A stretch of DNA of 64,000 nucleotides from Turneriella sp. (GTDB lineage Bacteria; Spirochaetota; Leptospiria; Turneriellales; Turneriellaceae): contig CBDIID010000003.1 of the NCBI GenBank assembly GCA_965279515.1, positions 1,856,001 to 1,920,000 on the forward strand, read 5' to 3'. The notes beneath the pieces were generated by a model that saw nothing but the letters and a program-made list of their open reading frames with translations, made no database searches and had not been told where the DNA came from. The position numbers and the translations under genes were made by a program. Positions 1 through 64,000 of the stretch are shown here, one piece after another; positions within the stretch are counted from its first letter, which is position 1, and each line of letters opens with the position of its first letter.

Positions 1-2
1 AT

Positions 3-401
3 ATCGAACTGACAAGACGTGCCCTGACGAAAAGTAAAATCGTCAATGAGCTCGTCGTCGCTGAAGACGGCATTGAGGCACTGGACTTTCTGTTTGGCAG
101 GGAAAAACACGCGGGCCGCAACACCGCAGACCTGCCCGGCCTGGTATTGCTCGACCTGAAACTGCCACGCCTCGACGGTCTCGATGTCCTCAAAGAGATA
201 AGGGCAAACCCAATGACGCACCGGCTCCCTGTGGTAATCCTGACTACTTCGAAAGAAGACCAGGACGTGGCTATGAGTTATGATCTGGGCGCGAACAGTT
301 ATATCCGTAAGCCTGTGGATTTTGTACAATTTGTCGAGGCTGTCCAGCATCTGGGACTCTACTGGCTTGTGCTGAACGAAATGCCTCCAAAAAATTCATA
401 A
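3..401 (+). CDS. Single-domain response regulator (Rcp1/CheY-like), 5'-truncated by window edge
   Basis: Frame open from base 3 (IELTRRALTKSKIVNELVVAEDGIEALDFLF...); LLDLKLP phospho-Asp, VILTTS, GANSYIRKP. Confidence 0.9.
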   Translation: MELTRRALTKSKIVNELVVAEDGIEALDFLFGREKHAGRNTADLPGLVLLDLKLPRLDGLDVLKEIRANPMTHRLPVVILTTSKEDQDVAMSYDLGANSYIRKPVDFVQFVEAVQHLGLYWLVLNEMPPKNS

Positions 402-403
402 CG

Positions 404-2704
404 ATGTCTACGCCGCTAGCGGTTCTGATCGTTGAAGATGACGAGAGCGATGCCGACCTGGTGTTGCGGCTATTGCGCAAAGCAGATTATGATCTGACCT
501 GGCAGAGGGTCGACACGGCAGACCAAATGCGCTCTGCGCTCGCAGCCCGTGAGTGGGATATAATTATTTCCGATTATAATTTGCCGCAGTTTGATGGCTT
601 TGCCGCACTCGTGCTCTTGCAAGAAACCCAGCGGGATATCCCCTTTATTGTTTTATCGGCGACGATGACAGAACAGACCGCCGTGGATCTCATGAAAGCC
701 GGTGCGCGGGACTATATCGTGAAAGCGCGCAAGACCCGACTGGTGCCGGCGATTGCGCGCGAACTCATCAGCCGTGACATGCGCCGCAATAAGCAGAAGA
801 GCGAGCAGGCGCTGCTCGCCGCAAACCGCGAGCTGACGCTGCTCTACAACAATTTACCCTATGCCATGTTTTCCCTGGATGTGGCTGCGAAGAAAATGCT
901 GCAGGCTTCTGCCGGGCATCAGGCCGTTTTCGGTTACCCGCCTGCCGACTTCTTGAAAAAACCGGGGTTATGGTATGAGCTGATCGTGCGTGAAGACAAA
1001 CCCATTGTCGATGCAGGCAATGCTAAACTTGCAGCGGGAGAAACCGTTCAGCATGAATTCCGCATCGTCAGACCCGACGGTGAGACCCGCTGGATTCAGG
1101 CCCTGATCATGCCGACGCTGGGCGCCGGGGATAAACTCGTGCGCATCGACGGCATCGCGTCTGACATTACGGAGAGCAAAAAGATCACGGAGACTCAGGC
1201 CCAGCTTGCGGCGATCATCGGTTCGTCAAATGACGCCATCATGGGTGTCTCCCTGAACGGCAACATCACCAGCTGGAACAGGGGTGCCGAGCGGGTCTTC
1301 GGCTACAAACCGGAGGAGATTATCGGCCGGTCGATCACCCTACTGGTGCCCGACGACCGAACCAGCGAAGGGCTCGAGATCGTGAAGCGCGTACTGCGCG
1401 GTGAAACGGTTCGTAATTTTGAAACGGTTAGAAAACACAGCAGCGGTAAACTCATCGACATTTCGCTGAGCGTCTCACCCATCATCAACGCGCAGGGAGA
1501 AATTACCGCCCTGGCAGGTATTTCACGCGATATCACCGATCGCGACAAATTGCAGGAACAATTACGGCAGTCGCAGAAGCTAGAAGCGTTTGGCCAGCTC
1601 GCCGGCGGCGTGGCGCACGACTTTAATAATCTGCTGATGGTGATCAACGGCAACCTTGAAATCTTACAAAACGAAATGGCTTCGGGAAATCCCGTTGCCG
1701 GCTTTATCGCCGACATCAGGGATGCCGCGCAAAAGGCCCAAGCGCTTACAAAACAACTGCTGGCTTTCAGCCGGAAGCAGGTTCTAGCACCAAAGGTGCT
1801 CGATCTGAATGAGGTCGTCAGCCGCACCGAAAACATGCTGGCGCGACTGATCGGTGAAGATATCAGGCTCCACAGTATTCTGGACCCTGCGCTGTACCGG
1901 GTCAGAATCGACGCAAGCCAGCTCGACCAGGTACTCATCAATCTCGCTGTCAATGCACGCGACGCGATGCCACGCGGCGGCACCCTCACTTTTGAAACGC
2001 GCAATCTCGAATGGCCCTCCGGAGACCGGGAAACGGAACCCGATCTGGAACCGGGTAGTTATGTCATGCTTTCCGTATCGGATAACGGCATCGGTATGAA
2101 TGCAGCGCTCAGGGCTAAGGTATTTGAACCCTTTTTCACAACGAAGCCGTTGGGCACAGGCACGGGCCTGGGATTGGCAACGGTTTTCGGCATTGTCAAA
2201 CAGAGCGGGGGGCATATCCAGCTTTATAGCGAAGAAGGTGTTGGAACTTCTTTCAAGATCTACTTGCCGGCAGTTTTTGAGAGCGAAAGCCCGCAGGCAA
2301 AATCCGAAAATTCCATGAAAACCCTGGGGGGTACGGAAACAATCCTGCTTGTTGAAGATGAAGCCGCCGTGCGTAAGATTGTCAAAAGAACCCTGGAAAG
2401 CCGGGGTTACCACGTCATCGAAGCCGTTAACGGGGAAGACGCGATCAGGCTCAGTGAAACACACAAGGGAAAAATACACTTACTCGTTACGGATGTTATC
2501 ATGCCTGAAATGGGCGGGCGGCAACTGGCACAAATTCTGCGGGACCGCACCCCCGGCTTTCGCGTACTTTTTATGAGCGGGTATACCGACGACGCCGTAG
2601 TGCGCCACGGCATCATCCATGAGACGGAATCCTTTCTGCAGAAACCATTCTCTTCAGCGGCGCTGATCGGGAAGGTGCGCGCGATGCTCGATGACATGAG
2701 GTAA
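404..2704 (+). CDS. Hybrid sensor histidine kinase REC-PAS-PAS-HisKA-HATPase-REC
   Basis: N-terminal REC (VEDD, ISDYNLP), two PAS/PAC, H-box GGVAHDFNN, NLAVNARDAM, GTGLGLA, C-terminal REC (VTDVIMP, QKPF). Confidence 0.95.
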   Translation: MSTPLAVLIVEDDESDADLVLRLLRKADYDLTWQRVDTADQMRSALAAREWDIIISDYNLPQFDGFAALVLLQETQRDIPFIVLSATMTEQTAVDLMKAGARDYIVKARKTRLVPAIARELISRDMRRNKQKSEQALLAANRELTLLYNNLPYAMFSLDVAAKKMLQASAGHQAVFGYPPADFLKKPGLWYELIVREDKPIVDAGNAKLAAGETVQHEFRIVRPDGETRWIQALIMPTLGAGDKLVRIDGIASDITESKKITETQAQLAAIIGSSNDAIMGVSLNGNITSWNRGAERVFGYKPEEIIGRSITLLVPDDRTSEGLEIVKRVLRGETVRNFETVRKHSSGKLIDISLSVSPIINAQGEITALAGISRDITDRDKLQEQLRQSQKLEAFGQLAGGVAHDFNNLLMVINGNLEILQNEMASGNPVAGFIADIRDAAQKAQALTKQLLAFSRKQVLAPKVLDLNEVVSRTENMLARLIGEDIRLHSILDPALYRVRIDASQLDQVLINLAVNARDAMPRGGTLTFETRNLEWPSGDRETEPDLEPGSYVMLSVSDNGIGMNAALRAKVFEPFFTTKPLGTGTGLGLATVFGIVKQSGGHIQLYSEEGVGTSFKIYLPAVFESESPQAKSENSMKTLGGTETILLVEDEAAVRKIVKRTLESRGYHVIEAVNGEDAIRLSETHKGKIHLLVTDVIMPEMGGRQLAQILRDRTPGFRVLFMSGYTDDAVVRHGIIHETESFLQKPFSSAALIGKVRAMLDDMR

Positions 2705-2861
2705 TGTGGCTACACGCTAGTCGCTTTCCCCTGGGGATATCCGCCCATTTTTGCCATGACGCTGCTTATGGAGCGGGCGCACCAGGCTCAGCAGAGTTTT
2801 TCGAGTGACCTGCAATAGGCATAATGGCTTGACCGCCAACCCCTTCTAAAAACTGACAGCC

Positions 2862-4007
2862 ATGTCAGAAACAATCGGAAAACAAAAACTTTCCTGGCCG
2901 ACCATTGCCTTTCTCACAGGCACGCCGCCCCTTGCCGCTGCGGGAATCTTTTACTGGTTCTATGCGGGCATGTTCAACTGGGCAACCTTCATTCTCTTTC
3001 TGCTGATGTGGACTGCGGTTGGCATTTCCACAACTGCTGGCTACCACCGCCTGTTCACGCACCGCGCCTACGAAGCCTCATGGCCTGTTCGCTTGTTTTT
3101 CCTGCTGTTCGGTGCGGCATCCTGGGAAGCGTCAGCATGGCGCTGGACGATGGACCACCACAAGCACCACCGCTATGTCGACACCGAACGCGATCCTTAC
3201 AACATCCGGCAGGGCTTTTGGTATGCGCACCTGCTCTGGCTGTTTAAAGACCGCGAATACGACCACGCTTCGCCGCTGGGCATCGAGTATGGCAAAGACC
3301 CGCTGATTCGCTTTCAGCATAGATTTTATTACCCGATCGCCATTGGTTTTGCTTTTGTACTGCCGGCGGCGATCGCCGCGATTTGGGGTGATGCCTTCGG
3401 CGGATTTATTCTCGCGGGGCTGGGTGTGGTTGTGATCAACCACCATTTCACATTCTCGATCAACTCATTCTGCCACTGGTTGGGTAAACAACCCTACTCC
3501 GATAAACACTCGGCGCGCGACAGTGTGTTTCTCGCCTTCTTTAACTACGGCGAGGGTTACCACAACTACCACCACGAATTCCCGAACGACTATCGTAACG
3601 GCATCCGCTGGTATCACTGGGACCCGACAAAGTGGCTGATCCGCACTCTGTATGCGCTGAACCTCGTGAAGAACCTGAAATCCGTGTCCGCAGAACTCAT
3701 CGTGAAGCGCAAGATCGCCATGCAGCAAAAACAGGTACAAAATGCTGTCGTGAGCAAGATGCCGTCGTTTGCCGAAATGGCGCAGCAGATGTCTGCACTG
3801 GCTGCCGAACATGCGCTCAGCGCCGCGCGCAAGTGGAGCGAGCTCAGGAAAGAATACGCGCAGTTAAAACAGCAGAAGACCGCCGAGATGCGGGCACAGG
3901 TCGAAGAGGTCAAACGCCGCATGATACTCGCGCGGCGCGAGTTTGAGCTTTTGTTCGAGCGCTACAGAAATCTCAACAAGGGATTTCTGAAAATGGCCGA
4001 GGCATAG
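2862..4007 (+). CDS. Membrane fatty acid (delta-9 acyl-CoA type) desaturase
   Basis: Three His boxes HRLFTH, HHKHH, HNYHH; GEGYHN and DPTKWLI motifs; coiled-coil C-terminus. Confidence 0.93.
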   Translation: MSETIGKQKLSWPTIAFLTGTPPLAAAGIFYWFYAGMFNWATFILFLLMWTAVGISTTAGYHRLFTHRAYEASWPVRLFFLLFGAASWEASAWRWTMDHHKHHRYVDTERDPYNIRQGFWYAHLLWLFKDREYDHASPLGIEYGKDPLIRFQHRFYYPIAIGFAFVLPAAIAAIWGDAFGGFILAGLGVVVINHHFTFSINSFCHWLGKQPYSDKHSARDSVFLAFFNYGEGYHNYHHEFPNDYRNGIRWYHWDPTKWLIRTLYALNLVKNLKSVSAELIVKRKIAMQQKQVQNAVVSKMPSFAEMAQQMSALAAEHALSAARKWSELRKEYAQLKQQKTAEMRAQVEEVKRRMILARREFELLFERYRNLNKGFLKMAEA

Positions 4008-4058
4008 AACATACAAAATACGATTGAAGACCTGAAATCAGACCGAAACCCGGAACAA

Positions 4059-4547
4059 ATGAAAATCCACCCCCCAGGTTTAATGCTTATCTTATTTGCG
4101 ACGGTCTCTGGTGCTTTGTTCTTACATGCGACGCAGGAAACGATTATCGAAAGCGAAGCCCGGCAGTTCGGCGAGCGTGCAATTACGCGCGGATTTCAGT
4201 GCCGCACAGAGGTGCACCGGAAATCAGGCCTTAACTTCGACGTTCCGATTGAAATGGATAAGAACATTCTGTACCACATCGCAATTGTCACAGGTAGGGG
4301 AGAAAATACAATACACCCGGTAAGTGTCGCCCTGATCAATCAGGATAAAAAAACTATTCGGATCGATACACAAAACACGATATTCGGTGCCGAACTAAAA
4401 CTGCATCCGGTGACTACCGGGCGGAAAACGCTGAAGGTTCAGTTTTCAGGCAAGACCGATTATTCGCTGGTTTTATGTGCCAACTACGCCTCGCTCTACC
4501 ATACAGGAGAGAAAGACGCAGCGGCCACAGACCACTCGCATTTTTAG
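4059..4547 (+). CDS. Hypothetical exported protein
   Basis: 162-aa ORF with N-terminal hydrophobic signal; fills the gap between genes. Confidence 0.7.
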   Translation: MKIHPPGLMLILFATVSGALFLHATQETIIESEARQFGERAITRGFQCRTEVHRKSGLNFDVPIEMDKNILYHIAIVTGRGENTIHPVSVALINQDKKTIRIDTQNTIFGAELKLHPVTTGRKTLKVQFSGKTDYSLVLCANYASLYHTGEKDAAATDHSHF

Positions 4548-4548
4548 C

Positions 4549-5457
4549 TCAGGCCGACTTCGCTTCAATATACTTCGCGGCTTCAGCAAAGAACTCTTTC
4601 GCCAAAAGATCATTATCTGAATCGTCCGGATGGAAATCCGGGCGAACATAAGGCAACACACTCTTCAGGGTTTCTGTAACGAGTTTAAAATACGTGGGCA
4701 CCGATTCGGCCATCGCCTGCGGCAGGGAAACCTTGCTCATCTCTTTATCGGCCATGAGGTAGTGCCCCCAACCAAGGCCGATGTAATAGAGTAGATAAAA
4801 CGAACCGAACGTGAAGCCCAGCATGCGTTCGCCATAGCCGCCTTTTGCGACGTCTTTAAAGACATCAAAGGCGACAGACTTATGTTCAATTTCTTCCGCT
4901 GCATGCCATAGGAACATCTGGCGCATATCGTCAGGCATGCCCGCCGAAATATCCGGATTTCTCAGAACGGTTTCGGCAATCGAAGCAGTGTAGTGTTCCA
5001 ATGCGGCGGTGATCGATAGCCCGATGCGCTGCTGCGCCTCTTTGCCGACCACTTTTTCGAGCAGATCAAACCAGACAGACTCGTGGCTTGCCTTACCGTC
5101 GCTGCGGTAGGCATTTTTCTCATACCACTGAGACCAGGCCGAACCCTCAAGGCCCATCTTGTCGAGGCTCGCGAGAAATTTTTCATGCTGCATGCCATGC
5201 TGAATTTCCTGACCGATGAAGGCCTTCACGCGCTCTTTCAGTTCGGGGTTCTGTATCTGCTTGTCGAACCATTTCACACTGCGCACAAAATACCGCTCAC
5301 CCGCAGGAAAAACCGAGTGCAGGGAATTCATAAAATGTGTCATAAACGGGTTGCCGCGAAACCAATGGCGCTCCATGGTCTTTTCATGGCCGAATGCGAT
5401 GCGGCGCACGGTGATGTCGGATTGTTTTTGGGGAGGATTATTTTTTACGAGTTCCAT
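4549..5457 (-). CDS. Predicted metal-dependent hydrolase (ferritin-like diiron family)
   Basis: FPAGERYF, FIGQEIQH, TAALEHYTA, WHAAEEIEHKSVAFD, FHP motifs. Confidence 0.9.
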   Translation of the reverse strand: MELVKNNPPQKQSDITVRRIAFGHEKTMERHWFRGNPFMTHFMNSLHSVFPAGERYFVRSVKWFDKQIQNPELKERVKAFIGQEIQHGMQHEKFLASLDKMGLEGSAWSQWYEKNAYRSDGKASHESVWFDLLEKVVGKEAQQRIGLSITAALEHYTASIAETVLRNPDISAGMPDDMRQMFLWHAAEEIEHKSVAFDVFKDVAKGGYGERMLGFTFGSFYLLYYIGLGWGHYLMADKEMSKVSLPQAMAESVPTYFKLVTETLKSVLPYVRPDFHPDDSDNDLLAKEFFAEAAKYIEAKSA

Positions 5458-5496
5458 ACCTCAAACTGCGCAAAGGTGAACAATCCGTCAATTAAA

Positions 5497-5514
5497 AATG
5501 AACACTTGTTCATT
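5497..5514. promoter_or_regulatory. Palindromic operator AATGAACA-CT-TGTTCATT (TetR/FabR-DesT-like)
   Basis: Perfect 8-bp inverted repeat just upstream of the TTGACG (-35-like, 5491) of the hydrolase gene. Confidence 0.55.
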
Positions 5515-5592
5515 AATGACGTTGCCGTGGGTTGCCGAAAAAGGATCGAAAACCGAAAGCCTCGCCGTTTGCTACTAGCTCTCTGCACTTTT

Positions 5593-6078
5593 TTAGGCAA
5601 CCTTTCCTTGCTCCAGCTCCAAAAGCTTCTTCTTTCTTGGTAATCCCCCGCCATAACCTGTCAGTGTGCCGTTCGCGCCGATGACACGGTGGCAGGGAAC
5701 GATAATCGCAATCGGATTCTTGCCGTTCGCGAGGCCCACCGCGCGCGATGCCTTGGGACTGCCCACGCGGCGCGCCAGTTCGCCATACGAAATCGTTTGC
5801 CCGAACGGAATTTTCGTGAGCTCGCCCCAGACACGCTTTTGAAACTCGGTGCCGCGAAACGCCAGCGGCAAATCGAAATGATCGAGCAGGCCAGCGAAGT
5901 AGGATTTCAACTGTTCTGCAGCCAGCTTCAGCGCCGGCACATCGGCCTTCTGTACCCAGTCGGCGCCGATTTCAGCCGCATACTTTTGTTTATCCATCGA
6001 CACACGAATCAGGTCTTTGCCGTCAGACACAAGCAAGAGCTCGCCTATCGGACTTTCCACTTTTGTATAATAGGTCAT
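5593..6078 (-). CDS. ogt: Methylated-DNA--protein-cysteine methyltransferase
   Basis: ESPIG, GTEFQKRVW, SRAVGLA, active-site PCHRV; ATG at 6078 overlaps the alkA stop (ATGA). Confidence 0.95.
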   Translation of the reverse strand: MTYYTKVESPIGELLLVSDGKDLIRVSMDKQKYAAEIGADWVQKADVPALKLAAEQLKSYFAGLLDHFDLPLAFRGTEFQKRVWGELTKIPFGQTISYGELARRVGSPKASRAVGLANGKNPIAIIVPCHRVIGANGTLTGYGGGLPRKKKLLELEQGKVA

Positions 6079-7505
6079 TTTTCCTCCGAAAAATTTTTCC
6101 ACAGATGTATAACTGCATACGAACGCCATGGCCGCCAGGCCTCTGCCTGCGACAGAACCTTCCGCGGATCCTTTTCCTTCATGGCTTTCATCACAACGAG
6201 ATCCGTATGCGGAAAAGCATCGGGCCAGCTGAAGCAACGCATGGCAATATATTGCGCAGTCCACTCGCCGATGCCCGGTAATGCCGTGAGGGCTTTAATT
6301 TGCGCTGCGACGTCCACCTGCGGTTCGAGGGAGATTTCTCCCCGGACAATGCCCCGCGCCAGGGCCAGAATCGACTCAGCACGTTTGGAAATGATCCCCA
6401 GTTTTGCAATGTCTGCAACCGTTGCCTGAGCCACACGTTCCGCAGTGGGAGTTAAATGGCTGAGGCCTGCCATTTCCGTCGCGAATTTTTCGCCGAACCT
6501 TTCGGAGAAACGGCTCGCGAGGGTGGTGGCGGCTTTCACCGTGATCTGCTGCCCCAGAATCGCGCGCACGGCAATTTCAAAGGCCTCGAAGGCACCCGGT
6601 ACACGCAACCCGGGATTTTTCACCGCGAGAGATCCCAACTGTTTGGCGATCTGCACCGGGTCGGCGGCGAGATCAAAGAGCTTCTTGAGCCGGGACAGTA
6701 CCGGGACAAGCACCGGCAACAAGGCAGGGCTTAAGCGGGCAGTGAGGGTATTCGGTTTAGCGCCTTCACCCACGACAACAATGCCGCGTACTTTGCCGAG
6801 TTGCGCAGTGCGCATATAAAGACCGTCGGCCATTTTTTCGACGCCTGTCACCGCACGCAGGGCAAGAAAGGCCGTCATCGCCTGCCAGTCGAAGGGCGGG
6901 CGGTAACCGAGATCGCAGAGAATAAAATCCCCCCCTTGTTTCTGGCGCCGCGTTTCCCGGAATTTTTTTGGCTGCAGGCGGTAGCGTTCTTTGAACAGAG
7001 TGTTGAAACGCCTGAGGCTTGAAAAACCGCTGGCAAAAGCAATGTCGGTGACCGGCAAATCGGTGTCTGTCAGCAACCGCTTCGTCAGATGCAGGCGCTG
7101 GGTCTGCGCCAGCTCAATCGGCGAGACTCCGAGCTCGCTCTCAAGCACGCGGCGCAGATGGCGGTCTGTGACGCCAAATTCGTCGGCGAGGTCGGCAACC
7201 GAGGCACGGGTTAAGGCACCCTCGTCGATGCGTGCCATGGCAAGGCGGGCCAGGCGGCTCACCGCATCCATCGACGAATTGCCGGGCGCCAGCTCGGGGC
7301 GGCAGCGCAGGCAGGGCCGGTACCCCGCCTCTTCGGCTGCGGCGGCCGTGGGATAAAACGTGCAGTTCTTTTGTAGCGGCGTCTTCACGCGGCAGATTGT
7401 ACGGCAGTAGATTTTCGTGCTGGCAACGGCGATATAGAACATGCCGTCGAAACGTGCATCGCGCGTCAGCACCGCCTGGTAACAACCTTCGTCGTTCAGC
7501 TTCAC
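6075..7505 (-). CDS. alkA: Ada-AlkA fusion: Ada Zn-binding + AraC HTH + DNA-3-methyladenine glycosylase II
   Basis: RDARFDG, YCRTICR, RPCLRCRP, SGFSSLRRFN, AILGQQIT, HhH LPGIGEWTA, WRPWRSYA. Confidence 0.95.
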   Translation of the reverse strand: MKLNDEGCYQAVLTRDARFDGMFYIAVASTKIYCRTICRVKTPLQKNCTFYPTAAAAEEAGYRPCLRCRPELAPGNSSMDAVSRLARLAMARIDEGALTRASVADLADEFGVTDRHLRRVLESELGVSPIELAQTQRLHLTKRLLTDTDLPVTDIAFASGFSSLRRFNTLFKERYRLQPKKFRETRRQKQGGDFILCDLGYRPPFDWQAMTAFLALRAVTGVEKMADGLYMRTAQLGKVRGIVVVGEGAKPNTLTARLSPALLPVLVPVLSRLKKLFDLAADPVQIAKQLGSLAVKNPGLRVPGAFEAFEIAVRAILGQQITVKAATTLASRFSERFGEKFATEMAGLSHLTPTAERVAQATVADIAKLGIISKRAESILALARGIVRGEISLEPQVDVAAQIKALTALPGIGEWTAQYIAMRCFSWPDAFPHTDLVVMKAMKEKDPRKVLSQAEAWRPWRSYAVIHLWKNFSEEK

Positions 7506-7601
7506 GCAAACAATATGATAAAACTCACCGCCACCGACTCGCCATTTTCGGACCTGATAATTTCCCGCTCGACGCCCGGCCGATCGGCAGAGGCATACCC
7601 T

Positions 7602-7898
7602 ATGCGATCAATCCTGTTCTTCTTTGCCATCGGGCTCGTTGCCGGTTTACCGGCGGCAGACACGGCAGCCGATGAGGTCCGCTCTGTCGAAACCCAGTCG
7701 GCCGAATCGAAATATTGCAAGTCCAATGAAGTGCCCTACTTCGAGGCCGGCTGCACGGGTAAGGGTACGGTGCGCTGCTGGCCGCAGAATCTCCGCCCGA
7801 CGCCCATGGAAGCCTGCCTGTGCAACGGCAAACAGGGCAATGCGCCGCTGCCCGGCGGTGGCCTGCGCTGGCGCCACGCGGGTAAATGTAAGAATTGA
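7602..7898 (+). CDS. Small secreted cysteine-rich protein (Kazal-like C-terminus)
   Basis: Signal peptide MRSILFFFAIGLVAGLPA; six Cys; ends ACLCNGK...RHAGKC. Confidence 0.65.
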   Translation: MRSILFFFAIGLVAGLPAADTAADEVRSVETQSAESKYCKSNEVPYFEAGCTGKGTVRCWPQNLRPTPMEACLCNGKQGNAPLPGGGLRWRHAGKCKN

Positions 7899-7982
7899 CT
7901 TTTCGACCGCCTGAAAAGGTCAAAATCGGAGTCTCATTTTTAATTTGACGCGGCTGCCGAACACGCCGACAAACACCGGCCG

Positions 7983-8570
7983 ATGAATATTTCCTGGCTC
8001 GGACTTTTCGCCGCCGTGGCAAGCGCCGCCACGAAAGCCGCTGATTTTATGTCGCGGCTGATGCCTTACCGCGAGCGGCTCTTTCGCCTCGCGCTGGGGC
8101 AACTGCAGAATACCAGCGACGCCGAAGACGCCGTGCAAGAGGCGCTGATCAAGGCAGGCCGCAACGCCCAGACCTTCCGCAGCGAATCGAGCGAATATAC
8201 CTGGGTCGTTCGTATTCTCATCAACCACTGCCACGATGTGCAGCGCAAGGTCTCGCGCCGGCAAAAGCGCGAAGTCGCTGGGGATGTCACCAGTGAAAAA
8301 GGCACGCAGATTGCCGATACCCGGGCCTCGGCCGAACAAAATATCGAACTTTCGGACATATCACGGCATCTAATGGATGCAGTGAACGAATTGGGCCAGA
8401 ATTATAAACCACTGATACTCATGCGCTACTTTGAAGAGATGAGTTATGAAGATATTGCCCAAAGCCTCGAGATCAACCTCGGGACGGTGAAGTCGCGCAT
8501 GAATCAGGCCAAAACCCTGCTCAAAGAGAAGCTGACCGAGCGCGGCATCGGGGGGGATTACTTTGGCTAG
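7983..8570 (+). CDS. ECF RNA polymerase sigma factor
   Basis: DAEDAVQE, TWVVRILINHC, MSYEDIA, GTVKSRM. Confidence 0.93.
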   Translation: MNISWLGLFAAVASAATKAADFMSRLMPYRERLFRLALGQLQNTSDAEDAVQEALIKAGRNAQTFRSESSEYTWVVRILINHCHDVQRKVSRRQKREVAGDVTSEKGTQIADTRASAEQNIELSDISRHLMDAVNELGQNYKPLILMRYFEEMSYEDIAQSLEINLGTVKSRMNQAKTLLKEKLTERGIGGDYFG

Positions 8571-9600
8571 AAAAAATCCCCCCGCCGAAGACCCACGCTT
8601 CGAAGCGTTTCTGCAGAAACAATTCGCTGAGTTAAAGCGCGAGCTCGCAAAATATCCGGCTCCGGGCGCCGCGAAGCAGGGTAAGATTCTGCAACTTGCG
8701 CAGGCGCCCCAGGCGCGCGCGGGCAGAGGCTCATGGAGATACGGTATCGCCGCCGCCGTGCTCGTTGCCGTCGCCGTGCCGATGGTAATACAACTCAACC
8801 AGCAAAAAGCCGAACTGGCGTCAAAAATGGAAGCACCGGCGCCGGTACCAGAAGCGGAGCGTACTCTACCGAAATTGGCAGAAAAACAAACCGCGCGCAA
8901 AGCAGAGCTCGACAGCCTCGACGCCAGGAAAAGTGCCGCCGATCTGGATGAAGCAGAGGAAAAATCACAGGGTTATCTGAAGAATTCACCGGCAAAAGCT
9001 AAAAAGAAAGGTGGTCCCGGCCGCATCGACGATGTCACGGCCGGCGAACGCCCCGCGGCGACGCTCAAAGCCAGCCGTGAAGAAGCCGCGCCGAAAGATG
9101 CCATGGCAACCGGCAAGGCCGAAGAAGGCCGGGTAACCAACGCTGTGCGTGAAAACGAATCCGATAGATTTTTCGCAAAAAAGGAAGCGGTAAAACCGAC
9201 ATTGGCACAGGATAGCCGGTCCCATAGAGGCGATGAGTCACCATCCGCTGTCGCACCCGCAGCACCGCGAGCTGCGGCACCCGCGCCACAACCAGCCATA
9301 ACGCGCAGCGCCGCACCGGCTACGGAAATTTCCGGCGGTGACCAAGGGGCCGCGATGGCCGACAAGCCGGCACCAGCAGAATTAAATGCCCGCTCTATAG
9401 CCGTCGACGATGCGAAGACCAGGCTCAAGAAGCTCGATGCCAGCAACGAAGAAAAGGCCGAGATGGAAAAGCTCTGGAAAGAATTCGAGAAAGACCCGAA
9501 ATCCTTCAACCAGGATAAAAAGCGCAGCGCACGCCTGCGCACCCTGCTCTCGCGGCACAACGAAAAATCCCGCGCAAAGCGGATGAAAGCGGTTCAATAA
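8563..9600 (+). CDS. Putative anti-sigma factor (single TM, low-complexity extracytoplasmic region)
   Basis: Overlaps the sigma stop; one TM (YGIAAAVLVAVAVPMVI) after a short N-terminal domain. Confidence 0.65.
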   Translation: MARKNPPAEDPRFEAFLQKQFAELKRELAKYPAPGAAKQGKILQLAQAPQARAGRGSWRYGIAAAVLVAVAVPMVIQLNQQKAELASKMEAPAPVPEAERTLPKLAEKQTARKAELDSLDARKSAADLDEAEEKSQGYLKNSPAKAKKKGGPGRIDDVTAGERPAATLKASREEAAPKDAMATGKAEEGRVTNAVRENESDRFFAKKEAVKPTLAQDSRSHRGDESPSAVAPAAPRAAAPAPQPAITRSAAPATEISGGDQGAAMADKPAPAELNARSIAVDDAKTRLKKLDASNEEKAEMEKLWKEFEKDPKSFNQDKKRSARLRTLLSRHNEKSRAKRMKAVQ

Positions 9601-9603
9601 AAT

Positions 9604-9629
9604 AAAAAACCGGCTCGAGGCCGGTCTTT
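9604..9629. terminator. Probable bidirectional intrinsic terminator
   Basis: AAAAA-ACCGGC-tcgag-GCCGGT-CTTT between convergent genes. Confidence 0.6.
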
Positions 9630-9636
9630 ACGAAAC

Positions 9637-9666
9637 GGGGGTCTTAGGGGGCTAAGCCCCCTAAGA
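9637..9666. repeat. REP-like hairpin GGGGG-TCTTAGGGGGC-taa-GCCCCCTAAGA
   Basis: Perfect 11-bp stem without its own U-tract. Confidence 0.5.
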
Positions 9667-9670
9667 TACG

Positions 9671-12148
9671 TCAGCTTGCTTTTTCGTTCTTGATTCTCAT
9701 GCCGTAGAATGAGCGCCAGACGAAGAACATGCTGCCGACAAAGAACGCGATGGCAAGGGCCGTGCGCAAAGTTGTCGGTGTGCCGTCAGGGTTCTTGAGT
9801 TCGACAGCGAGCTCAACAGCGAGAAGGCCGAAGAGTGTTGTGAACTTGATCACCGGGTTCATCGCGACAGATGAAGTATCTTTGAACGGGTCACCCACTG
9901 TATCGCCGACAACAGTTGCGTCGTGCAGCGGTGTGCCTTTCTGTTTCAGTTCGACTTCCACGAGTTTCTTCGCGTTATCCCAGGCACCGCCGGCATTCGC
10001 CATGAAGATCGCCTGGTAGAGACCGAAGATCGCGATAGAAATGAGGTACCCGATAAAGAAGAATTCATTCACGAAAGCAAAGGCCAGCGTGCTGAAGAAG
10101 ATACCGAAGAAGATGTTGACCATCCCCTTTTGAGCATATTGCGTACAGATTTCAACAACGCGCTTGCTGTCTTTCATCGACGCTTTGGTCGCGCCGTCGA
10201 GCTTGATGTTAGCCTTGATGAATTCGACCGCGCGGTATGCGCCCGTCGAAACAGCCTGCGTTGAGGCACCAGTAAACCAATAGATCACCGCGCCGCCGGT
10301 GATGAGACCCAGCAGAAACGGAGCGTGCAGCAGTGACAGGTTGCCGATCGCAGTCTGGTTGCTGAAGTTGTTGGTGAGCATGCTGATGATTGAGAAAATC
10401 ATCGCTGTAGCACCGACAACCGCTGTACCGATCAGAACGGGTTTCGCTGTAGCTTTAAACGTGTTACCTGCACCGTCGTTCGCTTCGAGGAAGTGTTTCG
10501 CTTTTTCGAAGTTGAGGTCAAAGCCGAAGTCTTTTTTCACTTCTGCTTTAACGTTTGGTACATCTTCAATGAGAGAAAGTTCATAAACCGACTGTGCGTT
10601 ATCGGTTACCGGGCCGTAAGAGTCGACCGCAATCGTTACCGGGCCCATGCCCAGGAAGCCGAAAGCCACGAGGCCGAAGGCGAAGACCGCAACCGCGTAT
10701 GGGTTCATCAGTGCACCGAGGCCGGTGAGGGCCACATAATAAGACACACCCATGAGCGCCACGATGGTAATCCCCATCCAATAGGCGGAGAAGTTACCGG
10801 CGGTGAGACCGGCGAGTACGTTGAGGGATGCGCCGCCTTCTTTGGAGGCAGTCACAACTTCATGCACGTGCGCCGATTCTGTTGAAGTAAATACTTTCAC
10901 AAGTTCAGGAATGATCGCACCCGCAAGAGTACCGCAGGTAATGATCGTAGAGAGTTTATACCACAGTGTTCCGTCGCCGAGCGTTGGAATCAGCAGGTAA
11001 GAGACAAGGTAGGTAAGGCCGACTGAAACAATAGAGGTAATCCAAACCAGCCATGTCAGCGGGGTTTCAAAGTTGAAGCTGTCTGCTTTTTTGAAACGTG
11101 CGCTGGCGATCGCGCTGTTCAGCCAATACGAACCAAGTGATGCGAAGATCATCACGATACGCATCGCGAAGATCCACACCAGCAGTTGCACCTGGAATTG
11201 CGGGAAAACCGCGAGCAGGATAAGGGAAATGAGCGCAACACCTGTCACGCCATAAGTTTCGAAACCGTCGGCTGTTGGACCAACAGAGTCACCGGCATTG
11301 TCACCGGTACAGTCGGCGATTACACCGGGGTTACGGGCATCGTCTTCTTTGATTTTGAAAACGATCTTCATGAGGTCTGAACCGATGTCGGCGATCTTGG
11401 TAAAGATACCGCCGGCGATTCTGAGCGCCGAAGCACCGAGTGATTCACCGATCGCAAAACCGATAAAACAAGGACCCGCGAAGTCGGCGGGAATAAAGAG
11501 CAGAATCGCGAGCATCAGTACGAGCTCGACTGAGATCAGCAGCATACCGATAGACATACCGGCACGCAGCGGGATTGCATACGTGTTGTAAGGTTTGCCC
11601 GTCAACGCAGCAAAGGCTGTGCGCGAGTTAGCGAATGTGTTAATACGGATACCGAACCAGGCGACGCCGTAGCTGCCGGCGATACCGACAACCGAGCAGG
11701 CGAGAATAGCGGCGACTTTAGAGACACCGTAGCCATGGATCGCTTTGCCGGCGGCGTCGAGACCACCTTGTGCCAGAAAGCCAAAGTAGTAGACCATGAT
11801 CGCCGCGATGAAAATCCACAGGAAAGCAAGAAATTTGCCCTGGGTGATCATGTACGTTTTGCAGGTTTCATAGATAAGCTCTGAAACTTCGAGCATGACT
11901 TTATGCACCGGCAGGTTTTTCAGGCGCACGTACTCGACGAGGCCGAAAATCAGGCCCAGAAAGCAGGCACCGAGGCCTACCATCAAAAGCGTGCGTCCGT
12001 CCAGACCCAGAAAGCTTTGGCTTGCCAGATTGGGAATTTTGAGGTCGGCTTCGCTCGCCATAAGGGGCGACGCTGAAACCACGAGCAAGGTAATTAAACC
12101 CGCCCAGTTACGAATGTTAAACATAGAGGTCTCCTGGATAGTTTTCAT
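9671..12148 (-). CDS. hppA: Membrane-bound ion-translocating pyrophosphatase (divergent type)
   Basis: GGIFTKIADIGSDLMK, EDDARNPGVIADCTGDNAGD, DSYGPVTDNA, GNTFKA, GGAWDNAKK, GDTVGDPFKDTS; many TM helices. Confidence 0.95.
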   Translation of the reverse strand: MKTIQETSMFNIRNWAGLITLLVVSASPLMASEADLKIPNLASQSFLGLDGRTLLMVGLGACFLGLIFGLVEYVRLKNLPVHKVMLEVSELIYETCKTYMITQGKFLAFLWIFIAAIMVYYFGFLAQGGLDAAGKAIHGYGVSKVAAILACSVVGIAGSYGVAWFGIRINTFANSRTAFAALTGKPYNTYAIPLRAGMSIGMLLISVELVLMLAILLFIPADFAGPCFIGFAIGESLGASALRIAGGIFTKIADIGSDLMKIVFKIKEDDARNPGVIADCTGDNAGDSVGPTADGFETYGVTGVALISLILLAVFPQFQVQLLVWIFAMRIVMIFASLGSYWLNSAIASARFKKADSFNFETPLTWLVWITSIVSVGLTYLVSYLLIPTLGDGTLWYKLSTIITCGTLAGAIIPELVKVFTSTESAHVHEVVTASKEGGASLNVLAGLTAGNFSAYWMGITIVALMGVSYYVALTGLGALMNPYAVAVFAFGLVAFGFLGMGPVTIAVDSYGPVTDNAQSVYELSLIEDVPNVKAEVKKDFGFDLNFEKAKHFLEANDGAGNTFKATAKPVLIGTAVVGATAMIFSIISMLTNNFSNQTAIGNLSLLHAPFLLGLITGGAVIYWFTGASTQAVSTGAYRAVEFIKANIKLDGATKASMKDSKRVVEICTQYAQKGMVNIFFGIFFSTLAFAFVNEFFFIGYLISIAIFGLYQAIFMANAGGAWDNAKKLVEVELKQKGTPLHDATVVGDTVGDPFKDTSSVAMNPVIKFTTLFGLLAVELAVELKNPDGTPTTLRTALAIAFFVGSMFFVWRSFYGMRIKNEKAS

Positions 12149-12198
12149 CGGAAAGAGATGTGGGGGTTAGAATCTCGTCGAAAATCAGGGGGTAAAGT

Positions 12199-12222
12199 AA
12201 AAAAGGCGGGATAACCCGCCTT
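12199..12222 (-). terminator. Intrinsic terminator of the 14997-12248 operon
   Basis: AAGGCGGG-ataa-CCCGCCTT with an A-run on the left (U-tract on minus strand). Confidence 0.7.
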
Positions 12223-12247
12223 CAAAGCTATTTGCTCAGTTACAGGA

Positions 12248-12835
12248 CTAATAATCCAGACTTGTAGGACGGCCAAAAGCATAACGAAGGGTCAGAGAAA
12301 CGACCGGTCCCGAAAGGTTGAGTGAATCCGGAAGCTCAACGGCCTTGCTGTATGCAAAACCAATCCGCGGTATTGCTGAGATCTCATGTGTAAGATGAAT
12401 CTCCACACCGGCTCCAAATTCCGTATAAAACGCAGACACATTGGAGCCCAAGGTACCATCCGCCCGGACCAACTTCACCATAAAGACGCCGATGTTTGCG
12501 TACGGCAACAAGGTTAATAGGTTAGGCACCAGTCTAAATTTTCCCTCGATTTGTAGCACTGGATTCAGCGATAAGCGGGCACTGCTGGCTGGGTCAACGA
12601 TCATCGCTTGTGGCCGAAGTATCAGGTTAAGATCTCTAAATGCGAAACCGAGACCCACTCCACCACCCAAAGCGGCCGGTGCCGATGTTGGCACCAAGGC
12701 AGTTCCGGTTCCCTCAAGAAAAATGCGGTCACTGAAAGTGGATTCACTTTTCTGAGCGTGAGTTGCGCCACCCAGCAGGGTTGTCACAGATGCTATGATG
12801 ATTGCCTTATACACGATTTTCATATTATTCTCCAT
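12248..12835 (-). CDS. Putative small outer-membrane beta-barrel protein
   Basis: Signal peptide; alternating amphipathic strands (GGGVGLGFAF, EFGAGVEIH, SLTLRYAF). Confidence 0.65.
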   Translation of the reverse strand: MENNMKIVYKAIIIASVTTLLGGATHAQKSESTFSDRIFLEGTGTALVPTSAPAALGGGVGLGFAFRDLNLILRPQAMIVDPASSARLSLNPVLQIEGKFRLVPNLLTLLPYANIGVFMVKLVRADGTLGSNVSAFYTEFGAGVEIHLTHEISAIPRIGFAYSKAVELPDSLNLSGPVVSLTLRYAFGRPTSLDY

Positions 12836-12839
12836 TTAC

Positions 12840-14414
12840 TTAATTCTGTCCTTGCGTCATACTAAAAATATCCTGTACGATTCCCTGTGAAATCTCATCG
12901 ACTGTGTTGAATAGCCTGACATCGACGGGCGATTCAGTCACAGAACCACCGATGGCCTTTTTCTTAACCAAATCATAGACCTTAGATTCTATGGTAATAT
13001 TTCCCGTTTTGTTATTCAGCGAATAAAATCCGAATATCAGGTAATCCGCCCCTGTAGCCTTTTGAAACTCCTTGAGCTTATCGGGAGTGATATCTGACGG
13101 GGATTTAAAAATCCGGTTACCGGCCTCGGTACTTTTTTTTTCTTCGTTGCGGTCGTATTCGAAAATCTTCTTCATCGAATCGTCGACGGCTGCAGACAAA
13201 CTCGAACTCAGCCAGGTATAGAGCACGGTATTTGTGCGATCGTAGAAATCCAGAATCGCAACACTGGCGAGCCCGCCGGCCGCGCCCTGCGCCGACATCT
13301 TATCCTTTTCCTGGGCCAGCGTTTCAAACTGCTCTTCAGGCAGTGTTGCCGTCGGCCGCTGCATTTCGGTGATCATCGCTGCCAGCACTTCTCCGGCATC
13401 GTTCGACTTTGACGGGAATGAATCCTGAAACCAGATCATATTGCCCTGGTGCAAATCAAAGCCGCGGGCAAAAGATTTCTTGCCATCGGGCTTTAAAACC
13501 AGCAGGTAATCGGCCTTGGTACGCGACTGTATTGCCGTGAGGGACTGCCCCAGTTCGCGGTCAAAACCCGCAACCATACGCGACTCGAGCGCCGCAAACT
13601 GTTCATACTCAGCGCGGTCGGCGTCATTGTCAGCCGCGGCGGAATACGAAGGGGGAGCATATGCGGTGACATCTTTGACAACAGCGTAGGCCAGTTTCTG
13701 CGACTCGATATGCCGCAGAGATTCCATCTCATTCACATAGAGGGCGGAATTGTCGAGGCCAGTCAGCACCCGAACATCAAATTTCGACTGCATCAGATAC
13801 TCGTAAAAACCGTTGAGATTTGAACCCTCGAGCGGGGTAATAATAGCAATTTTGCTTTCGGCGGGAATCGGCTTTGCCAGGTAGCGGCCCTCTTCGAGCG
13901 GCAAGAGATGGCGCACCATGTCACGCACCGCCGTTTCGGGGGTTGAGTACATGTTAAACGATACCATATTCCGCGTCACGGAGTCATAATGGTGCAAGCG
14001 AAGGAAGACAAATTTTTTATCCGGTAAATCCTGGGGTTTCGCTTCTTCACCGGGCGCCGGCTTTTGTTGCTGCTGGTATTCGTAAATTTCAGCGGTGATG
14101 AGATTGCCGTCGCTGATCAGAGGTTTGATTTTATCATACTCCGCTGTGGTATATCTGACACGGTTTTCAATCTGCTTCTCTTCCCGGAGTTTGATAAACT
14201 CATTCGGGTACATGACCCGGCCCTTTTGGGCCTTGGTATAGGCTTTATTGAGCAAGATCGGAAAGCGAAGGGAAATTTCTTTCGAGAGCGGGCTGTCAAA
14301 CCGGCGGTAAAACATACCGACCGCTGTTGTGCGGCTTGCCCCGAGGGTATCTGCCAGAACGAAAAAAAATCCGGCCAGGCAGAGAGGCTTAAAGATGCTG
14401 CGGAATCGGCGCAG
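12840..14414 (-). CDS. Exported protein with C-terminal FlgO/CsgG/TolB-N-like domain; probable CTG start
   Basis: VAILDFYD...WLSSSL...GADYLIFGFY pattern; frame open 33 codons upstream of ATG 14315 to a CTG that yields a signal peptide. Confidence 0.7.
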   Translation of the reverse strand: MRRFRSIFKPLCLAGFFFVLADTLGASRTTAVGMFYRRFDSPLSKEISLRFPILLNKAYTKAQKGRVMYPNEFIKLREEKQIENRVRYTTAEYDKIKPLISDGNLITAEIYEYQQQQKPAPGEEAKPQDLPDKKFVFLRLHHYDSVTRNMVSFNMYSTPETAVRDMVRHLLPLEEGRYLAKPIPAESKIAIITPLEGSNLNGFYEYLMQSKFDVRVLTGLDNSALYVNEMESLRHIESQKLAYAVVKDVTAYAPPSYSAAADNDADRAEYEQFAALESRMVAGFDRELGQSLTAIQSRTKADYLLVLKPDGKKSFARGFDLHQGNMIWFQDSFPSKSNDAGEVLAAMITEMQRPTATLPEEQFETLAQEKDKMSAQGAAGGLASVAILDFYDRTNTVLYTWLSSSLSAAVDDSMKKIFEYDRNEEKKSTEAGNRIFKSPSDITPDKLKEFQKATGADYLIFGFYSLNNKTGNITIESKVYDLVKKKAIGGSVTESPVDVRLFNTVDEISQGIVQDIFSMTQGQN

Positions 14415-14418
14415 AGCC

Positions 14419-14997
14419 TTATTTCCCCTTTTGCATTGTTTCGATCATCTGGCCGACGACAGTCTTCAGATCATCCTTGCGGGCTGCGGAATAGTTCTGC
14501 ACAAATACGAGTTCCATATTGTCGAGTTTGATCGCACGCGCCCAGGCATAGCCGGTATCCCAGCGTGTCAGCGAGAGAAGAATGACGTAGCGCACTCCCA
14601 TTTTGACGCGCATATTCTGTAGCATTTCGGCCTTCAGGTTTTCAAAATTAAAAAGATGGAGTTTGTAAATATTTTCAAAGACTTTGTCCGCCACGGCAAC
14701 CTGCCGCTGCGAATTTTTCGGATCAAACAGGTTACTCACAAATGCCGTTTTTTTCAGCGCTTTCACATCCAGCACATCGTCTGTCGTATAAAAATCCGTC
14801 GCGTTGAATGCCTTCACGGCATAACCCGCATTCATGAACTCGGTAAAAACCGCATTCTTGAGATCATTTTCCCCTTCGATCAGAATCGCCACGTTAGAAT
14901 TTTTAGGGATAGCTTCTTTAATCGCGTACGTATTGCGCGCAGACCTGCAAGCACTTGCCAGCGCACTGAGACATAATACCCAAAGGAGATTTTTCAT
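14419..14997 (-). CDS. Lipoprotein, hypothetical
   Basis: MKNLLWVLCLSALASAC lipobox. Confidence 0.8.
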   Translation of the reverse strand: MKNLLWVLCLSALASACRSARNTYAIKEAIPKNSNVAILIEGENDLKNAVFTEFMNAGYAVKAFNATDFYTTDDVLDVKALKKTAFVSNLFDPKNSQRQVAVADKVFENIYKLHLFNFENLKAEMLQNMRVKMGVRYVILLSLTRWDTGYAWARAIKLDNMELVFVQNYSAARKDDLKTVVGQMIETMQKGK

Positions 14998-15070
14998 ATA
15001 GTTACCTATCGGCCGACTTCAGGCCCTTGTCAAGAAAATCGGCAAATAAAAAAAGAGTGCGTTGTCGTCC

Positions 15071-16282
15071 TTAGAGCTGGGAGATCATGTGCTCCCAGAA
15101 GCTGGACGCGGCAAAACGCACATTGAGATCATAGGAATCAGCAATAGTTTCCGCGACATCGGCCAAAGTGGCGCGAATACCGAGATTTGCCTGGCGGCGT
15201 GGGCGGAACATCCTAGAGTAGACCAGAAGAGGCACGTACTCGCGGGTATGGCTCGTACCCTCAGCCGTCGGGTCATTGCCATGGTCTGAGACGATATAGA
15301 GCATGTCTTCGTTCTCCATGGCGCGGAACAGGCGGGGCAAGTACTGGTCGAGCGTCTCAAGCGCATCAATGTAACCGAGGGCATCGCGGTTGTGGCCAAA
15401 CTGGCCGTCGAGGTCAGGCAGTGTCGCAATGATAAAACTCTGCTTGGCCCGGTTCATCTCACCCTCGCGGATCAGTTCATTCAATGCCTCGAGGCATTCA
15501 GCATTGTTTTTTACTTCTTTGGAATCTTTAATCGCGGCGCCTTCGATCATCTCCGAAACCTTGCCAATCGTATATACCGGAATACCGGCATCGGCGAGAT
15601 GCGTCGCCAGCGTCGGCGAGCGCGGCGGCGAATGAAACATCGCGGTGGGCGAATCTGTATCTACGGAAAAATTGGCGATATCACCTTTGAAATAATGCAC
15701 ATGCAGACGACCAATGCCGTGCCGCGAGAGTACATCCCACGCCGCATGGCCCAAAAGATAAAATTCATCGGGCTGAAACTTTTCGCCGTGTACATGAATG
15801 TGCGTCAGGGAATCGTCTGTCACCAGCAAAATAGGATTTCCCGTTTCGAGATGCGTTTCACCGTACTTCGTCAAAAACCCCTGCTGCACATCGTTGGTGT
15901 TTCCCAAAAAGCTGCGGCCAGTGGCATGGCCCAGTTCCTGCAGAATAGCGGGGGTCACGCCCGCCGGATACGTCAGGTACTTATCTTCCTGGAAGGTGCC
16001 TAACAGTTCGCGGTGCCCGCCAATCGAATCGTTGCCCTCGTTGCGTTGCGTCACCTTCGCAAAGAAGCCGATCGTCTCTTCTTCGCGCGGCCACCCCTTG
16101 GTGTAGGTCAGGTTGGTGAGCCCCATGCGGGCAAAATTGGGGATCTCCATCTTCGGGCGCAGCTCTGAAATATGCGACAGGGTATTCGCACCGCGCTTGC
16201 CATAGAGGTAGGCGTCGGGCTGCTCGCCGACACCGAGGCCGTCGATGACGAGTACGATCGATTTACCGATACCGAGCGACAT
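15071..16282 (-). CDS. deoB: Phosphopentomutase-like metalloenzyme
   Basis: VIDGLGVG, GANTLSHI, DLDGQFGHNRD, SDHGNDP, HTREYVP. Confidence 0.8.
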   Translation of the reverse strand: MSLGIGKSIVLVIDGLGVGEQPDAYLYGKRGANTLSHISELRPKMEIPNFARMGLTNLTYTKGWPREEETIGFFAKVTQRNEGNDSIGGHRELLGTFQEDKYLTYPAGVTPAILQELGHATGRSFLGNTNDVQQGFLTKYGETHLETGNPILLVTDDSLTHIHVHGEKFQPDEFYLLGHAAWDVLSRHGIGRLHVHYFKGDIANFSVDTDSPTAMFHSPPRSPTLATHLADAGIPVYTIGKVSEMIEGAAIKDSKEVKNNAECLEALNELIREGEMNRAKQSFIIATLPDLDGQFGHNRDALGYIDALETLDQYLPRLFRAMENEDMLYIVSDHGNDPTAEGTSHTREYVPLLVYSRMFRPRRQANLGIRATLADVAETIADSYDLNVRFAASSFWEHMISQL

Positions 16283-16382
16283 GGTTGGGAAAGAAGCCGC
16301 CGCGCACTCATGCCTGCAACCGGGATTGCCCACGTGCCCGGAGATTTGCTGTGCGCGGCAAGTCGCGTCGCGACCTTCACCG

Positions 16383-17204
16383 ATGCGTTTTCTACCGAGC
16401 TGCGCCATCCTGGGCGTTCTTGTCATAACCTTCTGCAATCCGGGCACAAAGCATCCCCACAAGGAGCTGGGTTTTAAGGCCGGCGCCGTTGAAAAAAAGC
16501 TGCCTTTGAGCGAACTGCGGCGCCGTTTTGGCGCAGAGACGGTGCAAGTGGAAGATTACTACCTGAAACGGCCGATGCGCTATCAGGCTCTTCCGATGAG
16601 GAAAATCCTCACGGCCTTCGCCGCCGAGGCCCCGGGTTTCGATGAAATTATCTTCCGCTGCGCGGATGGCTATCTGGCACACGTGAGCCGCGCCGACTTT
16701 GAGGCGGGCAAACTGGACAGTTTCTATTTGGCATTCGGTGAGGATGGCGATAATTTCAAGACGGATATTCCGCAGGGTAAGGCGTTACTTTCGCCCGAAC
16801 CGTTTTACGCCATCGCGACTGACAAGGCGGGGTTTAGTACGCTGTCGTGGCCCTATGAACTCGTGGCTATCGAACTCATAAACTTCAAGGCGATGTTTCC
16901 CAAACTCTATTTTGCAGGGTTAGAAACGGACGCGCAGGTCAAAGCCGGGTTTGATATTTTCCGCAAAGAATGCCTCAAATGCCATTCAGTAAATTTGCAG
17001 GGCGGCGATATCGGCCCCGAGCTCAATATTCCGCAAAACGTCACAAATTACCGCGATGAGAAATACCTGCGTGCATTTATCCGCAATGCGTCGTCGTACC
17101 GGGCGAAATCCAAGATGCCGCCCTTCCCCAATCTCAAAGACGAAGAGATCGGCCAGGTCATCAGTTATCTGCGAAAAATGAAAGCGCACCAGGCAGGGCT
17201 TTAA
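16383..17204 (+). CDS. Exported/lipoprotein c-type cytochrome with extra N-terminal domain
   Basis: Signal MRFLPSCAILGVLVITFC; CLKCH haem motif, GPEL, distal Met in SKMPPF. Confidence 0.85.
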   Translation: MRFLPSCAILGVLVITFCNPGTKHPHKELGFKAGAVEKKLPLSELRRRFGAETVQVEDYYLKRPMRYQALPMRKILTAFAAEAPGFDEIIFRCADGYLAHVSRADFEAGKLDSFYLAFGEDGDNFKTDIPQGKALLSPEPFYAIATDKAGFSTLSWPYELVAIELINFKAMFPKLYFAGLETDAQVKAGFDIFRKECLKCHSVNLQGGDIGPELNIPQNVTNYRDEKYLRAFIRNASSYRAKSKMPPFPNLKDEEIGQVISYLRKMKAHQAGL

Positions 17205-18316
17205 ATCGCCCGATGAGCCGTGCGCGCAAATTTCTGGCGATAAGCCTTGGGCGACAAAGACGCAAATTTAGCGAAATAGCGGTGGAATGCGGAAGTGGAA
17301 TTAAAACCTACCTGGTAGGCGATCTGCAGAATATTTTGTTCGGGATTTTGGATGAGCAGTTTTTTTGCTTCCTCAACCCGAAACTGGTTCACATAGCCTG
17401 AGAAATTAATATTGAAGTGCGTATTGATAAACTCGGAGAGCTGATGCACACTGAGCCCTGCGAGCGCCGCCAGCTTACCCAGCGTTAGATCCGGCTCATG
17501 GTAGATTTTCTCGTCCCTCATCAACGCCTCGAGTCTGCTTTTGATAACCCCGAGGTCAAGCGCGGCGATGTACGACTGTTTGTTGCTCACCGCCTGGACG
17601 ATCTTGATGAAACTCTGTGAAATTTCAGGATAACGGTAACCCGCGACGAGAATCATCCCCATACTCAGGGCCAGGAGCGCCGCGCTGATTCTGAAGAATA
17701 AATAGATGCGTGTCGACATACACAAGATGGCAAGGCCGATGGTCAGCGCCGATATGAACAGCATGATCGTGGTAACTTTGGTACCCGGCTCATAGCGCAG
17801 GTTTTTATCCTTCCAGATCAATGACATTTCTTTCGTGATATAAGCCACATAGAACATCGCGATCAGTGTACCGCCGGGATAAAGATAGTCATTAAAGAAG
17901 ACTTTCTTCAGCACGAAAACATCGTAGGGCCGGTTAATTTTTTCTGCTACCGGCAGCAGGTAATAGTTGAGTGCAAGGACAAAGATGAGCGGCGGTATGA
18001 CAAAGTGCCGCCAATAGCTCTGCTTTTTATCCGGGTTAATCGATTCCTGGTAGATGATATAGAGCAACGGACCGATACAATACAGCAGCGGAATATCGAG
18101 ATAGGATAGCCGGGGAAAAATGTAACGCATCTCGAGATCGGCATTCCAGTTAGAGAACTCAATGGTGGCTATACAAAGGTAAATCAGGATAAACGCATAG
18201 TTTCGCAGCCGCTTATCCGGAACAATGAGCTGTCCGACCGCCAGAAGCACTGAAAATCCCACGCCCATGAGTGCCATGAAGCGGAGCATCCCATTCAGCG
18301 TTTCCATATCAAGCAT
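17201..18316 (-). CDS. Membrane-anchored AraC-family regulator
   Basis: About 6-7 TM helices, then LTLGKLA, HQLSEFIN, VGFNSTSAF, SPKAYR. Confidence 0.9.
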   Translation of the reverse strand: MLDMETLNGMLRFMALMGVGFSVLLAVGQLIVPDKRLRNYAFILIYLCIATIEFSNWNADLEMRYIFPRLSYLDIPLLYCIGPLLYIIYQESINPDKKQSYWRHFVIPPLIFVLALNYYLLPVAEKINRPYDVFVLKKVFFNDYLYPGGTLIAMFYVAYITKEMSLIWKDKNLRYEPGTKVTTIMLFISALTIGLAILCMSTRIYLFFRISAALLALSMGMILVAGYRYPEISQSFIKIVQAVSNKQSYIAALDLGVIKSRLEALMRDEKIYHEPDLTLGKLAALAGLSVHQLSEFINTHFNINFSGYVNQFRVEEAKKLLIQNPEQNILQIAYQVGFNSTSAFHRYFAKFASLSPKAYRQKFARTAHRAI

Positions 18317-18485
18317 CTGCTGATATTCCCACTGCTATCATTTTCGGTCGTTTAAGGATGCCGGTTGAACGGATCTAATACCCACATTATAAACAGGGCG
18401 CATCTTTTTGGGCATGGTTTATAAATCAGGTTGAAAACCGCAAAAAACCAGGGTAGATCACTGAATCAAAGCAAAGGAGCTTTCC

Positions 18486-19628
18486 ATGAAAATAAACGAT
18501 TTTGTAAAGACGGTGACCAACAAACGCGCCGGTCGTTACGCAAAGAACAAGGTAGAAATGGGCCACTTTATCGACGATTACGTCAAAGGGCTCGTCGATA
18601 TCAACGGCGATCTGCTGAAAATCCTGGATCACAAAGACGAGATTTTTAAATTTAACTATGTCTGGCAACACTACAAGTTCGTGCTGACACGCATGATACC
18701 CGAGGTAGCGATCCACTCGATTAAGCAGGATAAACGCATCGTCAAAAAACACTACGACAACAAGAACGATCTGTTCAGCTGGTTTTTAGGGCCACGCATG
18801 ATCTATACCAGTTGTTACTTTAAGAATGAGAACGAAACCTTAGAAGCAGCGCAGGATAATAAAATGAATCTGATCGCGCAGAAAATGCAACTGAAACCGG
18901 GCGAAACACTGCTCGATATCGGCTGCGGCTGGGGCACTCTCGTCGCACACATGGCGAAACATTATGGCGTGCAATCGACCGGTGTCACCATCGCCGGTGC
19001 GGGCGCAGAATGGGGGCGCAGGCAGATTGAGGAATACGGCGCCACGGGCAAAGCCGACATCATGGTGATGGATTACCGCGAGATCCCGCGCAAGAAATAC
19101 AACAAGATTTCCTGCCTTGAAATGGCCGAGCACGTCGGCATTAAGAACTTCCGTAAGTTCATGCAGCAGTGTTATGACATGCTCGAAGACGACGGCATCT
19201 TCTATGTGCAGATTGCGGGTCTGCGCGAACGCGACAGCCTGTTCCAGAAACGCAACCGCGAAGATTTAGTTTGGGGCCTCTTTATGAACGAATACATCTT
19301 TTCGGGCGCCGACGCCAGCATGCCGATCAACTGGGATCTGCGCCATATGGAAAAGGTCGGCTTCGAGGTGCAAAGTGTCGAAAACATCGGCATCCATTAT
19401 TCGAAGACCATTAACTACTGGTACGACAACTGGCTGAGCAACAAAGACAAGGTGATCGCGAAGTACAGCATCGAAACATTCCGGATTTACGAGATCTTTC
19501 TGGCCTGGTCGGTTGTGATCGCCAAACACGGCGGCTCATCGGCATACCAGATTGTCTGCCACAAGAACCTCAATAAGCTGAACCGCAAGCGGTATATCGG
19601 CAAGACCGCCCTAGGCAACGCGGCCTGA
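18486..19628 (+). CDS. SAM-dependent lipid methyltransferase, CFA/CMAS family (sphingolipid C9-methyltransferase-like)
   Basis: HYD, FLGPRMIYTS, LLDIGCGWG, LEMAEHVG, YIFSG. Confidence 0.9.
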   Translation: MKINDFVKTVTNKRAGRYAKNKVEMGHFIDDYVKGLVDINGDLLKILDHKDEIFKFNYVWQHYKFVLTRMIPEVAIHSIKQDKRIVKKHYDNKNDLFSWFLGPRMIYTSCYFKNENETLEAAQDNKMNLIAQKMQLKPGETLLDIGCGWGTLVAHMAKHYGVQSTGVTIAGAGAEWGRRQIEEYGATGKADIMVMDYREIPRKKYNKISCLEMAEHVGIKNFRKFMQQCYDMLEDDGIFYVQIAGLRERDSLFQKRNREDLVWGLFMNEYIFSGADASMPINWDLRHMEKVGFEVQSVENIGIHYSKTINYWYDNWLSNKDKVIAKYSIETFRIYEIFLAWSVVIAKHGGSSAYQIVCHKNLNKLNRKRYIGKTALGNAA

Positions 19629-19769
19629 TTTTCATCAGGGTATCGGGCCCGCGGAGGGCCTGTCATATTTCTTTTCACCACCCTGTGTCTTTTAAGCAAT
19701 TCATAATTCCATACTGGTTCGGAAAAATCCGGTCGACCTGCGTCACGTACTAATTTATGTGCCTCACCT

Positions 19770-20276
19770 ATGATAACTAAATTGCATGTAAAAATCATCC
19801 TCTTTGCGGCGCTGTTCACCTACAGCTGGGTTGTCAGTCAATCTTACATGTACGTAATTGCGCTTGAAAATGTGCAGATGATAATGAATGCCCCCGCTTA
19901 CATTGAACTGCGTCATCTGCTCGACGCAAGTTTCAGGGCGAATTTCAAGTTTGTTTTGATTGGCGCACTCGCAAGCAACCTCTTGCTTGTGGTTATGACG
20001 ATTCGAAACTACCACAGCATGCTATTTATCGCAGCCGCATTTTCATTTCTTGCGTTACTTGTGGATCTTCTATTGACCTTGAAGGGAAATGTCCCTATCA
20101 ACGATCTCATCAACACATGGACTGCAACCAACCACCCCATGGATTGGTCGGCGACTCGCTCAGAGTGGCTCAGAATTTTCCACTATCGTCAGATAGCGAA
20201 TGTTTCTGGTTTTGTGATCCTGCTTGCAGGAGCGATCTTCGGGCTGCGCAGCTCAAACGCTTCCGCAACCCGATAG
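19770..20276 (+). CDS. DUF1772 / anthrone-oxygenase-like membrane protein
   Basis: Four TM; NVPIN...W...W...R pattern. Confidence 0.7.
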   Translation: MITKLHVKIILFAALFTYSWVVSQSYMYVIALENVQMIMNAPAYIELRHLLDASFRANFKFVLIGALASNLLLVVMTIRNYHSMLFIAAAFSFLALLVDLLLTLKGNVPINDLINTWTATNHPMDWSATRSEWLRIFHYRQIANVSGFVILLAGAIFGLRSSNASATR

Positions 20277-20289
20277 ATTCGTGAACCGA

Positions 20290-21285
20290 TCAGGGCCCTA
20301 TATACTTTTTCTTCGCCGCGTTATGCTCTTTAAAATCTTTTGAGAAATGGTGGGCATCATCGCCCTTGAGGACGAAGAATTTATAGTCGGTTTTTTCGGG
20401 ATTCACCGTCGCGTTGATTGCCGCAAGGCCGGGTGAGCCGATCGGCCCGGGGGGTAATCCCTTCACCTTATAGGTATTATAAGGAGATTCCACTTCAAGG
20501 TCTTTGTAGAACAGGCGTGCCTTGGGTTTTTCAAACAGATACTGCACCGTCGCGCACGATTCCAGCGGCTCGCTGTCGCGCAGGCGGTTGTGAAAGACAG
20601 CGGCAATCAGCGGGCGTTCGTCTTTGCGCTTGGCTTCGCGCTCGACAATGCTCGAAAGAATGATCATCTCGTGGATCTTGCGCGGATCGCTCGGGAAATT
20701 TTTTACCTCTTTGACTTTTTCGTAAAAATGATCGATCATGTGCTCGATGATTTTATCTTTGGGATAACCTTGCGGCAAAAAATATGTGTCCGGAAAAAGG
20801 TAACCTTCGACCGACTGCGCGGGGATCTTATACTTATCGAGAATAGATTTTTTTGAAGCGTACTGCATAAACTCTTCGCGCGATGTGAAGAACTTCTTCG
20901 CGACGAAGAGATCCGCAATCTGGCGGTCATGCAGACCCTCGGCAATCGTGACGCTGACGGTCTTGGTTTTACCGCTCGTCAGTGCCTGTGCGATCTTCGA
21001 CGCCGACATGCCGTCGGTCAGGTCATAGATGCCGAATTTAATCTTCGACGCCTTGCCGGTCATGCGCATATAAATCTTAAAGAAGAACTGGCTTTGTATG
21101 AGATTGGCTTCGGCGAGGCGCGCCGAGACCGACGCGAGGTTCGAACCCGAGCGCACGGCAAAATCCACGTGGCGCGAACCATCGGCAGTGGCGCGTAAGC
21201 TGAAGAACATGACACCGAGGCCGATCAAAATTACCGCGGCCACGGAGGCCATAATCACCACGAAAGGCTTTCTGAGCTTATGCAT
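20290..21285 (-). CDS. mltG: Endolytic transglycosylase MltG
   Basis: N-terminal TM, TIAEG, EGYLFPDTY, SIVERE, SPYNTY, GLPPGPI; start uncertain (21285 or 21300). Confidence 0.93.
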   Translation of the reverse strand: MHKLRKPFVVIMASVAAVILIGLGVMFFSLRATADGSRHVDFAVRSGSNLASVSARLAEANLIQSQFFFKIYMRMTGKASKIKFGIYDLTDGMSASKIAQALTSGKTKTVSVTIAEGLHDRQIADLFVAKKFFTSREEFMQYASKKSILDKYKIPAQSVEGYLFPDTYFLPQGYPKDKIIEHMIDHFYEKVKEVKNFPSDPRKIHEMIILSSIVEREAKRKDERPLIAAVFHNRLRDSEPLESCATVQYLFEKPKARLFYKDLEVESPYNTYKVKGLPPGPIGSPGLAAINATVNPEKTDYKFFVLKGDDAHHFSKDFKEHNAAKKKYIGP

Positions 21286-21352
21286 GTTATCCTGCAACAT
21301 TCGGCCCGTTACAATGGATTGACATGCTGTAAAGAGTGATAGGTCTTCTACG

Positions 21353-23533
21353 ATGCGCTCTTTTTTCCTCGCCCTCTGCTCGCTTTTTATTGCCTGCAAG
21401 GCCCCCTCTGCGGTCGACGACCTGCTAAACCGTTATGCAAAAACCGATGCGGCAAACCCGAACAGCTATCTCACCTTCTATGCCCAGGGTTTGAAGCTCA
21501 GCGAAAAAAGCCAGCTCGCCGGTAAAATGCGCGCATTTTTCCTCGCGGCGATGCTGGAACCCGATCTCAAAAATCCCTGCTCGCAGTGGGATTGCCTGCT
21601 GACCGGACTTAAGGACCTGAAAGAAAAGCGCCGCTCTGCACTTTTCCCATATGCCCTCTATCAGTTGGGGCTTATCGCCGAAAAACAGAACCTGTTTAAT
21701 GAGGCCCTGCAGCTGATGGCGATCGAAGCGTCGCCACCCCTGCCCCTCGAACGCAAGATGTCCCTGCTCAAGGGGCGCCTGTTGCAATTCACTGCTTCTC
21801 CGGAGACGGCGGCTCATTTCCGCAAACACGCCGAAAAATTCAGCGACGCGGAAAGCTTATACTTTTCCGCTGCGGCCCTCGACCGCGCAGGCGATAAGCA
21901 GGGTGCGCTCAATATCGCACTCAAGGTGCTCGATAAACCCGAAGCGGATTCCCCGTTTTCGCAGAGTGGGCTACTGATACGCAATATCATGAACAAGGGC
22001 ATCTACACGATGCCCGATACCACACAGCGCATTCGGCTGATGGAAGCGCTGCGCATCGCCAAAGATAAACAGAGTGCATTGAAACTCTTCGACACCCTAA
22101 AGCCTGCAAAACTCAGTGGCAGCGACGCGTTACTATTCACCCACTACGGCGCGCGCCTGATGATCGACCAGGGCAATCTCGCGGCCACAGCGAACCTGGT
22201 TTCAACACACGCCCATGAGTTTTTGGGCGAAGGCAATGACAAACCGGCGCTGGATATCTGTGAACGTCTCTTAAAGAAGAAACAGTTCGGGCTCGCCGCC
22301 TCGCTCTACGCGATCACTCCCCCTTCGAAAGCCCGGCTGCAATGCCAGCTGCGGCGCGTACAACGCGAAAGCAAACTCGATGCCGCGGCGCGCAAGATCG
22401 CGGCGCAGTACATCAAGGACTTTGACGGCGACTCGACATTGGCCGAGCGCGTGTTCCTCAGATCATGCCTGCCCGAAACCCGCAGCAGGCGCGGCGAAAT
22501 CTCGATACCCTGCCTCGAAGAGCTGCGCGAAGTATCGCGCGGTAAATCGGTCGGGGCCGGCGCGCGTTACTACCTCGCGCGTGAATACGATAGGGCGGGT
22601 CAGGCAGAAAAGGTGCGCGAGCTCTTGGGCGAAATCGCAGCCGACTATAACGATGATTTCTATTTTTTCCGCCTGATGGAAAAACCGCTGCGCGCACAAA
22701 AGGAATTCGCCGCGTCCCTGCCGTCGTCTAAAGATAGAAATACGAAAATTCTCGCGGCGCTGCTCTCTGCCGATCTCTCGCTCGCGCAGGATGTCGATGT
22801 GAATCCTCATCTCAAGGATCTCGAAAAAGAGATAAAAAACCTCGGTAAAGATTTCGATGCCGCCCGGCAAATGGCGCTGCTGTTATTCGCCGCCGACAGC
22901 CGCGACGAGGCGCGCGAGCTCATGCGCGGCGATGAAAAAATTCAGATCCATAAGAATCTGATCGCCATGGGGGCAATCGCCGATAAGGCCGACATCGCGC
23001 TGTTCGGGGTAAGACAATACCTGCGCGAAAAGAAGCTAAAACCCTTCCTGTTTGAAATCCCTCCCTATCTGCGCAGCCTGCTCTACCCGACGACGTATGC
23101 CGCGCATGTTGAAAAATACGGAAAAAAACAGGGCATCGAAATGCCCGAAATCTTCGCGCTGATCCGCCAGGAATCGCAGTTTTTTCCGGGGGCGCTCAGC
23201 ATCGCCAATGCGCAGGGCCTCATGCAGCTTCTACCCTCGACCGCCAAACTGGTCGCGAGAAAAGAGGGTATGGCCTCGTATAACCTGATGAAGGCAGAGG
23301 ACAACATCCGCCTCGGCACCGGTTTTATGCGCGATATCATGGACAATTACACGGCAGACTATGTCGGCATTGCCATTGCCTATAACGCGGGCCCGGGCCG
23401 CTATACGCAGTGGAAAAAGAAGTACTCTAACGACGACGACATCTTCATCGAGGAAATCCCCTTTCAGGAGACCTACCACTACGTGCGGGTTTTGCTTGCC
23501 GACCGCGCGAAGTATCGGGCTATCATGCGCTAA
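21353..23533 (+). CDS. Slt-family lytic transglycosylase lipoprotein
   Basis: Lipobox FIAC; helical repeats; IRQES, AQGLMQL, AYNAGPG, ETYHYV. Confidence 0.92.
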   Translation: MRSFFLALCSLFIACKAPSAVDDLLNRYAKTDAANPNSYLTFYAQGLKLSEKSQLAGKMRAFFLAAMLEPDLKNPCSQWDCLLTGLKDLKEKRRSALFPYALYQLGLIAEKQNLFNEALQLMAIEASPPLPLERKMSLLKGRLLQFTASPETAAHFRKHAEKFSDAESLYFSAAALDRAGDKQGALNIALKVLDKPEADSPFSQSGLLIRNIMNKGIYTMPDTTQRIRLMEALRIAKDKQSALKLFDTLKPAKLSGSDALLFTHYGARLMIDQGNLAATANLVSTHAHEFLGEGNDKPALDICERLLKKKQFGLAASLYAITPPSKARLQCQLRRVQRESKLDAAARKIAAQYIKDFDGDSTLAERVFLRSCLPETRSRRGEISIPCLEELREVSRGKSVGAGARYYLAREYDRAGQAEKVRELLGEIAADYNDDFYFFRLMEKPLRAQKEFAASLPSSKDRNTKILAALLSADLSLAQDVDVNPHLKDLEKEIKNLGKDFDAARQMALLLFAADSRDEARELMRGDEKIQIHKNLIAMGAIADKADIALFGVRQYLREKKLKPFLFEIPPYLRSLLYPTTYAAHVEKYGKKQGIEMPEIFALIRQESQFFPGALSIANAQGLMQLLPSTAKLVARKEGMASYNLMKAEDNIRLGTGFMRDIMDNYTADYVGIAIAYNAGPGRYTQWKKKYSNDDDIFIEEIPFQETYHYVRVLLADRAKYRAIMR

Positions 23534-23538
23534 AGGCC

Positions 23539-25401
23539 ATGACCGGAAAAAAGCTACTCGAGGTTGCCCGCAAAAGTCCGCTCTTCAGAACTATCGGCGA
23601 TCGCCAGCTCAGAACTATCCTGAAGCATTTTCATATACGCCGGCTGGAAAAAGGGGAGTATCTTTTCCGCGCTGAAGAACGCAGCCGCGTCATGTACTTT
23701 ATCACCGACGGCAAGCTGCGCGTAGAAAAGCTCACCACAGAAAACCAGGTCATTAAGATCGCAGCACTCACTCCGGGTGATATCGTGGGCGAAGTGGCAC
23801 TATTGACCGGAGAGCGCCATTCGGGGCAGGTACGGGCGATGACCGATGCGCAGCTCGCGGGCATCAGCAAAAAAGAACTGGGCCCATTGCTGCGCCACTA
23901 CCCCAGACTGTTACAGAATCTGACACGTATCGAAGCACTGCGGCTACGCCACAATATCGTACGCGAGCACCAGGGTCTAAAAGAACTCGGCTTTATCGTC
24001 CATCTCTACTTTACGACACCTTCTGATTACGGCGCAGCGCTGCCGAATATCAACTCGGCGCTCTCCGGGCAAAAACTGAAATCGGTGCTGCTGCTCGAGC
24101 CACAGTTTATGCGCGGTGTCGGCGATGACAGCGATGAATTGCGGCGCAGGGTCAGCCAGATTCTGCTCAAAAACTCATCGGTCTATCTCTACGTTTCCGC
24201 TTCGAGTCAGGACCCCCGCATTCTGCATGCTTTGATCCGTATGGCCGACCGCCTCGTGATCACGCTCTCTGAAGACCGGGAATCGGTGCAGCGTGCCGCG
24301 CAGATTCTGACAACCCGGCAACTGCGGGACCGCGTCGCGATGCTGAACCCCTATGTCATTACGGTGCACCATGCATCGCGCGATAACTACGTTACTTCAG
24401 ACATCGAAAAACAGATTCGCATGCCGGTAAAGAGCCGGTTAAGGCTCGGTAAAGATTACTGGCAGAGTGCGGAGAACCGCCATGTGCGCATCCAGTGCGG
24501 CACGATCGCCCGGGCAATCTGCAATGCATCGCAGGGTATCGCTTTCGGCGGCGGCGGAGCCAGGGCACTCAGCGAAATCGGCATTATTTCAGAACTCGAA
24601 CGCCACCGCATTGAATTCGACCACGTCGCGGGCACGAGCATGGGTTCGCTGATCGGGGCACTCTATGCGCAGGGATTAACCTCGCGCGAAATCAGTGATC
24701 GTTTTCAGACTTTTCTTCCGACCGACAAAGGGCTCTTGCGCTATAACCTTCCCTTCATTTCATTCTTTCGCGATAAGAGCGTAAACCGCATTCTGCGCCG
24801 CCTGTTCGGCAAAACCCGGATTGAAGACCTGCCCAAACCGCTGACGATCATCGCGGCTGACCTGATCTCGGGACAGGAAATCCGCATGACCCGGGGCCTT
24901 GTATGGCGCGCCGTGCGGGCAAGCATGAGCCTGCCGGTTATTTTCGCGCCGGTTAAATACCACGGCTACTACCTGGTCGACGGAGGCGCGATCAATAACG
25001 TGCCCGGAAACGTGCTGCGCGACCAGGGAGTTACCAGTGTGCTGGGCATCAACTGCACGCCCTTGGCCGATGATGCTATCAAGGCATACCTGGCATCGAC
25101 AAATCTGTTTCAGTTGCTCAAGCCCGGTGATAAATTCTGGCGTAACCTGCGGCGTTTTTTCAAACTGCTGCGGCTTTTTTTTACCCGGCCGCCGATTCTG
25201 CAAATCGCCAACCGCGCGATGATGCTCGAGGGTTCGGAGCTTATCCGCCAGAAGTCACGCGAGTTCGATTTATTGTTGAGTCCCGACGTGGCGCGGTTTG
25301 GCCTGTTTGATTTTGAGCGCCGGGAAGAGATTATCGACGCCGGGCGCTATTATGCCCGCTCGCATGCGGGTGATTTAAAGAAGCTATTCCGAAAGAGCTA
25401 A
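23539..25401 (+). CDS. cNMP-binding domain + patatin-like phospholipase
   Basis: GDIVGEVALL cNMP fold; GGGGARA, GTSMG, DGG. Confidence 0.92.
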   Translation: MTGKKLLEVARKSPLFRTIGDRQLRTILKHFHIRRLEKGEYLFRAEERSRVMYFITDGKLRVEKLTTENQVIKIAALTPGDIVGEVALLTGERHSGQVRAMTDAQLAGISKKELGPLLRHYPRLLQNLTRIEALRLRHNIVREHQGLKELGFIVHLYFTTPSDYGAALPNINSALSGQKLKSVLLLEPQFMRGVGDDSDELRRRVSQILLKNSSVYLYVSASSQDPRILHALIRMADRLVITLSEDRESVQRAAQILTTRQLRDRVAMLNPYVITVHHASRDNYVTSDIEKQIRMPVKSRLRLGKDYWQSAENRHVRIQCGTIARAICNASQGIAFGGGGARALSEIGIISELERHRIEFDHVAGTSMGSLIGALYAQGLTSREISDRFQTFLPTDKGLLRYNLPFISFFRDKSVNRILRRLFGKTRIEDLPKPLTIIAADLISGQEIRMTRGLVWRAVRASMSLPVIFAPVKYHGYYLVDGGAINNVPGNVLRDQGVTSVLGINCTPLADDAIKAYLASTNLFQLLKPGDKFWRNLRRFFKLLRLFFTRPPILQIANRAMMLEGSELIRQKSREFDLLLSPDVARFGLFDFERREEIIDAGRYYARSHAGDLKKLFRKS

Positions 25402-25427
25402 ACGGCAGCATTACGCCCCGCAGGGCG

Positions 25428-26225
25428 TCACTTAATCCGCGCCTGCTGCATGGTAAAATCCATGCCCGCAGAGAATTTTTCGATTTCGAGCATCGTTTCG
25501 CGCGTTGTGTCCATCTTGGTTGTGATCGCTTCGACCTGCTTCGCAATCAGCTGCGGATCGAACACCTGGACAGACTGGTCGCGCAGGTATTTGAACGTCT
25601 CTTCGATCATCTCGATCTGTGCAATGAGCTTCTTTTTGCTGGCTTCGGCATCGCGGACAATATCGCCGCGCTTCTGCACAAGCTCAATGCGGCGCGTCAG
25701 CGCATCGCGGGTCTCTGGCGCCGTGTCGGCAGGCAACGCGCCCAGATCTGCCTTGAGTTTATCAAGCTCCGCATCATGCCCGGTGCCCGCCGCTTTTTGC
25801 ATGTCGTCGAGACGACAGTAGCTGTTCAGCAGTTGCACAAAATTCTTTTCGAGTTCGTCAAGCCCCGAAAGCATCGCTTCGCTCGATGACACGGATGCCT
25901 TGCTGTTTTGCCGCGTGTTCTGCTTGATACGGCGGATGATATCTTCAGCGGGAGACATCTTCGCCTTCATCGGCGACTGCGAACCGTACACGGCATTGCG
26001 CATGCGGCGCACTTCATCTTTCTCTTTTTCGCCGCCTTCGATGGCATCGACCGCGCGCTGAAAACGTTTATTCGTCGCGGCGCCGATCAGGTAAAGCGTC
26101 TCAAGAACGAAGATGACCGGATACCAGAGCGCATTCGACCAGGTGAAGAAAATGCCGGCAACCAGCGAGCCGCCGAAAACCAGGAGGTTCCATTTGTTGA
26201 TTAAGGCATGCCAGATGTAACTCAT
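25428..26225 (-). CDS. Hypothetical membrane-anchored coiled-coil protein
   Basis: Two N-terminal TMs, long helical region; overlaps the upstream gene stop (ATGA). Confidence 0.8.
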   Translation of the reverse strand: MSYIWHALINKWNLLVFGGSLVAGIFFTWSNALWYPVIFVLETLYLIGAATNKRFQRAVDAIEGGEKEKDEVRRMRNAVYGSQSPMKAKMSPAEDIIRRIKQNTRQNSKASVSSSEAMLSGLDELEKNFVQLLNSYCRLDDMQKAAGTGHDAELDKLKADLGALPADTAPETRDALTRRIELVQKRGDIVRDAEASKKKLIAQIEMIEETFKYLRDQSVQVFDPQLIAKQVEAITTKMDTTRETMLEIEKFSAGMDFTMQQARIK

Positions 26226-26647
26226 CCCAGCACCTCTTTCGCAACAGCCGACGCCAGTTTGCCGTCATATTGCCCGTCATGGTTTGTTTTGAGATATTTC
26301 ATCGCTTCGCCGATATTCGCGGCACCCGATTTTTTCAGTGCAGCTTTGAGGTCATCGGCCGACATCTGTTGCGGTAAATAAGACAGCAGGATATCCCTCT
26401 CGACCTTAAAGGCATCGGCGCGTGTGGCGTCCATTTTACCCTGCGCTGCGAGGGCGAGGTTTTCTTCGACAGCTTTGAGGAACTGTTTGACGACTTTCAT
26501 GACGTCTGCTTCAGTCACAGCGCGGTGTCCATCGTCGAGAGCGAGCGCCTTGATCTGTGAAATCGCGGTGGTGAGCACGGCAGCCTTGGCTGTATCGCGC
26601 GCCTTGCGCGCCTCAAGACTCTCTTTCTGCATACGTTCGAAAAGCAT
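26222..26647 (-). CDS. GatB/YqeY domain protein
   Basis: ARKARD, ILLSYLPQQMS, IGEAMK, DGK...VAK. Confidence 0.9.
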   Translation of the reverse strand: MLFERMQKESLEARKARDTAKAAVLTTAISQIKALALDDGHRAVTEADVMKVVKQFLKAVEENLALAAQGKMDATRADAFKVERDILLSYLPQQMSADDLKAALKKSGAANIGEAMKYLKTNHDGQYDGKLASAVAKEVLG

Positions 26648-26687
26648 GAGTGAAAACGGCGTAAGAACAGAAGGCGTCAAGCCTTCT

Positions 26688-26721
26688 TAAAAAGCCCGGC
26701 CACAGGCTGTTGCCTGTGGCC
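26688..26721 (-). terminator. Intrinsic terminator after lipoprotein gene
   Basis: GGCCACAGGC-tgtt-GCCTGTGGCC perfect 10-bp stem; U-tract on minus strand. Confidence 0.65.
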
Positions 26722-26737
26722 AAAAGGGTTCAATAAA

Positions 26738-27313
26738 CTATGGGGCAACGCCGTCGAGAAGGGCGGTTGTGATATCACGCGCCTTCAACGGCATTTGGGC
26801 GACGACGCCAGTATCCACAACGGTTGTGCTGTCACTGACCGCAGTTGTTACCGTTTTCGAACCGATATCATAGACTGCACCAAAAAGATCCATCTTGATC
26901 GTTTTAGGGACTGCCATGCCGCTGCCCTTTTCTGCGCCCACGAAGATAATCGTATCAAACTTGCCGAGGCTTGATGCAACTTTTAGCACTTCGCCGAGGG
27001 CGACGGCTTTTAGGTTGGTCTGGTCTACCGCGCCGCCATTGTTAATCCCAAACTCGGCATATGCTTTGGATATACCCTGTGCCGGGCCCGGAACGGAGGG
27101 CAGTATTTTCACCGTGCCGACCTTCTGCGCGACCGATGCCGCAAACGCTTTAGATGCCGCTGAGTCGCCCGAGGCATTGTCTTCAGCGACAATCAGAACG
27201 CTTTTTCCAGTCAGGTTGACTTTTGTCGATTTATCCGGGTGGCGGGCAGCGCCGCTGCCGCAGGCGATGAACGCTGCAGCACACAATGCTGTTACAATTA
27301 TTTTCATTTTCAT
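26738..27313 (-). CDS. Lipoprotein, hypothetical
   Basis: MKMKIIVTALCAAAFIAC lipobox; GGAG upstream. Confidence 0.85.
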   Translation of the reverse strand: MKMKIIVTALCAAAFIACGSGAARHPDKSTKVNLTGKSVLIVAEDNASGDSAASKAFAASVAQKVGTVKILPSVPGPAQGISKAYAEFGINNGGAVDQTNLKAVALGEVLKVASSLGKFDTIIFVGAEKGSGMAVPKTIKMDLFGAVYDIGSKTVTTAVSDSTTVVDTGVVAQMPLKARDITTALLDGVAP

Positions 27314-27480
27314 AATAAGTTCTCCGTTGGTTTTTGATCGTTACTTGTCTCAAGAGGCAAGCGTATGGCTCTAGTCGACCCCAGTGGCAGCGTCGATGAT
27401 TTTTCCCTTTCTGTCTACGCTAAGGCGCCGTAGGACGCTATTTTGGTTGACCTAAGGTTTACGGCACATGCGCATGAACA

Positions 27481-29451
27481 GTGGTCTCGCATATCTATTT
27501 CGACCCCAGCCTTTCCCGGATCACCCTGGAATCCTTCCGTGACCAGATCCATTTCGCCACTTTAGGCGATAATCTCGCCATTAAACCGCAGAGTTCAGAC
27601 GAAGAACATGCCGTGATCTGGCTCATGACTTCGGCGGCGCTCACCGAAAATGCGGGCCTCGTTGCAAACTGGCTGCAAAAGTACCCGCAGCACCGCTCGC
27701 GCATCATCGTGCTGGGGGACCATGAAATTTCAGAGAAGCGCTACAGCCCGCTAAACGAAGACCAAATCAGCCTTTACCTTCCGGCAGCAATACCGATGGC
27801 ACAGGTACGCAAGGCCTGCGACATGCAGTTAAACGCCCTGCACGCCGAATACGACAGACTCAACCTGCAAGAGAAACTCGCCAACAGCTATATCGAGATC
27901 CGCCGCCTGACAACCGTCGGCCAGGCATTGGCGACCGAGCGTGACTTTGATCGCCTGATCGAGCTCGTGCTCAATTCGGCCATTGAACTCACCAGCGCCG
28001 ATGGCGGCTCGATTTACCTGAGTGAGAAACACGATGCGGGTGAGAAACCCAGCCACATCCGTTTCAAGAAATCGGCGATGCAGCTCGACGCCGGCGAGTT
28101 TTTGCTGCCGATCGACAAAAAATCCATCGCCGGCTATGTCGCGCTGACCGTTGAACCGCTGCTGATCGACGATGTGCACCAATTGCCGGTCGACGCGGGT
28201 TATACGTACAACTCAGAATACGACCGGGCGCATAACTACTACACCAAATCGATGATGGTGATTCCCATGAAAAATCACCATGAAGAAGTCATTGGCGTCA
28301 TTCAGCTCATCAACCGCAAGCGCGACGGCGATGTCAAACTGACGCTCGAAGAGCTCAAGGGCAATGCCATTGTTTCTTTTACCCGCAAAGACTATTCGCT
28401 CGTGAGCGCCATGGCCGGGCAAGCGGCCGTGGCGATCGAAAACAACCAGCTGCTGCAAGATATCCAGAATCTTTTTGAAGGCTTTGTCAAAGCATCGGTC
28501 ACTGCGATTGAACAGCGCGACCCCACGACGAGCGGGCATTCGTTCCGTGTCGCCGACTATGCCGTGAATATCGCGATGGCTGTGAACCGCGACACGAGTT
28601 CGCGTTTCAACGCGGTGCGTTTCACGCGCAACCAGATCCAGGAACTGCGCTACGCTTCGTTGCTGCACGATTTCGGCAAGGTTGGGGTACGTGAGGATGT
28701 CCTCATTAAGGCGAAAAAGCTCTATCCGCAACAGCTGGAGCTCATCCGCTGGCGCTTCCACTATATCAGAAAAGATATCGAGACCAAACTGCTGCAGCGC
28801 AGCCTGGCTGAACTCAAACAATCTCCCCAGCAGAAATGGCCTGAAATCGAAGCAAAATTTCAAGCCGACCTTGAGAAGAATCTTATCGAGGCAGAAGAAA
28901 TGTTTTCCGCAATCCTATCGGCCAATGAGCCTACGGTGCTTGCCGGCGGTTCTTTTGAATTCCTGAAGAAGATCGCCGAAAACAAAGTGAAGGTTACCGC
29001 CGAACACGAGGTGCCCTGGCTTTCAGACCAGGAACTCGTGATGCTGTCGATACGCAAGGGCACGCTCGACGAGCGCGAACGCCAGGAAATCGAGTCGCAT
29101 GTCACGCACACGTATAACTTCCTCAAACAGATCCCCTGGACGCCGAACCTGCGCTGGGTGCCAGAGATCGCCTACGGCCACCATGAAAAACTCAACGGCG
29201 GCGGTTATCCGCTCAAGCGCCGCGACCCCGAAATTTCTCTGCAAACCCGCATGATGACGATTGCCGATATCTACGATGCGCTCACCGCCTGGGACCGCCC
29301 GTACAAAAAGGCGATTCCGCCCGAGAAGGCGATCGACATTCTCGGCATGGAAGTGAAAGACGGCCACGTCGACGCCGACCTGCTCAAGATTTTCGTCGAT
29401 GCGAAAGTTTTTGCGCGCATCGACGAGCTCAGGGCAGTCGAAACGCGGTAA
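27481..29451 (+). CDS. GAF + HD-GYP cyclic-dinucleotide phosphodiesterase
   Basis: GAF (SIAGYVA, IGVIQLINR), TSGHSFRV, LHDFGK, HHEKLNGGGYP, IADIYDAL, RPYK. Confidence 0.93.
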   Translation: MVSHIYFDPSLSRITLESFRDQIHFATLGDNLAIKPQSSDEEHAVIWLMTSAALTENAGLVANWLQKYPQHRSRIIVLGDHEISEKRYSPLNEDQISLYLPAAIPMAQVRKACDMQLNALHAEYDRLNLQEKLANSYIEIRRLTTVGQALATERDFDRLIELVLNSAIELTSADGGSIYLSEKHDAGEKPSHIRFKKSAMQLDAGEFLLPIDKKSIAGYVALTVEPLLIDDVHQLPVDAGYTYNSEYDRAHNYYTKSMMVIPMKNHHEEVIGVIQLINRKRDGDVKLTLEELKGNAIVSFTRKDYSLVSAMAGQAAVAIENNQLLQDIQNLFEGFVKASVTAIEQRDPTTSGHSFRVADYAVNIAMAVNRDTSSRFNAVRFTRNQIQELRYASLLHDFGKVGVREDVLIKAKKLYPQQLELIRWRFHYIRKDIETKLLQRSLAELKQSPQQKWPEIEAKFQADLEKNLIEAEEMFSAILSANEPTVLAGGSFEFLKKIAENKVKVTAEHEVPWLSDQELVMLSIRKGTLDERERQEIESHVTHTYNFLKQIPWTPNLRWVPEIAYGHHEKLNGGGYPLKRRDPEISLQTRMMTIADIYDALTAWDRPYKKAIPPEKAIDILGMEVKDGHVDADLLKIFVDAKVFARIDELRAVETR

Positions 29452-29454
29452 CGC

Positions 29455-30207
29455 ATGCAAGCTTTGCCCATACACCCGCTGCTCACCGGCATTGTGGGGC
29501 AGGCATGGCTGACCCGGCATTCAGGCGTTGATTCTTACCGGGTGTTGCCCAGCATCTATACCGTCATTGGCTTTCAGTTTTCCGGCAGGATTCACCACGT
29601 CGGCGAAAACCGTGCGTTAAGTACCTTCGGCGTCACTGGCATTCTCGATAGCTGGCGGGCGTTCCGCAGCGATGCATCCACACAGTCTCTGCTGATCTTT
29701 TTTAACCCCGGCGGTTTTTACCGCCTGTTTGGCGCAGTCGCCGGTGAGCTCGGCAGCGCCAGCCTGGCACTCAGCGATGTGTCACAACCCGCGATCGCTG
29801 GCGACTTCACGGATATCTTGTCTGCTGCAGGTCCGATCGCCGAGAAATGGCGGCTGCTGCAAAACGGCTTTCTCAAACGACTCGGCCGCGAGCTTTCACC
29901 CGAATCGCGGGGTGCGCTGTATCATATGAGCCAGGCAAACGGCACAAGACGAATCGAAGAAATCGCGACAGAGCTCGGCGTCAGCCGACGCACTGTAGAG
30001 AGAAAATTTGCGGCCGAAATCGGCACTCCCCCGAAACACCTGGCGCGGATACTGCGCTGGCGCCATACCATGAAAAACCTGGCAAATTACGCCGATCTTT
30101 CAACCGCCGCCCTCGCCCACGGTTATTTCGACCAGGCGCATTTTATCCGCGAAACGCAAAGCCTGGGCGGCATTTCGCCGTCAAAATTCGGTAGCGCCGT
30201 TTTTTGA
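29455..30207 (+). CDS. AraC-family regulator (DUF6597-type)
   Basis: SRRTVERKF, GTPPK, GYFDQAHFIRE. Confidence 0.9.
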   Translation: MQALPIHPLLTGIVGQAWLTRHSGVDSYRVLPSIYTVIGFQFSGRIHHVGENRALSTFGVTGILDSWRAFRSDASTQSLLIFFNPGGFYRLFGAVAGELGSASLALSDVSQPAIAGDFTDILSAAGPIAEKWRLLQNGFLKRLGRELSPESRGALYHMSQANGTRRIEEIATELGVSRRTVERKFAAEIGTPPKHLARILRWRHTMKNLANYADLSTAALAHGYFDQAHFIRETQSLGGISPSKFGSAVF

Positions 30208-30264
30208 AACACTTGTCGCATTTATACAATCCGTTATTTTACAGCAGTGTAAATTCGGTTCACT

Positions 30265-30888
30265 ATGAAAAGAGAACCTATATTCGACCTTCCCCATAAG
30301 GGCCTGCGGATCGCCCTGTCAGAGCTGACTGCCGCCGCCACAGGCAATGATTTCTCCGTGACGGCGGAGCGTGCCGGTTTCGAAAGCCTGTTCCGTTCGG
30401 TTTGGGAGCTCATCGATGCACACAGCCATACCGAAGAGCACATGACATTCACGGAACTGGATGGCCGGGCACCCGGCGCGAGTGATGCCCTGCGCCTGGA
30501 GCACCGCGAACTCGACAAGGCATACGACGCGCTGCGAAACGCCGTTGAAAGCGGAAGCTATGCCACGTCGGCAGACAAATTCACTGCGGATCTCAACCGT
30601 TTCAGTGCGGCATTTCAGGCGCACATGAACCGCGAAGAAGACGAGCTGGAACCCCTGATGTGGCAACATTTCAGCGACGCGGAAATCCAGGAACAGCGAC
30701 GCCATATTATGGCGGCCGACGGCCCGGAAAAGCTGCTGAAATATTTCCGGTTCGTATTCTTCGCGCTGACGGAAAAACAAACGACGGAATTTCTCGGACG
30801 GCTGAAAACGATGTTTCCCGAAGCGGCGTTCGCCGAAGCGCAAAGGCTCGCGGCGGCGGCATCACGGCGCCGCATGGCGCGGCTTTAG
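30265..30888 (+). CDS. Hemerythrin/HHE domain protein
   Basis: HKGLR, HSHTEE, LEH, HMNREE. Confidence 0.88.
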   Translation: MKREPIFDLPHKGLRIALSELTAAATGNDFSVTAERAGFESLFRSVWELIDAHSHTEEHMTFTELDGRAPGASDALRLEHRELDKAYDALRNAVESGSYATSADKFTADLNRFSAAFQAHMNREEDELEPLMWQHFSDAEIQEQRRHIMAADGPEKLLKYFRFVFFALTEKQTTEFLGRLKTMFPEAAFAEAQRLAAAASRRRMARL

Positions 30889-31470
30889 CTAGAGCCGCCA
30901 GTGAATGCCTAGTCCCCCGCCGATGGCTTCGTAGGATGGATTGTACGAAACCAGCCCCTGGCCATTAGAGACATGCATCCAATGGCCAAAAGCATGCAGC
31001 GCCATGCTGTCAGATAAGCGGATGCGCACATAAGGCCCGATACGCCCCATGAAGTTATAGCTGCGCCCGCCGGCGGGAAAAGGCGAGCTATAAAGCATGA
31101 TACCGCCCAGCGCCTCGACGCCCAACGTAAGGTTATCGGTGCGCAGGGGTTCAAACCGCAAAAGACCGGTACCGCCCGCCGAAGCCGCATTGTTCGCATA
31201 TACACTTTCGCGTAAGCTACCGGCTTCGAACGAGCCTTCGAGCTGCATGATTTCGCCCCAAGCATAACCAGCCGAGACTCCGCCGCCGACCACGAGCATA
31301 CCGTTCCGTGTAATGTTGCGCCCGAAAAGCACGTCCGTTGTTACGGTATAGATGCGGCGGTCGGCTTTCGTCGGAACCATGTATTCCGCGGCAGTGAGCA
31401 GAAAGGGATTTCCCCCGGAGGCAAAAGCCCAGCCACTGAAAAGGACAACGGCATAAATAACAGGAAACAT
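30889..31470 (-). CDS. PagL-like acyloxyacyl hydrolase (OM beta-barrel)
   Basis: Signal peptide, FPAGG..YNF, catalytic-type HVSNG near the C-terminus; frame extends to TTG 31512. Confidence 0.7.
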   Translation of the reverse strand: MFPVIYAVVLFSGWAFASGGNPFLLTAAEYMVPTKADRRIYTVTTDVLFGRNITRNGMLVVGGGVSAGYAWGEIMQLEGSFEAGSLRESVYANNAASAGGTGLLRFEPLRTDNLTLGVEALGGIMLYSSPFPAGGRSYNFMGRIGPYVRIRLSDSMALHAFGHWMHVSNGQGLVSYNPSYEAIGGGLGIHWRL

Positions 31471-31552
31471 AAGCGGCAGACCCAGAGACGGCAAACGGCG
31501 TTCCAAAGCCAAAGAACTCTTTACCCTATTGCGGTTCCTCCGGGCTTAACCC

Positions 31553-31939
31553 ATGGAAATTCTTCTCAAATCGGGCGCGGCGCTGCTCATCGTTTCACTG
31601 ATCCTCGCATGGCTGCTGGTGGCAGTGAAATACCTGGGGCTCTTCAACAACATCTTCGTGAACCAGAAGTATCTGCTGAGTGCACACCTCGACTATATCT
31701 TTATGGCTATTCTTAACTGGCTGGTCTATACGATTGTCGGCAGCACGCATGGTAATGATATCATGGCCTACCTGATCGTCGCGGGTTCGGCGCTAAACCC
31801 TTTGCTCTTTCTCGTGATGTCGGTTAAACCCGATATTAAAAAATCACCGTTCTCACCCTTCGGCATATTCTCATCATTTTCATTCACGCTGACAACAGCT
31901 GGTTATGGCTGGGCGGCTGTCGAAGTTTTGCGTAATTAA
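31553..31939 (+). CDS. Hypothetical 4-TM membrane protein
   Basis: Four hydrophobic helices, LLSAHLD motif. Confidence 0.75.
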   Translation: MEILLKSGAALLIVSLILAWLLVAVKYLGLFNNIFVNQKYLLSAHLDYIFMAILNWLVYTIVGSTHGNDIMAYLIVAGSALNPLLFLVMSVKPDIKKSPFSPFGIFSSFSFTLTTAGYGWAAVEVLRN

Positions 31940-31941
31940 TC

Positions 31942-32697
31942 TCAGAGCGGGCTCGAAGCCGTCGCATAGAGTTTTGCGGGGATTGCCCCCGCGAGAAATC
32001 CGGCACGCCCGGCTTTGACCGCATCGCGCATCGCCTCGGCCATGAGCACGGGGTGTTGCGCCTTGGCAATCGCCGTGTTGAGCAACACCGCGTCGGCGCC
32101 CAACTCCATCGCGCGCGCGGCGTGCGAAGGTTTGCCGATACCGGCATCGATGATGACCGGCGCACGGCCGCGCATCATTTCCAGAAGGATTACAAGGTTA
32201 GCCTCGTTGGCAATCCCCCTGCCTGAGCCAATCGGGCTCGCCGCTGGCATGATCGCATCGGCGCCCGCATCGGCGAGCCGCCGCGCCATGACGGGATCGT
32301 CCGTGGTATAGACCATGAGGTAGAGCTGTTTCGTCTCGGCATGGGCCTTGATGAGTTCGACCGCTTTCAGGGTTTCGATCGGGTCGGGTAGAAGGGTCTG
32401 CAAATCGCCCGTCACTTCGATCTTGAGATGTGTGGACTCCATCGCAGCCGCGATGCGCGCATAGCGCAGCGCGTCGGCGCCGAATGCAGCGCCCGAGGTG
32501 TTGGGCAACAGGGCAATTTTGGCCCGGTCAATGCGGTCGATGAGAGACAGCGAAGGCGACGAACCTGCAGCAGGGATTTCAATCCGCCTTAAGGCGACAG
32601 TCACCATTTCGGTGCCCGATACCTCGTGGCAAAGCCGCATGGTTTCGAGATCAGGATAGCGGCCGGTACCCACAATGAGGCGCGAGCCAAGGCTCAA
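31942..32697 (-). CDS. thiG: Thiazole synthase
   Basis: SRLIVGTG, VTVALRR, LPNTSG, KIEV, LLPDP, SPIGSG, DAGIG, AMELGADAVLLNTAIA. Confidence 0.93.
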   Translation of the reverse strand: MSLGSRLIVGTGRYPDLETMRLCHEVSGTEMVTVALRRIEIPAAGSSPSLSLIDRIDRAKIALLPNTSGAAFGADALRYARIAAAMESTHLKIEVTGDLQTLLPDPIETLKAVELIKAHAETKQLYLMVYTTDDPVMARRLADAGADAIMPAASPIGSGRGIANEANLVILLEMMRGRAPVIIDAGIGKPSHAARAMELGADAVLLNTAIAKAQHPVLMAEAMRDAVKAGRAGFLAGAIPAKLYATASSPL

Positions 32698-32750
32698 TTT
32701 TCCGAGTTGTAGGGGTGTTAAAAGAGAAGCGGAGTTAGGCGCGTCGGGGC

Positions 32751-32990
32751 TCAGGTGGTTTCGTCTTCGTCGTCATCTGCCACGGCGACAACTTCTTTCT
32801 TATCATAACCGTATTTGACTTTTTCGTCGGCGAGCATGCTGAGAGTTTGCACTGCACTTTTGCGGCGCTTCAGGCCCTTGGGAATATCGAGCTTGAAAAG
32901 GTGATCGACAACGTCAAAGCTGGCACATGCCACTTCGTATTTTTTGCTTTTCGCGAGGTAGAGAATTTTGGCAATTTCGATGTCTTTCAT
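32751..32990 (-). CDS. Small protein, candidate divergent RNA polymerase omega subunit
   Basis: KYEVACAS...KSAVQTLSMLADEKVKY resembles the omega YE-x-x-x-A / K-x-x-x-x-AL-x-x-I pattern; acidic tail. Confidence 0.5.
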   Translation of the reverse strand: MKDIEIAKILYLAKSKKYEVACASFDVVDHLFKLDIPKGLKRRKSAVQTLSMLADEKVKYGYDKKEVVAVADDDEDETT

Positions 32991-33037
32991 GGGAGAGGAC
33001 TGCCAAATTTGCTGACTTGAACCTGCTGTAAACTAAA

Positions 33038-34480
33038 ATGAGTGATTCACTGTTCAAGCGCATAACCCGCCTGTTAATAGGTGAATCTGCCGATGGCACC
33101 ACCGCGGCAAACGGCATCAACTACTTCCCCAAACGCCTCCCCGAACATCTCGACGTCATCTTTTTTGAAGAATATATCAGGGCGCTGCGGATGCCCGTCA
33201 TCTGGGTCACGATTCTCGTGTACGCGATCGTGCTCGTCGGTGTCTGTTATTACCAGTCCAAATTTACCTACATTCTGCACTGGTTTGCGGTTTTGCTGGT
33301 CATCGGCCTTTTAACGATCTTCCATATATTCTATTTCTGGGATCTCACCAAGAAGCTGGGCTACCGTAACCAGCTGACGTTGCTCAATATCTTCCTAGGG
33401 TTACTTGTAAGCACGCTGGCATGGGGAATCTTTCTCTCCTGGGAAACAATGACCGAAGGCTACATCGGCATGATGACGACGATCATCGGTTCGATCCTGG
33501 GTGCTGGCGCGGTCATTCTTTCGTATTCGCGCGTCAGTTACCTGATTTTTATGTCGGGCCTGGTCGTGCCGGGCGTGATTTACATGTTCACGCATACCGG
33601 GCCGTTTTACCTTTTTATGGGCATCCTGTTTTGCGGTGGTTTTTTTTCCTTTATCGCGATCAATGTCATGGAGTATGCCAAGCAGCGCCAGCTCTTCGAT
33701 GCGCGGCAGCAACTCACCGAATTTAACGCCGAGCTCACGCGCAAAGACGCCGAACTCGACCAGGAACTTCTGTTTGCCTCGCATATCCAGATGGGGATTT
33801 TTCCCGAGCCGAAAACAAAAACCAATGCATGGTCTTTCCAGACGACGATTTTACCGCTCGGCCGCATTTCCGGCGACTACTGCGACATTGTGACGCGGGG
33901 CGATATCACCTTTGCGATCGTTGCCGATGCCTCGGGCCATGGCGTACCGGCAGCGATGCTGACAATGGCCGCAAAAAACGTTTTTTCGAACACGCTGACA
34001 GAAAAAATCTCACCCGCGGCAGCGCTGGCAAAGAGCAATCATGAGATTCTCAAAATGATCAAAACCCAGGACTTCATGACAGGGTTTCTTTTAAAGCTCT
34101 ACCCTTCGGGCCTTGTCGAATTCTCAAACGCCGCCCACCCTACGGCGTTTTACCAGAGCCGCGCGGGGGATATCCGCTTTCTCGACACCTCGGGTTTTAT
34201 TTTAGGCGGCCTCGATGATGTCGACGCGCTCTATGAAAACGGCAGCGTGCAGATGCAGACAGGCGACCGGCTGTTTCTCTATACCGATGGCGTTATCGAA
34301 AGTTTCAATCCATTAAACAAGCTTTATGGCATGGATCGTCTCGAGAAGGTTCTGCGCATTACGCGCGGCCTCGAACTCGCGAAGGTCGTGCCAAAGGTTT
34401 TTTCTGACGTCGTCGGTTTCTGCGAAGGCGTGCCGTTCCGCGACGATATTGCCATGATGGTGATAGAGTACAATCCCTGA
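33038..34480 (+). CDS. Membrane PP2C/SpoIIE (RsbU-like) phosphatase
   Basis: Multiple TMs; SGDYCD, ADASGHGVPAA, YTDGVIE, DDIA. Confidence 0.93.
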   Translation: MSDSLFKRITRLLIGESADGTTAANGINYFPKRLPEHLDVIFFEEYIRALRMPVIWVTILVYAIVLVGVCYYQSKFTYILHWFAVLLVIGLLTIFHIFYFWDLTKKLGYRNQLTLLNIFLGLLVSTLAWGIFLSWETMTEGYIGMMTTIIGSILGAGAVILSYSRVSYLIFMSGLVVPGVIYMFTHTGPFYLFMGILFCGGFFSFIAINVMEYAKQRQLFDARQQLTEFNAELTRKDAELDQELLFASHIQMGIFPEPKTKTNAWSFQTTILPLGRISGDYCDIVTRGDITFAIVADASGHGVPAAMLTMAAKNVFSNTLTEKISPAAALAKSNHEILKMIKTQDFMTGFLLKLYPSGLVEFSNAAHPTAFYQSRAGDIRFLDTSGFILGGLDDVDALYENGSVQMQTGDRLFLYTDGVIESFNPLNKLYGMDRLEKVLRITRGLELAKVVPKVFSDVVGFCEGVPFRDDIAMMVIEYNP

Positions 34481-34534
34481 TTTACGATTTTAGAAAACTG
34501 GTTTACCCGGCTCCCGGTCTTTGGTAGGGACGTT

Positions 34535-36502
34535 TTGCCTTCAGAAAATATGCCGCCCGGTTTCAGAAAATTACACTTTCTCTGTTATCTGGTGGGTACG
34601 TTTTTTTTACCATCAGGAAAAATTTCCGCCGAGAAATTTATTTTCACGGGCAACATGGAATATCCGCCGCTGATCTTTCTCGAAGACGGCAAGCCCAAAG
34701 GTATTTATCCCGACATCATGCGGGCGATGCAGTCGCCGGAATTCGATGCCGAGATACGCCTCATGGAATGGCAGGCGGCGCAATCGGCGGTACTGCACGG
34801 TTCGGCCGATGCCATCATCGGCATGGCAATTCTCGAAGAGCGTAAAAAGGCATTTGATTTTTCCGATTCACTGCTCGCGCATGAATTTGCGATCTTCGTG
34901 CGCAAGGGCGATCACACCATCCAGGGTTTTTCAGACCTGAAGCGCAAGACGGTGGGTGTCATCCCCGGCAGCGTTCCCGTCGCCCAGCTCAAGGATGAGC
35001 CTGAAATCCATTTCAAATCTTTCTCCAGCTACCGTGAAGGCTTCGCCTTGCTCCGGGAAACAAAGGTCGACGCGCTGGTTATCAATGAATGGGTCGGCGC
35101 GTATATTCTCTATAACAATAACATCGATAATGTCGTTCCGGTAAAATCAGCCTCGGTCATCGGCGGGCCTGCCGGGTTTGGCGTCCGCAAGGGCAATGCG
35201 GCCCTGGTCGCAAAAATCAACGCCGGTCTAAAAAATCTCAGGGCCTCCGGCAAACTCGATAAAATTCTCGAGCGCTGGGCTCCGCATAGTATGATCATCT
35301 GGCCGCAGGCAAAGCTGCGCAGCATGACCACGATTTTTATCGTTTCAGGAACCGCACTGCTGCTTTGTATCCTCATTCTCTGGGTCTTTACCCTGCTGCG
35401 CCATCTGAAACGCGCGCGCCGGGCCGAACAACAACTGCGCGAAAGCCACGAGCTTCTCGGAAAATTAACACACCATGTGCCGGGCATGCTCTACCAGTTC
35501 AGGATGGCCCCCGACGGAAAGTTTTCCCTCAGTTATACCAGCGAGGGTGTGGGCGTTTTGCAGGAGGTTTCGCGTGAGGATGCACTGGCGGATTTCACGC
35601 TGCTGGAACGGCGTGTGCACCCGGATGATAAGGACCGCTTCAGCGAATCCATTCAGGCATCGGCGGCCAATCTCACGCCGTGGAATCTCGAATACCGGAT
35701 GGTTTTGCCCGTGCAGGGTGTCCGCTGGCGCCGGGGAGAATCACAGCCTGAAAAGGCCGCCGACGGAACGATCGTCTGGCACGGCTATCTCTCAGATATT
35801 ACGGAACAAAAACTCAAGGAGACGCAAATTGCCGAACTCTCGGCGAAGATTATCGACCTCAGGGAAAAAGAACGGGCCGAGATTTCCCATGAGCTGCACG
35901 ATTCCGTCGGCCAGAGCCTTGTGATACTCAAACTGCACCTGGAAAGCAAAATGAAGTTGCTCAACGAACAGCAAAAAACCGAATTCCGGGATCTTTTCGC
36001 CACCATCGATAAAGTTCTTTCGACGGCGCGCGAAATTTCCCGCCGCCTGAGCCCCTTACACCTGCGCAGCCTCGGGCTTGCGGGTGTGATTGAAGACCTC
36101 TGCGACCAGATCCGCAAGAGCCGGAACTTCAAAATCTCGCTCGACATCGAGGCGTTTGCGCGCTGCGTTTCCGAAGACTCGGCGATCCAGGTCTACCGCA
36201 TTGTACAGGAAGCGCTCACCAACATTCTCAAACACAGTGACGCCGACGAGATCCGCATCTATGCGCAGCACGGGGACCAGTCGATTCGCCTCGTGATAGC
36301 CGATAATGGAAAAAATGCCCCCGCCAAAATGGCGCAGGGACCGGGTATCGGCCTGCAGATCATGCGCGAGCGCGCCCGAATTATCGAAGGCACCTTCCAT
36401 TTCCATATGGGCAGCGAAGGCGCACAGGTTGAAATTGAACTACCGAAACGTTTTGCCCGCGACGTGGCGATGGAATCAGCGCAGGGTAATGATTCCGGCT
36501 GA
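34535..36502 (+). CDS. Sensor kinase: periplasmic SBP_bac_3 + PAS + HisKA_3/HATPase
   Basis: EYPPL binding domain, TM, PAS (VHPDD), ELHDSVGQ, QEALTNILKH, GIGL. Confidence 0.92.
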   Translation: MPSENMPPGFRKLHFLCYLVGTFFLPSGKISAEKFIFTGNMEYPPLIFLEDGKPKGIYPDIMRAMQSPEFDAEIRLMEWQAAQSAVLHGSADAIIGMAILEERKKAFDFSDSLLAHEFAIFVRKGDHTIQGFSDLKRKTVGVIPGSVPVAQLKDEPEIHFKSFSSYREGFALLRETKVDALVINEWVGAYILYNNNIDNVVPVKSASVIGGPAGFGVRKGNAALVAKINAGLKNLRASGKLDKILERWAPHSMIIWPQAKLRSMTTIFIVSGTALLLCILILWVFTLLRHLKRARRAEQQLRESHELLGKLTHHVPGMLYQFRMAPDGKFSLSYTSEGVGVLQEVSREDALADFTLLERRVHPDDKDRFSESIQASAANLTPWNLEYRMVLPVQGVRWRRGESQPEKAADGTIVWHGYLSDITEQKLKETQIAELSAKIIDLREKERAEISHELHDSVGQSLVILKLHLESKMKLLNEQQKTEFRDLFATIDKVLSTAREISRRLSPLHLRSLGLAGVIEDLCDQIRKSRNFKISLDIEAFARCVSEDSAIQVYRIVQEALTNILKHSDADEIRIYAQHGDQSIRLVIADNGKNAPAKMAQGPGIGLQIMRERARIIEGTFHFHMGSEGAQVEIELPKRFARDVAMESAQGNDSG

Positions 36503-37708
36503 AGACTGCAGATAGACCGCATCGCCCCGCGCAACCATACGCTCGGCGACCAAATCATTGCGGTCGAGCAGAATACCGCGCCGGTTGGCAATCAGCAGGC
36601 GGCCTGTGCGGTGGGTAAAAACACAGGCCTGCTCTTTACCAATACGGATCGCGGCGCCGCGCCAAAGGTCGGGAGCGTTGTCACCGGCAGGGGCAGTGAC
36701 CACCGCCACATGCCTGAGGCCCGACTTGCGGCCCGCGGTAAAATAAAGCGCAAGACCGTCGGCGTTTGTATCTGTTTGAGGCGCCGCCTGCAGAAAACAG
36801 ATAGAGTTGGCCGTCATCACCAAAGGCGACGCGGTTACGGTACGAACCGGTAACTCTGCAGTTAAAACCGCGTCGAGATCTGCGGGAACCATCCGCATGG
36901 CCTCGGCCGGCTTTTCTTCTTTCGGCGGCTTCAGCGTGAAAGCGATGCGCAGCAGAAAATCCTTTTGCATCTTTACCTTGTCGACCTCAACCGTGCGTTC
37001 GACAATCGCCGCGAGCTCGCCCGTCTCAAAATCGCAATGCAGCGACTTCAGGGCATAACCGAGCTTGTGGCGGAAATACAGCTTTTGATCAAGATGTGCA
37101 ACGATCACCTCGCCGTCGAGCGAGCCGATACAGACCTGCGCGGTCTTCAGGTCGGGATTATCGTCTGTCACAAAACGCGTGAACAGCACGCCCTGAAAAT
37201 CGGCATGTACCTTGAAATCGGGATTCATGAAGACGACGCGTGAATGGTCGCCCGCTGCCGCCATGATGTAACGCCCGCGCGGCAGCGCGTTCAAATAATG
37301 GCTCTCTTCTTTTTCCCAAAGAAAATTACCCTGCTCGTTGAAAACATAAACCTGTGTACCGATCTGTGGGTACCAGACATAATACGCGCCGTTCTCAGGC
37401 GCCGTGATATAGCCCTCTTTGCCGGTCAGCGAAATCCTGGTATCGTCGGCCTTTTTGAGTTCGGCGCCAGGCAGGCGGATAGACCGCACGATGCCACCCG
37501 CCGCACCTACCCCGTAGGCGATGTACTGGCCTGCGTCGGTGCGGCGGTAGAATACGAGCGCCGGGGTCTCGTTCGCGGCCGTGGCCTCTTCGCGGAAGGC
37601 AGAAAAGGCCGTGATCTCCGGAAGGCGGATTTCATCGGTCGATGAAAACGGCACCTGCCAGATAAGCCAGGTGGCGACGAGAATGGCGGCGATAAAACGG
37701 AAGATCAC
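36476..37708 (-). CDS. Hypothetical exported protein (possible beta-propeller)
   Basis: 410 aa, N-terminal hydrophobic segment; GTG start overlaps the XPB stop. Confidence 0.75.
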   Translation of the reverse strand: MIFRFIAAILVATWLIWQVPFSSTDEIRLPEITAFSAFREEATAANETPALVFYRRTDAGQYIAYGVGAAGGIVRSIRLPGAELKKADDTRISLTGKEGYITAPENGAYYVWYPQIGTQVYVFNEQGNFLWEKEESHYLNALPRGRYIMAAAGDHSRVVFMNPDFKVHADFQGVLFTRFVTDDNPDLKTAQVCIGSLDGEVIVAHLDQKLYFRHKLGYALKSLHCDFETGELAAIVERTVEVDKVKMQKDFLLRIAFTLKPPKEEKPAEAMRMVPADLDAVLTAELPVRTVTASPLVMTANSICFLQAAPQTDTNADGLALYFTAGRKSGLRHVAVVTAPAGDNAPDLWRGAAIRIGKEQACVFTHRTGRLLIANRRGILLDRNDLVAERMVARGDAVYLQSSAGIITLR

Positions 37709-39495
37709 GCGCTGCCGACGGGAGTCCTTCTATCATCCGCGCTCTGCCGGCGATCATCGCCTTCGCGCAATTCTTTCATCTTTTTCATGATCTCGACATA
37801 GGTGCCGTATTTATCGCGGAAGTCCTGGTACGAGTAGATATAATACTCATAACCCTGCTCCGTGAGAAACAGCTGGCGGTTACGGCAGAATTGTTCTTCG
37901 CTCGATTCGTTCGTGATGACTGAATAAAAGAGCGCCTGGTTGCCGTTCTGCTTGGGACGCAGTACGCGGCCCAAACGCTGCGCCTCTTCTTGCCGGCTAC
38001 CGAACGTGCCCGAAATCTGGATAGCCACATTGGCGTCCGGGAGGTCGATCGAGAAGTTGGCAACCTTCGAAACAACGAGTGCACTGATCTGCTTCGTGCG
38101 GAAAGCCTCATAGAGCCGAGCGCGTTCGTCAAGGTGCGTCTTACCCGTGATAAGCGGAATCTTGAAACGCGCGGACACGCGCTGCAGCTGATCGAGGTAT
38201 TGCCCGATCACCAGCACCTGGTCGTTGCGGTGGTGGTACAGCAGCGTGCCGATAACACGCGTCTTCTCCGGATTTTCAGACGACAGACGGAATTTTTCGC
38301 GGTCGTCGGCAACCGAATACATACCGCGCATCAGGGAACGCAGCGGTGTGCGTATTTCGACGCAGCGCGCTTCGGCGATCCATTTTTTCTTCTCGAGCTC
38401 TTTCCAGGGCACGTCGTACTTTTTGGGGCCAATGAGCGAAAACACGTCTTCTTCGAGACCGTCTTCGCGCACCAGTGTGGCGGTGAGGCCCAAACGGCGC
38501 TTCGCCTGCAGCTCGCTCGTCATTCTGAAGACCGGCGCCGGTAAAAGGTGCACCTCATCATAGACGATAAAACCCCAGTTATTCGAAGAGAACAGGTGGA
38601 AGTGCGTGAACTCCCCGCCTTTTTTCTTACGGTGCGTGAGAATGTTATATGTCGCGATCGTAATCGGTTTGATCTCTTTTTTGTCGCCTGAATATTCACC
38701 GATGTCGCTTTCGGGAATCGTCGTCTTGTCGAGAATCTCAGTTTTCCACTGGCGGATCGACAGCGTGTTGGTGACGAGAATCAGCGTCTGCGCGCCGACC
38801 GCATGCATCGCACCGATGCCGACAATCGTCTTACCGGCACCGCAGGGCAGCACAACCACCCCCGAACCGCCTTCGACGCTGCCGTCGGCGTAAAACGCCT
38901 TGATCGAAGATTCCTGGTAGTCGCGGATGATAAACTCATTGCCGCTCGTCAGTTTTTGTTTCAGGTCGAATTTGAAATCGTTACCCTTCTCATAACCCGC
39001 GAGGTCCTCGACCGGATAGCCGATCTTAATGAGAGCCTGTTTTATATGGCCGCGGAAATCCGCTTTGACATAAACTTCATTCGGGGTCTTGGGACCTTCG
39101 ATATAAGGCTGAACTTTTTTGTTGCGGATGACCTCTGCAATATAGCGCGCATCCGCCGATTTGAGAATCAGGTCACCGCGGTCGTCGCGCTCCAGTTTCA
39201 GCTTGCCATAACGGCCGATCTGCGTATAGACATCGGCGCTGACAGCCTGCGGCACAGGATATTTGGAATATTTATAGAGGGCGTCGACAATCTGCTCGGC
39301 CTTGAGCTTTGACGCCGCCGCATTCCACAGCGAAAGCGGGGTGATGCGGTAGGTATGCAGGTACTCGGGCGACTTCTCTAGCTCGGCGAAGCGCGAGATC
39401 TCTGTACGGCAATCCTCAAATTTCGGATGGTCTACTTCGAGAAGCAGAGTCTTATCCGATTGAACAATGAGCGGTTTTTCATCTAAATCTGCCAC
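37705..39495 (-). CDS. xpb: DNA repair helicase XPB (Rad25/Ssl2-like)
   Basis: PLIVQSD, PLSLWNA, LPCGAGKT, DEVH, GLTATLVRED, GSRQEEAQRLGR; GTG start after AGGAG. Confidence 0.95.
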   Translation of the reverse strand: MADLDEKPLIVQSDKTLLLEVDHPKFEDCRTEISRFAELEKSPEYLHTYRITPLSLWNAAASKLKAEQIVDALYKYSKYPVPQAVSADVYTQIGRYGKLKLERDDRGDLILKSADARYIAEVIRNKKVQPYIEGPKTPNEVYVKADFRGHIKQALIKIGYPVEDLAGYEKGNDFKFDLKQKLTSGNEFIIRDYQESSIKAFYADGSVEGGSGVVVLPCGAGKTIVGIGAMHAVGAQTLILVTNTLSIRQWKTEILDKTTIPESDIGEYSGDKKEIKPITIATYNILTHRKKKGGEFTHFHLFSSNNWGFIVYDEVHLLPAPVFRMTSELQAKRRLGLTATLVREDGLEEDVFSLIGPKKYDVPWKELEKKKWIAEARCVEIRTPLRSLMRGMYSVADDREKFRLSSENPEKTRVIGTLLYHHRNDQVLVIGQYLDQLQRVSARFKIPLITGKTHLDERARLYEAFRTKQISALVVSKVANFSIDLPDANVAIQISGTFGSRQEEAQRLGRVLRPKQNGNQALFYSVITNESSEEQFCRNRQLFLTEQGYEYYIYSYQDFRDKYGTYVEIMKKMKELREGDDRRQSADDRRTPVGSA

Positions 39496-39678
39496 GTTGT
39501 CTCCTTTCCGGTTTTCGTTGATCACCCTCGGGCGCGAAAATCAGGGCGTTTAGGCGTTGAGGTCAAAGACACCCTGTAAAGGAGAATATAAGAGGCATTT
39601 TTCTTCGCGGCGAGTTAATGCGAACCGCATTAAATGGCTAATGGCTTTTCGTTGTGTTAAATTATAAGGTTTCGACAT

Positions 39679-40155
39679 ATGCGCTCTTTTATCTTTATTA
39701 TAGCCCTATTTGCTGCAACGACTGGGGCTGTGACCGCCACGCGCGCCAACCAACAGGGGCATTTGGGCCTGGGCGGTATTATTGGCGAGCCAACGGGTGC
39801 CTCGATCAAGTACGTCATCGACGAACTCTTTGCGGTGCAGGGTGCCGTGGGCCTGAGTATCATCGAAAAGGGTTTTTGGCTCGGTGCGGATTTCCTGCTG
39901 CAGTTCCGCAATGTCTTCACCCAGGACGGCCGCTGGCCACTCTATGTCGGCGGCGGCATTATCATCCAGGATCGCGGTAACAGTGGGAAAACCAACAAGG
40001 GTGAAACTTCGCTGGGCCTGCGCGCCGTCGCCGGTGTGGAGTTCCATGCGCTGGAGAGACTTTCGATTTTTGGCGAAGTTTCGGTTCAACCGTTTATTAT
40101 TCCTTCTATCGACTTTGGCGTTGGCCTCGGTGTCGGCGCACGCTACTGGCTGTAA
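39679..40155 (+). CDS. Small outer-membrane beta-barrel (DUF3996-like)
   Basis: Signal peptide; GLGGIIGEPTGASIK; ends GARYWL. Confidence 0.8.
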   Translation: MRSFIFIIALFAATTGAVTATRANQQGHLGLGGIIGEPTGASIKYVIDELFAVQGAVGLSIIEKGFWLGADFLLQFRNVFTQDGRWPLYVGGGIIIQDRGNSGKTNKGETSLGLRAVAGVEFHALERLSIFGEVSVQPFIIPSIDFGVGLGVGARYWL

Positions 40156-40167
40156 ACTTGAGATAAA

Positions 40168-40183
40168 ATAAACCGCGGTTTAT
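40168..40183. promoter_or_regulatory. Perfect 16-bp palindrome ATAAACCGCGGTTTAT
   Basis: Lies 55 nt upstream of the tandem-RHH gene. Confidence 0.5.
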
Positions 40184-40238
40184 GCATTAGCAGTGAGAAA
40201 AAACCGCCGGTGTTTGGTATTTCATAAGCAGAGGCGCC

Positions 40239-40823
40239 ATGAAGTACATCCATCCCCTGCACCACAGGAAAACATCTATATCGCTACCCCGCGCATCCTA
40301 CCGCCGCCTTTGCGCCGCGCGCAAAATCTTCGCCCGCAACGGTATCCGCTATTCCGAGCAGGAAATCTACCGGCGCCTGTTCAAGCTCTTCCTTAAAAAC
40401 TGGCGCGGCCGCGGCCTTAAAACCAACAGTTTGCGGCGCTACAACGCCGCGGGGAAGGCTTTTGAAATCCACCCGCTCTATATCAACCAGGTTCTCTATG
40501 CGACCCTCTGGCAGCGTGCACTGCATTCCGGTGAATCCATATCGCGTATGCTGGATGTGGCTATTCGCGTCTATCTGCCGCAGCTTTTGGAGAGCTTATT
40601 GTATTCGCCACGGCCTTCGGTCACTTTAGACCAGAATGCCCGTTATTGGACGGAACGCTACCGCAACCGAAGATCTCAATCCCCGGACTTTTTCATTAAC
40701 TACCTATGTCGGACGAAGATGAATGACCAGCACGGTCTCGAATATTCGCAAAATACAGAGATTATTTCCAAAGCGGGGCTTTCCCCGATGCAGATCTGGG
40801 ATTTGTTACACAAAGCCGCCTGA
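40239..40823 (+). CDS. DUF1564-like tandem ribbon-helix-helix protein
   Basis: KTSISLP...YRRL and PLYINQVLYATLWQRALHSGESISRMLDVAI, two RHH-like units; basic protein. Confidence 0.6.
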   Translation: MKYIHPLHHRKTSISLPRASYRRLCAARKIFARNGIRYSEQEIYRRLFKLFLKNWRGRGLKTNSLRRYNAAGKAFEIHPLYINQVLYATLWQRALHSGESISRMLDVAIRVYLPQLLESLLYSPRPSVTLDQNARYWTERYRNRRSQSPDFFINYLCRTKMNDQHGLEYSQNTEIISKAGLSPMQIWDLLHKAA

Positions 40824-40912
40824 ACAGCATTCTGCAAGACCCATCAGCCCAAGCTAACGGCACAAGCACGGTAAATTCCTTGCCTTCGTGTCGCAGAGCG
40901 CCTCAACGGGCG

Positions 40913-42541
40913 ATGCGAAAAATCTGGCGTAATGTCTACCGGTGGGGCGATACCGAAAAAAAAATCGATCACACGATTGAACACCATATCAATCATTTTA
41001 AACACCTGCTCAGCATCGAGGGCGAAACCCATGACCTGCCCTTAAATGCGAACGGCGGCGAAGAAGTCAAACTGACCAAGCGCAGCCGCCTCAGCCGCAC
41101 GGCGCTGCGCGATCTCATGCGCTTTGTCGGCAGCGACAATGTCATGGTCGATGACTATGCGCGCGCAAAACACTCCTTCGGCAAATATTACGGCGACATT
41201 GTGCGCATGCGCCTGGGCAAAATCGCCAACCCGCCCGACGCCGTCGTCTGCCCGCGCACCGAAGAAGATATCATCAAGGTAGTTAACTATTGCCACCTGA
41301 AAAAGATCGCCATCATTCCCTGGGGTGGAGGCACCTCGGTGACGCGCGCCCTCGAAGCCGACAAAGGCGGCATTGCACTCGACCTCACGCGGCATTTCAA
41401 AGACATTCTGTCGTTGAATGCTGAAGACTCGACTGTCACCGTCGAGTCGGGCATTCTCGGCCCCGATCTCGAGCTCTACCTCAACGAGCGCGGTTATACC
41501 TGCGGTCATTTTCCACAGTCATTTGAATTTGCCACCGTTGGGGGTTGGGTCGCCGCGCGTGGCGCGGGGCAGGCGTCGACGGGTTATGGCCGCATCGAAG
41601 ATATCCTGGTGGGATTACGCGCCGTGACGCCTGCGGGCCTCATCTCCTGCGGAAACTATCCCGCCGCTTCCGTGGGGGGAGACATACGCCATTTTATCAT
41701 GGGCAGCGAAGGCACGCTCGGTGTCATCAGCCGTGTGACGATTCGTGTGCGCAAATACAATGCCGCGAACGCCGTCATGAAATCGTACATGTTCAAATCT
41801 TTCGAAGCCGCGGTCGCGGCGATGCGGCAGATGATGCAGTCACAGGTACATCCGCCTCATTTCTTTCGTATTTCAGACCCCGAAGAAACCGAGATAGGTC
41901 TCGGCATGAAAGGAAAAGACAAGGGCATCGCGGGGGCATTCCTCAACTTCATGGGTTTCAAAAAGGGCGGCCGCTCGCTGATGTATGCAATCTTCGAAGG
42001 CGACTCTAAACAATCCAAAGTCGGCGAGCGGACGCTCGGCAAGATCGCGCGCAAGAATGGCGGTCTGTCACTGGGCAGCTATGCGACACGCAAATGGCTC
42101 GAACAACGCTATTCATCCGCCTACATGCGCGACCCGATGATGGACGCGGGCATACGCATTGACACGATCGAGACCTCGGTGCATTATTCGCGCCTGGTCG
42201 AGCTCTGGGAAGCGGTGCGTAAGTATATCAAACAAGACGGGCACACGCTTTGCCTGACGCATATTTCGCACACCTATGAAACCGGTGCAAACCTCTACTT
42301 CATCTTTGCCTCGCCGATGCTGCAAAAAGATGAACTGACACAGTTTGAGAAATTCCATAAGGGAATCGTGGCGACATTTATCGCGCATGGCGGCACGCTC
42401 TCGCACCACCACGGTGTCGGTCGTCTCGTCGCCGATGCTTTGGGTCAGCAGCATTCACCGGCGACGCTGGCGGCATGGCGGGCAGTGAAAAAGACACTGG
42501 ATCCCAAAGGTATCATGAATCCCGGAGCGTTGATTTTCTAG
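40913..42541 (+). CDS. FAD-linked oxidoreductase, alkyl-DHAP synthase-like
   Basis: WGGGTSV, GHFPQSFEFATVGGW, GSEGTLGVI, HISHTY..GANLYF, SHHHGVG, DPKGIMNPG. Confidence 0.88.
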   Translation: MRKIWRNVYRWGDTEKKIDHTIEHHINHFKHLLSIEGETHDLPLNANGGEEVKLTKRSRLSRTALRDLMRFVGSDNVMVDDYARAKHSFGKYYGDIVRMRLGKIANPPDAVVCPRTEEDIIKVVNYCHLKKIAIIPWGGGTSVTRALEADKGGIALDLTRHFKDILSLNAEDSTVTVESGILGPDLELYLNERGYTCGHFPQSFEFATVGGWVAARGAGQASTGYGRIEDILVGLRAVTPAGLISCGNYPAASVGGDIRHFIMGSEGTLGVISRVTIRVRKYNAANAVMKSYMFKSFEAAVAAMRQMMQSQVHPPHFFRISDPEETEIGLGMKGKDKGIAGAFLNFMGFKKGGRSLMYAIFEGDSKQSKVGERTLGKIARKNGGLSLGSYATRKWLEQRYSSAYMRDPMMDAGIRIDTIETSVHYSRLVELWEAVRKYIKQDGHTLCLTHISHTYETGANLYFIFASPMLQKDELTQFEKFHKGIVATFIAHGGTLSHHHGVGRLVADALGQQHSPATLAAWRAVKKTLDPKGIMNPGALIF

Positions 42542-42552
42542 ACGAACCAGTA

Positions 42553-44316
42553 ATGAGCACGCTGCTGCGGTGGTGGAAGGGAGTCAGCGAGGTGGGCGTA
42601 ATTTACGCCCCCGATGTGCTCCATCAGAAACTGATTCGGCTGCAAAACCGGATCGCCTTTTTCTCGATCTGCCTGGTGGCGATTCAATCGGTACTTTTTT
42701 ACCGCATGGGGCTGACCTATGTCGTACTCGTCAACGCCGCAGCGATTCTGGGTTTTTTATCCTGCTTTGTCATGAATGCTGTGGGAGCCCTCACGCTCTC
42801 GCGGTTTTTTTATATCAGTATCGCGCTGTTTACCGTCACACACCACCATCTCTACTTCGGCCATCAGGCAGGTTTCTGGTTGTTCCTGCTGAATCTCACG
42901 CAGGCGGGCTTTATCCTGTTTCCCCAACTCAGCATGCGCCAATTGCTCATGGTTGGGATACTGATTTCCGCGGGACTCATCGGTCTGGTGTTGTGGAGCA
43001 TGAGCGTTCCCCCGCTCTACGATGGCATGAACACCGCACTCGGACTACAATTGTTTCGCAACAACCTGATCCGCAGTCCCATTCTGCTGGTGCTGGTGGC
43101 TTATTATCTTGTCGCCGAAAACCGCAGCTCTGAAGCAGAGCTGGTATTTTCGGCCAGTAAGGAGGCCGAAGCGGCAAAGGCGAAATCCTTTTTTCTTTCG
43201 AATATTTCCCACGAACTGCGCACGCCGATGAATGCCATCAAGGGTTTTTCGGAAATCCTCTATGAGCAGTGCAACGCCATCCGCGACGAAAGGATGCAGA
43301 TCCAGTTCAAGGAGCACCTCGGCCAGATACGTATTTCATCGGCGAACCTGACTTCGATCATCGACGACCTGCTCGATTTCGCGCGTATCGAATCGGGGCG
43401 CATCGCCTTTCGCAGCAATGACTTTGACCTGCAGGAGGTCGCACAGAATACGATGCATACCGCCGAATTTTACGGCCACCGCGGCAAGGGCATAGAAACC
43501 CGGTTAACCCTCGAGCCGAACCTGCCGCGCGTGCTCAAGGGCGATGCCGCGCGGCTCAGCCAGATACTGCTGAACCTCGTCGGCAATGCCATGAAGTTTA
43601 CCCACAAGGGACATGTCGAATTACGCATCAGCCTGAGAGAAGAAAGTCAAAGCGCCTATAGAATCAACTTCGAGGTTGAAGATACCGGGATCGGTATTCC
43701 AGGTGAAAAACTGCCCTATTTGTTCGATAGCCTGTCACCGGTCTCACGCGAAACCGCAATCCGTTATGGTGGCATGGGCCTTGGGCTGGCAATTTCAAAA
43801 AATCTCGTCGAAATGCAGGGCGGATCCATCACCGTGATGAGTAGCCCCGGCAAGGGCGCGCTCTTTACCGTCGACCTGTGGTTTGAAAAGGGCGGCAACG
43901 CGGCGGCTGCCGAGAAGACCGCAGGGCGCGATCTTAAGCGCGCAAAGATTCTCGTCGCCGAAGACAACGATGTAAACCAGATTCTTGTGCAGACGCTGCT
44001 CGAATCGTGGAATGCCGATATCGAGATCGTCGAGAACGGGCTCAAGGCGCTGGGCGAAGCACAAAAAAACAGCTATGACCTCATTCTGATGGATCTACAG
44101 ATGCCGTTTATGGACGGCATCGAAGCCTGCGAGCAGATTCGCCTGCTCGACGACAAGGGAAAATCCTCGGTACCCATCATTGCGCTGACGGCAGATGTGC
44201 TCAGCGAAACGCGCCGCAAGGTATTTGCCGTCGGCATGAATGATATTGTCACTAAGCCGATTAACCAGGCCGAGCTTTATGCAGCGCTCAGGAAAGGTCT
44301 GAATCTGAAGGAATAA
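42553..44316 (+). CDS. Membrane hybrid histidine kinase (HisKA-HATPase-REC)
   Basis: TMs; SHELRTPMN, NLVGNAMKFT, DTGIG, GLGLAI, MDLQMP. Confidence 0.95.
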   Translation: MSTLLRWWKGVSEVGVIYAPDVLHQKLIRLQNRIAFFSICLVAIQSVLFYRMGLTYVVLVNAAAILGFLSCFVMNAVGALTLSRFFYISIALFTVTHHHLYFGHQAGFWLFLLNLTQAGFILFPQLSMRQLLMVGILISAGLIGLVLWSMSVPPLYDGMNTALGLQLFRNNLIRSPILLVLVAYYLVAENRSSEAELVFSASKEAEAAKAKSFFLSNISHELRTPMNAIKGFSEILYEQCNAIRDERMQIQFKEHLGQIRISSANLTSIIDDLLDFARIESGRIAFRSNDFDLQEVAQNTMHTAEFYGHRGKGIETRLTLEPNLPRVLKGDAARLSQILLNLVGNAMKFTHKGHVELRISLREESQSAYRINFEVEDTGIGIPGEKLPYLFDSLSPVSRETAIRYGGMGLGLAISKNLVEMQGGSITVMSSPGKGALFTVDLWFEKGGNAAAAEKTAGRDLKRAKILVAEDNDVNQILVQTLLESWNADIEIVENGLKALGEAQKNSYDLILMDLQMPFMDGIEACEQIRLLDDKGKSSVPIIALTADVLSETRRKVFAVGMNDIVTKPINQAELYAALRKGLNLKE

Positions 44317-45340
44317 CTTCTGCTGCGGCGGCACTTAAATGTTTCTGCACCTCGCCATAGACCTGGTCGGCAGTGAGCTCGCGGGCGCAGCGGAAATGTT
44401 TTTTGGGACAGGCATCGAGCCCTTTATGGTTGCAGGGCCGGCAGGGGATGTTGCGTGCCGCCAAAACCTCGGCGTTTTTACCCAACGGAAAAAAACCGAA
44501 TTCTTCTACGGTGCTCAGGAACAGCGCAATCAGCGGGGTTTGGGCGGCCGATAACAGGTGCATGAGGCCGCTATCGTTGCAGACAATTACCTGGGCGGCG
44601 TCGGCAAGCGCCGCCATCTGGCCGACGTCGAGCTGCCCGGCGAGAAACAGCATGCGTTTCATATGCCGGCTCAGGTAAGGATGTTTTGTTAAGAATCCGA
44701 ACAGTTCGGTTTCGTCGGGGCCGCCCAGCCAGATGATTTTTTTAGCCGGGTGTTTCTCGAGTATTTTTGAAGCCAGCGAAACAAAATATTCTTCAGGCCA
44801 CCTTTTTGTCGCCCAACGTGCGCCTGGCGCAATGAGGATAGCCCCTTCGGCAAAACGCACCAACGGTTTCAGGAGTTTGCCGCGTTTCAGCGTAACGCCT
44901 TCTGTCAGCGGTTTATCGTCGAGATCGTGGATTGCCTCAAGGTAACGTTCGCTGATTTTCTTTTTTTCTGTATAACGGTTCTTCTTGAGATAAACCAGCA
45001 GAAGCCGGTTCAGGTATGGCTTATGGTAGCGCCGCTTGAGCCCGGCATCGAGCAGCAGCGAAAGTATGCGGGTTTTCAGGTTGCTCTGCAGATCGACGAG
45101 CAGGTCGAAACGCACTCCCAACGCCGCGATCTTTTTCTTTGCATCAAACAGACCCTCGCCAGGCTTCCACTGAATCAGCTCATTGACATCGGGCGAGGCC
45201 GCAACGAAGGCCGCATATTTTTCTTTCACAAGAAAATGAATTCGCGCTTCGGGATAGAGTTTCCTGAGGCGCGCCAAAACCGGCGTTGTCAGCAGTACAT
45301 CCCCGATGGCGCTGAGGCGTATGACGAGAATATTTTTCAT
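44288..45340 (-). CDS. Glycosyltransferase family 9 (heptosyltransferase-like)
   Basis: RLSAIGDVLLTTP, PGARWATKRWP, NDSGLMH, CRPC. Confidence 0.92.
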   Translation of the reverse strand: MKNILVIRLSAIGDVLLTTPVLARLRKLYPEARIHFLVKEKYAAFVAASPDVNELIQWKPGEGLFDAKKKIAALGVRFDLLVDLQSNLKTRILSLLLDAGLKRRYHKPYLNRLLLVYLKKNRYTEKKKISERYLEAIHDLDDKPLTEGVTLKRGKLLKPLVRFAEGAILIAPGARWATKRWPEEYFVSLASKILEKHPAKKIIWLGGPDETELFGFLTKHPYLSRHMKRMLFLAGQLDVGQMAALADAAQVIVCNDSGLMHLLSAAQTPLIALFLSTVEEFGFFPLGKNAEVLAARNIPCRPCNHKGLDACPKKHFRCARELTADQVYGEVQKHLSAAAAEVIPSDSDLS

Positions 45341-45963
45341 GCGGCGATTGCCTCGCTCAAAGCATCGAAGTCGGCCGCCAGCAGCGCCCCGGTTTTTTCG
45401 ATGACCGTCGCTTCGGGGCGCGCGCGCCGGAACAAGGTCATTGCCGCGCCATAACGTCTCGCGATCTGGGAGAGTTTCAGCTCGCTCTCAAAGACGTCGA
45501 GTGCGGCGCGGCCGCTGAGGCGTTCGAGTGCATCTTTCACAGGTAGGTTCAGGAAAATGACGGTATCCGGCGTCAAGATGCGCGTATTCGCGAGGTAATC
45601 CGCCATAATTTTTTCGGTTTCGGCGACTGAAGCTGCCTGGTATGCCGCCGTCGATAAAAAATAACGGTCGAGCAGCACGACCGCGCCCGAGGCGAGAGCC
45701 GGCTTGATTTGGTTCTCAATATCCCAGATGCGGTCGATGAGAAAAAGATCGAGCAACTCGCGGCTGATGCGTTCGTTGATTTCCTTAACGGTTCTCAGAA
45801 TCCGGCGGATTTCGCGCGACGCGTCAGTTTTTTCCGTCGGCTCGCGCAGCATCACGGCATTCACTCCCCTGAGCGAAAGGCGTTTATGGATCTCGAGCGC
45901 GGCTGTGCTTTTACCGCTGCCATCAATCCCCTCAAAAACCACGAAGCGCCCTTGTTGTGACAT
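45337..45963 (-). CDS. tmk: Thymidylate kinase
   Basis: FEGIDGSGKST, REP, DRYFLST.AYQ. Confidence 0.93.
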   Translation of the reverse strand: MSQQGRFVVFEGIDGSGKSTAALEIHKRLSLRGVNAVMLREPTEKTDASREIRRILRTVKEINERISRELLDLFLIDRIWDIENQIKPALASGAVVLLDRYFLSTAAYQAASVAETEKIMADYLANTRILTPDTVIFLNLPVKDALERLSGRAALDVFESELKLSQIARRYGAAMTLFRRARPEATVIEKTGALLAADFDALSEAIAA

Positions 45964-46793
45964 CAGCCGCTGATGCCTTTCATGAGACCCCATTTCCACA
46001 TGCGCGAGACGGCGAAGTCTAACGTTTCAGGCGCGAGTTTTTTTGCAAAATACATCGCCTGCGCATCTTCTGCCGAAGGCATGATGGCGATATTTTTGCG
46101 GATGGCCTTCATGGCATCGCGCGCGATGCGGTCGGGTGATATGCCGCGCTTCGCGTAAAACTCGGCGATGCCCTGCTTCGCCGTCGCTTCGGCAGTGCGC
46201 ATTCTGCCGGCGTTGATGATATTCGTATTCACAATACCCGGGCAGAGTGCACTGACGCCGATATCGTGCTTATGGAGTTCGAGGCGAAGCGATTCGGCAA
46301 ACCCGGTCATGGCATATTTGGTCATGCAGTAGGCGCTCATCGCCGGTGCGGGCACAAGGCCTGCGATACTGCTTGTAATCAGCACGTGACCTGGTTTTTT
46401 CTGCTCCATCATCTTTGGTATAAAGAGCTGCGCCATAAAAATATTCGCCCAGAGATTACGGTCGATAATCCAGCGCCAGTCGTCGAAGGTCATTTTTTCA
46501 ATGGGTGATCCGAGCCCCACACCGACATTGAGGCAGAGAATCTGCGGTGTGCCGTTTTTCTCAGAATATAATTTCAGGAATTTTTCGTTCTCGGCCTCAA
46601 GGGTGTGGTCCACTTTAAAGGAAGAATTACCGCCAGCGATGGCGTTGAGCTCAGACAAAACACTTGTTAACTTTTCTTCGTTGATGTCCGTGATGGTGAC
46701 GGATGCACCTTCTCGGGCCAGCGCCAGCGCGAGGCTGCGGCCGATACCCGAGGCCCCCCCGGTAACAATCGCTGAAGCGCCCCGGATTTCCAT
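45963..46793 (-). CDS. Short-chain dehydrogenase/reductase
   Basis: TGGASGIG, SSIAG, YCMTK, CPG. Confidence 0.93.
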   Translation of the reverse strand: MEIRGASAIVTGGASGIGRSLALALAREGASVTITDINEEKLTSVLSELNAIAGGNSSFKVDHTLEAENEKFLKLYSEKNGTPQILCLNVGVGLGSPIEKMTFDDWRWIIDRNLWANIFMAQLFIPKMMEQKKPGHVLITSSIAGLVPAPAMSAYCMTKYAMTGFAESLRLELHKHDIGVSALCPGIVNTNIINAGRMRTAEATAKQGIAEFYAKRGISPDRIARDAMKAIRKNIAIMPSAEDAQAMYFAKKLAPETLDFAVSRMWKWGLMKGISG

Positions 46794-46913
46794 ACGTCGA
46801 AAAGAAAATTTGCAACGCGCGATACAGCATAAAAGCTAAATGGATTTTTGCGGCGCATACCAGCTTTTAGCGGATTTCAGTTGCACCACTGTTCCACTGT
46901 TTTATTTACGCCG

Positions 46914-48824
46914 ATGGCAAACTTGAATAAGTACACGATGTACGAACTACTGATCACGGCGATGAAAGATCATCCGACGGCGATAGCGCAGATGTATCGG
47001 CCAGATAAGAACGAGCCCTACACAAAAGTAAGCTATACTGAATTCTTCGACAAGGCGCGCGCGATCAGCCTCGGCCTCGATGCAATCGGTCTTAAACGCG
47101 GAGACAAAGTCGGATTCATTGCCGACGTGGGCCAAACGTGGTTGCCGGTCAGCATGGGTATTAACGCCATCGGTGGCGTCGACGTGCCCCGGGGCACAGA
47201 CGCAACACCGCAGGAACTCCTCTATATTTTTAAACATGCTGATTGTCCGGTCATCATTCTGGATAATGAAAAAGTTTTCAACAGTATCTCGGCGAAACTT
47301 GGTGAATTCTCAAATCTCAAGACCATCATCTTTGTAAACCCGGCAACGCCACAGGTTCCGGGTCACATCAAGATCTACAGTCTCGATGAAATCATCGCCA
47401 GCGGCCGCAGCGTGCAGGCATCACAGCCAAATCGGTTTGCAGAACTCGGTAATGCGGTTTCTGAAGAAGAGCTCGCCACAATCATCTACACCTCAGGGAC
47501 AACGGGAAATCCCAAAGGTGTTATGCACACAAATAAATCCCTGAGTTGGGAAATTTCGCACGCCGCCGACGACATCCATTTCAAACCGAATGGTGTTACG
47601 ATGGGCTTTCTGCCGCCTTGGCACGTCGCCGAACGTCTGATCGAATCGGTGGCCCTGACGAAAGGTTGCGCGATTGCGTTTACCGCCGTGCCCACACTGG
47701 CTAAAGATTTACAGGAAGCACGCCCGACCTTTCTATTGTCAGTACCCCGCGTCTGGGAAAGCCTTTACAACCGTGTTCTCGACAATGTGAAGAAGGCCTC
47801 ACCGATCGCGCGCGCACTCTTTAATTTTTCGCGCTGGTCGGCCATGCATTTTTCAATCGAAAAAGACATTCTTGCGAACCGCAAGTACCGACTGACAAAG
47901 CCATCGGTCCTTTTCCATCTGTTCCGCCGCCCGCTCGCCTTGATTGCAATGTTGTGGCTATTGATACCAAATCTTCTGGCGCAATTGATTCTGGGCAAAG
48001 TCCGTAAGGGATTGGGCGGACGCGTTGAATTTGCGCTTTCAGGCGCCGGCGCGCTGCCCGAACACATCGACCGTTTCTTTTATTCGATTGGGGTTGCCAT
48101 TGTCGAAACCTATGGTATGACTGAAACGGTCGGCGTTACCTGCCGCCGGAGTTATCCTGGTACCGTCATCGGCACTGTCGGCAAGACGATCGCGGGCACG
48201 AAAGTGAAGCTGCTCGACGAACATGGCAACGAAATCACAGAGCCCAACATTAAGGGTGTATGCTGGCACTATGGCCCACACATCATGAAAGGCTACTATA
48301 AAGAAGAACAGAAAACCGCTGAGATCCTGAAGGACGGCTGGCTGAATTCCGGCGACATTCTCATCTATACGGCGAACGGCGAGCTGAAATTTGCGGGTCG
48401 CGCGAAAGACACAATCGTACTCATTGGCGGCGAGAACGTCGAGCCGCAGCCCATCGAAGATACGCTGATCCAGAGTGAGTACATCCACCAGGTTGTCGTC
48501 GTTGGCCAGGATAAAAAATCGCTCGGTGCCTTGATCGTGCCTGCGAAAGAAGCGGTACAGAAGTACGCCAGCGAGCAGAAAATCACATTACCGGCTGAGA
48601 TGCGCGACTGGCCGCTGAACCCCGAGATTCAGAAACTCTTTAAGGCCCAGATCAAAGAACGCGTATCCGAAAAAGCCGGTTTCAAGAGCTTCGAAAAAGT
48701 CAATGCCTTCACGGTGATTCCCGATGAATTTAAGATCGGCGAAGAACTGACGCAGACATTGAAAGTCCGCCGCAACGTGGTATTCGACAAGTACGCGAAG
48801 CAGATCGAAGAAATGTATAAATAA
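46914..48824 (+). CDS. Long-chain fatty acid--CoA ligase
   Basis: YTSGTTGNPKG, YGMTE, GWLNSGD, GRAKD, GENVEP, TLKVRR. Confidence 0.93.
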   Translation: MANLNKYTMYELLITAMKDHPTAIAQMYRPDKNEPYTKVSYTEFFDKARAISLGLDAIGLKRGDKVGFIADVGQTWLPVSMGINAIGGVDVPRGTDATPQELLYIFKHADCPVIILDNEKVFNSISAKLGEFSNLKTIIFVNPATPQVPGHIKIYSLDEIIASGRSVQASQPNRFAELGNAVSEEELATIIYTSGTTGNPKGVMHTNKSLSWEISHAADDIHFKPNGVTMGFLPPWHVAERLIESVALTKGCAIAFTAVPTLAKDLQEARPTFLLSVPRVWESLYNRVLDNVKKASPIARALFNFSRWSAMHFSIEKDILANRKYRLTKPSVLFHLFRRPLALIAMLWLLIPNLLAQLILGKVRKGLGGRVEFALSGAGALPEHIDRFFYSIGVAIVETYGMTETVGVTCRRSYPGTVIGTVGKTIAGTKVKLLDEHGNEITEPNIKGVCWHYGPHIMKGYYKEEQKTAEILKDGWLNSGDILIYTANGELKFAGRAKDTIVLIGGENVEPQPIEDTLIQSEYIHQVVVVGQDKKSLGALIVPAKEAVQKYASEQKITLPAEMRDWPLNPEIQKLFKAQIKERVSEKAGFKSFEKVNAFTVIPDEFKIGEELTQTLKVRRNVVFDKYAKQIEEMYK

Positions 48825-48848
48825 GGTTTTTTAAGGGGGTATTTCATA

Positions 48849-49817
48849 TTAGATAGCCCGAAGCAGTTTTTCCAGTTCGGCAGTGACGGTTTGGCTACGG
48901 CGCTGCATCATGCGCGCCGCGTCTTCGATGAATTTTGAACGGTCGTAGATTTTAGTCTCACCCCACAGAAAAGGGCGAAAATATCCCGAGCGGTGCGATA
49001 GGCCGAAAAGGTTAGCTCCCACATCGATAATCGAACCCGTACCGAGCATGGTACCGATCGCCGTCTTCGCATAATCGCCGATGATCGAGCCGAATTTGAT
49101 CGTACCCGCGGGGTATTTGTTATCCCGGAAGGTCAGGCGCACCTCGCCGTAATTATTCTTGAGATCCGATGTCGTCGTCAGCGCGCCCAGATTCACCCAA
49201 TCGCCGACCAGGGAATGCCCCAGGAAACCCTCATGGTGCTTGTTGGAAAAATCGCCGATGATCGAATCGGCGATTTCACCGCCCAGCCGGCAATTCTCTC
49301 CGGCAATCGCATTGGAAAAGCGGCAGGCATCGAGCTGGGTCTTTTGGCCGATGTAAGCCGGCCCACGCACAAAGGAAAATGCGCCGACGACCGCGCCGGC
49401 ATCGATAACGATCGGCCCCGCTTCGGTGTTAAAACCGGCAAACCGGGAGATTCGGGCGCTGGAGTGCACCCGGCAATTTGCCGCATCACCTTCGACGAGC
49501 GCCGCCGGGCCTGCTTCAAAGCCATTCCCCAAAAACGCCAAATCGGCGGAGATCTGATTTCCCATATTTGCCAGAAGCGCAGCGGGATGAATCACGGGGT
49601 TTTCGCTCTCGGCATTGGACCAGCTTATTTCGCCTGAGACATGGTGCAGCGCCGTGAGGGTGGCGACTTCCGCCTGTTGCCGCCGCGTTGTCACGGGCAC
49701 AGGCGCCTGGTTTTGCCTGCGCCCTCGTTCCCACGGTGAAAAAATTCCGTCGCGCAGCAGGAAAAACGGCTTCAGGCGCAGCAGCGGAGTGAGCGTTTCT
49801 TGAAAAAGATCTGTCAC
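48849..49817 (-). CDS. GlmU-like hexapeptide-repeat protein
   Basis: GPAYIG, GGEI, SNKHHEGFLGHS, WVNLGA, SDLKNNY. Confidence 0.85.
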   Translation of the reverse strand: MTDLFQETLTPLLRLKPFFLLRDGIFSPWERGRRQNQAPVPVTTRRQQAEVATLTALHHVSGEISWSNAESENPVIHPAALLANMGNQISADLAFLGNGFEAGPAALVEGDAANCRVHSSARISRFAGFNTEAGPIVIDAGAVVGAFSFVRGPAYIGQKTQLDACRFSNAIAGENCRLGGEIADSIIGDFSNKHHEGFLGHSLVGDWVNLGALTTTSDLKNNYGEVRLTFRDNKYPAGTIKFGSIIGDYAKTAIGTMLGTGSIIDVGANLFGLSHRSGYFRPFLWGETKIYDRSKFIEDAARMMQRRSQTVTAELEKLLRAI

Positions 49818-50603
49818 TTATTGCAGGGTACGTACCAGGTCGAGAATGTGGTAAAAGTATGTACTGAGATTGTGCCCCGACAGCAAGGAGTGCACACCGA
49901 TCATGACCAGCGACGCACCGACGGGTATCGTCAGGTTATCATCCAGCAGACCCTCGTGGCTGACAAATTCGATGAGCAGTGCGGCGATCGAACCTAGCAC
50001 CAGCGTCAGCCAGTTTTCCAGGCGGATGCCGTGGATATCCCACAGCACGTAATCCGACGGGTATTGGATGGCCGAAATGAGCAGGAGAAAGACCAGGCCA
50101 GCAAGGAAGGCGCCCGCCATACCACCGAGTGTGCCCTGCAAACTCTTGCCGTTATAAAAACGGATGGTGCCGAATTTACCGCCGACGAGTGCCGCCGCCG
50201 GATCACCAAAGGTCAGAAACAAGATCGAAAGGATGGCGATCTCGCGCGGAAAAAAGCCGACGACGAGGCAGAGCGCAAGAATATACGGCACGCTGCCATG
50301 CATCTTGTCGGCTTCTTTGCCCTTAAGCATCGGGCCTGCGACCTTGAGGAAAAGGTCTTGCCAGAGCTTAAAACGGAAGCGGAGGAATTCGATGATAAAA
50401 AAAACAATCGTGACAATGCCCGTGATCCAGAAAATGATGGAGCGCGTCGTCTCTTTGAACTTCCACGGGCTGACGCCGTCGAGGACGTTAAAAAAATAGC
50501 AGAACGGAATAATGAGCCCGATCAGGTGAAATAACTTGCGGGCATAGTTGAACTTGTCGCCCGGTTTATTGTCTTTGCTGAAAAGTTTTTTGGGTTCTGC
50601 CAT
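49818..50603 (-). CDS. CTP-dependent polyprenol/diacylglycerol kinase (SEC59/DGK1/VTE5 family)
   Basis: RKLFH, GDPAAALVG, KSLQG, DDNLTIP. Confidence 0.9.
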   Translation of the reverse strand: MAEPKKLFSKDNKPGDKFNYARKLFHLIGLIIPFCYFFNVLDGVSPWKFKETTRSIIFWITGIVTIVFFIIEFLRFRFKLWQDLFLKVAGPMLKGKEADKMHGSVPYILALCLVVGFFPREIAILSILFLTFGDPAAALVGGKFGTIRFYNGKSLQGTLGGMAGAFLAGLVFLLLISAIQYPSDYVLWDIHGIRLENWLTLVLGSIAALLIEFVSHEGLLDDNLTIPVGASLVMIGVHSLLSGHNLSTYFYHILDLVRTLQ

Positions 50604-50657
50604 GCTTCGATACGCTCCGTTACACTCCGCTACTCAGCACAGGTTCCCCCTGACAGC

Positions 50658-51011
50658 CTAGCCCAGAAGTTTTTCTGCGGCCATGCGCGACTGCGCGTAA
50701 GAAAACATTTCGGTAAAACCGGTCATGCTGACGACCTGCTGCACCCGGGCTGAAGGCTGAATCAATGCCAATTTTTTGCCGCTGCGCGACAGCTGCTCGC
50801 TCATTTCGAAGAGCAGGCCGATTCCGGTAGAGACGATGAGTTCGACTTCGCTGAGATCGAGAAGCACGTGGTTCTTGGTCGCGGCATCGAGGAACTTGCG
50901 GCGCACCTCGTGCGTATTCTGGGAATTCATGGCCCCAATGATTTTAAAGAACGTATACGTCTGGGCTTTTTCTTCGATAACCTGAAATTGTTGCTCGGAA
51001 GGCGTTGGCAT
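50658..51011 (-). CDS. STAS domain protein (anti-sigma antagonist-like)
   Basis: LLDLSEVELIVSTGIGLL, V..MTGF. Confidence 0.88.
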   Translation of the reverse strand: MPTPSEQQFQVIEEKAQTYTFFKIIGAMNSQNTHEVRRKFLDAATKNHVLLDLSEVELIVSTGIGLLFEMSEQLSRSGKKLALIQPSARVQQVVSMTGFTEMFSYAQSRMAAEKLLG

Positions 51012-51138
51012 CGGATTGGCAATCTGACACTGTCAGGCAGACGAGCAAGGAAAAAATGCCTGCCATGCTGCGAATAGGCCGAAATCCCCGCCCTGTGCAA
51101 TCCACTTGACGCGACGCACCAAAGCACGATGCCCGCGG

Positions 51139-52350
51139 ATGCTCGCTGCGCTTCTGTCTCTGGTAAACGCCGGGGCCGGTCTCGACGCCCACCGCCGCCG
51201 CTACGTCGTCAATACGAACGTCTACGCGCTCATCGTCATTGCCATAACGCTCCCCTATCCTTTTATTTACCTCTACCTGCACGTCGACGTCGACCCGCTC
51301 ATTCTTTCGGGCTCGCTGATTTTTCTCGCCGCCTATTCCGGGGTAATTTTTTTGAATTACCTGACCCTGCATACCCTGGCGAAGCTGCTGTTTTTTGCGG
51401 CGGTGCTCTGCCAGCTGTTCTCGATCTGCGTGATCTTCGGTAAGGGCACGGGGCTCGACCAGTTTTTCTATGCGGCCTTTGTGGGGATCTTCTTCGTCGT
51501 CGACCGGCACCAGAAGATCATGATTATTCCTTCGCTGGCGGTGCTGGCGGCGGAATACCTGCTCATACAATACATCAACGCGTATATTGATCCGCTCGTA
51601 AAAATCTCGCCCGCTACCGCGACGATCATCAGCTATATCTCATCGGGCTCGGTGTTCTCGCTACTCGGCCTGCAGTGCCTGTTTTTTTACTGGGGAAATC
51701 TCAAAGCGGAAACGGATCTCGAAACCGCGCGGCGGCAATCTGACCAGCTGCTGCTGAATATTCTGCCCGAGCCGATTGCCGACGAGCTGAAAAAAACCGG
51801 CGCTGTCGAACCGGTCGAGCACGACTCCGTGACGGTGGTTTTCACCGATTTTGTCGGCTTCACCGCGAGTTCCGAATCGCGCAACCCGACCGATCTCTTG
51901 CGTGATCTCGACGACTGTTTCTCGGCCTTCGATGCGATCATTGAAAAACACGGGCTGGAGAAACTGAAGACGATTGGCGACGCCTACATGTTTGCAGGTG
52001 GTGTGCCGACTGATCTCGCCGACAACGCGGCGCAGTGCATTCTCGCGGCAAAAGAAATCGTCGCCTATGTCGAAAAACGCCGGTCGGATAACCCGCGTTT
52101 CTGGCAGATCCGCGTGGGCGTGCACACGGGGCATCTGATCGCGGGCGTGATTGGCCGCAAAAAATTCATCTACGACGTCTGGGGTGATACGGTCAACACG
52201 GCAAGCCGGCTCGAAGCGGCAGGCGAGCCGGGGCGGATCAACACCTCGGCGGCGACCTATGATTTAATTAAGAAAAAATTCACCTGCACACCGCGCGGCG
52301 AGATTGCAGTGAAGGGCAAGGGTCCGCTAACGATGTACTTCGTGGAATAG
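51139..52350 (+). CDS. Membrane class III adenylate cyclase
   Basis: TMs; FTDFVGFT, KLKTIGDAYM, YDVWGDTVNTASRLE, VKGKG. Confidence 0.93.
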   Translation: MLAALLSLVNAGAGLDAHRRRYVVNTNVYALIVIAITLPYPFIYLYLHVDVDPLILSGSLIFLAAYSGVIFLNYLTLHTLAKLLFFAAVLCQLFSICVIFGKGTGLDQFFYAAFVGIFFVVDRHQKIMIIPSLAVLAAEYLLIQYINAYIDPLVKISPATATIISYISSGSVFSLLGLQCLFFYWGNLKAETDLETARRQSDQLLLNILPEPIADELKKTGAVEPVEHDSVTVVFTDFVGFTASSESRNPTDLLRDLDDCFSAFDAIIEKHGLEKLKTIGDAYMFAGGVPTDLADNAAQCILAAKEIVAYVEKRRSDNPRFWQIRVGVHTGHLIAGVIGRKKFIYDVWGDTVNTASRLEAAGEPGRINTSAATYDLIKKKFTCTPRGEIAVKGKGPLTMYFVE

Positions 52351-52473
52351 GCCTTGTCTGAAATGGGCGAAAAACTTCTTCCGAACGCCCCTGAGGGCCT
52401 GGCCCCTTTTGAACCTCCTCGACTTTTGAACAAAAATGGCTTGAAACCGCATTTGAACAGTATGTTTGAGCAC

Positions 52474-52704
52474 ATGCAAGGGACTTTACATAGGTATGTG
52501 GAAATAGACCCGGCTAAATACGACGGGAAGCCCGTAATTACGGGTACTCGAGTGCCCGTTCAGGCCCTCGTGATGCATTATCGGTCAGGTATGCTCTTAG
52601 AGGAAATACTTGAAGGGTACCCGAACATTACCTCAGCCCAGTTATTTGATGCATTAAGCTACTATTTTGATAATAAAACCGCGATCGATGCCGAATTAGA
52701 ATGA
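52474..52704 (+). CDS. DUF433 antitoxin
   Basis: DP...GKPVITGTRVPV, EEILEGYP, DALSYY; start may be 52462. Confidence 0.92.
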   Translation: MQGTLHRYVEIDPAKYDGKPVITGTRVPVQALVMHYRSGMLLEEILEGYPNITSAQLFDALSYYFDNKTAIDAELE

Positions 52705-53036
52705 TTCGGCTGTATTTGGACGAGGACGTCCACAAGCAAGTAGCCCTTGCTCTCAGGCTAAGAGGGTATGATGTTGTGAGCGTTCATGAGCTGGAAATGT
52801 GGAATTTATCAGACGAAGAACAGCTAGCTTTCGCCACTCAAGACCACAGGGCGATATTCACGTTTAACCGCGGAGATTTTGCCAAATTACATGAGAATTG
52901 GCTATCTTTAGGGAAGAGCCACAACGGCATAATTACCAGTAAGCAACTTACACTTTCCGAAACAATTCAGAGGCTGAACAGGCTTCTATATGCGAAAAAG
53001 GCAGCAGAAATCGAAAACCAGCTTATTTGGTTATGA
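52701..53036 (+). CDS. DUF5615 PIN-like toxin
   Basis: LYLDEDV, GYDV, SDEEQL, TFNRGDF, HNGII; ATGA overlap with DUF433. Confidence 0.92.
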   Translation: MIRLYLDEDVHKQVALALRLRGYDVVSVHELEMWNLSDEEQLAFATQDHRAIFTFNRGDFAKLHENWLSLGKSHNGIITSKQLTLSETIQRLNRLLYAKKAAEIENQLIWL

Positions 53037-53095
53037 CTACGCAAGGTCAATATTCGAGCTTACGGGGCGAAGTTCATTAGTCCAATCGCCCACTT

Positions 53096-53311
53096 CAGAC
53101 AACAAAATTTACCTGCTGCGCCGCTGCGGTGCGGTAGCTCCTCGCGTGCTCGGCCCTACGCGCCAAAGATCGCGGACAAAGCACAAGCGGGGAGCTTGTT
53201 TTGTGCTTTGCCTGGAGGCGCTACGGGCGGATTGAGTGACGCAACATGGCTCTACAGGATGCAAAGTTGAACAAAGATTCACTCAACCTCAGGTAAATTC
53301 CGCGTTAGCTG
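53096..53311 (+). repeat. Long attC-like element (complete)
   Basis: AAC(53101)-aa-AATTTACCTG ... CAGGTAAATT-ccgc-GTT(53304); internal hairpins 53177-53210 and 53232-53286. Confidence 0.7.
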
Positions 53312-53363
53312 CCGTACCCAAGAATTTCAAAGAGTTCACGAAGAGTCAATTTTTCTAAAAAAC

Positions 53364-53399
53364 TTGACTCAATACGTATCCCTCAATATAGTCTACGTA
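53364..53399 (+). promoter_or_regulatory. Sigma70 promoter (leaderless) with two TACGTA operator boxes
   Basis: TTGACT-N17-TATAGT-N6-ATG; TACGTA at 53373 and 53394. Confidence 0.8.
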
Positions 53400-53656
53400 T
53401 GAGTGCTGTGAAACTGACGCTGAAGTTAGAAGAATCTGCCATCAATAAGGCTAAGACTTACGCTAAGGTTAATAGAACTAGCCTATCTAGATTGGTGGAG
53501 ACTTATTTTAATGAAATTTCGGGTGGCACAAAGAAAAAGGCTTCAGCGAAAATTTCGCCCCGCGTAAGGGAATTGTCAGGTATACTTAAGGGGGCAAATA
53601 TTGATTACAGATCCGAAGTTACTTCAATTCTCCGGAAAAAGCATGGTTTAGATTGA
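53399..53656 (+). CDS. RHH antitoxin (DUF6364-like)
   Basis: KLTLKL...AKTYAK..TSLSRLVETYF, SPRVRELSG. Confidence 0.88.
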   Translation: MSAVKLTLKLEESAINKAKTYAKVNRTSLSRLVETYFNEISGGTKKKASAKISPRVRELSGILKGANIDYRSEVTSILRKKHGLD

Positions 53657-54075
53657 AAAAGAAAGTATTCTTTGATTCGGACGTACTGCTCGATGTACTC
53701 ATCCAACGTCCCAAGCACTATGGGGAATCGGCTGAGGTTCTTAGCTTGGCCGATTCTAAGGTCGTAGACGGATACACCTCTACACTCATTTTGTGCAATT
53801 TGCATTATATCCTGCGAAAGCAATTAGGGGAAAAAGTGGCCATGCTTCATGTAGCAAAGTTGCTGGAAATGCTTGAAATACTCGACTTGCGAAAAAATGA
53901 CATTAGCGCCGCTATGAACCTCGGCATGCCAGATTTTGAAGATGCAATTCAATCATGCATCGCATTCAGGACGCGCATGGATTGGATAGTGACACGAAAC
54001 AGTAAAGACTTCAAGAAATCCTCTGTAAAACCCCTGATTCCGGGTGATTTTATCGAACTTGGTTACGGCAGATAA
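53653..54075 (+). CDS. PIN domain (VapC) toxin
   Basis: VFFDSDVLLD, DFEDAIQ, IVTRNSKDF; TTG start overlapping the antitoxin stop. Confidence 0.92.
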   Translation: MKKKVFFDSDVLLDVLIQRPKHYGESAEVLSLADSKVVDGYTSTLILCNLHYILRKQLGEKVAMLHVAKLLEMLEILDLRKNDISAAMNLGMPDFEDAIQSCIAFRTRMDWIVTRNSKDFKKSSVKPLIPGDFIELGYGR

Positions 54076-54210
54076 AAAAATTTAGCTGCGCGTGTGCTCC
54101 CTAAGGGAGATTCGCTTCGCGCATCCAGGGTCTCCGCAGCAAAACCCGCGGACAAAGCATAAGACGCTAGCTTACCAGCAGCAAGCCGGACACTTGTCTT
54201 GTGCTTTGCC
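54069..54210 (+). repeat. Second, decayed/truncated attC-like element
   Basis: Left arm 18/21 identical to 53096-53116 with AAC changed to AAA; shares CGCGGACAAAGCAYAAG and CTTGTYTTGTGCTTTGCC; no matching right arm. Confidence 0.7.
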
Positions 54211-54343
54211 CCGAAGTACTCCGTGCCCATGAAGCAATATAATAAATTCCTCCCCCGGAAACTCGTTTACAATTTGCCAGCAAATAACTCACAGCGCTAT
54301 GATAAAAATTCCGACCGATAAACCGTTCAAAATACCAGGGGTT

Positions 54344-54601
54344 GTGAAACAGTTAGTCATCGCGGTAGCAATCCTCGTTTTTTATGGAAATTGCCGCTCA
54401 ACCCCCGATCACCACGTCTTTTGTACCCAGGCCAAAATGCGCCGCGCCGAAGCCGGTAAAGGCACACCCAATGACAGACAAGTCCGCTGCCACGGCCTGA
54501 CCCAGGCGCGTTTAGCAGCGGCGCCGGGACGCGATTTTTCAAAGTACGCCGATTGTGTGCTCGAAGCCGAGAATAATATCACGGCGGGAAAATGCGAATA
54601 A
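54344..54601 (+). CDS. Small Cys-rich lipoprotein, hypothetical
   Basis: GTG after CAGGGG; KQLVIAVAILVFYGNC signal; four further Cys. Confidence 0.65.
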   Translation: MKQLVIAVAILVFYGNCRSTPDHHVFCTQAKMRRAEAGKGTPNDRQVRCHGLTQARLAAAPGRDFSKYADCVLEAENNITAGKCE

Positions 54602-54620
54602 GGATGCTTTTGCCCATAAT

Positions 54621-55385
54621 ATGAAAAAAATCAACGCCCCACGCCGGATATTCGCCATTGCAGTAATCCTGCTGTTCCTCTGCAATCTCTCCGCTACGGA
54701 GCAGAGCCCGCCGAAATTCAAAGCCATCGCTTTTGACTATTTTGTACTCTTTGATCCAAACTCCGTAATTCCGACCGTCGAAGAAATTTATCCCGGGAAA
54801 GGCATGGAGTTCACTAAAATGTGGCGCAGCAAACAATTCGAGTATGGTTTCTTAAGATCGATTACCAATCGCCATGCCGATTTTTTCGAGGTTACCGGTG
54901 ATGCTTTGGAATACACTGCCGCCGCAATGAAACTAAAGTTAGAACCCGCAATACGAACCCGTCTTTTGAATGCTTATCTGACACTGAAACCCTGGCCCGA
55001 CACGATTGCGGCTCTAAAAAAACTAAAAGCCTCGGGGCTGCGGATTATCACCATCGCAAATTTCAGCAAAAAGATGCTGCAAGCCAATGCCGACAACGCC
55101 GGAATCACCGGTCTATTTGATGAATTGTTAAGTACAGAGGTCAATGGCACTTACAAACCTGATCCGCGCGCCTATGAGCTGGGCCTGAAAAGGTTGAATC
55201 TCAAAAAACATGAAATCGTATTTGCAGCCTTTGGCGGCTGGGATGCCTATGGAGCTAAGAATTTTGGATACCCGACCTACTGGGTAAACAGGTTCAACCT
55301 GCCGACTGAGAATCTGGGCATTTCTGCAGACCGGACCTCAAACGATATTCAGGGCCTGCTGGATTTTATTTTCCCGAAACCCTAA
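54621..55385 (+). CDS. Haloacid dehalogenase type II-like hydrolase with signal peptide
   Basis: AIAFD, WRSKQFEY, YKPDPRAY, GWDAYGAK, WVNR. Confidence 0.88.
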   Translation: MKKINAPRRIFAIAVILLFLCNLSATEQSPPKFKAIAFDYFVLFDPNSVIPTVEEIYPGKGMEFTKMWRSKQFEYGFLRSITNRHADFFEVTGDALEYTAAAMKLKLEPAIRTRLLNAYLTLKPWPDTIAALKKLKASGLRIITIANFSKKMLQANADNAGITGLFDELLSTEVNGTYKPDPRAYELGLKRLNLKKHEIVFAAFGGWDAYGAKNFGYPTYWVNRFNLPTENLGISADRTSNDIQGLLDFIFPKP

Positions 55386-55396
55386 CGATACGACGG

Positions 55397-55834
55397 TCAG
55401 ACTACCGTAACCGAGATAATCTTATCGTCTTTGCGCAGCGCATTGACAACGTCCATATCGTGCGTGCGGCCGAAAACCGTGTGCACACCGTCGAGATGCG
55501 GCTGCGCCTTGTGGCAAATAAAGAACTGGCTGCCACCGGTATCTTTGCCCGCATGCGCCATCGACAGGCTGCCCGCCATGTGTTTGTTCTCGTTGATCTC
55601 GCACTTGATCGTATAGCCGGGACCACCCGTCCCTGGCATGCCTGACGCGCCCGCGCGTGTATTGGGACAACCGCCCTGGACCATAAAATTGGCGATCACA
55701 CGGTGAAAGGCGAGACCGTCGTAAAATTTCTCATTGGCGAGCTTTACGAAGTTGGCGACCGTTGCGGGAGCTTCCTTGTCATAGAGTTCAAAGCTCATTT
55801 TCCCTTTACTGGTTTCGATAATGACTTCAGGCAT
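55397..55834 (-). CDS. ppiA: Cyclophilin peptidyl-prolyl isomerase
   Basis: [35 protein letters not shown]. Confidence 0.93.
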
Positions 55835-55883
55835 AAGGTTCAAATGCATTTTCCAGTCGGCGCGACAAGAAATTCAGAACTGC

Positions 55884-56453
55884 CTAGATCCTCAGCGAAG
55901 CCCGGAAACCCCTGACGGCATAATAAGATTCCGCGCCATTATGGTAGGTGAAGACCTGATCGTAGCGGCGATCGCAAAAGATCGCGCCGCCCAGTTTACG
56001 GATATGCGCCGGAGTTTTGACCCAGCTTGAAGTTTTTGTATCGAATTCGCCGAAACTTTGCAGCTTACGGTATTCTTCTTCGGTTAAAATCTCAACACCC
56101 ATCGCCGCCGCCATGTTCACGGCGCTGTCCTTCGGCTTGTGTTCTTTGCGGGCTTTTAACGCTTCGTGGTCATAGCACAGGCTGCGGCGCTCCTTCGGGC
56201 TTTCGGCAGCGCAATCATAAAAAACGTACTCTCCCGTCTTTTTATCATGCGCCACAACATCGGGCTCGCCGCCGGTCCTTTCCATTTCAGAAAGCGACCA
56301 CAGTTTATCCGCAATGCTCACGAGCTTTGCCTGCACTTTGTCCCAGGAAAGATCTTTGTGCCGGTTCGTATTTTTCTCAAAGCGGGATTTCAGTATTTTG
56401 AAAAAATCTTCTTGTTGCTTCGGCGAAAGTTTATTTATAGCAACCTTGGCCAT
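55884..56453 (-). CDS. DUF4256 domain protein
   Basis: EMERTGGEPDVV, RRSLCYD, FDTKTSSW, YHNGAESYY. Confidence 0.88.
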   Translation of the reverse strand: MAKVAINKLSPKQQEDFFKILKSRFEKNTNRHKDLSWDKVQAKLVSIADKLWSLSEMERTGGEPDVVAHDKKTGEYVFYDCAAESPKERRSLCYDHEALKARKEHKPKDSAVNMAAAMGVEILTEEEYRKLQSFGEFDTKTSSWVKTPAHIRKLGGAIFCDRRYDQVFTYHNGAESYYAVRGFRASLRI

Positions 56454-56465
56454 GGTTGTCAGACC

Positions 56466-56942
56466 CTAAAGCGGAGTAATATCACCCTGAGCAACGAAGT
56501 CTCTCTGCTTTCCCTTTTTATCCGTATAAAAATATAACCTTTTACCCAGTGTGGGATAATCACACACGTCGAATTCCTGCCTGTCACCGCCAACGAGGTA
56601 GACCAGATCTTCGTTACCCGAATTTACTAATGCATGGCTCGGGCCTTCCGCGGGAAGTCCTACGAAATCACCCGCGACAACTTCAACCTTCTCGTCGTCG
56701 AGCTCAAGCATACCCTTACCCGAAATAATATAAATGAACTCGTCTGCTAATTTATGCGAATGCCGGACCGTCGTCGACTTGCCCGGTTTTACGTGCGTCA
56801 TATGGATGCCGATGCGGCTTAAACCTGTGAGATCGCCCAGCGAAACCGAATGCCTTTCGACGCTGGTATCGAGCGGGTGCGATTTTTTCTCGAGCGAAGC
56901 CTCGAGATTTCCCGTTTTAACTACAAACTTTTTCAAAGCCAT
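56466..56942 (-). CDS. Cupin domain protein
   Basis: SLGDLTGL, HSH...DEFIYIISG, GDFVG, HALVN, YP. Confidence 0.88.
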   Translation of the reverse strand: MALKKFVVKTGNLEASLEKKSHPLDTSVERHSVSLGDLTGLSRIGIHMTHVKPGKSTTVRHSHKLADEFIYIISGKGMLELDDEKVEVVAGDFVGLPAEGPSHALVNSGNEDLVYLVGGDRQEFDVCDYPTLGKRLYFYTDKKGKQRDFVAQGDITPL

Positions 56943-56951
56943 ACCCGAAGG

Positions 56952-57704
56952 TCAGGCCATCATGCTGTCAGTCAGCTCGAGATTCGCATAGACATTCTGC
57001 ACATCGTCGTGATCTTCAAGGGCTGAGATCAGTTCGAGCGCTTCTTTGGCCTTCTCGCCTTCTACGGTGATCGTCGTCTGTGGAATGAATTTGAGGCCCG
57101 ATTCGGTGATCTTAAACCCCTTCGCCGCAACCTTGGGCTCCATGGCAGCAAGAACCGCGTGAAAGTCATTCACCGAAGTTTTCACTGCATAAACCTTGTC
57201 GTCATCCTTCTCAATGTCTTCGGCACCTGCATCGAGCGCGATTTCCATGACGGCGTCTTCAGTGATATTATCGCCTTCGACAAGAATGAGGCCTTTTTTA
57301 TCGAACAGGTAGGCGACGGCATTCGCGTCGGCCATGCTGCCGCCATTGGTTTTGAATAAACTTTTAAGTTCGGGTACAGTGCGTGACTTTTTGTCGGTCA
57401 TGACTTCGACCATGATGGCTATCCCACCGGGGCCATACCCCTCATAGACGCCCTCTTCGTAATTGATGCCTTCGAGTTCACCCGCACCTTTTTTGATGGC
57501 ACGCTCAATATTGTCGCGGGGCATCGAGTTCTGCCGCGCTTTTAGCGTGGCTGCCCTCAGGCGCGGGTTGGCCGTTTCGTCGCTGCCACCGAGCTTCGCC
57601 GCAACCATGATCTCTTTTGCGAGCTTGGTAAAGATCGCGCCGCGCTTTGCGTCGGCGGCACCCTTGCGGTGCTGAATATTTTTCCACTTACTATGGCCTG
57701 CCAT
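56952..57704 (-). CDS. yebC: YebC/PmpR family protein
   Basis: MAGHSKWKNI, NPRLR, YEGYGPGG, LEDHDDVQNVYAN. Confidence 0.95.
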   Translation of the reverse strand: MAGHSKWKNIQHRKGAADAKRGAIFTKLAKEIMVAAKLGGSDETANPRLRAATLKARQNSMPRDNIERAIKKGAGELEGINYEEGVYEGYGPGGIAIMVEVMTDKKSRTVPELKSLFKTNGGSMADANAVAYLFDKKGLILVEGDNITEDAVMEIALDAGAEDIEKDDDKVYAVKTSVNDFHAVLAAMEPKVAAKGFKITESGLKFIPQTTITVEGEKAKEALELISALEDHDDVQNVYANLELTDSMMA

Positions 57705-57762
57705 GGCGGATTAATTGCGGTTCTGCGACGCGCCGCAAAGTAGAAAGGCGCGTCGAAAGCAA

Positions 57763-57799
57763 TTGACATGTTATCACTACCGTTGAACATGATAACATG
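57763..57799 (+). promoter_or_regulatory. TA promoter with perfect 10-bp inverted-repeat operator
   Basis: TTGACA at 57763; CATGTTATCA (57767-57776) / TGATAACATG (57790-57799) overlapping the ATG. Confidence 0.75.
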
Positions 57800-58024
57800 A
57801 TTCGGACACAGATCTCTCTCGACGCCGAGGTCTATGAAGAAGCTAAAGTCTATGCTGCCGAAAGCGGGGTATCTTTGGCTGAGTTCTGCAGACAGAGCAT
57901 CAATGAACAGCTTGTCAAATACCGCAAAGCCGGTCCCATTGCGCGCTTCGCTGGTGTCTACCTCGGGCAAGGCGATGATAGCTCAACCGTCGACGAAGTC
58001 GTTTATGGCAAACGTTATGTATGA
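57797..58024 (+). CDS. CopG/RHH antitoxin
   Basis: MIRTQISL...GVSLAEFCRQSI; DEVVYG tail. Confidence 0.88.
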   Translation: MIRTQISLDAEVYEEAKVYAAESGVSLAEFCRQSINEQLVKYRKAGPIARFAGVYLGQGDDSSTVDEVVYGKRYV

Positions 58025-58428
58025 GCGAAAAGGTATTCATCGATAGCGGCATCTTGATCGCGTATATGAATGCCCGCGACCGCTGGCATCAGCAGGCGCT
58101 CTACCTGTTCCAGGAAAAAAATATTCAACCTTTCACTTCTGAACTTGTGATCTCCGAAACCTATTCCTGGTTTCTGCACCAGGCCGGCGAAGAGATCGCC
58201 CGCCAGTTCCGCTTGTTTGTGAAGGCCATACCTAAATTAAAAATTTTATTCATGAATGCTGACGGTCTCGATGCAACGGCGGTAATGCTCGATAAGCACC
58301 GGGGGGCCAAGCTGACCTACGTCGATGCGGCAAGCCTTGTGCATCTCGAGGTGCAGAAGATTCATACAGTCTGGTCGACAGATTACCATCTGTCCCTGAC
58401 CGGCAGGACAATTAAGCCCGTTAAATAG
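58021..58428 (+). CDS. VapC PIN toxin
   Basis: VFIDSG, D.WH, VISET, TYVDAAS, STDYH. Confidence 0.9.
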   Translation: MSEKVFIDSGILIAYMNARDRWHQQALYLFQEKNIQPFTSELVISETYSWFLHQAGEEIARQFRLFVKAIPKLKILFMNADGLDATAVMLDKHRGAKLTYVDAASLVHLEVQKIHTVWSTDYHLSLTGRTIKPVK

Positions 58429-58438
58429 CCGTCACAGT

Positions 58439-60229
58439 TCAGGCTGTCTTTAATTTCTCCAAAAGCTCCGCTTCAGAAAGCTCGAGCTTTTCTCCCGAGC
58501 GGCGCAGCTTGACCTCGAGCTTACCGGATTCGATCGTCTTCTTACCGACGGTGACGATAAAGGGAAAACCGACAAGCTCGGCATCGTTGAATTTTACGCC
58601 GGCGCGCTCGTCGCGGTCGTCGAGGTATACAGTGACACCCGCTTGCTTCAGCGTCGCATAAAGTTTGTCGACGAATGCCAGTTCGCTCTCGGCCTTTGCC
58701 AGCGAAACGAGGTAAACAGTGAAGGGCGAGAGTGCCGTGTTCCAGATAATACCGCGGTCGTCGTGATTCTGTTCCACCGCAGTGGCAATCGTGCGGCCTA
58801 CGCCAATGCCATAACAACCCATGGTCGGAGTTAAAGGTTTTCCATTCGGATCGAGCACAGAGAGATTCATTTTCGCGGCATATTTTTTACCGAGTTTAAA
58901 GATATGCCCGACCTCGATGCCCCGGGTCTCTGTCAGCTCGGCCTTTTTGCACTGCGGGCAGATATCGCCGGCGTGTGCGACAACGAGGTCATGCTCTCCG
59001 CTGAGAGTGAAATCACGGCCTTCGGCGACGTGTTTTTTATGAAAGCCGGTTTTATTCGCACCGGCGATAAGGCCGCTGCGGCTCTTGAGATGCCGGTCAA
59101 AAAAGATATGGAGAATTTTCTTTGCGACCTTGTCGTTCGCCTTGAAGGGTAATGCCACCGGCCCGGCATAACCGGGCTCGGCACCGGTGAGCGCCTGAAT
59201 CGTCTCTTCACCTGCGAGCCAATAATCCGTCGCACCCGACAAATTCTTCATTTTGATTTCGGAAAGTTCACGGTCCCCGGGCACAAAGCACAGAAAGATA
59301 TTTTCTTTATCTTCGTAGATCACGGCCTTGATAAAATCACGGGGAGCTTGCCCTGTGAGTTTCGAGACGTCTTCGATCGTCTTCGCGGCGCCGGTTTCAA
59401 AATCGACCATCGCCAAGGATGGCGAAGGGGTGTTTGAGCCATGGCTGGCGGCTGCACCCGCTGCATCGGCAGAAGGGGATATCCCACTTTGATTTTTAGG
59501 ATTTTCAAGGAAGGCTGTCTTCTCTTGGTTCGAGCGGTAGCCGCAGGCTTCGTCGCTGCAAAGCAGCAAAGTTTCTTCGCCGATGGATGAAGCGACCATG
59601 AACTCTTCGGAGCCGCTGCCACCCATGTTGCCCGAGTCGGCTTCGACGGGAATTGTTTTGAGCCCACAGCGGTCAAAGATGGCGCGGTAACATTCGCGCA
59701 TTTTCTGGTAGGTCTCATCGAGCGAGGTATCGTCGACGTGGTATGAGTATGCATCTTTCATCGTGAACTCGCGGCAGCGGATGAGGCCATAGCGCGGGCG
59801 AATCTCGTCGCGGTATTTTTTACCGATCTGGTAGAGATTGAGCGGCAGCTGTTTATACGATTGCAGAAAGCCGCGTGCGAGATCGGTCATCGCTTCTTCA
59901 TGAGTCGGCCCGAGTGCATAACCGACATCGTGGCGGTCCTGCATCCGCATCATTTCTTTGCCCATGACCGACCAGCGGCCCGACTCTTGCCAAAGCTCGG
60001 CGGGTGTGATCACGGGCAGCGTCACCTCGACGCCGCCGAAGCGGTTCATCTCTTCGCGGATGATTTCGACGATCTTGCGGTGAACAATATCGCCGAACGG
60101 CAGGTAAGAGTACAGCCCCGCCGCCTGCTTGCGAATGTAGCCGGCGCGTGAAAGCAGGCGGTGCGAAGCAACCTGCGCGTCGCTGGGATCGTTTTTTGAG
60201 GTAAAGAGGGGCAGTTGTGACGCGCGCAT
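58439..60229 (-). CDS. proS: Proline--tRNA ligase (with editing domain)
   Basis: LGPTHEE, RDEIRPRYGL, REFTMKDAYS, GIEVGHIF, MGCYGIGVGR, GVKFNDAEL. Confidence 0.97.
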   Translation of the reverse strand: MRASQLPLFTSKNDPSDAQVASHRLLSRAGYIRKQAAGLYSYLPFGDIVHRKIVEIIREEMNRFGGVEVTLPVITPAELWQESGRWSVMGKEMMRMQDRHDVGYALGPTHEEAMTDLARGFLQSYKQLPLNLYQIGKKYRDEIRPRYGLIRCREFTMKDAYSYHVDDTSLDETYQKMRECYRAIFDRCGLKTIPVEADSGNMGGSGSEEFMVASSIGEETLLLCSDEACGYRSNQEKTAFLENPKNQSGISPSADAAGAAASHGSNTPSPSLAMVDFETGAAKTIEDVSKLTGQAPRDFIKAVIYEDKENIFLCFVPGDRELSEIKMKNLSGATDYWLAGEETIQALTGAEPGYAGPVALPFKANDKVAKKILHIFFDRHLKSRSGLIAGANKTGFHKKHVAEGRDFTLSGEHDLVVAHAGDICPQCKKAELTETRGIEVGHIFKLGKKYAAKMNLSVLDPNGKPLTPTMGCYGIGVGRTIATAVEQNHDDRGIIWNTALSPFTVYLVSLAKAESELAFVDKLYATLKQAGVTVYLDDRDERAGVKFNDAELVGFPFIVTVGKKTIESGKLEVKLRRSGEKLELSEAELLEKLKTA

Positions 60230-60312
60230 ATCGGGAAAAAATGAAAAACAGACATGCCTTCAAGCAGAATCAATGGTCGTTGACCCGACGTCTTCGCGTC
60301 AGGTCATGGGAG

Positions 60313-61740
60313 ATGCTCAGCCGATTCAAAATAGCGGTCCTGAGATCTTACCAGGCGGGCGACTACGTTCTGCGCCGCAAAGCGACGACCTTCTTTTACT
60401 TCTGCCTCGCCTTCGTCGCCCTCATGCCGGTCTTCATGCTGATTTATCTCGTGTGGATACCCCACCGCCTGCCTTTTGCAGCGCCGCCGATGCTTGCGGC
60501 GATGGCGATCGGCCTCGTCTGCCTGACAATTCTTGCGCGCGGCAAGTTCTACATTGCCGGCCAAACCCTTGCCTTCGTCGCCTTTGCGATCATCGCCACG
60601 GCGCAGTTCCAGAAGTTAAACGGTGAATATTTCACCGCCTACTCGACTTTTATTCATCTCTTTGCGATTCCGATTCTGATCGTGGGGCTGTTCGGCCGCA
60701 AACGCTACATTCTGCCGATGTACGGTGTCATGGTTGTCACCAATGTCATCTTCTTTGTATTGCTGCGCCCGCGCATCAGCGGCGAGTACCTGACAGCTGC
60801 GCAGGTGGGGCTCATGACGAGTGTGATCGCTCTTACCCTGGCAACGACGCTGCTGTTTTTACTGCGGAACATCATGGATTCGGCGGTTTTCGAAGTCGAA
60901 AAAACCAACGCTTCGATGAACCGTTTTGTACCGACCGAATTCTTAAGCCTGCTGAAAAAGAAAAACATCAACGAGGTTGGGCTCGGTGATCATACGGAAA
61001 AAGAGATGACCATTCTTTTTGCCGACATCCGCAATTTTACGGGCATCTCAGAGACGCTGAGCCCTTCGGAAAATTTTTCATTCATCAATGACTATCTGAG
61101 TGTGATGGGGCCGATCATCCGCGAGAACAATGGTTTCATCGATAAATATATCGGTGATGCGATTCTCGCACTGTTTTTCACATCCGCTGACGCGGCGAAG
61201 GCCTCGGTGGAAATGCATGCGATGCTGCAGCGTTTTAACGCACAGTTCATCGACGGTATTTTTCCCGAAATCCGCATCGGTGTCGGCATCCACACGGGTC
61301 GCATCATGCTGGGCACGATCGGCGAGGTGCGCCGCATGGAAAATACCGTCATTAGCGACACGGTGAATGCGGCGTCGCGCATCGAGAGCCTGACAAAAAA
61401 ACTCGCTGCCGGTATCCTTTTAAGCGGTGAATCCCTCGCGCAGATTCCCGGCGACGACTACAACGTGCGGCTCGTCGATGTCACACAGCTGCGCGGCAAA
61501 ACCAAAATGCTTGAAATCTACGAACTACTGAACCCGCTGGCAGATGAGCGGCGCGAACTGCTGCTGTCTTATGCGGATGACCTGAAGACCGCCGTGCACG
61601 ACATTCGGCAAGGCAGACTCGATTCGGCGAAAGCCCTGCTGGAAAAATGCCGCCAGATCTGCGAAGACGACGGCACTGTTTTACACCATTTACGCAAACT
61701 GCAAAAAATGGAAATTCTCAAAGCACGCAATTTGAATTAG
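60313..61740 (+). CDS. Membrane class III adenylate cyclase
   Basis: About 6 TMs; FADIRNFT, DKYIGDAI, TVISDTVNAASRIE, RGK. Confidence 0.93.
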   Translation: MLSRFKIAVLRSYQAGDYVLRRKATTFFYFCLAFVALMPVFMLIYLVWIPHRLPFAAPPMLAAMAIGLVCLTILARGKFYIAGQTLAFVAFAIIATAQFQKLNGEYFTAYSTFIHLFAIPILIVGLFGRKRYILPMYGVMVVTNVIFFVLLRPRISGEYLTAAQVGLMTSVIALTLATTLLFLLRNIMDSAVFEVEKTNASMNRFVPTEFLSLLKKKNINEVGLGDHTEKEMTILFADIRNFTGISETLSPSENFSFINDYLSVMGPIIRENNGFIDKYIGDAILALFFTSADAAKASVEMHAMLQRFNAQFIDGIFPEIRIGVGIHTGRIMLGTIGEVRRMENTVISDTVNAASRIESLTKKLAAGILLSGESLAQIPGDDYNVRLVDVTQLRGKTKMLEIYELLNPLADERRELLLSYADDLKTAVHDIRQGRLDSAKALLEKCRQICEDDGTVLHHLRKLQKMEILKARNLN

Positions 61741-61748
61741 GAAGGTTT

Positions 61749-62285
61749 ATGGACGCAATTAAAAGATACATCGGTGGCTTCTTCGGCTCCCTGGCCGAAC
61801 GCATTTTCGTTTTCTTCATGGCGCTCTTCATCAGCCAGGCGCCGCAGTACATGAACCTCTACCTCAACGTACTCTCGGGCGCAAAAGCTGCGTATGAAAA
61901 ATCGGTGAAGGAAATCGCCGAAAAAGCCAATGAGCTCGGCATGACGACGCAGGAATTCATCACCGATCTCGTAAAATCGCAAAGCCAGGCGGCAAAAAAA
62001 TCGGGGGAATTACACCAGAGCCAGATTACACATCTCAAGAATGCAAAAAAAGCCTTCGACGCGATCAAAAACGCCGGTGCCTTCTCGCGCCCCTTTGTTT
62101 TCCTGAAACACGTCGACTGGTCGCTGGCGAAGAGCGTGCAGTTTCAGCCGGCATTCCCGTTCACCCTGGAGGCGCTGATCTATGTCGTGGTGGGAATTAT
62201 TTTGGGCATGATCCTGTTCCGCGGCCTGCTTTACTTTCCCAAAAAGTGGCTGGGCGGCGGCAAGAAGCAACAACCAGCGTACTAG
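61749..62285 (+). CDS. DUF2937-like membrane protein
   Basis: SQAPQYMNLY...GA pattern, N- and C-terminal TMs; AGGAAGG RBS. Confidence 0.7.
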   Translation: MDAIKRYIGGFFGSLAERIFVFFMALFISQAPQYMNLYLNVLSGAKAAYEKSVKEIAEKANELGMTTQEFITDLVKSQSQAAKKSGELHQSQITHLKNAKKAFDAIKNAGAFSRPFVFLKHVDWSLAKSVQFQPAFPFTLEALIYVVVGIILGMILFRGLLYFPKKWLGGGKKQQPAY

Positions 62286-62347
62286 TTTTCATTTGCCCCC
62301 TTAGAATTATCCTTTAAACAGATTCCCACAAATCAATAAGCGGTAGC

Positions 62348-62737
62348 TTATTGATTTGTGGTTAAATAAAAGCGGGCAATCCGCACTTCAAACGGCAGGC
62401 CGTCGCGGCGCACCATACTGAACGAGCCTTCCATGGTGCCGAAATTGGTGCCGAGCGGGCAAAAGCTCGAATACGAGTAGGATTCCCCCGGCTCGAGTTC
62501 CGGCTCTTCACCCACCACGCCTGGCCCGTAGACGTCTTCGCGTTTGCCATCCGAATCGATGATAATCCAGTGCCGTGACTTGAGCTTCGCCCAGGCGTCG
62601 CCCTCGTTGTGGATCGAAATCTTGTACGAGAACAAAAACTGGCCGTCTTCGGGTATAGAGCGCTCGATCAGATAGTGTGGCTCCGCCTTGATACGGATGC
62701 CATCGGTGACGATTTCTGAACCAGCGGTAACCGGCAT
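62348..62737 (-). CDS. apaG: ApaG protein
   Basis: YKISIHN, RHWIIID, GPGVVGEEP, YSSFC, GTMEG. Confidence 0.95.
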   Translation of the reverse strand: MPVTAGSEIVTDGIRIKAEPHYLIERSIPEDGQFLFSYKISIHNEGDAWAKLKSRHWIIIDSDGKREDVYGPGVVGEEPELEPGESYSYSSFCPLGTNFGTMEGSFSMVRRDGLPFEVRIARFYLTTNQ

Positions 62738-62854
62738 GCGTAACTATACCCCCGGCCACGATGCTGTAAATCAAAAACTCAATTGACGCAACATCTTCCT
62801 TATAAAGAGACATAATTCCTGCGCCGTTTTCGCTGAAAATCGGCGCTCATTCCA

Positions 62855-63973
62855 ATGCTCGCAGACATACTTTCGCGCTACAAAGCCGCCTCTTCGCTCG
62901 TCTTTACCGTCGTTTTCTGCCTGAGTTGCCTCATCTGGAAATCGAACCTGCTGTCGCGCACGGCGAACAGTGCCAGCCGCGCACTCGACTTCTTTTCTAC
63001 CACGTTTTCATCGTTTGGCAAGGGGATATCCCGCTTTGTCGACAGTTATGGCACGTATGAAACCGTACGCGGTGAACGCGACGTGCTGCGCGAAAAGGTG
63101 AAACAGAACCTCGACATACAGGTCGAACTCGTGCGCCTGCGCGAAGAGAACAGCAAGCTGCGCCAGTTTCTGCAACTGCCGCCGGTTTCGAACCACCCTG
63201 TGCTGCAGGCAGAGGTTATTTCGCAGGATCCCGACAACTGGTTCCGCACCATCATCATCAACAAGGGCAGCGCCGATGGTGTCGCCACGTATATGCCGGT
63301 TGTCGCCATGCAGACGGTGATTGTGCCCGCAGAAAACAACAAACCCGCGGAGCCAAAACTCGTCGTCGGCATCGTCGGCAAAGTCATCCAGGTGAATCCC
63401 CACTCCGCGCGTATTCTGCCGCTCACCGACCAGTTCTCACGCATCGGCGTGACGGTAAAAAAGACCGGGCATTGGGCGCTCCTCAATGGCCAGAGTCCCC
63501 ACCAGGACATGCCGCTCATCGACTACCTCAGCCTCGGGGTATTTATTTCGACCGGCGATGAGATCGTCACCTCGGGTGGCGATGGAATTTTTCCACGCGG
63601 CCTGCCTGTCGGCAGCGTCGGTAAGCGCATCGAACGCCTCGGCAGTTTCCAGAAGGCAGAGATTAATCCGGTGATCGATTTCAAGAAACTGGATTTCGTC
63701 ATCGTCATCCAGAAGAAGGTCGATACCGAAGCGCTGAATTTTTTGCCGCTGAAACCCGACACGGTAGAAGAGCCAAAACTTTTACCCGCGCCGCCGGCAG
63801 TTAAAAAGAAAGGCGATGAAGAAGACGAAGAGGCTGAAGGCCCTGCAAAGCCCAAAGCCAACAAACCCGAAGCCAAAGCAGACAAACCGAAAACGCCCGC
63901 CGCCAAACCAGCGGAACCTGCGCCGCCCAAGCCGGCGGCCCCCACCCCGGCGCCTGAAGGAGGCACGCCGTGA
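62855..63973 (+). CDS. mreC: Rod shape-determining protein MreC
   Basis: TM + coiled coil (EENSKLR), IINKGS.DG, GIVGKV, TSGGDGIFPRGLPVG. Confidence 0.93.
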   Translation: MLADILSRYKAASSLVFTVVFCLSCLIWKSNLLSRTANSASRALDFFSTTFSSFGKGISRFVDSYGTYETVRGERDVLREKVKQNLDIQVELVRLREENSKLRQFLQLPPVSNHPVLQAEVISQDPDNWFRTIIINKGSADGVATYMPVVAMQTVIVPAENNKPAEPKLVVGIVGKVIQVNPHSARILPLTDQFSRIGVTVKKTGHWALLNGQSPHQDMPLIDYLSLGVFISTGDEIVTSGGDGIFPRGLPVGSVGKRIERLGSFQKAEINPVIDFKKLDFVIVIQKKVDTEALNFLPLKPDTVEEPKLLPAPPAVKKKGDEEDEEAEGPAKPKANKPEAKADKPKTPAAKPAEPAPPKPAAPTPAPEGGTP

Positions 63974-64000
63974 TTCTTGAAAAAGTCGTCATTGCGATCG
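63970..64000 (+). CDS. mreD: Start of next gene, probably MreD (partial)
   Basis: GTGA overlap with the mreC stop; MILEKVVIAI hydrophobic start; identity inferred from synteny only. Confidence 0.5.
   Translation, partial: MILEKVVIAI

Follow-up and report, generated by a model that had tools for sequence, protein, structure and literature searches.

Two putative toxin-antitoxin gene cassettes of a non-classical integron variant behind a cyclase gene of Turneriella sp.

Two putative toxin-antitoxin (TA) operons downstream of a cyclase gene of Turneriella sp. are gene cassettes, their two inverted repeat pairs are the closing stems of these cassettes, and the system to which they belong is a non-classical integron variant. 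It is likely that the cassettes were inserted successively, by an Xer-like recombinase acting in trans, at the attI-like end of the cyclase gene. The window, i.e. the whole stretch of DNA analysed, comprises 64 kb of a genome (G000) that is 99.99 % complete; genomes of relatives are coded G001 to G013. A CALIN is defined, in excerpts of Cury et al. 2016 (PMC4889954), as at least two attC sites without an integron integrase. The window harbours two attC-like sites, one full (E 9.6e-63) and one partial (E 1.7e-7), with no tyrosine recombinase gene nearby. A first-pass annotation had assigned the locus to the integrons, which holds for the cassette system but not for a classical integron, as no IntI scored over cut-off in 41 genomes. 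No paper joining Turneriella with an integron was found in the literature.

Both repeat pairs described in the first-pass annotation are real. In unit 1, positions 52354-52370 pair with 53086-53102 (17 nt, 16/17 or 94 %, 715 nt between the arms), and in unit 2, 53305-53322 pair with 54058-54075 (18 nt, 16/18 or 89 %, 735 nt between); the arm sequences of the two units are not alike, as had been noted. Within the region 52000-54700, pairing of at least 16/17 at a gap of 500-1000 nt was observed in one pairing window and in 0 of 100 mononucleotide shuffles, and pairing of at least 16/18 in three, where the shuffles gave 0.05 on average and never more than 2. Both pairs therefore exceed chance. 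The left ends were said to start with (G)TT, which applies to unit 2 (GTT, 53304-53306), while the TT of unit 1 is preceded by C52353 and not by G. The right ends were said to close with AA(C), which applies to unit 1 (AAC, 53101-53103), while unit 2 has AAA (54075-54077). The stop codon of the unit 2 toxin gene (TAA, 54073-54075) does lie within the right repeat, and the units are indeed AT-richer than the flank, with a GC content of 0.39-0.49 over 52350-54150 versus 0.56-0.58 in the cyclase gene. The unit ends, however, had been set too early (53102 and 54076), and the attC-like sites of ~217 nt that follow each operon had been overlooked. These structured repeats place the cassette ends at 53304 and at about 54255-54266 (Table 1).

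Table 1 Features of the cassette locus (positions in the window)
Feature	Position	Strand	Basis and remarks
Left junction, attI-like half-site TTCGTGGAATAGGCC	52339..52353	+	cyclase last codons (F-V-E-stop) + 3 nt
Crossover, left junction	after C52353	+	head-site comparison
Cassette 1, 951 nt, putative TA operon and intact attC-like site	52354..53304	+	repeat model, end pairing
Cassette 1 5' stem arm, closing-stem positions 2-18	52354..52370	+	inverted repeat; A52363 = position-11 A.C partner
DUF433 antitoxin-like gene	52354..52704	+	PF04255, E 5e-19, residues 49-104
DUF5615 (PIN-like, Mut7-C-like) putative toxin gene	52701..53036	+	PF18480, E 5e-17
attC1	53086..53304	+	nhmmer 53092-53313, E 9.6e-63, full length
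Cassette 2, putative TA operon, own promoter, decayed attC	53305..54266	+	right end uncertain, 54253-54266
Cassette 2 5' stem arm	53305..53322	+	inverted repeat
Sigma-70-like promoter TTGACT-17-TATAGT, cassette 2	53364..53392	+	10/12 match
DUF6364 antitoxin-like gene	53399..53656	+	PF19891, E 2e-20
PIN_3 (VapC-like) putative toxin gene	53653..54075	+	PF13470, E 1.5e-17; stop TAA inside R''
attC2 remnant	54058..54252	+	nhmmer 54066-54238, E 1.7e-7, model positions 2-150/225

To judge from their sequence, the operons resemble type II TA modules, being two-gene operons with the predicted antitoxin gene first, start/stop overlaps of 4 nt (the DUF5615 gene overlaps the DUF433 stop codon by 4 nt) and Pfam matches well above cut-off. 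Unlike usual type II modules, these putative pairs appear to be packaged as mobile cassettes. DUF433 and DUF5615 presumably form a TA pair, as in comparative-genomic predictions. The DUF433 reading frame is listed from TTG 52354, but translation more likely begins at ATG 52363 or at an ATG further downstream. Of the promoters proposed earlier, that of unit 2 was confirmed, while a scan gave none ahead of the genes of unit 1. TA cassettes with their own promoters are also described for sedentary integrons in the consulted part of PMC13108822.

Both units carry a copy of an attC-like repeat family of this genome, for which nhmmer gave 152 matches, mostly in two arrays and two of them in the window. 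The larger array contains 77 copies (75 full length) and the smaller one 52 (51 full length), all on one strand. Tens of cassettes per array on one strand are also characteristic of sedentary chromosomal integrons such as the Vibrio-type superintegron, and small integrase-less clusters (satellites) elsewhere in the genome resemble CALINs. As in sedentary integrons, the cassette ends in an imperfect palindrome, R''(..AAC)-L''...L'-R'(GTT..), with the first TT of the cassette in its own site and crossover at G|TT. In 121 cassettes the 5' end matched the R'' side of its own site (20 nt before AAC) at a median of 17/20, versus 9/20 for the end of the next cassette and a mean of 9.5 for random pairs, which fixes the crossover at G|TT. 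The earlier proposal of integron-type cassettes, pairing with their own ends and recombining at G|TT, thus describes a design that is found genome-wide. Closing-stem pairing is at least 75 % through position 18; position 11 is A.C in 117/121 cassettes and Watson-Crick in 0/121. Unit 1 fits this rule exactly, its single mismatch being the position-11 A.C. On the bottom strand only, the A.C turns into a T.G wobble, and position-11 A.C/T.G appears, as read from the sequences, to be the strand marker of these sites. Classical integrons are not known to have such a closing stem of about 18 bp that is cassette-specific with a fixed A.C/T.G at position 11.

Classical attC sites are usually about 57-141 nt long and form a short hairpin in which extrahelical bases mark the bottom strand. 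Unlike these, the sites found here have a median length (R''-R') of 217 nt, with a range of 184-290, and a branched fold. An L stem and three hairpins are common to 126 distinct sites and show many compensatory pairs, one stem pair being AT in 61, GC in 43 and CG in 17 of them. When 52000-54700 was compared with Rfam at E<=1, no known RNA family emerged, and the only two matches were sub-threshold and due to chance.

Cassette 1 is intact and cassette 2 is decayed. In attC1 the 3' stem arm (53086-53103, ending in AAC) is followed by L'', three internal hairpins, L' and G53304 of R'. The attC2 remnant keeps a 3' stem arm ending in AAA instead of AAC, the L'' box and the first two hairpins, with a possible leftover of L', TAAATTCC, at 54241-54248; it lacks GTT as well as the third hairpin. 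At position 11 of cassette 2, G53314 is Watson-Crick paired with C, unlike in all 121 array cassettes. With no attC upstream and a damaged attC downstream, both cassettes are now probably fixed.

The location of the cassettes just 3' of the cyclase stop codon, given in the first-pass annotation, stands; its statement that no attI is present does not, as the left junction carries an attI-like half-site. Array heads and satellites show AATAG at -7 to -3 before the crossover. Both array heads of the genome read ...AATAGAC|GTT, those of relatives CAGGGAATAGAC|GTT, ...AATAGAA|GTT and ...AATAAAC|GTT, and the insertion point in the window reads GGAATAGGC|C (also given as TTCGTGGAATAGGC|C). AATAG has the same offset in satellites 2804444 and 3058495 and in one satellite of G011. 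The background frequency of the motif in this comparison is 1.9e-4 per position. G000 has 3 matches to the pattern TTC[AG][TG][AG]GAATAGG[CT], all of them at satellite heads. Cassette heads were not located in the satellites at 2882635, 2148462, 3634308 and 4812544 of this genome, nor in L115 of G011 and L118 of G002. Relatives' cyclases end in MYFVD* or MYFVE*, with conserved length and largely conserved sequence, which indicates that the left-junction sequence is native to the cyclase. Judged by sequence, the insertion point resembles, and may mimic, the attI-like motif of the array heads. The base before the TT of cassette 1 is C and not G, which counts against insertion.

The empty-site check suggested earlier was borne out. 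In five of the nine relatives' loci the cyclase stop codon is followed, after 5-45 nt, by the homologue of window position 56946 onward, a convergent gene that forms the cyclase-YebC junction, and the attC model gave no match at E<=10 in any of the nine cyclase loci. The insertion site was therefore once empty. In the closest relative, G001, other cassettes are found at the same locus, which suggests repeated site-specific events; the contig there stops inside the cyclase gene, short of the left junction. Homologues of the cassettes also occur elsewhere. G003:C23 has a homologue of cassette 1 (72 %) as an ordinary array cassette, with a full attC on either side. Three relatives possess unit 2 homologues, at about 65 % identity, in which the model detects no full attC, and this argues against insertion; two of these three loci retain an R'' ending in AAC.

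An unlikely alternative origin is that a chromosomal rearrangement brought a piece of a large array here, along with a left end derived from attI. Rearrangement is one of the CALIN origins listed in the excerpts of Cury et al. 2016 (PMC4889954), and rearrangements have occurred in this genome, as its arrays already lie apart from the recombinase gene (see below). The attI look of the left junction would fit as well. So would the length of the extra DNA relative to the relatives, 4.6 kb (52351-56945), which exceeds the 1.9-kb array; beyond attC2, on its right, 2.7 kb contain genes for a HAD hydrolase and a cyclophilin and two further genes but no attC, and this also counts against insertion. 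However, the attI-like motif consists of the cyclase's own last codons, conserved in relatives, and homology to the relatives extends to the cyclase stop codon. Moreover, the 14-nt motif recurs in two other satellites, where the upstream sequence is unrelated, and the closest relative has its different cassettes at this very locus.

The genome contains four PF00589 genes, none of which lies in the 64-kb window, as had been stated for intI. One encodes a 366-aa Xer-like recombinase (C3:2926093-2927193), located ~1 Mb from the window and adjoining no array; likewise, no recombinase gene is found among the ORFs next to either end of the two large arrays. A platform consisting of a divergent tyrosine recombinase gene and a head site, comparable to the attI beside the integrase gene of sedentary integrons, is present in G002, G005, G007, G011 and G013 but not in G000. 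The array-head gene of these five relatives encodes a recombinase without the IntI-specific insert. The 366-aa enzyme is the best match to the array-head recombinases of G002, G005, G007 and G013 (226-373 bits), compared to about 77-123 bits for the other recombinases of the genome. Positions matching the catalytic R, K, H, R, H and Y are invariant in the alignment. The tie between this enzyme and the arrays is one of position in relatives only, which weighs against the insertion reading. In a comparison by PDB search and BLAST, the array-head recombinase aligns to residues 5-172 and 244-317 of IntI4 (2a3v), and ~30 residues replace the 71 found in VchIntIA; a further difference from IntI is that the N-terminus of the enzyme is extended by about 100 aa. 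The IntI-specific segment, which binds folded attC in classical integrons, is absent from the 366-aa recombinase, and this too weighs against the insertion reading.

The locus might also be the relic of a classical integron with ordinary attC sites, whose canonical IntI was lost or left unassembled, but this is very improbable. The R''-L''...L'-R' layout with AAC/GTT, the pairing of own ends and the head site are as in integrons, and half of the CALINs occur in genomes without IntI, according to the part of PMC4889954 consulted. However, TIGR02249, whose cut-off is 265 bits, scores 93 bits at best in G000, in a comparison whose control genomes included no integron-bearing positive, and none of the 41 genomes searched (genus, family, order and class) exceeded it. 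The arrays of relatives are instead headed by the insert-less recombinase, and the sites reach ~217 nt and contain three internal hairpins. It is hardly conceivable that the units are ordinary chromosomal TA loci or MITE-like units with terminal inverted repeats arising by chance or serving as operators or transposon termini: palindromic operators are frequent at TA loci and unit 2 homologues lack a detectable full attC, but the repeats exceed chance, follow the rule of the 121 cassettes in position, length (~18), TT/AA ends and the A.C of unit 1, differ in arm sequence between the units, and come with no target-site duplication (52346-52353 versus 53103-53110, nor at the ends of unit 2), no tyrosine recombinase in the window and no transposase family match among seven ORFs scanned (51106-55385).

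Each cassette runs from the TT after G|TT to the G of its ~217-nt attC-like site. Under successive insertion, the favoured reading, it would leave in circular form, its site would fold on the bottom strand, and the recombinase would exchange strands between AAC/GTT and a double-stranded ...GAATAGRY|GTT. Cassette 2 would have entered first and decayed since, by the change of AAC to AAA, loss of the wobble and loss of the 3' third of attC2; cassette 1 would have followed at the same head position, where it is still intact. From the decay alone we infer this order. Self-promoted TA genes likely favour retention of the cassettes. The make-up of small satellite arrays, which consist of TA cassettes, may be explained in the same way, as these cassettes have promoters of their own and resist loss. 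The proposed events resemble attG insertion by IntI, in which, in the accessible part of the preprint, a cassette with its attC enters a double-stranded genomic site off the platform and yields an integrase-less cassette locus (bioRxiv 10.1101/2022.09.11.507474). According to the same part, a GWT consensus that differs from attI suffices as attG for IntI1 (bioRxiv 10.1101/2022.09.11.507474). Unlike attG, the satellite heads share a motif of ~14 nt, TTCGTRGAATAGGY, that resembles the head site of the platform, and the window has C before TT.

The definition of integrons is based on IntI and on the special segment with which this enzyme reads folded attC hairpins. To our knowledge, IntI-based surveys report no integrons in several phyla, and Bacillota are held to have none. 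A full cassette economy appears here to be served by a recombinase without the IntI segment, on sites twice the usual size; it comprises a head site, two arrays (77 and 52 cassettes), satellites and TA cassettes. The chances are about even that this represents a second integron lineage, with an insert-less Xer-like integrase and branched sites of ~217 nt, that seeds loci at gene-end mimics of TTCGTRGAATAGGY and whose design is also found beside relatives of the recombinase in other phyla, including Bacillota. If so, a widespread gene-capture system has been missed by standard integron searches. No integron-like cassette system with an insert-less recombinase was found in the titles and opening lines of abstracts in the literature. 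For relatives of the recombinase in other phyla, 80 loci were compared with the attC model of G000 and gave no match; the repeats there belong to other sequence families. Such a lineage would further be marked by a closing stem of 18 bp that is specific to the cassette and in which a G.T wobble of the bottom strand is fixed. The locus offers a natural experiment, with an empty site in relatives, a mimic of the head site and a fresh and a decayed cassette side by side, and supplies a concrete target sequence and substrate for studying the action of the enzyme.

Four public runs contain this stretch, probably from the source sample and all as assembled contigs, in which circles and rare excisions would not show; no recombination was observed. 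A joint of 52197 to 53099 in one wastewater contig was dismissed, with only 22 nt on one side. Mobility is supported by metagenome contigs in which both cassettes are present (90-98 % identity) but the flanks of the window are not, and one of these contigs terminates exactly at 52354.

The two toxin-antitoxin (TA) units behind the cyclase gene form a two-cassette satellite, a small cluster apart from the main arrays, of a non-classical integron variant, located at a mimic of a head site. The first-pass annotation, which had described an integrase-less array of two TA cassettes with integron geometry, was essentially right, but the integron variant is not the classical one. Unit 1 encodes DUF433 and DUF5615 (PIN-like) proteins and unit 2 DUF6364 and PIN_3 proteins. 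The two inverted-repeat pairs were present where they had been reported. Between 52000 and 54700, one pair of at least 16/17 with its arms 500-1000 nt apart was observed and none in 100 mononucleotide shuffles, while three windows of at least 16/18 were observed versus a shuffle mean of 0.05. The noted AT-richness of both units was borne out as well (GC 0.39-0.49 vs 0.56-0.58 in the cyclase gene). Other details held in part: the promoter of unit 2 was recovered, but the promoter scan made no call ahead of the unit 1 genes, where a weaker candidate had been proposed; unit 1 starts with TT preceded by C instead of G, and the right arm of unit 2 ends in AAA, not AAC. Ahead of the DUF433 domain (52403-52458), three direct copies (C)TTTTGAAC or CATTTGAAC are spaced by 17 and 27 nt, possibly serving cassette 1 as an operator or promoter region.

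Coordinates of the cassettes and associated features (window positions unless contig CBDIID010000003.1, C3, is indicated)
Feature	Position	Strand	Remarks
MASE7-adenylate/guanylate cyclase gene	ends 52350		upstream of units
14-nt head motif	52339; C3:2804430; C3:3058481		
Cassette 1	52354-53304		intact
Arms of unit 1 (I4)	52354-52370 vs 53086-53102		16/17
attC1	53092-53313		E 9.6e-63, full length
Cassette 2	53305 to ~54255-54266		decayed
Arms of unit 2 (I5)	53305-53322 vs 54058-54075		16/18
Promoter of unit 2	53364-53392		TTGACT-17-TATAGT
attC2	54066-54238		E 1.7e-7, model positions 2-150 of 225
2.7-kb part	54267-56945		100-aa ORF without Pfam match, HAD hydrolase, cyclophilin, 189-aa protein, cupin; no attC
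Array 1	C3:85783-169925	all minus	77 matches, 75 full length
Array 2	C3:3734373-3804596	all minus	52 matches, 51 full length
366-aa recombinase	C3:2926093-2927193		

A conserved element of ~210 nt, overlooked in the first-pass annotation, lies 3' of each TA pair, and its core motifs occur tens of times genome-wide. An attC-like profile built on 59 copies gave 152 matches in the genome (E<=1e-3), those outside the two large arrays forming small clusters that include the two of the window. The parts of the element run in the order [..AAC]-spacer-TTTACCTG...three hairpins...CAGGTAAA-spacer-[GTT..]; this is the R''-L''...L'-R' plan of attC. The R''-to-R' distance has a median of 217 nt (range 184-290), measured on 129 sites with anchors from 133 full-length matches. 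The L stem and all three internal hairpins are preserved through numerous compensatory changes across 126 distinct copies; one such pair is AT in 61, GC in 43 and CG in 17. The bottom-strand fold of attC1 includes the closing stem; in the fold of attC2 closing was not achieved. On the coding strand, TTTTGTGCTTT follows the central hairpin (53183-53209 and 54150-54211), a combination labelled terminator-like by the scan. If transcribed, the sites could insulate cassettes, which would fit the need of TA cassettes for promoters of their own. Both window TA pairs have the same orientation as their sites. DUF433/DUF5615 paralogues (~38-40% amino acid identity) within array 2 (C3:3761144-3761715 and 3780811-3781382) lie on the strand opposite to the attC sites of that array.

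Comparison of 121 cassettes between consecutive attC-like sites supported the proposed crossover at G/TT (slash, junction), with the 5' end of each cassette pairing with its own R''. In 20-nt comparisons, the cassette start (from the base that follows the upstream G of GTT) pairs with the stretch preceding its own AAC at 17/20 positions (median), whereas the start of the next cassette, though physically within the same site, reaches a median of 9/20 (random pairs, mean 9.5 of 20). The crossover is therefore at G/TT, and both arms of a closing stem belong to one and the same cassette. Pairing is at least 75% up to position 18 of this stem. At position 11, 117/121 cassettes have A.C on the top strand and none has a Watson-Crick pair; on the bottom strand A.C becomes a T.G wobble. 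The sole mismatch of unit 1, A52363 vs C53093, falls exactly at position 11. Unit 2 breaks the rule with a G-C pair there, AAA in place of AAC, two further mismatches and the loss of the 3' third of attC2. Cassette 1 is intact and looks live; cassette 2 is decayed, a fossil.

The left flank was matched up to the cyclase stop in all 13 same-genus genomes (70-81% identity), and the locus was compared in detail in nine relatives. The empty site that the first-pass annotation had suggested looking for was found in five of these (L012, L015, L016, L017, L018), where 5-45 nt separate the cyclase stop from a convergent YebC-like gene that is homologous to the window from 56946 on. The others have 654 nt in between (1/9), other sequence (2/9) or a contig end (1/9), and no attC-like match was found at any of the nine loci. 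Compared with these loci, 52351-56945 (4.6 kb) is therefore extra in the window; it consists of the two cassettes and the 2.7-kb part. The latter is also missing from the cyclase-YebC junction in five relatives. The closest relative (G001, ~80% identity) carries a different cassette with attC, another PIN TA pair, cyclophilin and YebC at this locus, so cassette content differs between the two genomes. The cyclophilin thus occurs at this locus of G001 too (L019), beside other cassettes. In three relatives (L010, L013 and, in G012, L014 at 3150-3270) what follows the cyclase stop is not the YebC-like gene but unrelated sequence, in G012 after GAATAGCGGC. The genus seems to be variable at this junction.

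First cassettes of relatives are preceded by CAGGGAATAGAC/GTT, ..AATAGAA/GTT or ..AATAAAC/GTT, and a satellite of G011 by GTGTAATAGCA/GTT. In the window genome, 5' junctions were located for nine clusters, two of which are merely preceded by attC, leaving seven true heads. Both arrays have ..AATAGAC/GTT, the window TTCGTGGAATAGGC/C and two further satellites TTCGTAGAATAGGT/ and TTCAGAGAATAGGT/; two more heads are near-matches. AATAG occupies -7..-3 in 5/7 of these heads, against a background of 1.9e-4 per position for the short AATAG-type motif. The 14-nt form TTC[AG][TG][AG]GAATAGG[CT] has just three occurrences genome-wide, all immediately 5' of the first cassette in a satellite. At all three sites it terminates an open frame (..FVE-stop, ..FVE-stop, ..FRE-stop). 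In the window it is the cyclase's own F-V-E-stop, and it is native there, because cyclases of relatives end in MYFVD-stop or MYFVE-stop at the same length. The end of the cyclase gene would have served as a head-site mimic for insertion of the cassettes.

G003:C23 has a 72% homologue of cassette 1 with a full attC on either side, the homology beginning at the first bases of the cassette. Unit 2 homologues (~65% identity) were found in G012, G009 and G010, in none of which the profile detected a full attC beside them; an R'' ending in AAC is kept in G012 and G010, and the start G/TTAGCTGACAT in G012. In groundwater and wastewater metagenomes, contigs with both cassettes (90-98% identity) lack the flanks of the window, and one contig terminates at 52354. 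Summed depth of the attC part is very high in these runs: at 53122-53215 summed contig depth reaches ~17,000 vs 4-40 for the cassettes (X5, X8, X11), so that sites of this family appear to be abundant there.

In line with the reported absence of intI, none of the four tyrosine recombinases of the genome lies in the 64-kb window. The integron-integrase model TIGR02249 scored at best 93 bits in this genome (cut-off 265), and none of 41 genomes from the same genus, family, order and class had a match that reached the cut-off. No recombinase was found at the ends of the two large arrays. In G002, G005, G007 and G013 a 366-408-aa recombinase is divergent at the array head, and in G011 its match, a 367-aa open frame, and the first site are 3.2 kb apart. 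The 366-aa protein of the window genome is their clear counterpart (226-373 bits, 39-52% identity; the other three recombinases of the genome, ~77-123 bits). Among solved structures, its best relative is a XerC-like protein. It can be aligned with IntI4 on either side of the IntI-specific segment, in place of whose 71 residues it has ~30.

The layout and logic of the system are those outlined for sedentary chromosomal integrons with CALIN satellites (PMC4889954), and it matches cassette insertion at genomic sites (as outlined in bioRxiv 2022.09.11.507474) and promoter-bearing TA cassettes (as outlined in PMC13108822). It differs from the classical integron family in integrase segment, site size and site form, and no description of such a system was found in searches of open-access full text. 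Recombinase relatives with 33-47% identity are spread over many phyla (best 80 of 572 loci kept); self-BLAST gave some 40-400-nt repeat in 42/80 of these, and several have 100-240-nt direct repeats at cassette-like spacing. Three were inspected, L070 (JAEZJF010000022.1, 9600-13560) and L095 from Bacillota MAGs and L053 from Wolfebacteria. Their arrays of 170-200-nt, AAC/GTT-bounded repeats adjoin 40-41% identical recombinase relatives; the repeats are bounded by ..TAAC and GTTA.. in L070 and L095, and in L053 form a hairpin bounded by AAC...GTT. Because own-end pairing is 17/18 with position 11 as the sole mismatch in 3/4 cassettes of L070, the same cassette design appears to occur in another phylum. 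In L095, with rough anchors, 1/4 cassettes shows 17/18 pairing with the position 11 mismatch.

What the first reader, a model, noticed from the sequence alone, without database searches (positions are those of the whole stretch)
53096..53311. ~210-nt multi-branched attC-like element, much longer than canonical attC
Seen: outer arms AAC-aa-AATTTACCTG (53101-53115) and CAGGTAAATT-ccgc-GTT (53290-53306) enclose at least three sub-hairpins. These are CTGCTGCGCCG/CGGTGCGGTAG (with G-T pairs on the top strand), CAAAGCACAA/TTGTGCTTTG (53177-53210) nested in GCGCC/GGCGC, and TTGAGTGA/TCACTCAA (53232-53286). Known: classical attC sites are about 55-141 nt and have an extrahelical base in the L box. Here the L-like stem is perfectly paired and the spacer is asymmetric (2 vs 4 nt). 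Inference: a lineage-specific recombination-site class that standard models would miss, possibly also acting as a structured RNA.
Basis: partly seen in the sequence, partly recalled or inferred. Interest (0 to 1): 0.75.

Follow-up and report, generated by a model that had tools for sequence, protein, structure and literature searches.

The report
Long cassette site of unusual integron
This folded 206-base DNA element is one of about 130 recombination sites that end mobile gene cassettes in two giant integron-like arrays, apparently served by a DNA-damage-controlled recombinase that lacks the protein segment thought essential for integrons.

Summary
The element (53101-53306, 206 nt) is real and not unique: 128 full-length relatives lie in this genome, 122 in two same-strand arrays of 84 and 70 kb. 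The family folds as a covarying four-way junction. Each site travels with the gene before it: the bases outside AAC complement the start of their own cassette (107 of 119) rather than the next one (19 of 119), with a C:A mismatch at position 11 in 115 of 119. No IntI is present. A tyrosine recombinase lacking the IntI insertion sits divergently at the array head in 7 of 12 congeners and shares a 16-bp box with lexA and recA. The window holds two stray toxin-antitoxin cassettes inserted at a site resembling the array heads. It works like an integron but fails the defining IntI and attC tests. Ten literature searches found no description; earlier AI notes report similar systems. Recombination itself was not observed.

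The parts
52341..52353 (+). Secondary integration site overlapping the stop codon of an adenylate/guanylate cyclase gene; resembles the attI-like array heads (CAG-NN-AATAG-R-Y-G|TT) but ends in C where heads have G
   Evidence: Sequence; comparison with other stray insertions and heads. No site follows this gene within about 1.5 kb in 4 of 4 congeners examined
52354..52369 (+). 5' end of cassette 1: TT plus the 14-nt arm that pairs with 53087-53100 in the excised circle, with the C:A mismatch at position 11
   Evidence: best match, score 16 against 11 for the next; fold of the modelled circle junction
52462..52704 (+). DUF433 gene (antitoxin-type; role recalled); start codon 52462 or 52474
   Evidence: Pfam PF04255, E 1.7e-19
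52701..53036 (+). DUF5615 gene (PIN-like toxin-type; role recalled)
   Evidence: Pfam PF18480, E 4.6e-17; the same pair occurs as cassettes in the arrays
53087..53100 (+). Outer arm before AAC, complementary to the start of its own cassette
53101..53306 (+). 206-nt cassette recombination site: AAC, 2-nt loop, 10-bp inner stem (53106-53115 with 53290-53299), three arms (53117-53152, 53153-53228, 53229-53289), 4-nt loop, G|TT crossover at 53304/53305
   Evidence: the crossover position is inferred
53305..53319 (+). 5' end of cassette 2, complementary to the bases before the degenerate site at about 54070
   Evidence: score 15 against 12
53364..53392 (+). Sigma-70-like promoter of cassette 2 (TTGACT-17-TATAGT)
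   Evidence: Consensus scan only
53399..53656 (+). DUF6364 gene (antitoxin-type; role inferred from position)
   Evidence: Pfam PF19891, E 2.3e-20
53653..54075 (+). PIN-domain toxin gene
   Evidence: Pfam PF13470, E 1.5e-17; the same pair occurs in array 1
54056..54237 (+). Degenerate, truncated site closing cassette 2 (AAC altered, 3' part lost)
   Evidence: Profile hit covering positions 6-163 of 252, E 2.5e-13

Best explanation
The element is the cassette-end recombination site of an integron-like system that is not a textbook integron. Shown: a cassette is TT + short arm + cargo + complementary arm + long site ending in G, and such units lie head to tail behind an attI-like head. Inferred: one strand, probably the bottom, folds into a hairpin. 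Its recombinase-binding region is the AAC/GTT box with a 14-18 bp outer stem and fixed position-11 mismatch, a 2/4 loop and a bulge-free 10-bp inner stem; the three arms are a variable terminal structure. Inferred: a tyrosine recombinase without the IntI insertion (366 aa, G000:C3:2926093-2927193) cuts at G|TT, excises cassettes as circles and inserts them at the attI-like head, or occasionally at look-alike chromosomal sites. Inferred: LexA represses it, so shuffling is switched on by DNA damage. In this genome the recombinase is separated from both arrays and must act in trans. The window copy belongs to two toxin-antitoxin cassettes that landed at a secondary site; the second has decayed.
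For: Arrays: 77 and 52 same-strand sites over 84 and 70 kb, 3.2% of the genome, with cargo GC 44-45% against 53% overall. Unit boundary: at least 6 of 7 flank bases complement the own cassette start in 61 of 71 and 46 of 48 cases, against 9 of 71 and 10 of 48 for the following cassette and 14% and 23% for random pairs; position 11 is C:A in 115 of 119 and never Watson-Crick. Duplicated cassettes keep their downstream site but not the upstream one (e.g. 776 nt at 100% identity: own site 1.0, preceding 0.60; 702 nt at 97%: 0.98 and 0.62). Covariation: 30 of 39 pairs change on both sides; 92% of cells pair against 25-42% for slid controls. Heads share TTG(A/C)C...N-GTT in both arrays and 7 congeners. 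The pattern AG-NN-AATAG-R-Y-GTT occurs 4 times in the main contig, all 4 at cassette starts (pattern derived from those sites). The recombinase orthologue is divergent next to the first site in 7 of 12 congeners; in 4 of the other 5 the contig ends within about 410 nt upstream. It lacks about 41 residues of VchIntIA (query 272-294 against 2A3V 182-245); none of 14 aligned homologues has the insertion and the catalytic R, K, H, R, H, Y are invariant. No hit passes the integron-integrase cut-off in this genome or in 5 of 5 array-bearing congeners. The 16-bp box has 4 sites with at most 1 mismatch, before recA, the lexA-like gene, a PA0069 radical-SAM gene and the recombinase; it abuts lexA in 4 of 5 congeners. 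The bottom strand folds better in 118 of 119 modelled circles.
Against: No excision, circle or integration was observed. In this genome the recombinase lies about 0.8 Mb from the nearer array, and its closest orthologue (G001) has no site within 6.2 kb upstream, so the enzyme-site link rests on synteny in other genomes, which are related and not independent. [quoted passage not shown] Strand choice is unresolved: a near-invariant T:G pair at the base of arm 1 (47 of 49) pairs on the top strand but not the bottom, the opposite of the position-11 mismatch. The covariation structure was derived from the same alignment it was scored on. 36 of 46 distant I2-less recombinase loci show no such cassettes. 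In 45 of 118 ORF-bearing intervals the longest ORF is antisense to the array, unlike typical integrons (recalled). LexA binding was not tested, and the congener search pattern was built from the recombinase promoters, so only its lexA matches are independent.
Confidence: 0.8

Rival explanations
1. The sites are true cassette sites but the arrays are orphan clusters (CALIN-like) left by a canonical IntI that has been lost or visits on mobile elements; the adjacent I2-less recombinase is a bystander.
For: The recombinase is far from both arrays in this genome. Orphan clusters are common (PMC4889954 passages).
Against: No IntI in 6 of 6 array-bearing genomes tested. The same I2-less gene lies at the head in 7 of 12 congeners and beside signature cassettes in more distant relatives. 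Sites lack the canonical core: RYYYAAC in 18 of 122, GTTRRRY in 19 of 122. 0 signature cassettes at 12 loci with I2-bearing integrases.
Confidence: 0.06
2. The I2-less recombinase acts on double-stranded sites by the classical two-exchange route, and the hairpins serve another purpose (cassette formation, transcript processing or termination).
For: The enzyme aligns without long gaps to XerA. The inner and outer boxes are roughly inverted repeats around the loop. IntI retains a double-strand activity (PMC7790495). A terminator-like match lies in arm 2 (4 found against 2.5 expected).
Against: The outer stem is complete only when the two ends of one cassette are joined, and its sequence varies freely while pairing is kept; the inner stem behaves the same way. 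That is structure recognition, not sequence recognition.
Confidence: 0.08
3. Another host recombinase (the 301-aa tyrosine recombinase, or XerC/XerD as in IMEX phages) does the recombination.
For: The 301-aa enzyme also scores best against the integron-integrase and XerA models and has a SAM_4 domain. A small stray cluster lies about 23 kb from it.
Against: Its orthologues lie about 2 Mb from the arrays in the two near-complete congeners and were not found with this query in G005 and G012, which carry sites beside the 366-aa type. It has no SOS-type box.
Confidence: 0.04
4. The element is a self-spreading repeat (REP/MITE-like) or a structured RNA family that merely clusters in variable regions.
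For: High copy number and strong folding; scattered copies exist.
Against: Strict common orientation, cassette-specific end complementarity, attI-like heads and movement together with the upstream gene. No relevant Rfam match. The Flavo-1 alignment differs.
Confidence: 0.02

Closest known systems
Sedentary chromosomal integrons (Vibrio superintegron; Treponema integrons): IntI + attI + attC cassettes
   Same: Divergent tyrosine recombinase, head site with a -35-like hexamer, long same-strand arrays, G|TT boundary, AAC/GTT ends, hairpin sites, many toxin-antitoxin and unknown genes, predicted LexA control (LexA control of intI: PMC8876359 passages). The best fold match is VchIntIA 2A3V.
   Different: No IntI-specific insertion. 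Sites mostly 206-217 nt (Treponema 63-132 bp, PMC3607928 passages). No extra base in the inner stem, a 2/4 loop, cores not RYYYAAC/GTTRRRY, a 14-18 bp outer stem with a fixed C:A mismatch, a four-way-junction terminal structure, and many antisense cargo genes.
CALIN elements and integration at secondary (attG-type) sites
   Same: The window locus is a two-cassette cluster without an integrase, inserted at a chromosomal look-alike site.
   Different: A likely recombinase and intact heads exist elsewhere in the genome, and the secondary sites copy the longer head motif rather than only a short core. attG sites are recalled, not read.
'Integron-like' subgroup of simple tyrosine recombinases (Smyshlyaev et al. 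2021, PMC8138268); NCBIfam NF040815 XerA-type
   Same: [quoted passage not shown] NF040815 is the best model, at 196 bits against a cut-off of 220.
   Different: The passages seen assign no cassette arrays or sites to the insertion-less members and call the insertion essential for integron function.
XerC/D and IMEX elements (CTX phage)
   Same: I2-less recombinases acting on a folded single strand (PMC7790495 passage).
   Different: A dedicated non-Xer enzyme that groups with IntI, apart from Xer, at 100/100 support; arrays of cassettes rather than one dif site.

Membership tests
Integron (IntI/attI/attC) | Tyrosine recombinase with intact catalytic residues linked to the array | tested here: met
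   PF00589 hit; invariant R225, K253, H316, R319, H342, Y351; adjacent in 7 of 12 congeners but not in this genome
Integron (IntI/attI/attC) | IntI-specific insertion with the I2 helix | tested here: not met
   23 residues against 64 in VchIntIA; absent in 14 of 14 homologues; TIGR02249 161 bits against cut-off 265
Integron (IntI/attI/attC) | attI-like primary site and cassette promoter at the array head | tested here: inconclusive
   Conserved head motif ending in GTT with an upstream TTG(A/C)C hexamer in 9 heads; -10 box poor; function untested
Integron (IntI/attI/attC) | Array of gene-plus-3'-site cassettes in one orientation, bounded at G|TT | tested here: met
   the exact crossover is inferred from flank complementarity and the C|TT junction in the window
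Integron (IntI/attI/attC) | SOS/LexA control of the integrase (common, not universal) | tested here: inconclusive
   Shared 16-bp box with lexA-like and recA genes; binding not testable here
Canonical attC | Conserved AAC and GTT triplets closing an imperfect hairpin | tested here: met
   126 of 128 full sites end in GTT; AAC pairs with GTT in 113 of 119 bottom-strand circle folds
Canonical attC | RYYYAAC / GTTRRRY core consensus | tested here: not met
   18 of 122 and 19 of 122
Canonical attC | Extrahelical base(s) in the L box on the R''-L'' arm | tested here: not met
   Unbroken 10-bp stem at offset +2 in 112 of 122, with the surplus bases on the GTT arm; canonical layout recalled
Canonical attC | Length about 55-141 nt | tested here: not met
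Canonical attC | Bottom strand recombined as folded ssDNA with replicative resolution | not testable with these tools
   Only the energy bias toward the bottom strand (118 of 119)
Canonical attC | Match to the IntegronFinder attC covariance model | not tested
   The model is not among the tools; the Rfam scan gave 3 sub-threshold unrelated hits
Flavo-1 RNA motif (RF01705) | Sequence/structure match to the family | tested here: not met
   No Rfam hit; alignment excerpt in the PMC2864571 supplements is unlike the site

The most novel reading that the evidence does not exclude
These are living representatives of the pre-I2 stage of integron evolution: a widespread, SOS-controlled, single-strand cassette system in which the DNA carries the strand-selection mark (the fixed C:A / G:T position outside the cut) and no protein insertion is needed. 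Canonical integrons would be a derived branch that gained I2 and moved the mark into the L box. The free trees place IntI inside the I2-less cassette recombinases, but a sister-group arrangement is not rejected (p-AU 0.44).
Probability: 0.35. Interest if true: 0.92.

Novelty: new variant of a known kind. Interest (0 to 1): 0.8.

Why it matters
The I2 segment is held to be what let integrases handle folded single-stranded sites, and the authors who studied that transition note the lack of intermediates (PMC7790495). The main survey tool defines integrases by that segment and concluded that recombinases lacking it are not IntI (PMC4889954). An intact system with 100-plus cassettes, a conserved head site and SOS-type control but no I2 makes the origin of single-strand recombination directly testable. 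It also suggests that integron-like gene capture is present and uncounted in groups thought nearly integron-free (Bacillota, Bacteroidota; PMC9024848 passages) and on Leptospira replicons, where the 20 listed of 78 matching plasmid records show no annotation under the site. The cargo is a large pool of unknown and toxin-antitoxin genes.

Tried and rejected
Public contigs of four runs of one sample laid on the 13.6-kb head of array 1: depth about 3-6 on unique parts, short joint sides and repeat-driven joints, so uninformative about circles or rearrangement. Flavo-1 as a match: a recalled lead, rejected. IntDes subgroup: unrelated. The window fold in circle context used a flank shifted by two bases; it was redone, and the array counts are unaffected. 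The I2 classification missed rows (7 I2-bearing loci); it was corrected (12 I2-bearing, 46 I2-less, 8 Xer-side, 13 unclassified). The 79-row tree did not finish its careful search; a 30-row tree left out the long-branch 301-aa enzyme and the loci without signature cassettes. Three mis-delimited sites of 51 representatives were dropped before alignment A2, and the window copy was added. Single signature hits in archaeal loci (L059, L064) may be chance. The 206-nt type had no match on plasmids. The 40 listed of 151 plasmid hits to the recombinase were distant (32-37%) and not followed. No earlier notes exist for this genome, for the recombinase sequence or for the LexA box.

Full report
Observation. 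Alone it folds only modestly better than shuffles. The other two arms and the 2/4 loop are confirmed.

The family. The window is G000:C3:1856001-1920000. An iterated profile found 158 hits in the genome, 128 with both ends intact: 72 in array 1, 50 in array 2 and 6 elsewhere, mostly 206-217 nt. With partial sites included the arrays hold 77 and 52 sites, all on one strand, over 84 and 70 kb. Homologues occur in 12 of 13 congeners and 13 of 19 same-family genomes, and in none of 21 more distant genomes with this DNA query. On 49 diverse sites the consensus is a four-way junction: 30 of 39 pairs show changes on both sides, and 92% of cells pair against 72% for shuffled partners and 25-42% for slid partners. 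The structure came from the same alignment, so these controls are lenient.

The unit that moves. The bases before each AAC complement the bases after the GTT at the start of the same cassette (at least 6 of 7 in 107 of 119), not those after the site's own GTT (19 of 119; random 14% and 23%). Pairing continues to about position 18, broken at position 11, which is C:A in 115 of 119 and never Watson-Crick. Duplicated cassettes keep their downstream site and change the upstream one. So a cassette is gene plus 3' site, and the full outer stem exists only in the excised circle. Both arrays start at a head without a preceding site, sharing a TTGACA hexamer and AATAGAC before GTT; 7 congeners have similar heads. 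Seven stray clusters whose first cassette start could be located, including the window, begin at sequences resembling this head; other partial strays gave no clear start. In the window the junction reads C|TT, which fits a cut between the first and second base of GTT. Four congeners have the cyclase gene without a following site within about 1.5 kb, but their downstream genes differ, so no exact empty site was recovered.

Cargo. The window cassettes are DUF433/DUF5615 and DUF6364/PIN pairs, both also found in the arrays. Of 150 ORFs scanned (of 175), 63 hit Pfam, about 28 of them toxin-antitoxin types, and 87 hit nothing.

The recombinase. The genome has four tyrosine recombinases: XerC-like, XerD, and two of 366 and 301 aa; none passes the integron-integrase cut-off or lies beside an array. 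Orthologues of the 366-aa protein lie divergently beside the first site in 7 of 12 congeners. Four of the other five sit at contig ends, and one, like this genome, is detached. Orthologues of the 301-aa protein are far from the arrays or not found. The 366-aa protein lacks about 41 residues of VchIntIA, the region of the IntI-specific insertion, as do all 14 aligned homologues. Its model (mean pLDDT 81) matches VchIntIA and XerA best. No canonical IntI was found in 5 of 5 array-bearing congeners.

Regulation. A 16-bp box before the recombinase has four matches with at most one mismatch in the main contig: before recA, a LexA-family gene, a PA0069 radical-SAM gene and the recombinase. In five congeners it abuts lexA in 4, lies about 300 nt upstream in the fifth, and precedes the recombinase in all 5; the last count is circular because the pattern was built from them. 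SOS control is inferred.

Breadth. Among 79 distant loci from a scan that covered 1 of 64 parts of the collection, the split-stem C:A signature appeared 16 times in 10 of 46 I2-less loci, 4 times in 1 of 13 unclassified loci, once in 8 Xer-side loci and never in 12 I2-bearing loci; shuffles gave about 1 in 640 kb. Clear arrays were seen in Bacillota, Bacteroidota and another spirochaete, and in 3 of 4 class-level and 3 of 6 order-level relatives fetched, one of the latter with a single cassette. One class-level site matches 78 Leptospira plasmid records, which places the window's organism near that group; its own name was not determined. In a 30-row tree the I2-less cassette recombinases and IntI form one clade against Xer (100/100). 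IntI falls inside the I2-less set at 83/84 support, but monophyly of the I2-less set is not rejected (p-AU 0.44).

Mechanism. Shown: unit boundaries, conserved fold, head motif, gene linkage, missing insertion, shared box. Inferred: folded single-strand substrate, cut at G|TT, circle intermediates, action in trans, LexA repression. Least certain: which strand is used and what replaces I2. The bottom strand folds better in 118 of 119 modelled circles and turns the position-11 mismatch into a G:T pair, but a conserved T:G pair in arm 1 has the opposite bias. No recombination event was observed.

Literature. Ten full-text searches found no description of these sites or of cassette arrays run by I2-less recombinases. 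The library lacks most subscription papers, and bioRxiv supplements are closed, so absence from print is not shown. Seen as passages only: PMC3789691, PMC3607928, PMC8138268, PMC8618304, PMC4889954, PMC7790495, PMC9024848, PMC8876359 and PMC3108266 (nothing relevant in the passage search); supplement passages of PMC2864571. Other papers were seen as listings. The supplementary tree of PMC4889954, with 21 insertion-less integrases near attC sites, was not read and may include relatives. attG sites, the canonical attC layout and size range, the alphaproteobacterial LexA box and the toxin-antitoxin roles of the DUF pairs are recalled. Four earlier AI notes from this scan describe similar systems in other genomes; they appeared after my own flank and synteny tests and are not independent support. 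The SOS box was not among them.

Verdict. A real, high-copy cassette recombination site of an integron-like system. It works like an integron and is not a member by the IntI or attC criteria tested. New variant of a known kind; interest 0.8.

Noticed in passing
G000:C3:2927200, 4316023, 2600637, 4249241 (L005, L149, L150, L151): A 16-bp direct-repeat box (GAAC-N7-GAAC type) before the recombinase, the lexA-like gene, recA and a PA0069 radical-SAM gene: a candidate four-gene SOS regulon. It resembles the alphaproteobacterial LexA box (recalled) and differs from the TTTG-N5-CAAA palindrome quoted for Leptospira interrogans (PMC3789691 passage).
   Followed up: yes
Arrays 1 and 2 (e.g. L034:14290-14530 region, L004:13550-13950 region): An ORF-less cassette of about 191 nt occurs in at least 11 copies at 92-100% identity across both arrays; function unknown.
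   Followed up: partly
Arrays 1 and 2: In 45 of 118 ORF-bearing intervals the longest ORF is antisense to the array; many of these appear to share long, near-identical terminal arms.
   Followed up: partly
L034:850-2052, L036:6126-7328, L038:540-1742 and others: Transposase genes (rve and DDE types) recur just inside cassette starts in both arrays; several cassette starts continue into the same short terminal sequence, suggesting targeted insertion next to the GTT arm.
   Followed up: no
L040:5200-19600 (G000:C3:3785200-3799600): Two long intervals (8.9 and 5.5 kb) in array 2 hold several genes including ClpP, DsbD and AraC-type genes: very large cassettes or interrupted array.
   Followed up: no
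L023:2940-4790 (G011): The four cassettes nearest the head are near-identical short ORF-less-looking repeats, suggesting repeated recent integration of one cassette.
   Followed up: no
L138-L140 (G036, G039, G034); L072, L077; L061: Related systems differ in layout: class-level relatives have 160-178 nt sites with a 3/6 loop and the recombinase co-oriented just upstream; Bacteroidota have 61-123 nt sites, also co-oriented; a Bacillota locus has 275-352 nt sites, divergent.
   Followed up: partly
L037:3273-4778, L039:6641-10045, L038:6798-8591: Defence-like cargo: LA2681-like HEPN, KAP NTPase, DUF7380/DUF4209. 87 of 150 scanned ORFs had no Pfam hit; 25 of 175 ORFs were not scanned.
   Followed up: no
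G000:C3:2781225-2782130 (L006): A second, long-branch 301-aa integron-like tyrosine recombinase, conserved in 7 congeners and not linked to arrays; role unknown.
   Followed up: partly
window 58021-58428: Another PIN-domain gene with no cassette site detected near it.
   Followed up: no
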